A stretch of 64,000 nt of DNA from Auanema rhodensis. Lineage: Eukaryota > Animalia > Nematoda. This document shows positions 1-64,000 of the stretch, piece after piece. Where the stretch lies: positions 12,896,001-12,960,000 of the forward strand of contig OZ059897.1 of the NCBI GenBank assembly GCA_964057225.1, read 5' to 3'. Below the pieces are notes generated by a model. It had not been told where the DNA came from. It saw only the letters and a list, made by a program, of their open reading frames with translations, and did no database searches. Numbering within the stretch: the first letter of the stretch is position 1; every line of letters starts with the position of its first letter. A program made the translations under genes and the position numbers.

Positions 1-912
1 AAGACTTCAGGCCATATAATTCTCCCAGTTTGTATGGAATACACGAAGTTTTTCATTTTTAAACAGAAAATTTTGGTTACAAGTTTACAAAGCTCTCTTC
101 ATAGATATTCAAAGGAATTCAGATATGGAAACTGATTTGCCTGCTTAAAACATTCAAGCTATGCTCTAGGAGAAACGTAGCTGTTAATCTAGCTGTGTGC
201 TTAGTATCGTTATTTTGCTAATGAATGAACTTGGCTCTCGTCTTAAACTTTGTTACAGCAAACATGGTTATTCAAAATAGTCAAAAAACATTATTAAATA
301 CATTTTTATTAAAAACTCAGTTTTTATTACATTAAGAAGAATAAAAAAGCGGCTTCTGAGCCTTTTTAAAGACGACTATCAGATTTTCATCGCACATGAC
401 TGTTTTTTATGTATTATATATCTTTGAGGATATTCATAAAGATATATGTCTGTATCAATAAAATAGACTTCTCTTCTTGTTTTCGACTTAATCATGTCTT
501 AGACAATGAGATATGCTAATTTCACGTTATTTTATTCGTGCGTGAGGTATAGAACTATTGTAGATACTTGTCTTAAAAGGCAGACAAAATTATTATTATC
601 TATTAATTCAACTATATAGTCAAAGAACAACAACTACTTGAATTTTAAATGAGTTCTGTTAAAACATGTCTTAATAAACAATAATTCTCCATCCTTTTAA
701 GAACCATTTCTTATAGGATTTTTAATTATATGTACTGATATGTTCTTTTTCATTTTTTTTAGATGAAACTTGATGTATTGGTACAAATTATTGTATTGAA
801 ATACAATTTTATAAAACGGTCAATATACTTTATACCAGAAAGTAGACATTTCAACACTTTCACTTTCGAAATATTTCTGTTATTTTCTTTACACATATTT
901 AAAATTCAAAGT

Positions 913-2676
913 ATGTCCAACACAAATGCTTTAACTGATTCTATTATCTTTAGAGGATTCATAGTACTGCCAGTAAGTCTTTATTTCCTCATTTCTTCAG
1001 TATTAACTTATAGTTTCTCTTATCCAATGAATATTATAGATATGCTTTTGTGGTTGTCTAATAAATGGGCTTTCAGCTTATATCATGTATACGCATAGTT
1101 CATTTCGGTTAATTTAATCAATTAGGTTTTCTTAATTTTAAAAACAAAATATTTAGAAATCCTTTTGGACAGTTACAAGGCCTTATGTCTTTCAGTGATT
1201 CGTCATCATCATTTTTGGTAATGATATGGATTATTATTAATATAGCATCGTAAATATCATATAATATTATATAATAATTATAATAAAATAATTTTAAGCG
1301 GAAAAAATGCTGTTCATTGGAGATTTATTAATGAAAGAATTGGACAGTATAGCTTGGGATTTTTCGAATGTTCAATTTTTTGTGCTTTTGCATTAGCACT
1401 TACTAGGTTTTTTTTTAAAAATTTGATCATTTAAAACAATTTATTTTCAGATTTATTGCTATAACTTTTCCATTGTTTTATCGAGGCAATAGGATGATGC
1501 AAATAACTAGAATCCTCAAATATAGTATTATAATATTTACTTTAACATATACTATGATGTACTATATTCGTAAGTTTTAAAAATTATAATTGAAAATCAA
1601 TCTAAAAAACATTTTCGGCCACCGCTTTAAAAGGTTGGAAGAAAGTACAATACTACTAATAAATATTTGATTATAACTTTATATTGAATATAACTAATTT
1701 TTAAATAAACAGATGTAGCTATATAAGAAATTTTATTTCACAAATTACAGCTGGATGTTCATTTGCTGTTGATGAGAATATACTTGTCTATACCTTCAGT
1801 TCAACACCATGTGGAGAATTTATTAGTTTTTATATTGATTACTGTGCTACTCTTCTTATACATGGTATAGCGGCTGTTATAAACTTAGCAACTTATATAT
1901 CAATTCGATCGAAAAGCATGGTAAACTTGTGTCAACCAAAACCACAAAGTTTTAACTATGTTATTTAGGGTCCTAACGCAGTTGTCGCAACTTGTAATTC
2001 GGGGAAAAGGAGAAAACGTGAAATTAGGTTTTATCTTCAGGTTTGTCAATATGTTAAATTTCAAGAGCAGAACATCTGGCGTTTTTTCAAATTTTTTCCC
2101 AGCTCTTCCCGTCTAAGTTTTTCAACTTTCGATTACATAATTGTTTCTGCAAACCATTTGACTGAATAACCAGGACCAGGAGTAAAGCTCCGAGTCAATC
2201 CTTGACTGAAGCCTAATCAAGTTCAGCGAGAGTATATATCTGAAACTAGTAGAGAATTTCGTTTACTTTTAATCATATTTTGCAACATTTGTGGAAGGGG
2301 AGATAGTGATGCGGGTGGAGTGCTGAACTTCCAGTAAATATAATATTTAAACCGAAATACAAAAACATTGTTTTCAGACTGTGGTACATTTGTGTTTAAT
2401 TGTAACCCAGCAAACAATTTTTCATATTTCCTCATATTTTGAATTCACAGGGCTCTTACTGTTTCTGGGAAGTACTGGAATCTGGATGTTTATAGTTATG
2501 CTTCAAGGGTAGTTTTGTCTCATTCAGTTTGGAGAAAATATAATATATACTTTTACAGATGTGTAGTATTTCTAATGAATCCCGAAATTTTAACAAAGCT
2601 AAAAAAATTTTTAAATTTGGGTAGCCCAACTTCAAAAATGTCATTAACAGCTGGTAGAGTCATGTTGAGATGTTAA
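913..2676 (+). CDS. Srx-family serpentine (7TM) chemoreceptor, multi-exon
   Basis: Phase-consistent GT-AG exons give MSNTNALTDSIIFRGFIVLP/ICFCGCLINGLSAY..FRNPFGQLQ..ALTRFIAITFPLFY..GCSFAVDENILVYTFSSTPCGEFISFYIDY..KREIRFYLQ/TVVHLCL..WMFIVMLQG/CVVFLMNPEI..RC*. The N-x-FG, RFIAI-FP, F-ST-CG and REIRF-Q motifs are typical of Srx. Confidence 0.85.
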
Positions 2677-4484
2677 GATGCTGTTAGTATTGCAGTATTG
2701 TATTGAACACAATTGGAACAAATATACAGGATTCTCATATACATGTTTTATAAGTATAAATTCAAAAAAGATTAATGATCGACATAATAAACTAATAGTA
2801 TACAGTGGTATAGACTTCATTCTACCCTCCCTCCCCCTCCTCATTATTGTTTTTAAATTTGCTTTTTGTATCACAAGATATGAAATACTTACATCATATG
2901 CAGATTCATATTTTAACACATTTGTATTTTCTGATCGCTAACCAATCTATTATACTTGAAAGTATATGAAAAGTTTTGTTCGATTTTGTAATTAAAATTA
3001 TAGTTTTATTATATATACATATATATGTGTATATGTATAATAAATTACATTTTAACATATACTATTGTACAAACATTATTAAAATATTAAAACAAAATAC
3101 GTTTTTAAAGATAATATAGGATGAGACATGTCGACATATAGTACAATCAAATAATAAAAAAGATTAGTGATATGTTGATGTCTAAGCACATCATAGTTCC
3201 AAAAAACTATAATGAAGTTAGAATGGAACAAAGAATGAGTTGATTGTAGTATTGCAAAGAATTGGATATTTGATAAAAAAAATTAATGTTAACTTATAGC
3301 AAGAAAAAAGAAAAAAAAAGAAAAATGAATTTTGTTTCGTCATTCATGCATTACAATCTCGAAGAATCAGAAACCTTTCTGATTATCCGTTGAAAATTTT
3401 CTCTTTATTGAACTTGCATAGTTAAGCATAATGCAATTAAGTTCTAAGTCATGATTGGTTTCTAATATATATGTTTGTATATATAAATCTTTTTGTATAA
3501 AAGATGTTGATATAACCTCGTCTTTTAAAATGTTTTGATGTTTCTTTAATAAATTGGAATGGTAAGAGAATTGAATAATATATAAGAATTCAACAAGTTT
3601 GCATAACTGAGCTGATAACACAGATGGCTTTCGAGGGGTCCTTTTCCTATATAATCCCTACAAACGCATGTTTGAGATATAGTTTATAAGATTTGTAATT
3701 TATTTATTTGTTTATTAATTGCAAGTATTGTAGTTAAAATCATATACATATAATCAAAACGTTGTCAACAATGTGCTTTCATATTTCAATTAGCAGATAA
3801 ACAAGGTGATTGTTTAATATAAGTTTATAATAAAAAACCTAAAGATAATTCTTTAGTATATCTCTTAAAACCAATGAGATTTATGAATATATATATATTG
3901 TAATAATATAAAAATTATAATTTATATATCTTAATATTTATTAGTTTCTATTAAAGACATATTGAACTTTGTTAGTAAAGAATCGAATTGATTCACTTTT
4001 AGCAAAGCGAGCTTTTCCTGTATTCAAGCATATCTAACTAATGAAAATTTGAAAATAATGAAATTATTTTCCGTTTTTAAAGAAATTATTTAATTATAAG
4101 TTTTCATGAGAACCACTTAAGAATCATTTACTTATATGAGTAGTATAAGTCACATATACGTATTATATAAATACTTTTCATTCGTTTTCTCGTGGAATTT
4201 CTATTGTGCTGAGCTAATAAAATTTTCTATTTCCTTTTCTTTATTAGGAGCAATTTTAGAGCTAATCTGTTTTCTAAAATCATTTTTCCTCATTTGTAAT
4301 TTTAATAAATATAATTTATAATATTCGAATTATATGTGATAATATCAATTGAACATATAATTCCATATTTCATGTCTGCCTTATTATTATTTTTATTATT
4401 ATTCTAAAATGCCAACGTTGTTACTACTTGCATATATGTCTATCTTAGTATAATAGTTGGAAAAATAAATCTTCTGTTAAAATA

Positions 4485-6005
4485 ATGCCAATCATGATGA
4501 ATATATCATATGGTCATGAATTATCATCATTAGGATTTACTACTGGTCTACTATTCATGCAATATTTCAACTTGATAGTTTTTCCTTTTTCTTTTCTAAT
4601 TAATATATTAACCTGGTATGCTGTTTATGCTAAAACAGCACCAGCAGTTGGTGGGCTCAAATATTATATATTGGTTCATCAGGTTTGAATTAATATCTTT
4701 TTCTCATTGTTATTATATATTATATATTATAACAATAACATATTTAGACGCTTAATACTATATGTGATATTTTCATAAGTTGTCTTATTCAATTATATTT
4801 ATTGTATCCATATTGTGGAGTAATTACACTAGGATATATGAATTCATTTCTATCATCAATATATCAATATGTAATTAGCTATTATGAAGAGTATTTTTAT
4901 TTTTTTATTTTTAGGGTATATACACAGGATTAATTACTATTAATTCATGTAGCATAGTTAATGCAGCATTTTATCGTTTCCAAAGTTTATTACCACAAAA
5001 TCATTGGTTTAAAATTAAAAAAGAAATTTATATTCATATTATCTGTGCAATGATAATAATATTATATTTTATACATGCATTTCTGCATGTTACGTTGAGA
5101 TTCACAGATGCTCAAACTATTAAAGAACGTGTTGTAGAAGTAAGCTTTGTAACTATTCTACTTGTTCTAAATAACAATATTATATTGTATAAACTTTTGT
5201 TTTATAGGAAAACTCATTTTTTCATCAAATTATTGATATATCAGGTGTTTTTATAGATGTTTGCCTTCCTCATAGTTTATTCCATATTATCGGCGGCTTG
5301 TTCAGTTTTAGTTAGTAAATTGCAAATCCTTGAAAATTTTTAATTATATTAATTAAACTTTGTATTCTCTATCTGAACGAAGTATTGAATATCTGTTTCA
5401 GTTAGCTTAGGTCCTTCTATTCCGTTTTTTCTACTTGGTTGTCGACATATGTTGTTAAAGAATAGAAATATATTTAGTGAAAGAACAAGGCGAATGCAAT
5501 CCCGATTCACCTTTTATCTATGTGTTCAGGTTTAACATTATTCATTTATACTTTTTATTATTTTATTTATAAATTAATTAATTAAATTTGAAAAACTAAG
5601 TGATTGTTTTAGTTAATTATACCATTGCATATGGTAGGGATTCCGTCATCATATGCACCACTTTCAATCTTTTTTTTCAATCGTACAGAATATACTTACA
5701 GTAATATACTTTTCTTTTTTTATTCATAGCTTTTATTAATTTTCAGTTTTAAATACCTGTATCTCTATATTACTAGGACTTTATTCAGTAACCTGTTCAT
5801 TATTGACATTATTTTTATGGAAATCTTATCGAATATGGTTTTGTCAACCTTTCTCACGTGTGACCCAGGTAAAATATTTTGTAGGATAACTACAATATGC
5901 AATTACAAATTGTTTAGAAATATATATCTTTATAGCAGTTTAATTATCAACTATTTTTTTCAGATTTTTCAAAAAAAGCCAAGGGTAATACTTTCAATCA
6001 CTTGA
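4485..6005 (+). CDS. Str-superfamily (Srh/Sri-like) serpentine chemoreceptor, multi-exon
   Basis: Exons read MPIMM..YAVYAKTAPAVGGLKYYILVHQ, FYRFQSLLP, FSERTRRMQSRFTFYLCVQ/LIIPL, LFLWKSYR..Q/IFQKKPRVILSIT*. These match Srh/Sri landmarks. Confidence 0.8.
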
Positions 6006-6818
6006 ATAGTTTACTAAATTATAGTTTTAATTTATTGCAAAGGTAAAGGCGTATATGAGCTTAACAAAAGTTATTTTAACAACAAAATGTTTCCTGTATT
6101 CTAGATTTTACATTCAATAAAATCTGATCCTACAAGTACTCTCTTCCATGAAATTGTCTTGTTTGGAATAGCATGAGCTTAATTTCCGGTTTTTTTTGTC
6201 CATATTTGTGAAAGAATTAGAATAGACACAGAGAGTCGGAGAAAAAAAATCTTACTTATGCTTTGATAAAGGATTACAAATTGCATTTAGGTTGAAAATT
6301 ATGATTTAACATAATTGGAATGTTATCTATGAAATACGTGTAACTCACGTCACTTTACGCAAAACAGTATAACAAATAAATTTTTTTCAAATAACAATTC
6401 AAATTAAGTTACTGTATATTCAAATATTTATATATTAATTATTATGAAACAAAAATGGAAATGTTTTTCATTCCAGGTTTTGTTTGAAGTTGCAGTGGAC
6501 GATACATGACGCAGTTCCGAATATACAAACTAGAAGATGATTTTTGAGATGTCTGGAATGTTTGTTATTTATATTAATATTTTATATAATATCATCCTCT
6601 TTGATATCATCATATGGTACACATAAAATGATAAAAAGATAAAAAAATCTTAACCAAAATTCAGATCAAGGAATGATGAATCAGTATGGTAGAATCTTCA
6701 TATGGCGTAAAAATATAATCTTTTGATTAAACAAAACACTCCTCAAGGCCTTATATATAGAAGATATTCACGTGTTCAAAGTTTGCATTCTTCCAACACA
6801 CCGTAGTATTTCTTGGAG

Positions 6819-8940
6819 ATGTTCTTATCTCGTTTGCTACTACTCTTTCTATTATCTTTCATAGATATCTCAGGTAATTTTCGACATTTAACATTTTTAA
6901 TCTTTAAAATCATTCTGAATATATAATTATTGTTTGAAGAATCTGTAAAATGTTCTCAGTGTTTTAACTACAATGGACAAGTTTGTGTTAATTCGTGGGA
7001 TTGCATAGGAAATTATTGCTTATTCGGTATATTCATATTTATTCTTTTCATTTTTATCTTCAAATCTTATTAAGAAGAAATTGTTGAAAATACTGGAATT
7101 GTTACTATAAAAAAAAGCTGCTTATCACAATCTTTCTATGTGTTTGATGATGGCACTTTCATAAGAGACACCGAATCGTGTGTATCAAAGTAAATATTTC
7201 TCATAATTGATATCATAGTTTGTTTCATTCTCACCTTGCTGATTTATAGAAGAACTAATAGTAAATCTTACAAAGTCAAAGTTTGTAATTATGCCAATAA
7301 TTGCAATAATTTCTGCAACGATAGACCAATATTGCCTCCTCTGCCAAATCCTATTCCAATAGTAAATACTCTTCCACCACCTATACTTAATGGATGTTAG
7401 TTATACATATATAATATAACATATATTGACTAAATGTCTTATTCTTTAAGTGTTTTGCTATGAATGTACTACTGATAATGGAGAAGATTGTATGACAGGG
7501 TTTTGCCAAGGAAATTATTGTTTATATGGTAAACACTTGAAATGATAGAAAGCCAAGAAAAAAAACAATATTAAGAACGTCGTCTAACTGGAAGAAAAAT
7601 GTTCCTCAGAAAGTCTTGTATCGATGATCCACAGTATCTACTTGATGATGGAACCTTAGTCAACGCCATTGATGTTTGTGAAATTCGGTCAGCTTCATTT
7701 TCACATTCACAATATGATTTAAGGATGCTTGATAGAAAATAGAAGACGAATCATATTTTCAATTCATATTTCTCATTGAAAATAATGATTCATCTTTTTA
7801 TTCTTATATTAAGAATATTCTCAAATAAACAAGCATGTTATAGGAGCACTGTTGATTCAACATACTATGTTAAAATCTGCCAAGATGTCAATAACTGTAA
7901 TGGATATTGTAATACAGCTAATCCTGATATAGAACAACGAGGTAATAACATTTTTTATTAGTAATATTTTGAAATGACTCTTTTTCAGATCCTCTCGTAA
8001 CCTGTCCGGTTTGTGAAAGTCGTAATTCAAATGACTGCTTTTCTTCAGAAACTTGCAAATCAAACTACTGCGTTTATGGTAAATTATGCATGCAAGAAAA
8101 CATTTTTTGGTAAACAAACCTTTTATTCTAGAATATCAACGTAATTCTTCGAGCGGAGCTCAATATGTGCGCAAAGGATGCTCTTCGTCATCATTCTTAA
8201 TATATCCAGATAACACCAGAACAAAAAATATTAACACTTGTGAATATAAGTACGAACGTTTCAACTTATAGTTCATTCTAATTTTTTTTAAGAACATTTG
8301 GACATGTTGAATATCAAATAAAGATTTGTAATTCTGGAAATACTTGCAGTATACCATGTGAAGTTCTTCCGATTGATCGAGGTAGACATTTAGAGTTCTT
8401 GTAATTATTTGTCTTAATTATACAATTCATTTTAAGATCCACCAATAACATGTTATACATGCACTGCTTATAATCAGGATGATTGTACTGGATCTACTTG
8501 TACTGGTAAATACTGTGTTTTTGGTAATCAAAAATTTAACCTTTTCTGAAAAACAAAAACTGAATTTGGTTGCAGACAAACAAATAATCATTAAAACTGG
8601 TCAATCAATGGTAAGTAAGTATTGCACTAATACTGCGAGTTTTCCATATCCGGATAAAAAAGTCTTCACATCAGCAATGGGACAATGTGAATATAGGTAA
8701 AACAAATTATTCTTCCAATATATATTTCTTTAACCTATATAATATAGAGAAGTTAATGGACATAGTTATGCAGTGAAGGTATGCAACACAAGTTATTGTA
8801 ATACACTTTGTTCTTCGAATCATTACACATCTACACACAAACCTCTTCCTCTAACAACAAAATCATCATCAATTAGTTTTAATTGTGTCAGCTTGATGAC
8901 TTCATTCTTGATAATTTTAATAGGATTTCGATTATTTTAA
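6819..8940 (+). CDS. Secreted, probably GPI-anchored protein with four tandem 8-Cys (Ly6/three-finger-like) modules
   Basis: Signal peptide MFLSRLLLLFLLSFIDIS. Four modules of form CxxC..C..CxxxYC..KxC..C..KxC..CxxxC, then an S/T-rich stalk and hydrophobic tail (..VSLMTSFLIILIGFRLF*). Confidence 0.8.
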
Positions 8941-10221
8941 TTATCATATAGACAATATATGGATGATTCTTTTTTTGAGATTGTTTTACTGTGCATAGTC
9001 ATTGAATTACAATTCGTCCCAAAAATGTTTGTACACTTGTTGATCATTAGTTTGTCAAAATAAAGTAAATGAATTTAAATTCAGGTAGAAAATATGTGTT
9101 TTACTAATGTTTCAATCAAAACAATCGTTTGGATATTATACTAATTTATTAGAAGCAATTAGTTTTTGGATTTCAAATGTAATCAACCATTTCTCGCCTA
9201 TGTGAATATGAATATAATTTCCATATCTTGCATATTTGCTATATATGTTATATTATTCCTAATAATTAAATTACAAAAATGGAAGTAGAAACTTTCAATA
9301 GACAAATCTAAACATAGATCATGGATGGAAAAAAAATCAAATAAACTTTGATTTAAAATTTGGTTAAAAATGTGAGAAGTTCGTTAGTAAGAAACAGGTA
9401 TCGCATCTGTTGTCATGACTCAGTAACTTGACTTTTTTTTTTGAGAAAACACAATGTTCATCATCATGAGTTCTTCATTCGTTTTTGGTTTCTTTATCCG
9501 AATATTTGAATGCTTGAGTGACTTTTCACATAATTATGTTTCATCACGTGTTTCTAATATTTTGTAGATTTTCCCTTTACTACGTCAAACTGATGAATCA
9601 CAACTGGAAATTTAAAAATTAAAAGAAATAGTAAAGATTTTCATGTCGCCTTATGAAGTATTTAAGACTCTTAGCAATAGTACCATTGCATGTTACCCAT
9701 GTTGCTTGATTGATTTTAAAACTAGTTTCAATTCAATATATAAATATATAAAGATAGAAAGATTGATAGATTGAATATTCTTATACTTTTGGCTCAAATG
9801 TACTCGCTACTTTAATCACTTTAGTAAAGGTTTTTTCATGAATTCATTTTAACAATACTATTAAAAAGCCAAGAAGATTTCAAAATTTACTTCCTTTTGA
9901 CTCTTTTCAAAAAATTCCTTATAGCCTTGACCTATCCACATCATCTTCACAAAGTTCTATAATGAAGACAACGAAAGAAACGACGTCAACATCAAAAATG
10001 CATCACGCAGGATCGAATTGTTGTTTGACAAACAGCAATCTTTTCTGGATCAAGATCGGCTAAATGGCCATTTATATGGCTCAAAGATTCAACTTTCAAG
10101 ATTTAACTGGCTTTTTGGCTTCAATTTAGCTATTGATATATTAGATTACAAGATTTATTCTTCTTTTCTCTCATAATCTTCTATTTAAAGGAAACGCAAA
10201 AGTTAATAGATATGTTTCAGA

Positions 10222-11067
10222 ATGAACTGTATTCCTGTATTTCTTTGTTATATTTGTGTAGTTTCAGCTCAATTTGTAAGTATCGTATATACCAGTTATA
10301 TGGGAATTTTATCCTTTTTTTTTTAGTTTGAGAATGAATATTTTTCACTTGATGGCCCACCTAACAGACAAAATCAACGAGTAAACTTAGATGCTTTATC
10401 ACAACAATTGGGAGCGCTTGAGAAGAGAGTTGTTCAACTAGAAACGAGGGTGAATATCGATCAAAAGAAACTTTTTTGTTTTTATTTTTCTTAAAACCTT
10501 TGTTTTCAGGTTATTCATCTTCAACAAACTGCTCATTCTGATTGGAACCAAACTGATAGTGGCTCTATCTTCAAGCTATTCCCTGATAGAAAAACATGGG
10601 AAGATGCTGAGGTATAAGATTACCTTACATATTTGAGAAAAAAAACAATTTTAAACTTTATATTTTTTTTTCAGAATCACTGTCAAACTTTTGATGGTCA
10701 TCTGGCCTCCATCGATAATGAACTGAAGAATAAATTTATCAATGGTTCGTCCTACATAAAATTCCTCATCGAGCAATTCTTCCTTTTCAGCACTAATTAA
10801 GGAAAATCCAATTGCTGATTTTGTCTGGATTGGCTTGAAGACAACAGCCACTTCAACCGTTGATCGAGATAGTTTTTCCAACTTCGCTGCAGAAAGTCCG
10901 ATTCATGGATGTGCCGGTAAGATCATATCCTTTTTCAAAAAATAATAGGATATTTCTAATCAATCGAACAAAAAATTTTTTAAGTGATGGATTCAACTGG
11001 CGTATGGTCTATTCGGTCTTGTGGACAGCTTCGTCCATACATTTGCCAAATAGTTGCTGCACGTTAA
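10222..11067 (+). CDS. Secreted C-type lectin domain protein with N-terminal coiled-coil neck
   Basis: MNCIPVFLCYICVVSAQF/..LSQQLGALEKRVVQLETR..KTWEDAE/NHCQTFDGHLASIDN..FVWIGLK..GCA/VMDSTGVWSIRSCGQLRPYICQ*. Contains WIGL and the four CTLD cysteines; TTTCAG lies just before the ATG. Confidence 0.9.
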
Positions 11068-11709
11068 GAATGATGAAGCCCGTGATCATATAAGTGATTT
11101 CGAACTATTAACACATCAATCACTTCAATTCGTTCCAATTCCTCATTTTTTATTATTTTATTAATAACAATTAATACAATCAATATATACATTCGAATTA
11201 ATAAAACGTTTCATGGTATTATTGGCGGAAATTCCGAAAATGGAAAATTGTTTGACCAATGTTGAAAAAAAAACGAGGAAAAGACTTATGACGTCCTTCA
11301 ATAATTCAATATTTTACCAGACCGGTTTCTCATCACATCGAAAAAATTGTTTATTTAATGGTTCATGAACCATTAGTTTCAAAAATTTGTAATAAAACTT
11401 TGCAAAGTTACATTTGATATTAAAAAAATTTGTATTGTTATTTATGATTTTACTGTTGTCCTTTTTTGCTTACGTTGTTCTTGCTGGGACGCGTCCATTT
11501 ATCTAATCTATTTGTAGGTTGGTGGACAATTGAGGTTGTACACTCATTTTGATTTTGCATTTGGTCTCATAGAGCTAGATCTTGATTGCCACGTAACCTG
11601 GCGCCAGTTTGAAAACACTTTTTTAGCATCCTTCTCTTTTCAGTCAATACATCCATAAAAAACGTCATAGTTGAAATAATGTACTTTTATATTTTTGATG
11701 TTACATTGA

Positions 11710-11750
<41 letters not shown>

Positions 11751-12251
11751 GAAATAGAGATGAGAGTATTGTATTTGTTTAAATTTTTTCATTCTCAAAA
11801 TTATTTGCACATTTCTTATTATTTTTGAAGTTGTAATGATCATTTCCAAGCATTTCGGTTCATTCTCTTGATAAGACATTATAATTGTATGTTTTTGTGT
11901 GTTATCCTTTATGCCATGAAATTTGCTTGATTTCCGAAATCAGCAATTTACTATCATAGTTCATTTTGACTATTTTTTTGGTCATCTTTTTCGTATCAAT
12001 TTTGGACGGCAATATGACGTTGTTTGGAAATGTGTTTATTAGTTTACTTATCTTCTGGAAACATTCAATCTATTCCGATAAATTGATAGAACTAGTTGTT
12101 CCTTCGCACTAGTTGTTCGTTGTGGACTGTTTCTGTTTTGTCATGTAATCAACTCTCAAATATAAAAATATAATATTAGAAATATTTCTCTCATATTTTT
12201 TTACTCAATTAGAATACGTTTTACTATTTCGTGTTCAAATTTGATCTTCAG

Positions 12252-13408
12252 ATGACTATCAGTGGATTCCCTCTTGTTGGACTCGGAACATGGCAAAGTA
12301 AGCCAGGAGAGGTCGGTGCAGCCGTCGAAACTGCCCTTCTCAATGGATACAAACATATTGATTGCGCCTGGGTTTATGGGAATCAAAAGGAAATTGGAGT
12401 TGTTTTCCAAAAACTTTTTTCTTCGAAAATAAAGGTGATAATTTTGCCATTAACTTTATGAGAAGGAAATGAATATAATCATGAAATTTATTGTTCAGCG
12501 TGAAGATATTTTCATCACTTCCAAAATTTGGAACTCATTCCATTCATATGAAAAGTGCACCGTAAGATTAATTGATTCATCTTTTTAAAACAGTTAAATT
12601 GAAGGAAGCTGTTGATATCATCTTGGATGAATTGAAACTTGACTATATTGACCTTCTTCTTATTCATTGGCCTATGGGATATCAAGAGGGTGGTGAACCC
12701 ATTCCTAAATATCCAGGAACTGATAAGACAATCTTTTCCGACGTTGATTATCTTGATACCTGGAGAGCACTTGAAGATGCTGTCGCCGCCGGAAAAGTTC
12801 GCAACATTGGACTTTCTAACTTCAATCATAAGCAAATTCTTCGAGTTATCGAAGCAGCTAAGATCAAGCCACAAGTTCTTCAAATTGAACTTCATCCATA
12901 TTTGCAACAGAAGAAACTTCTTCAGTTCTGTAAGGAACACGATATTGTAGTGACAGCTTATTCTTCTCTTGGAAATCCTGGGTCTTCCATGTTCCGTCAA
13001 GAAGGCGATCCAAATGTTATTACTGATCCTGTCATCAATAAGATTGCTGATGCACACAAAAAGGTAGATTTTGGCTGTTTTTTCCGGGCTTGAATTACAT
13101 CTACATACTATATAGACACCAGCTCAAATTGCTCTTCGCTGGGCTGTTCAACAAGGAGTTCACGTCATCCCTAAGTCTGTTAACGTCGGTTGGTGTTTGT
13201 GTCATCTTTAATAATTGATAAGTGATGATACATATATTTCAAAAATCGAATTCCAGATCGTATCCGTTCAAATGCAGAGCTTTTCGATTTCACTCTGACT
13301 TCTGAAGAAATGGCTGAAATTGATGGTTTAGATCGTAAATTCCGCCTGATTGATTTAACCAAAACTGCTGGTGACCATCCACATTTCAGCCTTCATGAAG
13401 AGTACTGA
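12252..13408 (+). CDS. Aldo-keto reductase (AKR1-like)
   Basis: [17 protein letters not shown] (catalytic D, Y), ITSKIWN (K), LIHWP (H), IGLSNFN, AYSSLG and VIPKSV motifs; five exons. Confidence 0.95.
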
Positions 13409-13583
13409 GCTGGCAATATAATGACCAGATTGATATGGTTATTTTTATTTTTATTTTTTCTTCGAAAATAAATTATTAGCTTATAAATTTTATCAACATT
13501 TATATAAAAATATATGATAAAACTACTGTAAAAGTACATATAAAGTATACAATAATTATGCTGTCCTATACGGAAATAGAAGT

Positions 13584-14687
13584 TTATTCGGAGTAACTAT
13601 CAAACGGAAGATAATTCCAAGACCAATCTTTTATTTTATGTTCCAATCTATCCATATATAGGCCATCATTCTTGATTATCCTATAAAAATTATTTTTATA
13701 ATCCAGTAAAATATATCTAATAGGCATGAATGCACAATGTGTTGATTTTAGAATACAATACGTGGTTGCTTGGATGCCAACTTTGTATGCAAATTAACCC
13801 CCCCCCCCCCGCAAAAAAGGAATTATTTTAGATTGAAACCAGAAAAAAGCTGTAGTGTTTTCTCTCAAACAACCAATTTTTTTTCATTTTCATTAGATAT
13901 TTTACTCTTTTTTTTCTGTCAATTTTGAAATGATTTTCTGAAGTATTTTGATTTTTACCAAGTTATATTGCTGCGACTAGGGGCTTCTCTACCAAACACA
14001 TCGAATGAATTATCAAAGCCAAAAAGTCCATGAGCATCGCACCAGAAGTGGTTGTTACCTATAAATTGTATCAAGAAGAATTGAAATGTTTTGAAATGAA
14101 TTCTTAAATATTTCTTTAGAATTCCGTAAAGATTCGTATTAATAATATTTTTCCAGACAATAGTTTTGAACCTGAGCAACAACTTTTGCATAGAAGTCTA
14201 TTTCTTCTGAAGGTACTTAGGAGAAAAACATTTTTATAATTATAACTAAGATTGCAGAGAAACAATCAAGTGTGGATTGTAAGCGTTAAATGCAAATAAT
14301 GAAAAAAACGACATTTAATTCTACTTAAGTAAAGAGCAAAGGTAAAGTTTATCTCCTAATAGATAATCAAGAAAACAAACGTTTTCCAACTCCTATTTAT
14401 ACTTTTGCAAACAAAAATTTCAAATGGCTTTTTTGTTTTATAAAAAAATAAAATCACATTTGATGTAAGGTTGTTTTTGAAACGTTCTTGTGAAAAGAAA
14501 CCAAGTGAGAAATAAGAAACGGAATCTTTTGAAGCGTGTTTCTCATATGTTAAGATTTGTCTCTGATTTTTCAGAGGCACAATTCTTCTTCCTTTGTTTC
14601 AGGAAATAGAACAATATACAGATTTTGCTTTTTTGTTTCTCATGTATTGTAGTAAATACAGATATCTATATCTACATAGATACACAT

Positions 14688-14723
<36 letters not shown>

Positions 14724-17700
14724 TTATAGATATATGCATATATACAAATGTATATTATATATATATATTTATAATAAAAGCTGAAGGTCACATTCGTCAT
14801 ATTTATTATATTCGTTATATTGGGATTCAGTTATATATTATATATTAGAATAATATTTTTTTTCATCAGCAAAAACTATTTGTATGCTTGTCGTCAAGCT
14901 ATTCTCTCGACCTCAAATGGCAAGATCCTGTCAACCTAACCACGCTCTAGGCTTTTTTTCTCTTCCGCTGTATTTTCAGAACAATAATCCATTTTATATT
15001 TTAACTGACCACTTAAAAATATCGGAAAGTAAGCTTACTCCCATTTAAATAAACAAGTGTAGGGTAAAAAATATTCTACTACATACTATTTTGATAAAAA
15101 ATGTCCTGCTTTTTGCAAAATAATTCATTCCCCCCCCCCACGGCTTGGCTTCATGTGTGCAATCTTTTTGAACATGTTGATTCTCATTCAGAGTTTAAGT
15201 ATGGTGTATCTTAATGTTATCAAATATCCAAAAAGTTGATAGCATCATGAACATCTTATATTATTAATTATCATTAATTATAATAATAATTAAATCTTTT
15301 CTAAGGCATAAATTCTTGTAATTCTGTATTGCCAATAGTGTTCAGATTTCATTTCCGACATCATCATTTTACAATGAGGAAGAGGATATTTCTAAGAATT
15401 TATTATTTTTCACTAAGACTTTTCTTTTTTTTTTTTGAATCTTATTTGCCTAATTCATTTTAAAATTCCCGAAAACGAGAAATATATCAAGACTTTCAGA
15501 GCAAAAACAAAATGCGGCAGATGAAGTACAAATCCTAAACTTGGAACTAACTTACTATATGTTTTTGCTCAATTAGATATGAAGCATCTAGAACATAAGA
15601 CAAAGGTCGATTTAAATCCGAAAATTTTAGTTCCTTGATGCTGATCAGTCTCTTTCTAATATTTTATCTTGTCCTATGGTTTCATTTCGTTTGTAGCTTT
15701 GTATTATAATATATACATATGTACACATGCATGTTCAACATGTAATGAAGCATTTCAGCTTTTCAACGTAGCAAAGAATAAAAGAACTAAATAAAAATTT
15801 TTGAACTTCTCATCCGAAATTATGACGCATTGGAGAAGAAAATTTTCCGCTTGATATGCCGTTTCTTCCGTGCCAGTCTTACTCGTTCCCTCGATATCTT
15901 TATTCTATTCTTTCTCAATCGTCTCTCTCTCCCTCTTTGCGATTCTCTCATTATTGCAAACTCTTTTTTTTTCTCTTTTGAATCATTTTTCGAAATCTTT
16001 ACAATTTTCTGATTTTCCGTTTTACTCCTTCTGTCTTTTCTCGCTATATATTATACTATTATGTATTATATATGGTTATATCTATTGCCTACACTTTGCT
16101 CTCCATTCATCTTCAACTAGCTTCACTCCAGTTTCATTTTCACCTTCCTCCTTTTTCTTTAATCCATCTGCATATCTTCTTATGGATTACTTGTTACCAC
16201 AAGATAGGAATCGTTTAGTAACTACGAAAAATTCCCCACTTGACGAGGGCTGATGAATTTTAGCTTTTCTTGAACTTGTGATGGCTTCTCTTTTGGCCAA
16301 GATTAGGTATAATTCCAAAACCAATTAGCTTGGCATGAATTATCACGAATCTCCTCTTCCATCAATTTAATTTTTCCTTTTTCCTTTTAATTTTGCATCT
16401 CTTACACTATCTTTCAAAACGTTTCTGCCAACCTACCACGGTCGATGTCTAGAAAACGAAAACGGAATTGCGTGTTTGGAGCTAAGATGCGGTCACGTTG
16501 ATCGCTCAGCACAGACTGACATCTGATTCGAACGCTGGCGTCGGCCAGATTAACAACTCCAACCTAAAAAAATTCTGATTTTTTTTCATTTAAACTATAG
16601 TTTTGTTTGAAAAACTTATTTAAGTTCAAAAATTTGAAGTTAAAGCATTATCGATGCTTTCTAAAGAGGACAGGCTTCATTTTCAAGTTTTGCAATAAAG
16701 AGGGATTCGGGACAACTCCTAATTAGTCTAATATTCGTGAAAGTGAAATAAGTTATTTCATAGAATTACTAACAACACTAATGCTTTTCATGAAACTCTC
16801 AAAGGTTAATTAACTCATAACTATCTTTTACAATCATCAATTGTTCTTAATATCAATACAAAAGCATCGTTCTTGCAGAATTTTTTCATTAGAGATACTG
16901 AAATTACGAAACATATGTATATACTAACCTGCATATCTTTTACGAAAAAAAGTATGAAAGTTTAACTTTAAGCACTAAAAGTCTTTTTTCTTCCTACTAC
17001 ACTGAAACTTCACTTTCATTCAATTAAACTTTTCTGATTAAAACTAATTATTTTCTAAAAGCAAAAAAAAGGAAAAACTTTTTGTCTTCTTAAGCTATAC
17101 TTGCTACTTGTAGCAAAATAAGAAGAAATATTCTTCTTCACACAAACTCTTTATATTTCTTCTTCATCAATGATTTTAACATTTCTTTTTTTTTGTAAAA
17201 AAAAAATAATCTCTTCTCTTATTTTGTTTAGTCTTTGCAGGATACTAATACCTTATGGTTCAAATTGCATTCTAACCAAGTGACGTCATGACATATAACT
17301 CGTCGTCAATACTTTTTAGATACAGATTTACTCTTCTTCAACTTAATCAAAGAATTAACTCCAGCATATAAGCCACCTCGTTTGTATATGCTCTTCTCAT
17401 TTTATTTTTCTCTTTACTTCATTCTTCCTCTCTTATACTCTTTTCCCTCTGGTCTCTTATTTTCTCTCTTTCATTCTCTCATAATTGTAAAATCGTTCAT
17501 TACATATTTCTCAGTATCTCAATCTTCCTTTTTCAACTTCTATCATCGTATCCATGTCCATTCTTTTAGGAATTTTAAAAAAAGTAAAAGAAAGTTTTTG
17601 GAGAAAAAATTGACCGTTTTTTTGGCTTCTTTCTGTCATAATTTAATCTTTTTCAAAGATCATGAAGAGATATAGAAAAAGAAAAACTAATTGGTTTCAT

Positions 17701-19606
17701 CTACACCCACATGTCATCACTTCTTTCTCCTCATTCAGTTCACTTCCCTCTTTTACTCTGTATTAATCAACCAACTAAGCTGTCTTTACTTCCTCTAACA
17801 TATCTTCGCACACGATATCTTTGTATGAAAAGTTGAAAATGTTCAAGAAAAATTTTGAATTTTCAACAATCATAGTTTACTTCTATCTGAATGACTGAAA
17901 CTATTATGGCCATCTGGTTGCTTTTATTCAATTAACTTTTATAGTCTATTAAACTATTTTTATACATATATAAAAATATTTTTCTAGCAGTTGTGATCAA
18001 CTTTTTCTGTTTAGCCCTCATTTTCTTTTATCTGCTGTTTCCACAAAATTAAGTCATTTTTTGATCTTTTTTAGCAAGTCACTCACTACAAAGGCTAACA
18101 AAAATTTTTTTAATGAAAAGCCGTTTCATGCTCTTTTCTGGAAAACTTTTTGATAAACACATCATAAAACTTTTGTTTTAGAGTTTGTTTCATTCTCTTT
18201 ACATACATATTTATTTCATTTTTTTTTCTTATTTTTGTGGTAAACATAAAAGAATTGGTGAGAAAAATTTGATTGCAAGAAAATATAAAAGTGTCACAGT
18301 CGGCTTGTTTCATTTTTCTTTGACAAAGTTTTTTTTTTGAACGTCTTTTCAAAATACTTAATAACACAAAATCAGAAGCTTATATGGCAATGAGGTTTCA
18401 AAATTCTTTTTCTTCTCAATAACCCTGTGTATATGAATGTGTGTGCGTCTGTGTATGTGTCTCAGTAGTGCTATAATTCTGAACAGCGTTGCATGCTTCA
18501 GAAATCTTGCGTTGACACTACTTCAATTTTATCCTTTCATTTTTACATACATAAGATCAAGAAATGCTTCAACATGATTATAATGAGGTAGTGTTCATTA
18601 AACCGCACTTGAGCTTTCTTCCGTTTTCAGTTGAAGCTGTTTTTTTCATATCTCAAATCTCTTGTGGTTGCTCTCTTAGCAGATTTCTGAATACTTTTCA
18701 TTTCTTCTATATTCTACTCCGTTACTCTCTCTCTATATTTCTCTCTAGTTCTCCTCCCCCTCCCTCTCTTTCTATCTCTCTCTCTCTCTCTCTCTCACCA
18801 CAATCTCTATCTTCTTCAGACAATAAAGGTTACATCTTTTAGATCTTACGGATTGTTCTTCATTATTCAATTTTGAAATTGTTTAGAAGCTGCTCTTCCC
18901 AACATTAGCATATAAATTGACGTCATTACAAGATTCCGATTTAAATTCGTTAGTAAACGAGATTTAATCACATGAGAATAGTATACGTTCCAAATTTCAG
19001 CTTTCATTTTTCAGTAATTGCCCCCCCCCCCCCCCCCAGTCTTCTATCTCTCGACTCTCAAAAGTTATGTTTTTAAAGTTTTTCGATAGCAATAAACTAT
19101 GCTTTACTGAACAATTAGATTTTTTCAAATATTCTTAGCAACAGAGTTTCTCTATGAGTTCCTTCATGGTAAATCTTCAAGCTCATAATCGTCAAACGTC
19201 TTGATGATCAGAAGAGCAAAAGATAAGTTAATTTGCTCACTTCTCACTGAATCTCATACAGATGTCATCGTCAACATCAAACTCCTCATGTGTAATCACC
19301 ATACTGAATAAGTTTCATTTTTCGTGAGACGAATGACCAAAGTTAAGTGAAAGTCTTGTTTTCATTTCAAACTGACTGACTTTTCTCTATCTTTACATTT
19401 CTTTATCCTTGTGTTCTTTTTCGTAAGAATTGATTAAAAATCTTTAAAAACCTAATTTTTGATTTCCTAATTGGATTTCAAGACTTGAAAATTTGAAATT
19501 ATCTTTCATACTAACTAATTAAGGAAGAACCAACCTCAGCTGGACGACGATGCTTACGGGCTAAGCATATTAGCGCCATATACCATAGTATTATTGCAAA
19601 TTTCAT
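13584..19606 (-). CDS. Secreted 131-aa protein resembling plant self-incompatibility S1 / SPH proteins; 4 exons (19606-19535, 16563-16437, 14058-13959, 13680-13584)
   Basis: All junctions are GT-AG and phase-consistent. Protein: MKFAIILWYMALICLARKHRRPAEVGVVNLADASVRIRCQSVLSDQRDRILAPNTQFRFRFLDIDRGNNHFWCDAHGLFGFDNSFDVFGREAPSRSNITWIIKNDGLYMDRLEHKIKDWSWNYLPFDSYSE*. It carries the SPH pattern V-x-N-L..C-x-S..D..L..F-x-F-x-F..FWC..FDVF..W-xxxx-DG-x-Y..W. Confidence 0.8.
13798..13810. repeat. C13 homopolymer (G-tract on the sense strand of the SPH-like gene, intron 3)
   Basis: 13 consecutive C. Confidence 0.95.
15130..15139. repeat. C10 homopolymer (SPH-like gene, intron 2)
   Basis: 10 consecutive C. 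Confidence 0.95.
19021..19037. repeat. C17 homopolymer, G-quadruplex-capable on the minus strand (SPH-like gene, intron 1)
   Basis: 17 consecutive C. Confidence 0.95.
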
Positions 19607-21825
19607 ACTCCTATCTTTCCTAACGTCCGTTGTCCTAAAAATCAGTAAAAATCAATCCTATTAATACTATTTACTCCATTATTTTCATTCTACTAGAAAT
19701 TTTCACACTATATGTAATGCATTAATTAAAAATTTGTAAATAAATAGATCGGGGCAAAATGAAAAAGAATATTATTAAAGTTCAAAGCAGCTGCTAGACG
19801 AAAACAATTTTTTTTAACTTAAAATTATTTGATTTACCTAATTTTCGTATATTTGTATCTTGTTACATATGTCATCCAGATTCAGATTTTACTGCTTATA
19901 AGTATTCATTTTTCTATATTTGTTCAAAAGTTATTTAGTTGTATGTTTTTCTTTTTCTTTTCTTTCTTTTTTTTTTGTTAACGCATTTGTTACTTTGACT
20001 TGGTGTAACAGCGTGAAGAAGCTTTATATCTGAGCTATGTCTCATCAAAGATATAATATGTTATATAAGCTAAATCAAAATCATTCATCTACAATACTAC
20101 CATATTCAGAATATATCAAAGAATCATTCACGTGCAATTCAAATAAATCGTTGAAGCACGTGAACATTAAATGGCTTTGTCATATTCATGAAATTGTTGA
20201 TTCAGAGAGCGGTTGTGCTTAGTTAATTCCTATTTTTAAAATTCATTTTCTCACGTCACTTCAGGATTTAAAGTTTTATTTTAAATCTTTGTTAAAGCAC
20301 TCCAAAAGATCTCTCATAATTTTAACTTCAACAAAAATCTAAAATTCAAACCTTTATATTGAGTTAAAACATTGTTTTGTCAAAAATATATCAAAACTAT
20401 ACCAGATCGTTATTTTAATTTTTTGAAACATTTTACTCTTTTCAACAAACGAAAAAATAAGAGAAAATGCATAATTAATGCGGCTATTAGCTGCTGTTTG
20501 TTCATTTCTGTTTAATTTCCCTTTAGACAAGATATTTTTTCTAATTATTTAGGCAAATCAAATTGTGAACTTTTTCAAAAAGGAAATATTCGTCATAAAA
20601 AATCTTAATGTTTTATATCGCTGATTCAAGTTATGCGGATTGAAGGAAAAGAGAATGAAGGATTATGCTGAAAGAGAGACTAGAATTTCAAAGATTCATC
20701 TGATATTGCAATCTATTCAATTGACTTTAATTACTTTCATTCGCAATATATTTTAAGAAAACAATGGCTTTCTGTGTCTGAAGAGCAATACGAAAAGAAA
20801 CAATGGAAGTTAAAATATATGCTTAGTGACGGACGAAATTTATTTTTTTGAAAAATGAAAAAAGGGTGAGAAAGCCCAATGGTTAGCTTTGTCCTAGAAT
20901 GAAAAACGAAAATCAAATTGTTGTATCATCTTAAAGAATATTCTGTTGGGAAAATAAAATTTATAGTGATGCTGCATACAAATTATGAGCTATATCCATA
21001 ACTATATGTGCTATGTTTCAAAGACTTTTGAAATAGTTTAAATCATATTTTTTGAAAATAATTTGAAAAGAAACACAGATGAATCGGTTAATGTACTTTG
21101 TGTGACCTCATGCTAATTCAAGAAACATAAAACTAAGCTTTTTGAAAATAACAGGAAATTACGATCAGCAAATTAGCTAAGAATTTTTGAATAAAATGGA
21201 AGAATTTAGAACATAAATGAAAATTTAAAATAGTCTAACAGACTTTAATATTTTATTACAAGCTAAGCTACTGTATATTTTATAAAAATGATTTCTCGTA
21301 TAAACTATAGCATATGCACATATACTACTACTATTATCTCTCTTCAACTTTGTGTTCTTTCAAGATATTCTCCTGTTCTTCCAGATGTCTCTTTCTCTCT
21401 TATTCTCATCCCTTTCTGTGAATCCGAAGAAAACTTTCCGGTCAACAGAACTTAGATGAAATGAATAACTGCGCATTCGTAAAATATCAGATAAATTCAT
21501 TAAAGCTCAGCTAAATATTTTCCAAAAAAATGATGAAACCCAACATCAATGCCAACTAGAAAGTTGTAAAAAAATATTTTTTTTTAAGAACGCAAGAAGT
21601 TCTAATGCATGATGCTTTTTTTCGTCGACAATTATCTTCTTAAACATTAGAATGGCATATTCCGACAGATTGTCAACGCCTACATGTCTCAAATTGAGAG
21701 ATGATTTGAGATATTTTGTCAAAATCCATTTTACGTACTACTTTACCATATTAAGCTTTTCCCTTGATTGGCCTGACTTGGGCTCTAAAGTTCTTTTACT
21801 TGATTTGAACTTTGGGATACTTCGT

Positions 21826-21834
21826 GACCACCCA
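21826..21834 (-). promoter_or_regulatory. Candidate TRA-1/GLI binding site
   Basis: GACCACCCA; the minus strand reads TTTTCT-TGGGTGGTC, a perfect 9-bp core. Confidence 0.45.
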
Positions 21835-22567
21835 AGAAAATAGTAAACATGAAATCAACTATATTAATTTAATCATTAAGTTCTCCATCCTTTTTCTCAT
21901 TAAAATATATTCAACAATTAGAAATAAAGTTTAAAAACGCTTAGTTTAAAGAACAAGGATATTTCCCTTTCCAGGAATCTGGAATTGTTTAATTTTTGCT
22001 GAAAATAAAGTGAATCTTTCCTATTCATCTCAATTCCATGCGCTCAACTATTCTTCCTTCTCCGCTTTGCTTCTCAAAAAGCTATAATGCAATGCTGTCA
22101 AATTGTATTGAATTTAAAGAAAAAATAAGGAAGATAATCAGTAACCTACAACTTTTCTTTGTTCTTCCTACATTTCTATCATCTATTTACTGTCAACTAT
22201 AGTTGTGAATTTTGAACATCAATTTGATTACGTCGTCCGAAAAAACGATACTGAGAGACAATTTTTTTGTCTTTTTTTTTGAGCTTTAGTGTTCTCAATA
22301 TTTTTATGCTTTATGTAACCTATAACTATTGGCTTTTGATAATATGATCTATATAATACCAATTATATTTTCTTTAAATCTTTGGCTTCACGCTCTATGC
22401 CCTCTCTCAAATTCTCAATTCTTTCTTTCGTCCTATGCTTTATATTTACAACATTGTAACCCTCCTTGTTCTCCATGCATGTTAATTTCGAACATTTTTT
22501 TTGTGAATTTATGACACTTCTTCTTATATTTTCTTTATTTTAAATTATTTTACTTTTTTTCAGATAA

Positions 22568-24096
22568 ATGGGTTGTTTCGCAGTATTCATTTTATCTCTC
22601 TTGGCTACTTTACTTTTCGCTACCGCAGAACTTGAAGCCAGTTTTCAAATGCAACCAGTAAGTTTTAAAATTTGATATTCTCTTCCAAGTTGGTACTTAA
22701 CGTATCTCTAAGTATTTCGAAAAATTCGCAGCGAGTCAGCTTCCTCTGCGACGAACTTCCAATTAGAGCAAAAAAAAGCTAAAGCAACGTATTTTTTGAC
22801 TTTCCATTAACTAGAATTAGAAAAAAAAGGTCAACACGTTTGACAATCTATTAGTAATTAATATAATCACAGCTTTGCTACTTAATATTTTCCGCTCGAA
22901 GAATTAACTGGAGGGACGAAAATATTTTCTGATGTCACAATTTAGTTTCTATTTTTGGAAGACCAATGTCTTCAAAGCCAATTTCTTTCTCATCTCTACA
23001 TGTTTCTCTTCTCTCTGATCTTTTTTTTTCACGTAACTATGCATTTCCACATTTGCAATCGATGTAATTAAAAAAATCAGAATTAGAATATATATATATA
23101 TATATATATATAATATTTATATTTATATATTTCATTTTCATTTTATTTCTTTTTTTTTCTTTTTTTCATAGTTAATACCTAAATCGAATTTTCTAAAATA
23201 GCTTCGTTCTCTTTAAAGACATGTTTATAGTGAAATATTACATGAATATAAAGCATAAGTATGTCTTAAGAAAATTCAAATATTACAACAATCTCTTGTT
23301 CACCACTCATTCATGTACTTTGTAAAATATTCTCTCTTATATGAACATTTTGTTTTAGAAAATTGAATGTTCATGACAGAATTATTATAAAACACTTCAT
23401 ATAAACTAAATAAATAAACAAAAGATATTTTCACTTACACAACTTATCTTTATTATTATTCTGATGTTTTAAGGGAAAGCCATGCGAATCAGCTTTTCAT
23501 TGTTGGAGGACAGAACCCATTGATGAAAATGGACAGCCTATATCACTGCGTATGTTGCTACTTTCTCTATGAATAGACAAAAACATATCTCCTGCTGTTG
23601 GCTTGATCTTTAGCTTTTCCAAATAAGGATAAGAAAACAATAAATCTTTTGATGAGAACAGCATATCTCTGTGAGAAAAGTTCGATGATGAGGTCGTTCA
23701 ACTTGAAAAAAAAACTTTGAAAATCTTTCTTTCAGTTCATACTTTGCTCATTTACTCTTATAAGCACAAAATAAATGAAGTCTAGCTCAAAGATTAAAAA
23801 TAAAAAACAAATGTTTTTCTTAATTTCTGTTCTAGAACATTGATTTCAAAATTATGAAAATTTTCAGTTTCGTCTCGCGGAAAACGCTTAGAAATCGGTT
23901 CGAATAGCAAATCGCGTGGAGGTTGGTTTTTTTAATTCATTAATCCTCACAGGAAATATAATATAAGAATATTTTTCAAAACATTCGAAAAAATACTAGA
24001 ATATTTCAAATTTCAGGACGTTGCCGATGCATTCAAGGTGTATGTCAGTTGTACCACCTACCAACAGAATCCTTCTTTGCTTGTGAAGAGTTTTGA
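22568..24096 (+). CDS. 99-aa secreted six-Cys propeptide with an internal GKR site; 4 exons (22568-22657, 23474-23549, 23868-23921, 24017-24096)
   Basis: TTTTCAG precedes the ATG. Spliced protein: MGCFAVFILSLLATLLFATAELEASFQMQPGKPCESAFHCWRTEPIDENGQPISLLSSRGKRLEIGSNSKSRGGRCRCIQGVCQLYHLPTESFFACEEF*. All phases are consistent. Confidence 0.8.
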
Positions 24097-24965
24097 TTAT
24101 TCTAGCCAGGAAAATGACAAGAAGGCCATTCGAGAAAACAATTGTTTTACCCTATCTTCTAAAAATCAATTTATCTGTTTTTATTTATAATAACTAGAGA
24201 ATTAAGAATCACGTCTACTGTCTCCGTGAACCGCATTCTGTCATCCATTCTCATCCTCCCCATCTTTTTTTTTCGTTTGCTATGCAATCAAACATCATCT
24301 TAGTAAATCTGAATTTCAAAATTACATTGGTGATGAAAAAAGCTTCTTAATGCAAATTCAAACTGTTCTAAGAATCAAAACTTCATTTCTTCCTCAAGTC
24401 AATAAAGGTTGTCAGTTGCTACATCTACATTACAAGCATTTTTTTAAAAAGATAAAATGTTCATTTCTTTCAAACATTTCTTCAAATTTTTTAACATCCA
24501 ACATTAAAAAAAGATTATAAACGATATATATATTTATATATATATATTAATTTTCTTAATAATAATACATATGAAATTAATAGGAGAGAAGTTATTAAAA
24601 CAGATTTACCGCTTATCCATTCTTAGTGTTTCAATTTTTTTATAAACTATATAGCTTCACATCTTATTCAGAAAAATGAGGAAAAAATTAAAGAAAACAA
24701 CATATTTAAATACAAAAATATTCATTTGATTTAAATTTACAATGATTATATAAATATGATTATTATACAACTACGTTAATCAATATATATTATTAAAAAA
24801 TATTAATTTATTAAATATTTTTAATTTACATAAAGGTTATATAATAAATTATATGGTTAAGCAACTATAATTCATTTATTTATAATAGTTAATATATTAA
24901 ATTATAATGGATATGAAATACATTTTTGTGCAAAAATAGTCCTCCACCTTCTTTCAAACTCAGTT

Positions 24966-25402
24966 TCATTGAATAATATTATATAAGACTCGTTGTCGAA
25001 GTTGTAATGCCGAAGGAACTGATGATGATGCTGATGATGATGATGATGATGAAGATGCAACTATAATATAAATATTTAAAATATTTTGGAATTATATGTT
25101 GGGATATATACAAATAGTTAATTTAATTAGCTTACGGTCATTTTCTGGTCTTTTATCTCGAGATTCTACTAGACTTCTCAGAATTCTAAACATCCGCCAG
25201 ATTGAGTAATCAGGTCGAATAGCCGCCATATGACTCCGCAAGCTGGAAATACTTCTATAGTTTTCGAAGTTCCACAAGAATAATTAATATAGAGTTCCAT
25301 ATATGCTAACCTGTTCACTCCATCCGGTGGTAGAACAGCATAAGTATCATCAGCTAAACATACTGATGCAAAAACTAGCAGCAAACATAAAATAATTCTC
25401 AT
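24966..25402 (-). CDS. 97-aa secreted, neuropeptide-precursor-like protein; 3 exons (25402-25311, 25242-25136, 25060-24966)
   Basis: TTTTAG directly before the ATG. Protein: MRIILCLLLVFASVCLADDTYAVLPPDGVNSLRSHMAAIRPDYSIWRMFRILRSLVESRDKRPENDLASSSSSSSASSSVPSALQLRQRVLYNIIQ*. Has a signal peptide and a KR site. Confidence 0.7.
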
Positions 25403-27999
25403 CTAAAATAATAGTAAAAAGAAAAAGAATTTTATAATTTTATTAAGAACAAAACAATTTTCTAATATTTTTTAAAATACAAAATCACGTCAATTGGTAT
25501 ATGTATGTATATATTTATATAAAAGTGAACTTTAAGCTTTAACCCATTTCAAGAAAAATTATGAAGAAACAAAAATAAAAAAAATATATTGGAACATTTG
25601 ATTATAATATGAAAGAAATAAGATATAAAATATGAATATACTACTAAATAATAATAATAATAATATATTAAATGAAATAATCAGTATTATTGTATTTTGT
25701 AGATAAATATACATATGTATATACATATATATACGTATTATATAGATAGATTTCTTAAAATAGTTAGATTAACTATAAAAATATGAATAAGAGAGATGAT
25801 CATTTAACGTGAACTGAATGATATTTGAGAATAAAGTAAATTATGTAATATATTTAGAGTTTATTGAACAAATGAATCAACGAAAGCAAGAAGAGAAAAG
25901 AAAAGAATATGTTGCAAAATTATTTTAACAAAAATTTCTCAAAAATTTTGGAATGAGTAAAAGGGCTGATTCATTTCCTGGATCATCGTCATAAGTAACA
26001 TGATCTCTTATTTGAGAATTCAGAATACATTATAATCTTATTAACAGAACAAATAACATGAAAATGAAATTTTGTTTATATCTATCTTTGCTTGTAAAAC
26101 AGATTCTGAAACATTTTTGATTTACCTATGACACTTCCAATGATATAACTAGGCGGAGATTGAAATTAGATCAAATTTATAAAATTTCTTGACTAGCCAG
26201 GTGTGTGAAAGAGATATTGATATAATTAGAAGTTGGATTAACATATATTGGAAGAAGCTAATTTTTAAATGAATTTTAAGTCAAATACTGGGATCAGTGT
26301 GAAGTATCTTCATAATGCTTTTGCCGTTTATTATGAGCAGTTTTTTTTTTTCGCATCAATATATATAAATAATCAAGAAATTTATTTAAATACATATTTT
26401 AATTAGCAAATTCGTAATTTAACATGATATATATTAAAAAAATAAAATATTTAGACATTTTATATGAATAAGCTAACAAGAAATTTCTATATTTTTCAAC
26501 TCAAATACGATAGAATCAGTAATATGTATGAGCTGTCCATTACTCTTTTGTCATGTTCTTAGTCTTAATGCTGATTAATTCTGTTGTGAAATCCTCAAAC
26601 ACTATTTACTTTAGTTGTTCAGCATATACTGAAGAAAAAACAACAGAAACGAGAATAAAATTGTAACAAAATTAGAAAATTTACTCAATTTGGCAATAAT
26701 CGCGGTTAAAAGGAAACAGTTTTTCTGGACACAGCTTTCAGTGCTTAATGTTTTAGATAATCTGCCATTCTGTTAAATAACATACAGCAGAATAAAAGAA
26801 AAATCTTTTTATGGTTTTGTTCATCATATCCGAAAGCGAATTAGTCAGGTTTTAGCAGCATGGAAAAATCTTTTTATTCTTTCCGATTTTAATAGGTATT
26901 AGTTGCTCTGGAAAGACAATTTTTATCGCAAATACCGTATACCAGAAAATTGAATATGAGAAAAAAAGGTGAAGCTTTGAAAACACTTACGTTTGTAAGT
27001 CTGAATGTGTAAAATAAAAAAAAATGGGTGTGATATGTGATTATGATTCTTACCTGTTTATGTTTACAAGTTATAACTTCAAAAAAATTATAGTACGACT
27101 CACTTTACTTTGAATTCGTTATGTACAATGTAAAATTAAAATAAAATGAAACAAGGAAATAAAGAGAAAAATACAAAAACTATAATTTTCTTGTATCAAT
27201 TACTAGGGAAAAACATGATCAAACGCTACTAACTTAGTTATATATAGTATATATATCAATATATCTAAATCTATATAGATATACAGATAGATTTTAGTCT
27301 ATTCTATACATATATGTGTATATGTATGTATATATAGTAGAAATATCATGTACTTGTTAGAATTTCCATGGCATAAACATTGATATCAAATGCTTAAATT
27401 ACTTTCTCACACTTAAGATGTAACAAATAAACTTAAACAAAATTAAAATCTTCTTTTGATCTTCATAATATCTTAATACAAAAGAAAAGAAAGCAGCCTT
27501 CCGTGTTATGAATAATGTGAAAATAACTCTTTCAGATTCATACATAGTAAGCACATGTCTAATTAGATATTTAATATTCATTCCGAATATTTTGGGTACA
27601 ATTTATGACGAAATGAAAAAAAAAATTAAATTAGTCGTTGAACTTTATTTGTCTGGCAATTTCATATGTACATAATGTATTTCATATTTTTCTATATTTC
27701 AGGTTAACAAGAATATATATATATTCATATATATATATATATATATATAAATATATATACATCCTCTATTAATGCTCAAAAGTATTCGTCAAAGGTCAGC
27801 CATAGACGGAAAAGATTTGAATCAGAAACTTTAACCAACAGTTGTTAAGCGGATTAGCTATAATGGATAGTATATTGCCACATGCCCTATAATCGTTAAC
27901 CACATCAAAAAGCCAATTTTATCCTTTTATCTTCTAATTCCGGCATTGATCTCTCACACTGCTACTTTTACTTCTTCTTTTTTTTCTTCTTCTTGTACG

Positions 28000-28500
28000 A
28001 GAATTGCATTCAATCACTGATAACCAACTGCTTCTTCTAGTCAAAATTGAAAAGATTAGAGGACAAGGTGAATCTTCAAACAGCCATGTCGAAAGCTCTG
28101 ATGATGAGATGGGTCTAACCACATCTAGCAAGAGATCAGTTGGGTTGGTCCCAGTCAACTACAAAGCATGTCTCGTCCTCTCTAGGGTCAAGACAGGTGT
28201 TGTTCAGACATAGAAAAAGCTGACTGAAAATTAGAAAAAGCTTAAAAATGGGGAGACAGTAGTTTATGAAGAGAGAGAGATATGGATATTGAAAAAATGT
28301 TAAGACTGAAGAAATATAAGAGAGCATGACCTGAAAGTGATGGAAAACTGAGTTAAGATATGATGAAAGAATGGGGAAAAGAAAGCTTAAAGATAGAGGT
28401 CAGAGTCGCAGCAGACGGAAGCTTAGCACCCAAGATGCATCTTGTCCAGTGTCAGTAGTAGAACTAGCTTGTGCACTATGACTGGCCTACGCACTAGAAG
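28000..28500 (+). mobile_element. Possible decayed 3' fragment of an RTE-like non-LTR retrotransposon
   Basis: Higher-GC island with broken frames VKIEKIRGQ and MRWV*PHLARDQLGWSQSTT. These loosely recall the RTE C-terminal NEEIR / LRWAGHxAR..RW motifs. Confidence 0.25.
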
Positions 28501-29225
28501 ACTAACTTTTTCATTAAAACTTATATAGGCCATTTACCCGTCGAAAAAAAAGGAAAAGTTGCGAAAGTTTTAATAAAATTTTCTTTTTTTCCTTGTTTAT
28601 TTGCTATTTTCAAATAAGTTGTACTATATCCGTATGATCTAATCAAATCAGTTTCGTATAGTATTTAGTTCATGATAACCTAATCTCTTTTCGAAATTGA
28701 AAAAGTTATCAAATTAATTTTTCCGAAACTTTATGTGTAGCTTGAGTCAAAAATATCATTTGAGTCATATAATACTTATAATTCTAATTAATTTAATTAT
28801 AAAATTATATTTTCTTATAGCTTATATATTGAAATGTTCAATTCATTATTTCATAGATCATATCCAGACAAATACAAAAAAAAACAAAATGAAATCAACT
28901 ATTTTTCTGATCATTTGATCGAATCATATTATGTTTTGAGAAAAAATAAGGTTATTCAGCTTGATCTTTAATTTTCTTTTTATTTTAAATCAACTTTGTT
29001 TGGCAACATAGTTTATATTATATGAAATCAACAACAATAGCATTAAACCCAATGAACAATTGAATGTTCTTCTATATAATCCTCATACTAACCATAAGAA
29101 AGATTAGTTTTATAATAATAGAACTCTTTGTTATTTTTTTTATTTATATAATATTAGTTTTGCAACATTTGAATCATCTTATGAAGAAATATTTATAAAT
29201 TCTATATGATCTTTAGGATTTGATA

Positions 29226-31536
29226 ATGCTGCTCCAATCTCTATGGTGTTTTCTCTTCTTGGGTTTTTTCACTGCTACTTCTGTAAGTTCAAATTTCATT
29301 TTACTTCGGTTGTTGTCCTTTTCTTTTTGATTTGATATTGATATGATATAATACCAATAATACTAATGGAAGAACTTGATGCAGTGGACCGGATCAATTT
29401 TTGTTTTATTTGCTGAAATAACTGAAAGTGATTCAAATATCTCTGTACATTTACTAATTATATTCGCTAAACCATGCAATCAAACTGGAGTGTTGAGTAT
29501 TCCAGAGCACACAATATCCGGGTCAATATCCTACACAACCTCAAGATCGTTATCATGACTTGTATCGTCAACGAAGCAGTTCCAGCCAACAACATTCAAC
29601 TTCACCTATAAAAGCTTACCAGACAGCTTATCCACAACCAACATCATCATATGCAAGTTCACATCATCCAACTCATCCACCTGCACATCCACAATCAAAC
29701 CAACATCACTTATATCAGCATCAGCACCATCATCACCTAAAACAGCAACAGCAACAACAGCAACAACAGCAGCAACAGCAACAAAAGCAACATCAACACC
29801 ATTATCAGAAACCGAAATCGCAATCAACTCAAAACTTGTCAGCTAAAGCTAACACCCAGCAAAGTCAACAGCATACTCTCAAACACCAGCAGCAATCCAA
29901 TTACGTGCGAAATCAGCCTGCAACCTCTCATTCTGGCTCCAATTCAGCAACAAGCACCCAACAATATCATCATCTTAATTCACATACTCATCAACAATCA
30001 CCGTCACACCAGCAGCATCAGACGGTTGTTCCCCTTAATCAATATCATCTTCAGCAGCAGCAAACGTCGGTTCATCATCAGCCACACCAATACCAGCAGC
30101 AGCAATTATGCGATATTCCACCTGATCTTTGGTTTGTTATATTAATTCTGTTTAATTAAAAAGGATAAAATAATCTGAAGTAAAACCTAGTTCTGCAGGT
30201 GTGACAGTCAACAAGCTGCCCAACAATGTGGTGTACAAAAGCAATGTGAGCAATTCAAAAACAGACGTCAACCATTAAAAATATCGCTCATATATGAAGC
30301 TATGTGTCCTTATTGTCAGAAGTATGTTTTAACATTATTTTATATGATCTTAAGTTTTAGTTAAAAATAAGCCTAATGTTCTTATTATATTTCACGTGCA
30401 TGTTTATGTGGTCATTCTCGAACCTTATAATATACTTATTTCAAGAAAAGAAATACTCCCTACCTGACTGAAAAGACAATGTGTATCAGTTTACATCACT
30501 GTTTTTCTTTTTCGATCCCTGATTCCTTCCATCGTAAGAAATATGATAATTTTATTTTTTTGAAAAAATAAGCTGGAAATCAATATATGCATGTGCAGAT
30601 GATTTCAATCTTTTTCCACCAACGAATCATTTGGTCAGCTGTTACGAGGATTAGGTCTACGAAAAACGTGTGCACGTCCTCTGAGTATTGAACTAAAAGG
30701 CTTATTACACTCATCGTCCATCATTTTCATTTTGAATTGTATCCCCTGATTTTATCAATTCATCATTTTCATTATTCTTAATTTGACAAGTTGCAAGAAA
30801 AAAAAGTTATATATTTACATAAAGATTTATGACAACGACACTTTCAGATTCATAGCAAATCAGCTCGGAACTGTTTATAATCAATTCAGAGGTCAATTTG
30901 AATTAGAACTCATTCCTTGGGGCAATTCTAGGATTTTGAGAGTTTGTACTAGTCAATTAACACAGAAACATTGTTTTCAACTTTAGGATGGATCATTTTC
31001 GTGTAATCATGGACGTAAAGAATGTGACGCCAATCGTCTTCAGTCATGTGTTCTAGATATTCTCAAAGTTTCTGATTACAATGAGTATTTTCTAATTTTC
31101 AAAAATTCAGGTAAAAGGAGCATTACCATTTATTGTCTGTTTCGAAAGACTTATAACACATAGCTCTGTTGAATCTGGACTTCAGCAGTGCTCAGCCTTT
31201 ATTCGAGCACAATATAGGCAAATTAGGTTTTACAAAATTATATTTAAAACATTTAATAAACACATAATCTCTAGACAATGTTATGATGGCGAACACGGTA
31301 TCCGGTTACAACGAATTGCTGCTCAGAAAACTTTAAATACCAGGCCTCATTCTATTGTAGAGGTAACGTATAATAATACCTTTCAATTATTTAAAATAAA
31401 ATAACTTTATAATATTTAGGTACCATATCTTCTTATTAATGATTATACACCAACAGTTGATAATAATAATTTGAATGTTATGCTTTTGCCCCAACTATTG
31501 AACAAATGGACAAAAGCTCACCATAAAAAACATTAA
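29226..31536 (+). CDS. GILT (IFI30)-family thiol reductase with Q/H-rich N-terminus and saposin A-type module (architecture like C. elegans pqn-48)
   Basis: Signal peptide MLLQSLWCFLFLGFFTATS, then about 200 aa Q/H/S-rich, CDIPPDLWCDSQQAAQQCGVQKQC (SapA), IYEAMCPYCQK (CxxC), LIPWGNS, CNHGRKECDANRLQSC (GILT signature) and VPYLLIN. Confidence 0.92.
29743..29784 (+). repeat. CAG/CAA polyglutamine tract (Q14), coding
   Basis: Read directly from the sequence. Confidence 0.9.
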
Positions 31537-31931
31537 ACTATAATATTCTATTGTAAATTGTATTGTTTCTTTTTTTGTCTCATTATTATCAATAAAAAAA
31601 ATTATAATTAAATTCTTTAATTAGTGCAATAAGAAAAATATTAATGAAGACTTTTGTAATTTTATTAAAAATTATATAATTTATTTGATCCCTTCCTCTC
31701 TCAACCTTTCTTTTATTTCAGATGTATTCAAAATGTCTTGCAAAACTTATTATAACTATAAATCTGGATTGGTTATTTTAAATTGTAGCTTTATCTAATA
31801 AGTTGTGGGTGAAATCATAAAATACAAATGTTTCGATTTATTCAAATATAAATATAAATTCACAAGAACAAAACAATTTGAATTATTTTTATAATTCTGA
31901 AAACTAGTTGTGTCCAACCAAACTCATTTAA

Positions 31932-32844
31932 TTATAACATTTTGCGAAGCTTCTTTTCCTGTTTCGTTGCTACCTTTAACACATCCACGAAACGCTCAGC
32001 TCGATATGGTGGTTCGTAAAATTTTTTGCGACTTAAATCAAGAATATCTCATAATAATAATATCAAATTAACATTACCTATGTCTAAATATGGCAAGAAG
32101 GATGAAAAATGCTTCGATGCTTACGATAATCCAGAATGAAGCAAGCAAGTACATTCTTGAAGGAATTTCTAAATTAAAATTTTTTTTAATTGAAATATTT
32201 GAAATAAAAACACAAACTTCTTTCACAAAACATTCCATTATACCCATATTCACAAATGCATTGTTCCTTAAAAAGTAAACTGAGAAAACATTTCATTAGA
32301 TTTTCAAACTCTAGCTATAGGAGAATCCTGATTAATAATTTCACATTTTCCATGACCTGAACACTTGTTATTCTTACATAATTGAACTAAATATTAGCCA
32401 TAGTTGTTATTCATTCATTACTATAACAATATCTTACATAGGTAGCCAGGAACAGATTTTTTGCATATTTTCACATTGGGAGTGAATGCACCAGCTATTG
32501 CATAGTTATGTGTTCGATTGACGAAATATCTGTATATTAAATTAAAGAAACTAAGGTTTATTGAAAACTAACCCATAACTAATTTGTTCTGAAAAACTTG
32601 TGAGAAATTTACCAGTGTTACATTTTGCATATATTAGTAATACACTACTACGAACTGCTTGAAACTTTCCAATCAAATCCCCATTATTTGTTTGTTTCGG
32701 TTTAGCTGTTGTTTCCGCTTTATACCTATTAAAGTCATCAACAGAACGACGCTATATAAAAAATAAAAATTAAATAGATGATTAAATATACTATACCGAT
32801 AGGGAAAAATCACAAAAAAGTAGTAACAAGAAACACAACCGCAT
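31932..32844 (-). CDS. Small type-I membrane protein with one juxtamembrane EGF domain
   Basis: MRLCFLLLLFCDFSLS/..QLCKNNKCSGHGKCEIINQDSPIAR/EQCICEYGYNGMFCER/KIPSRMYLLASFWIIVSIEAFFILLAIFRHS/RKKFYEPPY..RKML*. Confidence 0.8.
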
Positions 32845-33068
32845 TAAATTGGTGTAATTAGTAAACAGAGTACTAAAAGCGTAATTTGCATAAATCCTAG
32901 ATAGAGAATGAATTTTTTCGCTTTTCTACGAAGACAATTAGAAAATGCTTGTTTGCTACATACACATATACAAAAGTATTTATCACGATTTTATGATATT
33001 TATAAACAATTTAGTTAAAATATGGACAATTAGGAATAAGTCAATAAAAAATACAGTAATCGAAAGTT

Positions 33069-34263
33069 TTAAAAAAAATTTATTGTTGAAACTAATGCGA
33101 TGAATACTGTAACTATTTTCATAAAAGCTGACTGTAGATCGTTTGAAGAGTTACACATGTCGGCTGAAAAAGAAAGATCGTAAAGTTTCGTAAGTATATT
33201 ACAATTGATAAAACTATTAGTCAAGTCTATGTTTAACATAAAAATGAAATAAATCTTACATGTACAATAGCAAATAGATGCTTTTAGCGTTTGTTTGACA
33301 TCCCGTTTTGATCTTGTTACAGTTGCATTACCACCACTGCGGAATGCCACAACATCGAAATTCACATTAAAGCAGTAATCGACAAAAATTGGCGATATTG
33401 GAGACACATCTCTTTCTATATAATAACGGCCTAAAAATTGTTTGTAATTCATAATAGTTTAGCGAGATTAGTATACCCCCTAGGTACCCATCAATTTTTT
33501 TACAAATCTGTGAATTTCCGATGGTCTGTTTACTTTCCTCTTTATAGTTGTAACATGATTGTGCTCCATCGTAAGATGAACAAACGATGCATTTATTAGT
33601 AATTTTTGTATTACTATTGGCTGAAAATAGAGAAGGTAGAGAAAATCAACTATAGCCGTAATACCAGGACAATCCTTTGAAAGTAACGCAGTGTTATCTC
33701 TCAAAGCATTATTGCAAGGAATTGTTTCTCCAGTTTCTTCAACGGTTTCATTGCTTGTACAAGTTCGAACACCTAACTAAATAAAATTGATAAAAGTATT
33801 GAAACTTTATACTTACAGTTAATGCTTTAGTTTCTTGACCAATTGTTTGTGTATTCTTGAAAGTATTACAATGTGCATCTGGATCCTTGATATCGTTGGA
33901 ATCAACCATTTTTTCATAGCATCCACGCGCCGCTTCCACCGCACCATCTTAAACGATAAGTTATTCCTCTTTATCAATTAAATATAACAACTTTACCAAT
34001 AACGAATGTCATCTCTAAGCAGATGCCAGCACATTCAGTGGTGTTTAGAGGACTATTGTAACAACTAAATAAGAAAGATTACTCTCAAACCGTTGCAAAA
34101 CGTACTTAGAACTGAATATCATATCTTTTGGTGGTGTATTACTAGGAAAACCAGTTAAATACCAATTATTTTCTAAATTGGGTGTAGCGCATTGGTAGCA
34201 AGGCTTTGCTGAAGACGAAGCAGACAAGATGTAGAGAGCAGTCACACAATATAATATTTTCAT
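33069..34263 (-). CDS. GPI-anchored two-domain Ly6/quiver(sleepless)-like protein
   Basis: Signal peptide, then CYQCATP..CAGICLE..RGCY..PCN, a second module CIVCSSYDG..ICYCT/SDMCN, and a hydrophobic C-terminal tail. Confidence 0.8.
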
Positions 34264-34502
34264 TTTATTCAAAATTATTCAGCTAGAATAATAGAAAGAA
34301 AAAATAATATACTTTCGAAATCTTCTCTTATATAGTGATGAACTTTGATAGACCATAGTAAAGTTTTAATGCTCCTAGCAAGAACAAACAAATGGTAGGA
34401 TGTTATTTAACTCATAAAATGGAGAATAGTCTTCGTCATATCTAAATTATGACGAAACAATATTTGACTCAATTGAATGTTTGTATATCATGAAATACTG
34501 AA

Positions 34503-34590
34503 AATGCTTGAATCTGATAGGAATGCAATCGCATAAAAGGATTTGTTAACTTCTCCAATAGTTGAAGGAATAGTACATGGGATAGTTACA
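34503..34590 (-). pseudogene. Degenerate duplicate of part of the last glyoxalase II exon
   Basis: aatgcttgaatctgataggaatgcaatcgcataaaaggatttgttaac-ttctccaatagttgaaggaatagtacatggg..gttaca matches 35032-35126 with a few substitutions and small deletions. Confidence 0.85.
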
Positions 34591-34964
34591 AGTTTTCAAT
34601 AATTTTCAATAGGTCCTTATTCATTATTATTAATTGTATTAACTTTTGAATTGTATTAACTAAACCTCTAAGTAAATGATTAACAAGATGACTGCCTTAT
34701 TTGATATATTCATCATTCACCAATATAATAAACTATTAAAATGTTTTATATTTGAAAAGAATTTTAAACGCCTCCGCGTCTAGTGTCTGTTACAAACGTG
34801 AACTTGATGTTTATTAAATAGGGAACCAAAAATACTTACGATACATATAACACATTTATTTAAAAATATGAACACTTTAAAAAAATTGGCCAGGAAATAT
34901 CAACTTTTTTCATTCAATAACACGTTCGAAAAAAATATTTTAAGTATTTCACAATATAGAAAAG

Positions 34965-35995
34965 TTATTTGAAATTGTTCTTAGCTTCTCTAAGGTATTG
35001 CATAACATGAACAGCATCTTGAAATCCAGATAATGCTTGAATCTGAGAGGAATGCAATCGCATAAAAGGATTTATTAACTTTTCTTCTCCAATAGTTGAA
35101 GGAATAGTACATGGGTTAGAGTTACACCAATTTAACTTTGATGCTACATCCTAGAAAAAAAAGTAAGCTCAATCAAAACTTTAACTAACCTTATTAGTAC
35201 TTTCAACGTGAAGGGCGAACTTCAGATTACTAACAGTATATTCATGACCAGGATACACTTCCGTAACATCAGGTAAAGATGCCAGTTTGACATTTAAATT
35301 TTCATTCATTTCCGTTGCATTGCCTGAATATAATTTATATAAATTATAATTATTATTTGAATGCCTTCAAAGAATCTTCCACAGCCTGCGATAAATAACG
35401 TATCGCCAGTTAAAACAACAGGAACTTCATTGCCTTCACAATTGATGAAATAGCAAATGTGTCCTCGTGTATGACATGGAGTTGACAAGCATTTAATCTT
35501 AAACTTTCGGATAAATGCGTATTCCTCACGAGCATATAAACCTTTAGTTCATCAGCAATAGTAAATTCCTCTTCATGTTTAACATGATGATTCAATTCGT
35601 CAATTCGATCGTCACCTCCTAAAAGTAAAACGTATTAAACGTAACGTAACTAATTATTCGAGTTACCAAATATGGGTACATTTAGTTTGTCGGGCCACAG
35701 CTTTCTAAATTGTTTCATCCCACCAGCATGATCCCAATGATGATGGGTTACTAAGCTTCCCACAATACTTAACTGAAATAATGATGTATCGTGTGCTCAT
35801 AGTGCAAGTTCCGTATGAATAGAAGCAAACTGAACGGACATTCAAATCTTCAGCTGCTTTTTGAATTTTTTCAGGTTCTACAGGATCAACAGCCAAAGCT
35901 TTATCACATCCAGTCCTCCATATAAGGTACATATAATTATCCGAGAGAGCGGATACAGGTTTAACACTTAGCAACTTCTTCAAAGCATTAGCCAT
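34965..35995 (-). CDS. HAGH: Hydroxyacylglutathione hydrolase (glyoxalase II)
   Basis: [67 protein letters not shown] and [15 protein letters not shown] motifs. Confidence 0.96.
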
Positions 35996-36416
35996 TTTCC
36001 CTAGAAAATGTTATATTGGTTCAAATTAAAAGACGCTGAACCGTAGTAATCAATATTATCAATTGCATATTCATTTAAATTAAGTATATTAATTTTCAAA
36101 AAATAGTGAATCTAATAAAATTATTATTGAATTAATTTTCCCTATAAATCATTTCAGTTTTTTGTTATATACAACTTTAATCATTTTTAAAGAATAATTT
36201 AAACGAGACTTCATCAATAAATGGATGATGATGTGTGCTCCAATGCCAATGTAAAGTACTGTATATAAGAATCTCACGTAAAATTTCCGAAACTTTTCGA
36301 AGCCTACGTGTATTCCAAATTATATGTATAAATTGAATATATTTTTTAATGTTATTATTTTACGTTGAATGTTTTCAGTTAGCACCTCACTTGGCCCCCC
36401 GGCTGGATAGCCTACA

Positions 36417-37219
36417 ATGACTAGTTCAAATTGTTGTTTTTATGGTTCGGATCCAGTAGAAATAGTAAGGATATACTATTTTAATGTAAAAAAATTTTTT
36501 TTTAGGACGATTTGTCTCCTGGTGGACCTCTATGGTACGAATCTCCAGAAACTCCATTCGATGATTTGAAAAGTGTTCAGTATGGTGAGATAAAGAAGGA
36601 GCCCGAAGCTTTCAATGTTGATCCATGGCATGATACCTCATCATCTTCTGGCGATTATAATAATGCATTGGTTCCTACTCCCACACCGTCTCACTCAAGA
36701 TCTCAACGGATGATGCCCTATGCTCGTTCTTCAAGCAGCTCTTCGCCTAGCATGAAGTCAGGTCCCGCTTCCTCTCGAGGTCGACCATCTAAAGCTACTA
36801 GCAATTCCAAAATGGCTACGTATGCTAGAAATTACCGAGAAGTCAAGAAATCCCAAATGGCTCAATGCACTCAACAGAACGAAGAATTAAAAGCTGAAAA
36901 TTTCCGTTTAAGGATGGATAACCATGAGCTTCAAGCTTCTTTAACCCGTTTGGAACAGGAACTTGGACATATTCGTGAAGCTTTTGGTCGTACTTCCACT
37001 ATTGTGTCAGCTATATCTTGTTTAAAATCTGCTCCAGATGCTAAACCATCACCTCAGTCAGAACTTTTTAACGGATTCTGTCTTCATCTTATGGATGGTA
37101 AATTTTCTTTTGAAGTATGCCAACAATGCAGTAACAGCGCTCGTTCTAAACTAAACCCAGAAACAACTACTGCTCCTACTTTCAATAGTGATTTTGATAG
37201 TATTTCTAAATTTGTTTGA
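36417..37219 (+). CDS. bZIP transcription factor, CREBZF/Zhangfei-like
   Basis: MTSSNCCFYGSDPVEI/DDLSP..; basic region SKMATYARNYREVKK followed by leucine heptads. The C-terminal GFCLHLMDGKFSFEVCQQC matches the CREBZF G-x-CLH..S-x-E-x-C-xx-C motif. Confidence 0.85.
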
Positions 37220-37755
37220 TAGCTGGTATTGCTGTTACTCACGTTTTATAGTTGTTTTTTTTCCTCTTGAAGACCAGTAAGGACTGGTTTCAACAGCCAG
37301 AATCTTGGATATCTTTAAGAGGAGGCATATCATTAGCTTCATAGTTTTTGCGAATTATAAACCAATCGAAGGTTAATAGTTCAATTTCTTCCTAAACTGC
37401 TGACTTAAGATTTCCTCCCCTTCCAAATTATTGTTTATGAGCAGTTTAGGCCACGTGTAGATTATGCCATCCTAAATTTATTTCGATGGCCTCTGTCAAT
37501 CGACCCATACTTTTATTGAAGTTCAAAAAAAGATGTCAAAGACAAAAAATTGAGTTTTCGGAAGCCTTCAGAGTACATATTCTGCCTTATTGATTTGTTA
37601 TTATTCACTTTGATTTTTTTGTTGCGGATGTCTTATATGATTAAATTGATTATATAATTGTGCATTTTATTTAATATATGGGATAATCCCAACACGTATA
37701 CTTCACCGGTTTTCAAATGTTATGTTTCTTCAACATTTATTTAGACTGTTCTTGT

Positions 37756-38423
37756 ATGTTTGATATGAGCACGATTGGACATGAAGTTCATCTTTTCTGG
37801 GAAGAAGACCAACTAGTCCCGTCTTGTAAGTTTTTATTACCATTATTTATATTTTATGAACCTTGTTTTCCAGGTTCCTCTGAACCTTTTGATTCAAAAA
37901 GGTTTGAAACAAACAGGACTAAATCTATTAAAAAGACCAAAAGTTTTAATTCCAATTTGCTTGCCGTGCGTGATAAGAAACGTTGTAAAAGCATTTCAGG
38001 TATATATAAGAAGCTCTGTTAATCATACTATTCAACTATTATAGGTAAAAGAAGGAAATATGCTGTTGCAAAATCTCGATATTTGCAAGTAATAAAGCTT
38101 CGGCAATTAAAAGCAAAGGTACTGTTCGATCACATTGCATAGTAATGCAAATGAGATATTGTTAGATGAATGAACAAAATGAGAGAAAGAAATTAGAAAA
38201 AGAAAGAAAAAGACGGTTGATTGAAGTTGCTTCCAACAATGTTACAGACAGGGTTTGTTTTTTCTTTTTGTAACCTTTTCTTGCATTATCAATTTTGCAT
38301 ATTTCTTTAGACTAATGTATTTTTTAGGTTAAATCTCTCGAACAAAGTGCCAGAGAGATGAGACGCGAAGTTGATAAGCAAACTCAGGAGTTTATGATGT
38401 TTTTTGTTTCTTTATTCGGCTAG
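37756..38423 (+). CDS. Basic coiled-coil protein, possibly a degenerate bZIP; further 3' exons possible to ~39100
   Basis: Five phase-consistent exons: MFDMSTIGHEV..SISGKRRKYAVAKSRYLQVIKLRQLKAKMNEQNERKKLEKERKRR..VKSLEQSAREMRREVDKQTQEFMMFFVSLFG*. An alternative donor near 38390 joins further in-phase exons (RKLIDLRVFCC.., LFLAKYCDN, AIAIITT..). Confidence 0.6.
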
Positions 38424-41400
38424 AATCGAATGATCTCTCAGCGTGTAAAACATGCTTAGTGATTTTGTACATGAATGTTTATCTTTGCTATGTTATGAAT
38501 TTTAACTTGTAGACGAAAGTTGATTGACCTAAGAGTCTTTTGTTGCGTTTTCACCCGGGATGATGATGAGGTCTTACATATTTAATAAACTAATTAATCA
38601 CGTTTAAGCTTATTTCTTGCTAAGTACTGTGACAATGGTACATACTTCACATTACTAATATGAAAATGATTCAATTATTACTATGAATCTGCTGTAAAAT
38701 AGCAATTGCCATAATTACTACAAGTGTTTTCTACCAAAAAAATCGGATTCATCTCGCGAGCTCTGTGTTCCAAGCTGAGTTTGTGAATTAAACAAGTTCT
38801 ATTTGTCTCAATTGTTATTGTGTTTTCAAACGGTAATGATTTGAATGCTTGTGAAAACCTGTTGAAGGCTTCTCACTGGTCAAAGGAAATGCAGTTTCAC
38901 TGATTCTGAATTATCTGAAATCCTACTTCAACGTATTTCTTCATACACAGGATTTGATCATGTACAAAAATTACTTTTCAAATCGGAGGTGTTTAAACTG
39001 ATGTAGACAATCCAGTCATCACCTCCCTATGTATCTATTTATTAGATTGTTATCTTGATTAAGAGAATCCGGTTCAAGATCACCTCTTTGGATAAAATTG
39101 CGTGGAACATGAAGCATGGTTATAATATTAAAATAAAACTTCTCCAGCCATAAATATGAATATCGTTAGCTTTCTCTAGCGTCCTACAGATAATCTTTTG
39201 TTTCTCATTTTTTGATTGTAATTCTTCATAAAAGCTGTCGTTACCACATTGGGGAATTATTCGATTTTCGCATCTCAAGCTATTAATTTCAATTTAATGA
39301 TTCTCAAAACTATTATTGTTGCTGTAATTGTTTTTCCCTTGATATTTCCTACGATTTTCACATTTTTTAAAAGTTTCATCCTGATTATCTTATTTTTGAT
39401 ATTTTTTAATGTTCAACTTTAATTTGTAATAGTTTCTTTCATATTTAGTTTACTTTACTCTTATGAAGTTAACATAGATCATTAATGTTTATCAGTCACG
39501 TGATATTCAATTATATATTTCGTACAAGTACTATTGTTCTGATCTACAAAACTTTAATGTTCAATAATTATATACAGAATAATATAAAATTGAAAGCCCA
39601 GATCTGCAAATTTATTTTCTCATTTAGTTTATCAATTCATTTCATAAAGCAATTTCAAAAACAAAATATAATTTTAATATTAATATATTTTTTCCTCGTG
39701 TTTTTAGAAAATTAAAATACTAGAAGTAAATCAAAACAGAGTTATTCTTGTGACCAAACATGCTAGAAGAATTGAGTATAATAAGAGTAATATTAAATTA
39801 CATTAATAATAATACTATGAGAGAAGATATAATTATAATTTTTCGAACAATCGTCCAATGTACTATGTTTAAATTTGTGTCATTATTTGTCAAGGAACTA
39901 TTTTAAGTGAAATATTCGATAAGGGCAAGTTTAACACCAGGTGTGCATTCATTTTTAATGATTCTTCTGAAAAGACAAACAAGCGATCTGTATGAAATAA
40001 ATTTAAAAATTTGAAACAAATAGTGTATACGTCAATCTTGGGTTGTGTACCGATTTTCTACTTAGGCACCAATGATGACGATGTTGCGGGATAATCAAGA
40101 TGGAAAGTCGAAGAAAGCTTGCTTGTTTAATGAGATAAATGAAAACAAGATCGGAAGTTATGTCTGAGAAACAGGAAAGATTACAACTTTCAAAGTCATA
40201 ATCAACTATTTTTTGAGTTTATGTGGCTTAAAAGGTTGACTTTCGTTACAGCATTGAGGGGTCATAAATCAAGGTGATGATTGTAAGACCCTGGAAGACG
40301 TTTCTCGATTCGGCTTCATGTATGTTTTTGGATTCCATCTAATTTCTCCCACTCGTAAAACTGTTTTGATCTCTGTATTACAGGTGTAATAGCCACTTTA
40401 TTTAAAAATTGTAAAAAAAATTTTAAATTGGTCCTTTATGCATGATCTTAAATTCTCGATCGCTATGAAATCATCTTTTAAAATTATTAAAAACAACAAT
40501 TTTTATATGTAATTCATATGTTTAATTCATTTTATATGATTTTACACACATATCTATATATTTTTAAACATATTAATTTTTTCATAAGAAAATATATGAA
40601 TGATACAAATTTTCTTTTTTAATTATAGGATGTTATATATATATCTATATCTATATTCCAGTTAATATATTTTGATTTTAAACAATTCGTGCCATATTAC
40701 GACAATTCGAGATCTAGTATTTAAAAGTAACAGTGTAATACATTTCTACAATTCTCCCGAGCGATCATTCATACAAAAGGCGGAGCCAGGTTCATTCATA
40801 ACCTCTTTACTAGCTCCAACCCTCTAGATACATGCAAACATATAAAAACTTGTATCAGAAGACACATATGGTGATGCCAACTTATTTTGCGAGAAACAAC
40901 ATGTTCTGTATTATGTTGTCAAACTCTTTTAGTTCATAGCACAAGGTGTGATGGTTTAAAAATTCTTCTCTGCGTTGACTGGCTGTCCGTTATCTTTTCT
41001 CTTTCCTTTGCTTCGTCTTTCTTGTATTTCTTCCATGATTGCTTTATGTAAGACCTTCAACCAAACCAGAAGACGACAAGTTGCCAGACAGGCTTTGTCG
41101 TTTTCTCTGATTGGCATGAACTGTGTTTATCTCGAAGTTGTGTGTAAACAAGCATGTAAACAATATAAAATTGTTGTTAGCATTGTTCTCGAACTTCACG
41201 AGCTATCTTTATTTACTTTTTCTATTCTACAATACTTCATATGCCTTTGCTTCTTTCGAATTATTTTTATGTTTCTGATAAGTCTCTTTCGATTTAGTGT
41301 TCTACTTCAGCGGAAGAGAAAAAGAAATTTACACGCTCTCTAAGACAAATAGGGGTAGAGAAACCGAGAGTAGGGTCAAAAGAGAGAGAATAACATCCGA

Positions 41401-41663
41401 ACAGTTTTGTGAAGTTTTGTCCTTTTCAATCAGTTCACAACTTTTATATTCCTTAGTATTTTAATTCTTGTCATCGCTTCTGGTTACCACGGTTTCTCAA
41501 ATCTGCAATCTTTGATTTCTTCTTTACTCTCTTGCGATATTATCAATTATATATCTCTATCGATAACATCTCTAATTTTTAAGATAATTGTATGCTTTTC
41601 ATATTTATATTTTTTCACACTTTTCAGATAATATTCTGCTATTCAAATTGAATAGAATCTGTG

Positions 41664-43599
41664 ATGCCCTCGCCAGCTCTAGCGACTGCGACGACGCCAT
41701 CCCCTCAGAAAAGAGATGCTAACGTTGAGAAGATGTATCGCAGTAAGCTTCATATTTTTATTTTACTTCCTTAGTTTGAAGAAGTTAAGAAAAAGTTTTC
41801 CTATCAACCTTTTTGCAAAATCACAACAGTAAGGTGCAGACAATCCGAAAGATATATTGACATCGCAATTCTTACCGACTGAAACCAATTTAAGTCATCG
41901 TAAACTTTTGAAAAACCGGGAAATGAGTAGCAGAACGATCTTTTTTTAATGCTTTCGTTTCCGCAACACTTTTTTTTAAATTGAAATTCGCAGAATACTT
42001 TTTTTTTCAATAATTTCAAAATAAGTAATGAGAGCAGGAGAAGATAAATTACTTAATTTGCCTATATTTTTTTATTTTATTACAAACAGTGACATACAAA
42101 AATTCTAAAATTAAAATGAACTATGCCTTAAGTTTTAAAGAAAACGTAACACATGTCATTGCGTTGTATGATGTTCTTAACAAGACAGTATCTGACGTGA
42201 CATCATCCGGTTTTTGAGCTAGTTTTTTCAAATATGGAACATAAGATTCAACATACATTTATACATTTAAAGCTTAGATAAAATAAAAACAAGAAAACAA
42301 AATTATTTTGTTTCAGTTCGTACTATTGTTTCGATCGGAGCTCTTTTGCCGGGTCTTGGATGTTATTTCTGTATAGCTTATACTTATGTATTTCAATTCG
42401 ATATTATTGCAAATTTTACCCAAGCAGATAGTTGTCCAGATACCCATAGGCAAGTTTTAAGAAAAATTACAAAATGCTGTTGAAATTCTCGTACAAAATC
42501 TAACAAAAATTAATTTTTTTAAAAGTTCTTTTTTTTTGATTTTTCATGAAATTTATGTTAATGATATTTTTAGTCCAATTCCTCCAGTTTCCTATAGTAT
42601 TGGTGTATGGATGCCCCAGAAGTTCTATTGGATGGCTGTAATGTTTATGCACATGCCTTTACGATTTTTCTTCATCATAGTAAGTCCTTTCTTAAAATTC
42701 ATACGCGTAGTAGTTATGTCCTGCTCAGCTTGAAGATTTTGCAAAATTTTAATTAATGTTTTTCATGAGAAAATTAAGTGCATTTTGAACTGTTGGCTAC
42801 AGTAAAAGTACGAGTGTAATATGCTAAAAATACAATTTGAGGGTGTTCAATTAAAATAATAAAATCAGATGTTAATCTAATAAAAATTATATGTTTTTAG
42901 CTTTATCGTCGAATGTTCATGGATGCTGCTCCTAAATCAGCTGTATACCATGGGGTAATCTGGTGTTATTTGAAGACATTATGGCTCGAACCTATTGGTT
43001 TATGTTTAGTCTCAATTGTTGATATAAATTCAAATTTCCGTAATATTTATTCATTTCAATTGTTTTTATGAAAGTTTTTGTTTTTTTCAGGTGTTCATGC
43101 ATTAGGATTTGGCATGTGGCTGGTCTTTTTCAATTTTAACATGTTCTTCAATTTAGTTTTGCATCATTATGGCCGAGTTCGACAGCAATCACGAGCTGTA
43201 AGTAAAAAGCTTTATTTCAAAAGATTTTCTTTGAGAATTCACAATATTATTCAATCAATATTCATTATGTTCAGCATGAAATTACATGGCGGCTGAAGTT
43301 ATTCATGTTTGTAACTGGTTCATTATGTTCTGCTACTACAGCTTTTACTTATCCATTGTTTTTGGTTTTTTGTTCTAGATTCGGTAAGAACATAACATCA
43401 AAATTGAAGATTTATATATTTTTCAGCTTATATTTCATTTTCACTCGTTGAGCTCTTGGTTATTGGATACAATTCCTTATTTTATTCATTAGCTTATTGG
43501 GATTTCCCTAATACAAGAGTAACTTTAGGAATTCATACGGGACCTAATCCAAAGAAAATTGCTCCAATACCAGATAACATTGAAAAAATACCTATTTAA
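41664..43599 (+). CDS. Frag1/DRAM/Sfk1 family (PGAP2 / CWH43-N-like) multipass membrane protein
   Basis: GALLPGLGCYFCIAYTYVFQ..CP..PIPPVSYSIG..PQKFYW..HMPLRF..LEPIGL..VHALGF..RLKLF..FC..FSLVE..YN..FY; seven coding exons. Confidence 0.85.
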
Positions 43600-43968
43600 T
43601 CAATTATTTTATCAAATTTTTTGAAATTTTTCAATAGACATGGATGTTTTTCATCATCATTTTGCCAATAATCTCGATATGGACATAGCTTTATATGATG
43701 TTTGTATTTAAGAATGTGAACGTTTTCTTGTTACGTGTAGTTTTTGAAAGAAATTTTTCTTGTTTTTTCCTGATAAAAGAAAACTTGTAAACAATATATA
43801 TATAGTTCATTATATGATTTTTATAATTCATAAAGTTTTATACTATAATTCTGTTTAAACACGTAATGTATATAACAATTGAGATTCGATAAACTCATTA
43901 AAATAATGAGCAAAATTATATAAAAAAATTGTTATTTTTAACAAATTTTAAAATAAAATCACATTTCT

Positions 43969-46900
43969 TTAATATGTTGGAGATATTGAAAAAACTAACT
44001 CAGACATTCTCCTCATATTACAGCAATAACAAATTGTAAAAATACAATATATAAAGAAAATTGTAATCATAACTACAAATGGTAAGAACATGTATGTGCA
44101 ATCAGTTGGAGGGCATTCTGAAAATTTAATTAATAATATACTTTTTTTAAAAATTAATTAATTCTGAATATTTTGTACTTTAAAATACAAATTTTGTATT
44201 AAGTTTTAATTGTAATATATACATATAACATACGTTCTTGATGTGAAAATTCTGTTGCTTCTAGTACAGTCATACGCTCTGTTTCTACATCAATGTCATA
44301 CTTTCTTAGTGAACGTTTCACTATCTTCTTTGAATTATATATCGTTGAACAATCAGGGACCTAAATTACAAGTAGCATATTGAAAAACATTAAATTTTGA
44401 AAATAATATACCGGGCATGTTTCATTTGATTGATGACGTCTAACTGTTAAACGAATTTGACATTGGAATCGTATATCATTACGATCTGCAAATTTGAAGA
44501 CTCGAGATGTTGCATATGCACGAAGCCCAGAAGTGTATTGTATAGCTGATAATAGCTCATTATCAGTTGAACATCTTTAAAAATAATAAAAAATAAATAT
44601 TTTAATGAAACATAATTAGACATACCCTCGTGAATCAATAACCATAACTCTATCAGCATTATCGTCTTCAGCCACGCAACTATGTACCTTTCAAATAATA
44701 TTTTTTAAAAATTTAGAAATTAAATATGAATAAATAGAATATTTTAAAAAATTTTTCAAATAATCACCTGCATGCAATAGAGATTATTTGGTTGATCGTT
44801 AGCACATGTCCAAATATGAGTTACTTCATCACCAACAGCAATTATAGGATTTTTTTCGTTTGATGGTTCGCCTATTTTAACAGATTTCATTTCCACATGA
44901 TACCCACAGGTTGGTAATGATGTTTCAGCTTTCATTGTGATAATTGCAGCATCGTTTGAGCTTAAATGATTTTATACTTTTTTGTTGTTATTTTGATAAA
45001 ACCTACCTAACGTTCAAATCGGTTATAACTGGACTTGGATCAGATTGTTCATAAAAACATTCAATATTAAATGCTTTATCCCGATATGTAATCAATTTTG
45101 AATGATGAGAAATAATCATAACAGCTGTCATAATGAGTCCATGAGGATCAGACTAGAAACAAAAATTTAGATATTTGAGAAGAATGAGAATATGAGTATT
45201 TTACTTTTATATTGTTGTCTTTGAAATTAATAAGAAATACGTAAAAAAGCAAAAACTAACAATACTATATTTAGAAAAAGATTATAAGTATAAGATGACG
45301 CTTTAATTATACTGTTGTAAACTTATAATTTATAATTATATTTAATAATTTTGTGTTTATGTGAAACTCTAAAAAATTGAATTTTTTTCAAAATTTAAAA
45401 AAATCTTTCAAATACTTCATGAAAAGGCGAATTGAATAATATAAAAATTTCTTTTTAATTTTTAGTTTAAATGGTTCAAAAAAATAAGTAAAGTTTCATT
45501 ACAGTATGCCGCAATCGATTTTGTGACTACCGTAATCTCGAGTGTCTGTTATGTATAGAGATGCAGTTGTCGCATAAAGAAAGCTGTTGATATGACTATT
45601 GGCGCCTAAGATTTCGATGATGAGTGGATGATAAAGCTGTACAAACACTAAATATACAGCAAAGAATATCAATTACATCTACTGATAGATAATACTATTG
45701 ATTATATCAATAATGTGAGATAAACAGTCATGGTTAATAAGGTTAATATTACTTCAAACTTAGTTAAGTTTTTATTGAAAATTAACAAAAAGTCTGTATT
45801 CATAAATAGAAAAGCAGTTTTGGTGATAAGATAAAAACTGATAGTATTATTAGTCTAATAATCAAAGTTTGGAACTAGCTAAGTTGCTATAACTTTAAAA
45901 CTAAGCATATTCTATTTAGTTTTCTTGCTTATTTAACGTATTTTTATAGAAATATACAGCTTATTATCTAAAAGCCATATTTGACATGAAATAACACTGA
46001 TTGCATTACTATTAAGATAATTCAAGAGTGCAACTTTTAACTATGCCGATCCCTCTTTTCGAATTCTTTTCAAAGAGTTTTTGTTCAGTCACGCGACAAC
46101 GACCTCGCATATCGCTCTATCTTTCTCTTTTTTTCTTTTCCTTGTCTCTCCCATTAAACGTTCCCTCTAGCTCTTTGTGTTCGAAAAAACGGACGGAGGA
46201 GCCGATGTGAGAGGAAAAGGCCAGATAGAGGGAGATAGAGAGACAGAAAGATTGAGAGGAAAGGAGAAAGAAAAAGAAAAAGATCCTTCCTTTACTCGCC
46301 CTCGTCTTCATCGTCTCTTTAGCCAAGCGCACAAAAAACAACCGCGGAACCGCTATCTTACTCTCGTCGCAATCCACAGGGTCCAGTTCAACCAAATACA
46401 AGTAGGCAAAAATTATTTGAAGCCGCCTGCAGGAAGCAATAAAATTAAAATCAAATCCCAATGGGAATTTTCCGGTCACTGAGGCAGAAAATATAGAATT
46501 TAACAAATTGCAACTATAATTTCAAAGATAATATCATTTATAATTTGATCATGAAATCAATTTATCTTATATGAAACACTCAGTTATGAGTCAAAATGGT
46601 CATCTGGTCGTGTGCCAGAGAAGATCAGAGTCTATCTAGGTGGTCGCGTAGCAGTCCAACACTTCCACATAGACGCATAGTCAGACATTCATAACGCCCA
46701 CCTTGGTTTGTTAGAAAGTCTGTTTATTTCATCACATTTGATGTTTTTTCTTTAGAAAAAACATTTGTTTCATTGTTTAAACTTATCTTTGCTTTATAAC
46801 AAATCTTTTAACGTTTTTTTATTTGTTTTTATTCTATTTTAATCGTTTTATGTTATTATTAGTCACAAATTAGAACAGTTCTTAAAATTCTTTGTAACTT

Positions 46901-48175
46901 TTTTAAAAATAACTTTGAAAACTTTTTGAAAAATGTTTCGAGGTCCTTGTCATTTCTTCTAAAAAACTGCATTACTTTTCATTTGCTTTCTTCTTCCGCT
47001 TTCTTAAAAAAATTGCCTCATTTTTTTTGTAGAAAGGGGGTGGGGCGAGATTACGGTAACTCAATCGATGAGAGCGCGTCGCTATTGGCTGCGTAGCGTA
47101 TTTCTGTGTATCGAAAGTTGATATAAAGCAATTCTTAGGACAAAACTTTAAACTGAAAGTTTAAACACTTTTAAAGGTGCTTTAATCATCGTTAACAAGA
47201 ATGAGAGTATTTTTTGCGAATATTTTTATCTTTCCGGATACGGGTTTTTACCTATTGCCAGGGTTTTCTTTTGGCTCGTTATAGCACAGTTTACTACCTG
47301 TTCTAGTCGATTCTTCACGTCTTTCAAGTCATTTCCACATTTTTTTAATTTTCAAACGATACCTACCTGACGTTTACGACGCATGTGACAAGCCTCATAG
47401 CTGAAGACGGGCTTCGCCCAAGTTGTAGATCTATTGCTGAAGTCATGAAAACAGCCATCTTCAGCGTAATGACCTCGTAGATAGATACGTCCAAGGAAAG
47501 GTTTTGTAAGATTAATACTGGCTTCGATGCCATCAGGACGACAATCAATAGTTGGGATACCTGCAATGGATTACGATTGTTCCAATCACGACGTTATCGG
47601 TCCAACAGTCTTTTATTTTTATTTTACGTTCAACAGAACAGAGGATAAACAGCATAATATGCACTAATCTATAGTAGTTTTATCTAGAATTTATGTTTCT
47701 ATCAAGTTTTAATTAGGTCTATCTTGCTCTTAGCTTACCCTTTTTCTTTCTCTAATTTCTCATTTGTTTAACTCCTACAATGTATTAGGAGCAGCAGCTG
47801 ACCCGACACATTTTCGAAACAAGACGTAAAAGTTTTAGAATAGCATTGCCATAGTATATATTCTTTGATATTTGACTGGGAGTGTTGAATGAAAGCAATG
47901 TTTTGACCAAAATAGTCTTAAGAGAATCTGTCTTCAAAAGAGAAGTTCAACCACTGGTGTCAATATCATTAGAAAACAAAAAATTTGATATTCAATTTCA
48001 ATTTGAAACACTTCTTCTCAAAATTTAACGAAAAGTTGCTTAACTTGAATAATAGAAAAAAAACTTATTGATGTAAAGACTGACCGATAATTTCCGATGA
48101 GGTTAACTGAGATAATTGAACGATGAATAAGAATAATTGAAGTAAACCATGAGTAGTAGAAGTAGAATATGCCAT
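43969..48175 (-). CDS. ZP-domain cuticlin (cut/cutl family) with C-terminal transmembrane segment
   Basis: MAYST..SSEII/GIPTIDCRPDGIEASINLTKPFLGRIYLRGH..CHMRRKRQ/SDPHGL..HSKLITYRDKAFNIECFY..LPTCGYHVE..IAVGDEVTHIWTC..VHSCVAED..IDSRG..AFRFNS..CP, then a basic cleavage site and TM segment. Confidence 0.92.
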
Positions 48176-49329
48176 TCCAGGAATCGAGTAAATGACAGAA
48201 ATATCTTGTTATGGTTCTTCTGGAGGGCAGTAATCAACCTTTTGCCCTTAGATGGTTATCGGAAGATCTTTGAGGGAGACGGATTAGATAATCAGCTCAC
48301 TGGTCTAGCTATTCATCTGTCAATCGCACAAGGTCAGAGTAAGTTTCTACAGAAGTAAACGAAACTATTATCCTTTCTAAACCAAATTTGGCAAGAAAAA
48401 TGGGATTATTTAATTAATCGGATTTGTTTCCAAACTAGAATGCTCAGTCGGCTAGAATAAGCAATCAAATCGGACTAAAATCCTTATTTGAATGAAAGCA
48501 TCTCAGAAAATATTTTGTTCCAAGCAGACTGTTAAGACTGCGAAGATGCACAACTGTTTTTGGGTTCTTCCGGTCACAAGTTTTAAATATTAATGTATAT
48601 ATTATGGTATAAATTGGTTTTTTTCTTTAATCAATGCCATCACAACAGGTCAAGTAAATGCTGACAACAAGGAAACGGTATCTGATTTCATTGGTTTCTG
48701 ATCTCATTTGTTATGAATGCCAGCTGTCCAAGAAATTCTTAGACAATTTTTACATAACTATTAGAGTTACGATTCTTTTTATATTCTCATAAAAGAGCTT
48801 AAATAGCTTTTAGAAAGTTACATTTGGACTTCTGGTGGTCGTCTGAGCTTCGCTTTTTATTGCTTCCCACTCTATACCCATTCTTCGTCCTTCTTGTGCT
48901 TGAAGTACATTCTAAAGCAATATCAAGTACATCGAAAAGAAGAAAAGTGCATTTTCTCTGTTTGAATTATCATGGAAACGTTTACTTTTTCTGATAAAAC
49001 GGCACTATTTCATTTCCACGTATGTATACCAAATATTAATTATATTTCCTTGGCAACTTTATTATATCAAGAATATAGTTCAAAAATAGATAGAATAATG
49101 AAATGAGTAGGAGAAATTAGATGAATAGCATTTCTTTTTATAATTATTAATCATTTAATAATAATAATAAATAGATTAAATATATTTTTTTATCTATTTT
49201 ACACTTTTCGAAACATAATCCACTTACAGTTTCCCTCTCTACTTAAATTTGAAAACAAATGAAAAGAAACATAAAAGTGTCTCTGACCCCCTGTCTGTTC
49301 ATTGACACAAACGATTACGGTAGTTTTTT

Positions 49330-49339
49330 TCGCAACATT
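49330..49339 (-). promoter_or_regulatory. Candidate MAB-3 (DM-domain) binding site
   Basis: TCGCAACATT, which is AATGTTGCGA on the minus strand. Confidence 0.45.
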
Positions 49340-52300
49340 CATTTGGCAAGCTCAATGTCTGAATTGTCTTTCTGTTTTAATCTTCTCTATTTTCTCCCTT
49401 GTAGTCGGTATCTCTCGACATCACTTTCTCTTATATTCTCACTTCTCTCTTTATTTCAAAAGCGAGTGCATTGTAGTGATTGATCTGTAAGCCCGACGAG
49501 GACACACAGAGAGATGCAAAACACATTTGCAGAACGTAAGAATGAGAGAAATAGAAAAGTCTTTTGCAACGCTTTACGATGAACCAACGACATTTATCGT
49601 TGTGTGACGACGATCGCATCCATAACCATCACACCACGTCGACCACCAAGACATTTGATGATTCAGAAGTAAATTATCCACCTCGTATCTGCAATGTCGA
49701 TCATTACGGTGTGCTTCGTTATTTCAAAACCTTTTCAATAGAGAGCAATACAGGCTATTAAATTTGCTTCGAATCGGATAAACCAATAAGAAATACATGA
49801 TGACGTCTATAGGTTAGCGAAGACAAACGTCGTATCACATCAGTTTTTTATAAATTTCTTCATAAGTATTCAGTCCCCTTTTTTATTGCAAAGTCTTATT
49901 CTTAAAAGAGAAAGAGAAAGATAATAGTATGCCAAGCATTTTTCTGTTTTTTTTTATTTGATGGGTCGTGTTATCAAAAGAATTACGACGACCACCATAA
50001 TCTGAGATTAATTTCCTAATTGAGAGCAGAGTTTTTTTTTATGTTGAAAATGCAATGAAATTCCGTTGCAATTTGAATTATGGCAGCAGAACGGCAAACT
50101 TCTAGAATTAGACTATGGTAGTAGTAGTTCTTGCAGCGACGCTCAAGAATCTGATTTAATTAAGTTTCCAACTTAGATATATTGCGATATTGAAGCAAAG
50201 AACATTTTTATTATACAGTAAGCTCTCATTTACCCATTTACAAAAAAAAACTCAAACATTTTCATATAAATTATTAATGATAGTTGAGACAAATAATGTT
50301 CAACGTTTAAGCACCTTTTGAGAAAAAATGTAAAAAAATTCAATATCTCACGAAAAAAACTTGACATGTTTAAGTAGCTATATATGATATAAATTATTTT
50401 AATATATATATATATATATATATTTCTTATGAGTTTGTTCAATTCTTCTAACCTTACTTTGATGAGTAAACACCATTCATATATCAAAAAATTAAACAAA
50501 AAAACGACAACTTAATCTATTAGAAACTAGTTATAGAAGATTTTCTTATATATTGGAATTTTATTATTTAATATCTGGTTTGTGATGTATATTAATTTCT
50601 ATTGTAGTCATTGTAAAATGAAATTATGCTGGTTGAAGTCAATTTATGGATTTTTTCCTCAAAAATCCGAATCAAAATGTAACACAGTTAATTCTTCCTT
50701 TTCGCCAATTTTTTGCCAACCCCTCACTCAAACACTAGTGCGCCAACATTCCGGCACTAGGTGCTTGCTAGTAAAGGACCACCCCACAGTTTTTTCGGCG
50801 ATCGTTCATTGGTTGATCCCACCCATTTTTTCGCTTCAAGCGCTTGTGTGTTCCATATTGCAATCTTTCGATTAGCTGTCGATTCACATTTTTTAGAATC
50901 TCTCTGTCTCTCTGTCTCTGTCTATCCCTCTCTCATTCTCTTGTTCTTGCTTCGATTTTCGTTCAATCAGAAAAAAAAGCTCACAATTGTGCAGAGCGAC
51001 GTCAGCGAGATTGAAAACGAGAAGAAGAAATTGGCAACGAAAGGATGTACATTACGATTTCGAGGACGACATTTATGATTACGAAGACTAATGTTGCTTG
51101 TTGATATCCAGGGCGGTCTTGGCTTCATTATGATGAATATCTTAGTAATCTTGAGCTTATTTAACATGAACATTCATTTATATGTTAATTGGATAGTATT
51201 CAACAAAAAAAAATGGATAGAGAGAGATAGAGTAAAGCTGACATCAAATGGAAATGAAACGAACGCATTCTTAATAAGTGTTCATACTACGATCATTTTC
51301 AATGATACATGTATGAAGTCAGATAACGAGCAGACAAGAAAGAGAATGTAGCCACTATAAACTAAGAACACTAAAGATTAAGCATAGTAATGAAGTCCTA
51401 TATCGATTTTATTGTTAAATACCGTAGTAAATGCTGATAGTAGATTTACAATCGTTTTTTTTTGTTCTGGAGAAATATATATATATATATATCCATTTAC
51501 TTATTTATTCTACTCGGAAATGAAATCATAAGCTTATGACGATGTAAAAAGCTTAAAAATGTCAAACATAAACATTTCATTATATATAATGATGTATATA
51601 TATATATATCAAATATTGACATATAACTGTATATTAATGATAAAATATGTCATATAAGTATATTTAGATAGTATAATATTATTTTTTTTTCTTAATAATA
51701 TGGATGAACGTTGATTTTCAAGTTTTATCTATTTGACTTGTTGAGGAAGAAATACGTAAATGTGCTTTGAAGTAAGTTCACTTCATGCTTCAGGAAATGT
51801 CAAAGAGAAATAGAGATTTCTTTCTCACTTTCTTCTATGAAATCCTGCTTAGCTTTGTTAAATTTTTCATCGAAAACGCTCGTCTTCACATTTTACTTTA
51901 TAAGTAGTAGTAGCATTTATGCAGAAGAATGTGTAGAATCAGTAGAATTCTTAATTCCTGCTTGCATATCCCAAACGACTTGCAAGTTTTTTTCTCTTTA
52001 ATTTAATTCAAAATAGTAAAGATTGAGAGAGCAGGAAAAAAGTAAGCGGAAGCAATGTTATTGAATAGAAATATATCGGAACTTGAATACCGTAATCAAG
52101 TTTCGAGTTCCGTTCGTTCAGTTTGAAACTGCTGTTCCGTTCGGCTCATCATTCTCTAATTCAGTTTTTTTAAATATTCATTTGATTTGGTGGTGATTTT
52201 GCTATATTCGAAAAGAAACGAGAACATAATAGTAGCTGGTCATGATGAGAGGGTTAACAGTGTGAAGAAAAGGAAAAGTTTTGCAAACTAATTGAATGGA

Positions 52301-53984
52301 ACAGATCTATTTTCTGAAGTACTCTTCTACATATTCTTTGAAATATATACGTATGCTCTCGAAAGAAATATGAAATAAAATCATTCACATATGTTTCATG
52401 AGGATATCTTATTAGTTGAATAGAGAGAAGACGAAAGAGAACGAAGAGAAAGACAAAAAAAGCACATTTTGCATTATTAATAATGCTTTCTAATCTAAAT
52501 TTTCTTATATATATATGAACAATTGAAGCTTTTCTGTTCCGTGTTTATTCTATTTATTCATAATTGTTGTGAATAGTTCAATAGACGAAAAGTTTTCATC
52601 AATCTCCATCACCTTTGTCATCATACATTATTATTGGGGGGATGGCTTATGGGATACGTATGTAACAGCCACATGTCTTTGTCTTGTTTCACAGCATTCA
52701 CTTTGAGCAGGGACTTAGTAACAAAAATTCTCATTAGTAGTCTTCAATCCCCGTATAGCCATTTCTTTAATCATTTTTTGAAGTAGATGAAAAGCATTAG
52801 CTTGAAAGCTAGGCTAAAGGCTTAAAAAATGTCATTCAATTGAGGCTTTTCTAATGCTCCTACAACGAAATAAAAAAATCGTATAAGAACCAGATGAGCG
52901 GAAATGTTTCTCACAGCATCTCCCTTTCTAAACATTTGTTTTGCAACAAGAACTAAGTTTAGTAGAAAATACGGTAATAGGAAGGGAACTTTTTTGTAAA
53001 ATTATGAAGTTTTAAACGAACTTAATGGTCAGTTGGTCAAAGAATGCAGGACAGGTAATGAAGAAGACCATATCATCCATTTTGTGATATGTGAATCCGG
53101 TTCAGAATTGATTGCAACAAACTTGCAAACAATCGAAATAGGCTCTGATTCCATGAATATTCATGAATCGCTTCCAACTTGACAGGCTAGTCAACCGTTT
53201 TTTCTGTACTCGCAATTAGAAAATACAGTATTCTGACAGAGAAAAGTGCATAGAATCCGGAGAACACTCTTCCTAGATGGTGTCATAGTTTCTGTTCGAT
53301 GTCTTTCATATGACAACGTTATCATTATTTCGCTCAGATGTTTTTGAAGAAACTTTTTATGATATTTCTAGATCAAAACTTATTCTCAAGATGTATTTTA
53401 GAGATTTCAAGTTCATAAAGGAATGAGCTCTAAAATATTCGAAAGAAATATTTGTATAGATGAGAAAGAGATATTATCTTAAACTCTCTTCATAATTTCT
53501 AATGTTTCATTCAGAACTCAATCATTTTTGATACAATATGATTTTACCGTTTTTCATATATATTTTTATCAATGAATAGTTTCAATCTTATTCTTTTCAT
53601 AAAACAAAGTTTGACTGCTAAATATTGAGCCCAAAGTGTTGTATTGATGAAAATATCAAATTTCGTTCGTATACTCTTTATCAGTGAACGAGTTATATCA
53701 GGTGTTCCACTTTATAAGTTTTGAAAAAAAAAAATCTCTGATCGCATTCATGTTGGTAAAGTGTTCTTACATATTGTACCAAAGATAAGTTCAATTTCAA
53801 TTTTGTTTCAAAATTAATGAGCGGATATTCACTTTTAAGTTACCCTATTCAGCTCTTCTTCGTATGGATGTAAGAAAGAAGTAATGGATATGTTAACTGA
53901 ATGGGCATATGTATGTACTTGTATGAAGCAACCCAATAAACCTATATCATTGCGTGATATGAATACAAATTTTCAGTTGTACTT

Positions 53985-53988
<4 letters not shown>

Positions 53989-54036
<48 letters not shown>
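53989..54036. repeat. (CT)n microsatellite
   Basis: About 24 TC units. Confidence 0.95.
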
Positions 54037-54039
<3 letters not shown>

Positions 54040-54861
54040 CGCTCACTATTTCTTTCTCTCTCTTCTTTGTGTAGATTCGCTCATATCCAAAAAACGTCTG
54101 ACTATTCTACCGTATCTATAAACCCAATCATCCACTATTTGACAATCAAACGAAATGAGAACAGTAACATAGAAAACGATAGAGAGGAGAAAGAAAAAAC
54201 GAGGAACATTGCGCAAAATCGAGAGAAAGAGAGAGAGAGAGGGACAATACCAACGTTTTTTTGTCTTTTCGACCTTGCATTTCTTTACTTTGCTCTTCTA
54301 AAAGCCTATCGTGTTTAATTGTTTTAAAAGGACCGAAAACACTGTAGGATAGAAATGATTATCTCATGGTTTAGATGGTTTAGATGGTTCTTGAATTTAA
54401 TTTTAAACTGTTAATTTGAATTAATTAACCTTATAGCACAAAAAGAGAGAATTCAAATTACTCAGCTTCTTCCTATTTTCACTAAATTTCCTTCCAAATC
54501 TGAAAACATAGTGAATGAGTTTCTCAGACAAGCCCTCACTTCATTGAGTTTGGTGATCACATAATATAGTGAACCAAGTTTTCAAGTTTAACAAAAAAAG
54601 AGGAGAAAAAAACATTTTTTTAATAATAAAATTGTATTTAAGTTCTTTTCAATCTTTCTCACCATTTCATAAACATTTTTCATAAAAAGTAATAGTTATT
54701 CTACTAAAAGCTTGTGATCTACTTGTTCAATTGAAATATATTTTAAATTAAAACCCAAATTACAATATGACTACTGTATATACATATGAAAAATTACAAA
54801 TTTTCAATTCTTTTCATTGTATAATAGCATCAGAAATCCTTATCTTGTCGTATATGAAGCT

Positions 54862-54865
<4 letters not shown>

Positions 54866-54933
<68 letters not shown>
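54866..54933. repeat. (CT)n microsatellite
   Basis: About 34 CT units. Confidence 0.95.
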
Positions 54934-54937
<4 letters not shown>

Positions 54938-57029
54938 TATGACGAGAGAGAGCGCAAAAATAGACGAAATCATCGTGTGTTCATTAGAAATTATTCAAAA
55001 CTCATGACTACATATATCTGATTTTCATTTTTTTTTCTACCAACCTGCAAGATACTCAAGATCTGTTATAATCTTGTTCAAAAAAAGTAACTGAGGAAGT
55101 TGACACAATTTTTTTTATTCTCGAAGCAGTTGTTGAAGCAGCGGAACTTTTTTCTTTCCTTCTTGATTACGGTAACAATTTATTTTGAAGCTTAAGTTTC
55201 TCAGTGTTGCCTATAAGATATTTGATCTTATTTATTAGAAAAAAAGAATATATGATTAAGAAAAGACGGATAAGTGACGATTATCTTTCCAATTATAGTG
55301 ATCAGCTGCTGAAATGAAGAAAATAATAAAAGCATAATAATAAAAAGAATTTAACGAGAGATATAGGATAAAAATTAAAAACAATATTGTTAACTTTATA
55401 ATCAAACTTTTAAAACTTATATTTACCGCATATCAAACATTATAATAGTTCCAGTTCAATTTCTTATCAGACCAAAAAAAACTTGGCCCTCACAGTTCTT
55501 TTCGACAATATATATTTAATGTTCCATCATAAAAGGTATATATGATCTATAAAGATGTTTTTTTCTTTATTTTTACAATTCATTCATGAATACAAATCAA
55601 GAAGTTACAAAGCCAAAAAAAATATTTTCTTGCTTGTCTACTGTATTTTCATTTCTTTCCTTTGATTACTCTCTTTACCATTTGTCTTTCTCTCGCTCTC
55701 TTTCTCTCTATCATTTTCCTTTGAAAACTCTTTCAATGAACTCTCTGAAACATTATAATTCTCAGGGTATTGTGTGAAAATGGAAGAGAAATATAGAGAA
55801 AAGTTCGTGGAAGTTATTCATTCTGAAAACAGCTTTCTCAAACTTTCATAATCAATAGTTAATATAGCAACTAATTGCTTTATATAGTAAAACTATGAAA
55901 ATTAATTTTGGTTACCGTATTCTGTCTAGTTTATGAACTCTTTTTCGACTTTGCTGTAGTTGATTGAAAGGATTATATAGCACGTATACATACAAATGGT
56001 TTCGTTAACTTAATATTGAATAAACTGATTGAAATATAGATAAGATGACCTTTTTTGATGAAAAATCTCTTTTTGACTTGTCAACCAAATCCTATTCATA
56101 TTAACCAACCATATATTAGCTATTTGTCTTCGCTGATTCTTAAAAATCAAAAGTTGCAACATCAAAGAAGTTTCTTTTATTCAGAGTTTATAAGATTTCT
56201 TTATATCTTCCTCATTTCGCTGGAATTCTTTTCATCATCTCTTTCGGATTATGAGAGACATTTTGATTCTGAGAGAATACTTGCATGATGAAGCGACAGA
56301 TGAAACGTTGTGTAAACGAATTCTTCTTTTCAAAATAGTTCATATGAAGAGAAGAAGAGTAATACATACATACATTACAAGTGAATAAATCTGATATTCT
56401 TGACAACTTTTTCGGTAATTATCTTTAAGTATATATGTTCTCTACATTTAAACATGCGTTCATTAAATTATTCATATGTTTAGTTAAGATTTAAAACATC
56501 CAAGATTACTGTAGGATATGAAGCAATATATCTTCTAAAGTTAAAATTCAATCATTTCTCTTTGTTTTATGATTATAGTACTAATTCTGATTATTCTGAT
56601 TTGTTTTCTTGATTAGATAACATGCTACAAGCTTATCATCTTTTTCTTTTAAATTTCAGAAACCTTTGTTACGAGTATTAAGGGTAAAAATTTGAGAAAA
56701 ATGTATATGAAACGAGAACGTGAGTTTAAGATTTTCTTATTCAATTACTTTACTAATACTATCATTTTTATTTTACTAATCATAGGTATAAGTATAGCAT
56801 TTATGTTCATGTTGGTCTTATTCTACTTATTCTCTTTATGCTTCTTCTGATGTTTTTCGATGATTCGTCCGTCAGCATAACCGAAAAAGTTACAAAGTTT
56901 TATCAGTAATCTATTTATTCAAAGATTAGAGTGCTTCATTAGGCGTTATCATTACTATAAAACTTAGATGAGGTCTCTTCTAGAGCTTTATCTTCGTCAC
57001 AAAACTTCTTTTTGAACTATTTACCAGTG

Positions 57030-57365
57030 TTGCGGCTTCTGGGCGGAGCTATTTCGAAGAGTTTTGTATAGAGAGAGGGCCAGGGGCAACGAATGTTGCG
57101 AGCGGCTCAGGGGGCGGAATGGCTTTAACTATCCACAAACACACTCTGTTTCTCTTTCTTTCGTTTTATCTTTCTACGTTTCTTCACGTCTTTACACTCT
57201 CCTACTATCTATCTATCTCCTCCCCTTTCGCCTCCACCAGCCCATTTCTACAGCCAACACGGCCAGCAGTCGGCTGTTTCTCCATCATTCGCCCTTTGCT
57301 GACTCCGCCCTCACTGTCTAGCTTCGATCTCTCGTGCAATATCAGAAAGTTCTCGTATAAGGAAG
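57030..57365 (+). promoter_or_regulatory. GC-rich proximal promoter of mab-3
   Basis: GC boxes GGGCGG at 57041 and 57112, CCGCCC at 57305, AATGTTGCGA at 57092-57101, and TATA-like GTATAAG at ~57355; about 180-520 bp upstream of the ATG. Confidence 0.55.
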
Positions 57366-57546
57366 CTTAAAAAATTTCGCCACTTTACTCGGACAAATAT
57401 AGCTGAGCTGTGCATCAGCTAGGTTTCTCACACTTCACCAGTGTTCATTTTGTGGGCTACCGTACTACTTCTGTTCTTAACAGAACATCATTCCAATTAT
57501 TTCTTCAACAATTTGATAAGGATAACCATTTCAATTTATATTGAAG

Positions 57547-60500
57547 ATGGACGCTAGCTCTACGGAAGGTAATTTTTCCTTTAATCAAAAAGAAAAAAGA
57601 AAAGTCAAAGAAGCAATGTTCTTCATAATATTCATTCACCACCCAGGTTTCAATTTCTATTTCCTTTCCTCAAAATATAATATTCTGCTATATATCCACA
57701 TATTCTATATTTATCCTTCATACTCATCATATAATTTTACCTTTCAGTTTTTTTCATAAAAATTCCGAATTCCTCTCTTACATGGCTTGTTCATATGTAG
57801 AAAACTTTAAAAGATTTCAAAAAATGAGAAGAAATCAACGTTTAAACTCCTCACTTAACAACCTTATTGAAAACTTCATACAACCGGTTCTTAATAAGCT
57901 AAAGTGAAAAATGAAACATAATTTTTTTCATTTTGTTTCAAAGCCTAAAACTCGAATATCGTAACCTAATTTCTCACAAAAATATCGTTCATTTCATAGA
58001 GACATGCATACAGTGTATGTACATTGTGGTTCAATACACACTTTTCCTATTCATTTCGCCAATTTTAGTAGTATTGTTCATCATGTTTCCATATCGTTGC
58101 TAAAATATGTGGGTGGTCTACGTTTACATGTCAATTTCCAATAAATTTCTGCATCCTGTACCAATGAAGCCAACAGACATTTTTTCCCTCCATCCTTTTT
58201 TTCTGTATTTTACTCTCTCCTTCTCTCTTTTCTTTGCACTACCTCGTAGTCATTTTTCTTTTCTCTCTTTGTTTCTCATCAAGCGCAAAGAATTGGTCTG
58301 ATTCCTCGATCTTTTTTTACTGTCCTTGTGTCTCTTCCACTGTTTCGGCTCATTTGTTTTGAAAAACACTCTCATTGTTTCTGGATGGACCTCCCGAATC
58401 TTAATCGCACCAGCAGCTACCGTAACCTACATACAGTTGTAGAGTTTCAATGTCCTCTGTCATATTGCTTGGGGTATAAAGTTTTCACTTTCTTTTCCTT
58501 ATCTACCTCCTTCTCACTCTTTCTTTGTATTTCTCTGCCTTCCTCTTTTTCCTTTTTACTCTCACAGTTTTCAAACTTCGTCTGCGTTATTGCGAATCTT
58601 CCAGAAAAAAATTATCATTCGCATCATCAGTATCATTCATGAACCGACCTTCAAATCATGATTTTCATTAGAAACTTTTTGATAGTCACGGTCTGGAATT
58701 GATTCTTATCAGTAAAAGTTTTGTCAAAGTCTGATTGGCTTACGTTTTGAATATTTCTCTGAGGAATATCCCATCTAAAGTAATCTTATAATCTATTGAA
58801 AACCTATTCTTTTCTGTTTCATACATTATTTTTTACCTTTTATTCTTTATAACATAAGATATTAACTATTATTATTTTTATTTTGCTGTAATAGTTATTG
58901 TATTGATTGCTATTTTCTGTCAAGTATGCGTTTGAACTAATCGAATTTTGATTTTTCCATAACGCTCTGTTCCAACTACAGTAATGATACTTCATCGGCA
59001 GCATTTTGAGAATATATTAAACATCCTTATCCGCTACTTACACAGAACTACTTAACTCAAGCTTCTCAAGCACAAAATCATTTACCAAAAATATATCCTC
59101 TGTTCCTTATTTCACATTCCTCTTTTTAGAAATTATTGACGTGGTTGGTGATATGTCGAAAGACGACACCTTCTCAAGCTCCTCATCTGTTATTTCTGAA
59201 AAAGAAAATTCAAATTCAATAGAACAAGAGCAAAACTCTGCTGAACGTAAGTATTTTTGCCAACGCTGCTTGAATCATGGGTTTGAACATCCTCGGAAAG
59301 GTCATAAGCCTCACTGCCAGTAAGTTTTTAGTAGCAACTTTTCTATAAAAATGCAACATCTATAATCTTAAGGTATGCCAAATGTGAATGTAAAGATTGT
59401 TCCATGGTAGAACGTAGACGACAGCTTAATAATCGTCTTTCAAAATGTAATCCAGCTGTCATGAAAACCGAAGTTGTCAATGGAAAGAAGAGCCGCATTC
59501 CATGTTGCTCAAGATGTGCTTGTCACGGACTGGTAAATCCACTCAAAGGACATAAGAAAGCTCTATGTCCATTCCGTGATTGCAAATGTGAAGTTGTAAG
59601 TTTTAACTTTGAGGTTTTCATTTCATTAACATATTACAAATTTTCTTCAAAAACTCTAATCTACCTATTTGACTAATTAACAGAAAATATAATTCACATT
59701 TTTAAAAATAAATTAATGCTAGCAGACAGTTAATTTTAATTAATGTTACCGTACTCGCTTCAAACAAGGCAAAAACCTTTTGTATGATCTTTCTGTTGTT
59801 TTAAAAGATCGGTTAAATCTTCACGCATGTGAACGATTAGGTCTTCAAGCACATCGGGATTCCTCTCTTTTCTCTCTCTAACTCTCTCAATCTCTCTTTC
59901 TCTCCCTCTTTTTTTTGTTTCATCCTTCGTCTTATTTTCTTCCCATTATTCATTTCCTATGTCTTCTTGCATTCTACCGTTTGTCGCAACGATGCGATGA
60001 TTCTTTGCTGACAATCAAATGTTATTGTCCAACAGACATTTTTTGAAATCTTTATGTGGATGTCTGTATGTATCGTTTACCCATTAATTTTTCCTCCTGA
60101 TGGTTTTTCACCTCGTTTCATCTTCTCTAACATCACCTTCATTCTACTATTCGCACTGTTTCAAACCATTCAAGAATACGGTAGTAAATGTATTCAGAAA
60201 TATAGAGAAAAGGGAAAACGCTGTTGAGTATTCCGTTTAAAAGACAAAACATAAGATATACCAGTTTTGTTATAGTTAATATGATTTTTTCCCTTTGAAC
60301 AATGAAACGTTTTGTTATACGATACTTCAAAAGTATTCTAATAAAATTTTTGATTAAATTACCATTATTATTTCTTTTATAATTCAATTTGTGAATATAA
60401 TTATTTCGTATTCTTATTAATTTTTTTTCCATTTAATTTATATTTAACTAAAATTAATATTTTTCATTAGTTACAGTATACGTAATAGTAAAATGAGTGA

Positions 60501-61711
60501 AAGATCTTTTGACAAGCGTAAAAATGGTTTTAAAAATGAGCAAATAGCCTGAAGCAATCTGAGAGTAACAATCTTTGCCAGTTGGCATTAAGATAGGCCA
60601 TAATTCGTAAAACATGGCAAGCATTCCGAGTAAAGAATCATAATATGAAAATATATACGCGAGTGAAAGATAGATGAGAGAAAAGAGCAAGATTGTGAAG
60701 GAGAGTTTGAAAAGCATGAAAGATAGATAGAAGCTTATAAGAAACAGCAAACTATGAGATTTAAACGCTGAAAAAGAGCAATAAAATCATCATATACGGT
60801 AGAACCAAAAATTTTATGCATAAATGAATAAGACTTAAAACTATATACATAATATGTATATGTATAAATATATTTTATAAAATAATCTTTTGATAATTAT
60901 AGTGTGCAATGGTTGTCCTTCGTCGTGATTGTATGGCTGCACAAGTAAAACTTCGTCGTGGTCAATCAAAATACAAGACTCTATATATGGTTTCTCCTAA
61001 TGGTGATATATCTGGTAAAATTCACACACATTTGCAAATCATACGTTTTTCTGTTTTAGATGATTGCGTCACTATTCCTTTGCTTATGTCAAAAAATTCT
61101 TCTGGACGTGGAAATACTAAAACTAAAACAAAGAAAGCAGTACTCGGATCTGCGGGGCTTACAACTCAGTTGACTCGTGATTCACCATCTCCTCCAGCGT
61201 TATCACCTTCCTACTCTATCTCTACATTATCTTCTAATGCAACGTCACCAATACCATCGCCTTTACTTCAATCTGAATTTGTCATGCCAAAAACAAATGT
61301 GACAAACACAGTCACAAGTGTGAATACTGCAGCTTTACCCGCTGGTCTTATAGTTCCAACACCAATCACACCTGTTTCTCCTCTTATCAACAATATGCTA
61401 GTACCGTCTCCAAATATAGCTTCGTTAGCTACTGGACTTCCTGCTCCAAGACCAATCAAGCCAATGTACTTAGGAGAAATGGGATATGATATTCATGATC
61501 AAATTAAACAGCTTACGTTACAGGTAATATAACTGATCAGTTTTGAAAATTATTCATCTTCTCATTTTAAAAATTTGAAAATACTTCAAAATTATTTTTT
61601 AATTATAATTTTAAATGTTTTTCTTTTCAGTATAATGTATTCCAAATAGAAAACATATGGGCACAATTACGCTTTCATAATGGACTTTCAATCACTCCTC
61701 ATAGTAATTGA
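57547..61711 (+). CDS. mab-3: Double DM-domain (DMRT) transcription factor MAB-3
   Basis: [109 protein letters not shown] and the short inter-DM spacer favour MAB-3 over DMD-3. Confidence 0.9.
58110..58118 (+). promoter_or_regulatory. TRA-1/GLI binding site in mab-3 intron 1
   Basis: Perfect TGGGTGGTC; mab-3 is a known direct TRA-1 target in C. elegans. Confidence 0.65.
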
Positions 61712-62901
61712 GTATGATGATCAGAGGCATCATTCCTTTTAAGGATTTGACTTCTTAAATCTAAATTCTTACTTTTGTTCATTTAAGTCATTGTACTTTA
61801 CGGATGTCATCAGCATTTTCTATATTAATCTGTATGCAAAACTTTATATCTTTGAATTAACTTTCCGTTTTCTAAAAACAAACTTGCTTTCACTGTTATG
61901 CTGAAAATGTTCGGTTTATCTGCATCTACTTTGCACATTCTTGCTTCTCTATTCCAGCTTTATCTTCCAATTTGTTTTTCCCATTCACATATTTATGTTG
62001 CACTCACATTACTTTTTTTCTACCTACCTTACCTTTGTTTTATTTTTGTTTTTTTTCCCAAGCTCTACGCATATTTGTATTTTCCTCTTTATTTTCAACC
62101 TTGTGTAACGACAGGGCCAAGCCACATGTGTCTCCTTTGAACATCTGACTTGTTTATTTAAAAAAACTTAAATCAGACCTGAATAGATTCTTATCATTCA
62201 GAGAATGTAGATGTCATGTTCATCATCGACACACTCGTTTCATATTTGGCCATTAGAACCGCATCTCCTGAAGAACCCGATATGAGCTGTCGATACTTTA
62301 TTGGTCTCTTCGTCTTTTTTCGAAAAAAGGCACAATCGCAGTAAAACAGCGATTACGGGTGAGATGGAACTTTTTTCCATTATACCTATCTCATCGTTCG
62401 GCAGAGAATAACACATACTTGTCTCTAAAAACTCAAAATCTTCAACGCTTGCTCGCTATTCATCTGAGCATTCAGACATTCCGTGTTACTTTATCGCCGT
62501 TCCTTCACCCACTTTATATATTGAGTTATTTATTCACAGCTTAGTCATTCCTATCCAATTCATGTAACTTCAGCAAAATTCCCGGTTCATTTTACGAGTA
62601 GCGTTATCATTATGAAACCACTAATTAGTTGGTGCTTTCAAAAAAACGGAAAATTTGAAATAGAAGTAAATGCTGCCTCCATGTTTCCAATTGTACTAGT
62701 CTTCAGACAGTTTATACAATTTCAACTAGATTTGTTAAAGACATTAACTATAGTAATAAACAGTAGCAAAAAAAAACAATGTTCATCATAGACATATCTC
62801 AACAACAACGAAAACGAAACAAATTTCAACAATATCCAGTAGTTTAAAATATGAATCTTTACAACAAAACTATGAAATAGTTTGCTTATATAACAACCTT
62901 T

Positions 62902-63959
62902 TTATAATCTGTCATTAGAACGGCTTGCAATATTTCGCAAAGTTCCGTATACTTTAGATGGTGGTGATCCTGAAATCAAAATTTTAAAATGGAAAAGATA
63001 TATATTGCATACCCAAAATTAAACTGGATATGGCATTTCTTGCAAGCTTCAAATTTTGGAAAGCTCCTAATAGATGAATTTTGGTATCAGCAAGAACTGA
63101 AAAAAAAATTGAACGCTTCACGCAACATAGTAAGTTTTACCAATTCTGGTTTTAGTAACATTTTCAATAACAAGCTTAGTACGGCCATCTTTTCCAGCAA
63201 TACGTCCTATTGCTCTGCTTAAATGATCACCTTTAAGAGATGCTTTAACATCAGCGACCTGAAGAAGTTATGAATTTACAAACAACCAACATTAGTAGTC
63301 ACCTCGAAAGTTTCTAAGAAAAGATGATCTAATCTGATTAATGCTAAAGCATCATTAACATCAAATCCAAGAATAAAAGCACGCACAAAATCAGCAGCCT
63401 GAGTTTACTTATATGTTATAAGTGAAGAAATACAAATTCACCTTTTGTAAATCCGTTGTTTCTTCTCTATCTAGAGGATTTCTGATTTCAACATGTCTAC
63501 TTTTGATATTAAATCTACAAAAAAAATTTGAAGCGAGAAGAGACAAAGCTGCTCACCTCACTTGCAATCCCAAGTTCTTGACTATGGGCGTGAAAATACT
63601 AGACCAGTTCTCTTTGAGAGCATTATAACGATGTTTAGGTACAGATACTCTTCTCATCTCTCCTTTTTCTCCACGTGTTCGCTTAGCGCGCTTGGATGGT
63701 TCTTCCTTTTCATTCTGAGCTTCCTCAGTCTCATCTGCCATATCTACATCCTTAGCTGATCTACGCTTTCTTCTGGACTAAAAAATATTTACTTGGTATA
63801 AAAATTCTAAAAATTACTTACAACAACTTGGAAATCATCTCCCTCTTTAGCTACTCCAGTTGAGTTCTGCTCAATTAAAGATGGTAAAGTGGCCGGAACA
63901 TCGACATCGATGAGATCTGGCATATCATCCATAGTTTCCATTGGTAAATCATCCGCCAT
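62902..63959 (-). CDS. pno1: RNA-binding ribosome biogenesis factor PNO1/DIM2 (KH domain)
   Basis: [79 protein letters not shown] and [12 protein letters not shown] motifs. Confidence 0.97.
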
Positions 63960-64000
63960 CTATGAAAAACGTGAATAGAACAGAATTAAGAAAGTTTAGA

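What the first reader, a model, noticed from the sequence alone, without database searches (positions are those of the whole stretch)
13584..19606. Hidden nematode gene for a plant self-incompatibility (S1/SPH)-like secreted protein
Seen: four small exons over 6 kb, of which only exon 3 appears in the ORF track. They splice in phase into a 131-aa signal-peptide protein with ordered motifs V-V-N-L, RCQS..D..L..FRFRF, FWC, FDVF, W-IIKN-DGLY and a late W. Known: this is the pattern of the Self-incomp_S1/SPH family (Pfam PF05938; Papaver PrsS and Arabidopsis SPH proteins), small beta-sandwich secreted ligands best known from dicots. Inference: a nematode SPH-fold ligand, from ancient horizontal transfer or patchy retention, now carrying nematode-type introns. 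Only two Cys remain in the mature part. I cannot tell whether nematode members are already catalogued.
Basis: partly seen in the sequence, partly recalled or inferred. Interest (0 to 1): 0.9.

Follow-up and report, generated by a model that had tools for sequence, protein, structure and literature searches.

The report
Nematode S-protein homolog gene (K07D4.5 orthologue)
The four exons are a real, conserved nematode gene for a small secreted protein of the plant "self-incompatibility S1/SPH" family, but such genes are already catalogued in nematodes, including C. elegans K07D4.5, so this is an ordinary orthologue of unknown function.

Summary
Four minus-strand exons (19606-19535, 16563-16437, 14058-13959, 13680-13584) with GT..AG introns splice in frame into a 131-aa protein with a signal peptide.

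The family assignment also holds. The spliced product aligns over residues 17-130 with proteins that UniProt names "S-protein homolog" in hookworms, Nippostrongylus, Caenorhabditis (C. elegans K07D4.5), Diploscapter, Mesorhabditis, Panagrolaimus and Pristionchus. Identity is 51-61% to most of them and 37-47% to the three most divergent genera. A profile of these orthologues scores it 189 bits, against 8 bits for the best shuffle.

What does not hold is the novelty. Nematode PF05938 members are in Pfam and UniProt, and a 2017 paper notes them. The horizontal-transfer idea could not be tested, because no plant sequences were fetched.

The whole spliced protein was never scanned against Pfam, because it has no reference.

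Verdict: real gene, new member of a known kind, low interest.

The parts
19535..19606 (-). Coding exon 1: start codon, hydrophobic signal peptide (residues 1-16) and the polybasic R-K-H-R-R stretch. It ends in phase 0 after ...P-A-E.
   Evidence: mean Kyte-Doolittle 2.09 for residues 2-16. The R-K-H-R-R-P-x-E stretch is nearly identical in the Mesorhabditis orthologue and conserved in all orthologues. C. elegans K07D4.5 has an intron at the same position.
16564..19534 (-). Intron 1 (2971 nt, GT..AG, 30% GC).
   Evidence: No Rfam family here. No DNA conservation with the A. ceylanicum, C. angaria or C. elegans loci.
16437..16563 (-). Coding exon 2 (residues 25-66 plus the first base of Gly67). 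It encodes the first strands of the SPH domain, including V-V-N-L and R-C-Q-S.
   Evidence: PF05938 E 0.18, 12.8 bits, for this exon alone. phmmer against 1.84 billion proteins gave 7 hits, all nematode where named; the best is 76% identical. tblastn finds it 73% identical in the A. ceylanicum locus L001.
14059..16436 (-). Intron 2 (2378 nt, phase 1). It contains an AT-rich microsatellite.
13959..14058 (-). Coding exon 3 (rest of Gly67 to the first two bases of Trp100). It holds H-F-W-C-D-A, F-D-V-F-G and the N-I-T sequon.
   Evidence: 76% identical to A. ceylanicum exon 3 at L001:12647-12748. 79% DNA identity to the C. angaria exon. Aligned.
13681..13958 (-). Intron 3 (278 nt, phase 2, splitting the invariant Trp codon).
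   Evidence: C. elegans K07D4.5 has the same position and phase.
13584..13680 (-). Coding exon 4 with the TAA stop (13584-13586). It holds K-N-D-G-L-Y and the C-terminal W-x-W-N-Y-x-P-F motif.
   Evidence: Aligns with the C-termini of the Diploscapter, Caenorhabditis and strongylid orthologues.
19635..19640 (-). TTTTAG, 28 nt upstream of the ATG. It is a possible trans-splice acceptor or 5' end of the mature mRNA (inference only).
   Evidence: Pattern found. No RNA data.
13444..13455 (-). Two overlapping-in-series AATAAA hexamers about 130 nt after the stop. They are candidate polyadenylation signals (inference only).

Best explanation
This is an intact, selectively maintained protein-coding gene. 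It is the orthologue of C. elegans K07D4.5, the single-copy rhabditid 'S-protein homolog' group and the nematode branch of Pfam family PF05938 (Self-incomp_S1/SPH).

Shown:
- The exon structure and the full-length homology.
- Intron positions shared with C. elegans.
- The PF05938 hit and the SPH15-like beta-sandwich fold of the orthologues.

Inferred mechanism:
- The 131-aa precursor enters the secretory pathway and loses a signal peptide of about 16 residues.
- This exposes a conserved polybasic stretch (R-K-H-R-R). It is either a proprotein-convertase site or a charged N-terminal tail.
- The rest folds into one beta-sandwich of about 105 residues.
- That domain is probably held by a single disulphide (Cys39-Cys73) and N-glycosylated at the conserved N-x-T before the invariant Trp.
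- It acts outside the cell as a small binding protein. By analogy with Papaver PrsS and other plant SPHs, it would be a ligand for a membrane protein. Its partner and biological role in nematodes are unknown.
For: Gene model:
- GT..AG introns and an open 396-nt CDS.

Orthology:
- blastp of the spliced product gives 61-62% identity to the A. ceylanicum, N. americanus and N. brasiliensis proteins. It gives 51-55% to the Caenorhabditis and Diploscapter proteins. The alignments cover residues 17-130.
- An HMM built from 15 nematode orthologues without the window scores it 189 bits, E 3e-58. The best of 200 shuffles scores 8.1 bits.
- All three intron positions and phases match C. elegans K07D4.5.

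Selection:
- Against A. ceylanicum exons 2-3, the non-synonymous proportion is 0.17, while synonymous sites are saturated at about 1.0.

Family:
- Exon 2 alone hits PF05938, E 0.18.
- Orthologues score 27.7, 35.5 and 35.8 bits against the cut-off of 24.
- All 16 orthologues hit PF05938 and no other family, best E 5e-13.
- Language-model features of the Nippostrongylus orthologue: 37 of 40 nearest clusters are plant PF05938 clusters, score 0.94.

Fold:
- AlphaFold model of the N. brasiliensis orthologue (62% identical): pLDDT 88.

Cataloguing:
- UniProt and NCBI names; PMC5297725.
Against: - The window's own full spliced protein was never scanned against Pfam or folded, because it has no reference. 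Family and fold membership therefore rest on orthologues 37-62% identical, plus the weak exon 2 hit.
- The nematode profile does not reach the SPH15 sequence in the PDB at E <= 10.
- Only two Cys are present in the mature part. From memory, plant SPHs have four conserved Cys.
- Secretion, processing, the disulphide, glycosylation and the ligand role are all inferences.
Confidence: 0.9

Rival explanations
1. The nematode SPH genes descend from a horizontal transfer between plants and an ancestor of rhabditid nematodes. The three introns were gained afterwards.
For: A 2017 survey reports the family only from plants and some nematodes. All large PF05938 clusters near the orthologue in the ESM Atlas are from Streptophyta.
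Against: - The gene is single-copy, has three introns at fixed positions from Caenorhabditis to strongylids, and occurs in both clade V and clade IV (Panagrolaimus). Any transfer would therefore be very old.
- Similarity to plants is remote: 14% identity to SPH15 in the structural alignment, and no sequence-level PDB hit.
- No tree with plant sequences could be built here.
- The searches used could not establish absence from other animals.
Confidence: 0.15
2. It is a nematode transthyretin-like (TTR-52/PF01060-type) beta-sandwich protein. The SPH motifs are a chance resemblance.
For: Transthyretins appear among the Foldseek hits (TM 0.30-0.36). Small secreted beta-sandwiches are common in nematodes.
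Confidence: 0.02
3. The exons are a decaying pseudogene or a chance assembly of short ORFs, not an expressed gene.
For: No RNA evidence was obtained for this genome. No protein identical to the product was returned from the protein collection.
Against: The reading frame is intact across four exons with canonical splice sites. Non-synonymous change is about six-fold rarer than synonymous change. All four exon products are conserved with orthologues, including the invariant Trp codon split by intron 3.
Confidence: 0.03
4. It works as a membrane-binding module like domain 4 of the cholesterol-dependent cytolysins, docking on lipid or glycan surfaces, rather than as a receptor ligand.
Against: Sequence identity is only 4-10%. 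The cytolysin lipid-recognition motifs were not examined. A shared beta-sandwich topology says little about function, as the notes to one search point out.
Confidence: 0.08

Closest known systems
C. elegans K07D4.5 (UniProt O76574, 'S-protein homolog') and its rhabditid orthologues, for example A. ceylanicum Y032_0494g2443, N. americanus RB195_020173 and N. brasiliensis A0A0N4Y693
   Same: - Full-length alignment at 51-62% identity.
- Same size, signal peptide and polybasic stretch.
- The same two Cys, the N-x-T-W sequon and the C-terminal W-x-W-x-Y-P motif.
- The same three intron positions and phases.
- Unusually long introns for so small a gene.
   Different: - The window protein lacks the roughly 15-residue C-terminal tail seen in most Caenorhabditis members.
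- It has a comparatively long branch in the gene tree.
- No protein identical to it was returned from the collection.
Plant SPH / S-protein homologues (Pfam PF05938): Papaver rhoeas PrsS and Arabidopsis SPH15 (PDB 6g7g)
   Same: - The orthologues pass the PF05938 cut-off.
- Both are small secreted single-domain proteins.
   Different: - About 14% identity in the structural alignment.
- Two Cys in the mature protein. From memory, plant members have four conserved Cys.
- Nematode-specific polybasic N-terminus, glycosylation sequon and C-terminal motif.
- Single-copy with three introns. From memory, plant SPHs form large, mostly one- or two-exon gene families.
- No known receptor or role in nematodes.
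Nematode hevein-domain proteins carrying a PF05938 domain (Bauters et al. 2017, PMC5297725)
   Same: The same Pfam domain in nematodes.
   Different: Those are multi-domain proteins with chitin-binding modules. This one is a stand-alone domain. They were not examined here.
Domain 4 of cholesterol-dependent cytolysins, and C. elegans PUD-1/PUD-2
   Different: No sequence similarity and no Pfam hit. Fewer residues align for the cytolysins, and the rmsd is higher for PUD. The resemblance is in fold only.

Membership tests
Pfam PF05938 Self-incomp_S1 (SPH) | The whole protein scores at or above the curated cut-off (24 bits) against the family HMM | tested here: inconclusive
   The spliced window protein has no reference and was not typed in, so only pieces were scanned. 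Exon 2 gives 12.8 bits, E 0.18, on profile positions 11-41. Exons 3 and 4 alone give nothing. The three orthologues whose scores were returned pass: 27.7, 35.5 and 35.8 bits. All 16 orthologues match at E <= 0.01.
Pfam PF05938 Self-incomp_S1 (SPH) | SPH15-type beta-sandwich fold | tested here: met
Pfam PF05938 Self-incomp_S1 (SPH) | Small secreted protein: N-terminal signal peptide and a single domain of about 100-120 residues | tested here: met
   131 aa. Residues 2-16 are hydrophobic, mean Kyte-Doolittle 2.09. The N-terminal helix 4-23 precedes the sandwich in the orthologue model. No signal-peptide predictor was available.
Plant SPH subgroup (PrsS/SPH15 type) | Four conserved Cys forming two disulphides (feature recalled from the literature, not from a tool) | tested here: not met
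   The mature part has only Cys39 and Cys73. The same two are the only Cys conserved in all nematode orthologues. I therefore file it in the Pfam family as a separate nematode subgroup, not as a plant-type SPH.
Rhabditid 'S-protein homolog' orthologue group (C. elegans K07D4.5) | Full-length homology to the group's members | tested here: met
   189 bits, E 3e-58, against a profile built without the window. 51-62% identity over residues 17-130.
Rhabditid 'S-protein homolog' orthologue group (C. elegans K07D4.5) | Shared gene structure: three introns after ...N-E (phase 0), within the Gly codon after D-R (phase 1) and within the invariant Trp codon (phase 2) | tested here: met
   Exon ends were mapped in C. 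elegans locus L003 and compared with the window. The A. ceylanicum exon 2 and 3 ends agree.
Nematode transthyretin-like family (PF01060) | Pfam hit and a transthyretin-type fold as the best match | tested here: not met

The most novel reading that the evidence does not exclude
The rhabditid S-protein homologs could be the animal end of an ancient plant-nematode gene transfer, or the relic of a much older eukaryotic SPH family. They could act as processed, glycosylated extracellular signals with a dedicated and still unknown membrane receptor, as PrsS acts on PrpS in poppy. The strictly conserved polybasic site after the signal peptide would then be a maturation step absent from the plant proteins.
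Probability: 0.12. Interest if true: 0.55.

Novelty: new member of a known kind. Interest (0 to 1): 0.2.

Why it matters
For this genome it adds one correct gene model. The gene is easy to miss: a 396-nt CDS spread over 6 kb, with three of its four exons too short for an ORF list.

Several deposited strongylid models of the same gene are visibly wrong. They have exon 2 right and then read into intron or foreign sequence, so the corrected structure is useful for re-annotation.

Biologically, a plant-type SPH domain kept as a conserved single-copy gene across rhabditid nematodes is a real curiosity, and its function is unknown. But it is already recorded in Pfam and UniProt and noted in the literature. 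Nothing here brings that function or the family's origin closer to an answer.

Tried and rejected
1. Word-based protein search with the 78-aa ORF around exon 3 found no candidate. The length window and exact-word requirement, not absence of relatives, explain the blank.
2. ESM Atlas search with exon 2 alone gave only weak bacterial 'hypothetical' clusters at 0.85 or below, which is uninformative for a 42-aa fragment.
4. Profile searches of the PDB by sequence (A1, A2) did not reach SPH15. The top hits, a methyltransferase and a BBE-like enzyme at E 0.05-0.4, are noise.
5. The transthyretin-like, PUD-1/2 and cytolysin domain 4 readings were considered from the fold lists. They were rejected as family assignments.
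6. I looked for something hidden in the long introns. There is no Rfam family, and no DNA conservation outside exons 2 and 3 with the A. ceylanicum, C. angaria or C. elegans loci. The intron ORFs are short and of low complexity.
7. Exon 4 of A. ceylanicum was not found in locus L001, an older assembly. It is present in the protein from the other assembly, P0016.
8. Paper searches for K07D4.5 found nothing. The SPH15 structure paper is not held.
9. The gene tree is too poorly resolved to place the window's species. It falls, unresolved, among the strongylid sequences.
10. I did not type the 131-aa spliced product into Pfam, structure-prediction or other tools, because it has no reference.
Full report
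**1. The observation**

Read on the minus strand, the window holds four short coding pieces at 19606-19535, 16563-16437, 14058-13959 and 13680-13584.
- Each intron starts with GT and ends in a T-rich tract plus AG.
- The intron phases are 0, 1 and 2.
- The joined CDS is 396 nt, open throughout, and gives 131 aa.
- Of the four pieces, only exon 3 lies in an ORF long enough (78 aa, 13955-14191) for a 60-aa ORF list.
- The product starts with a hydrophobic 16-residue leader, followed by R-K-H-R-R. It has Cys at 14, 39 and 73 and one N-x-T sequon at residue 97.

**2. Is it a gene?**

I could not hand the spliced product to the tools by reference, so I searched its pieces. Exon 2 (42 aa) was run against 1.84 billion representative proteins and gave seven hits, all nematode where a name was given. 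The best is 76% identical.

Five of the seven are plainly broken gene models. They carry exon 2 and then unrelated sequence. The other two, from Diploscapter pachys and Mesorhabditis belari, are full-length and match the window's model from the polybasic stretch to the C-terminus.

A profile of these plus the window's exon pieces (A1) then recovered the whole orthologue group:
- C. elegans K07D4.5 (O76574) and five other Caenorhabditis species.
- Ancylostoma ceylanicum, Necator americanus, Nippostrongylus brasiliensis and Cylicostephanus/Cylicocyclus.
- Mesorhabditis, Panagrolaimus and Pristionchus.

Nearly all are named 'S-protein homolog' by UniProt and carry a precomputed PF05938 hit.

Several results show that the window's model is a maintained gene:
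- In a script, the spliced product is 61-62% identical to the hookworm and Nippostrongylus proteins and 51-55% to the Caenorhabditis and Diploscapter ones. The alignments cover residues 17-130, that is, all of exons 2-4 and the end of exon 1.
- A profile built from 15 orthologues without any window sequence scores it 189 bits, E 3e-58. The best of 200 shuffles scores 8.1 bits.
- The three introns sit at exactly the same codon positions and phases as in C. elegans K07D4.5. That gene is also stretched over about 5 kb, with introns of roughly 1.8, 2.0 and 0.9 kb.
- Against A. ceylanicum exons 2-3, synonymous sites are saturated while only 17% of non-synonymous sites differ.
- At the DNA level only exons are conserved with the other species' loci. 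The introns hold no Rfam family.

It is therefore an intact gene under purifying selection.

**3. What family?**
- Exon 2 alone gives a weak direct hit to PF05938: 12.8 bits, E 0.18, profile positions 11-41.
- The orthologues whose scores were returned pass the curated cut-off of 24 bits, at 27.7, 35.5 and 35.8 bits.
- All 16 near-full-length orthologues match PF05938 at E <= 0.01 (best 5e-13). None matches any other family.
- Language-model features of the Nippostrongylus orthologue point the same way. 37 of the 40 nearest clusters are plant PF05938 clusters, score 0.94 with 221 of 256 features shared.

An AlphaFold model of that orthologue, built with alignment A2, is confident: pLDDT 88, pTM 0.73, a leader helix and then nine strands.
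- In Foldseek, SPH15 (6g7g) ranks only 13th by E-value. It nevertheless has by far the best TM-scores, 0.56/0.66, with rmsd 3.7 over 114 columns.

The margin over other beta-sandwiches is modest, and the nematode profile does not reach the SPH15 sequence in the PDB. The plant-nematode link is therefore remote. Sequence profile, language-model features and fold nonetheless all agree on it.

**4. How it probably works**

Shown: it is a small single-domain SPH-fold protein with an N-terminal hydrophobic leader.

Inferred from the alignment:
- The leader is removed after about residue 16.
- This exposes a polybasic stretch (R-K-H/Y-R-R/K, then x-N/T-E) that is conserved from Panagrolaimus to Caenorhabditis. 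It has the form of a proprotein-convertase site, but could equally be a charged tail.
- Two Cys are conserved in every member and probably form one disulphide. I had no coordinates to check this.
- An N-x-T sequon directly before the invariant Trp is kept in 14 of 16 orthologues, which fits passage through the secretory pathway.
- A C-terminal W-x-W-x-Y-P-P motif is specific to the nematode proteins.

I commit to an extracellular binding protein at about 85% probability. By analogy with PrsS/PrpS in poppy and other plant SPHs (PMC13033167), a ligand for a membrane protein is the most likely role, at about 35-40%. A lipid- or glycan-surface binder of the cytolysin domain 4 type is the main rival. 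No functional data on K07D4.5 were found.

**5. Comparison with what is known, and novelty**

They are.
- Pfam and UniProt annotate them.
- C. elegans has a RefSeq entry (NP_494709.3).
- Bauters et al. [quoted passage not shown]

The window's gene is thus an orthologue in a known group. No protein identical to its product was returned from the collection, so it may be unannotated in its own genome. Many strongylid models of the same gene are wrong.

It differs from plant SPHs in several ways:
- It has two Cys in the mature part. My memory of the plant literature is that plant SPHs have four conserved Cys; no tool result here shows this.
- It has the polybasic N-terminus, the sequon and the C-terminal motif.
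- It is single-copy and has three introns.

I file it in PF05938 as a member of the nematode subgroup, not as a plant-type SPH.

**6. Origin**

Fixed intron positions, single-copy status, presence in clades V and IV, and a gene tree broadly in line with the species tree (poorly resolved) show vertical descent within Rhabditida since their common ancestor.

Whether the family reached that ancestor by transfer from plants or by descent with loss elsewhere could not be tested. I could fetch no plant sequences, and my searches cannot show absence from other animals.

**7. Limits**
- The window's full product was never scanned against Pfam or folded, because it has no reference.
- The three listed runs hold about 5% of the sampled words. 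This is close to the exons' 6.6% share of the stretch, but without laying them it means nothing.
- The species was not identified. The protein sits with, but outside any resolved group of, strongylid sequences. The window is 30% G+C.

**Verdict**

The claimed novelty is not. This is an ordinary orthologue of a catalogued but functionally unstudied nematode gene.

Noticed in passing
Proteins P0001, P0003, P0004, P0005/P0008, P0023, P0026 (A. ceylanicum ANCCEY_03334, T. colubriformis, A. costaricensis, H. polygyrus, C. nassatus, A. caninum): Deposited strongylid models of this gene carry exon 2 correctly. They then run into unrelated sequence or stop early. One is fused to a reverse-transcriptase model. 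The long introns are the likely cause.
   Followed up: partly
L003:10001-15076 (C. elegans chromosome II, K07D4.5): The C. elegans orthologue spans about 5 kb for 150 aa, with introns of about 1.8, 2.0 and 0.9 kb. That is unusually long for C. elegans. No conserved intronic sequence with the window was detected.
   Followed up: partly
P0011 (Diploscapter pachys isoform F): This isoform has a 14-residue insertion exactly at the intron 2 position (between D-R and G-N). It is probably an alternative donor or a retained piece of intron.
   Followed up: no
window 12231-12458 and 12572-13090 (+): These are two exons of an aldo/keto reductase gene (PF00248; 25.7 and 101.7 bits). The gene converges on the 3' end of the SPH gene.
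   Followed up: partly
window 25178-25402 (-): A 74-aa ORF with a signal-peptide-like start and no Pfam hit. It is one of the other small secreted-protein candidates noted by the scan (s1-397738).
   Followed up: no
window about 19021-19036, 15131-15140 and 13801-13812; 18780-18800; 14690-14770: The introns hold long homopolymer G runs (10-16 nt), a GA microsatellite and a long TA-rich microsatellite.
   Followed up: no
   Followed up: no
runs X1-X3 (organism A): Three small runs of the same species label each hold about 5% of the sampled words of the 6-kb stretch. That is similar to the exons' share (6.6%).
   Followed up: no
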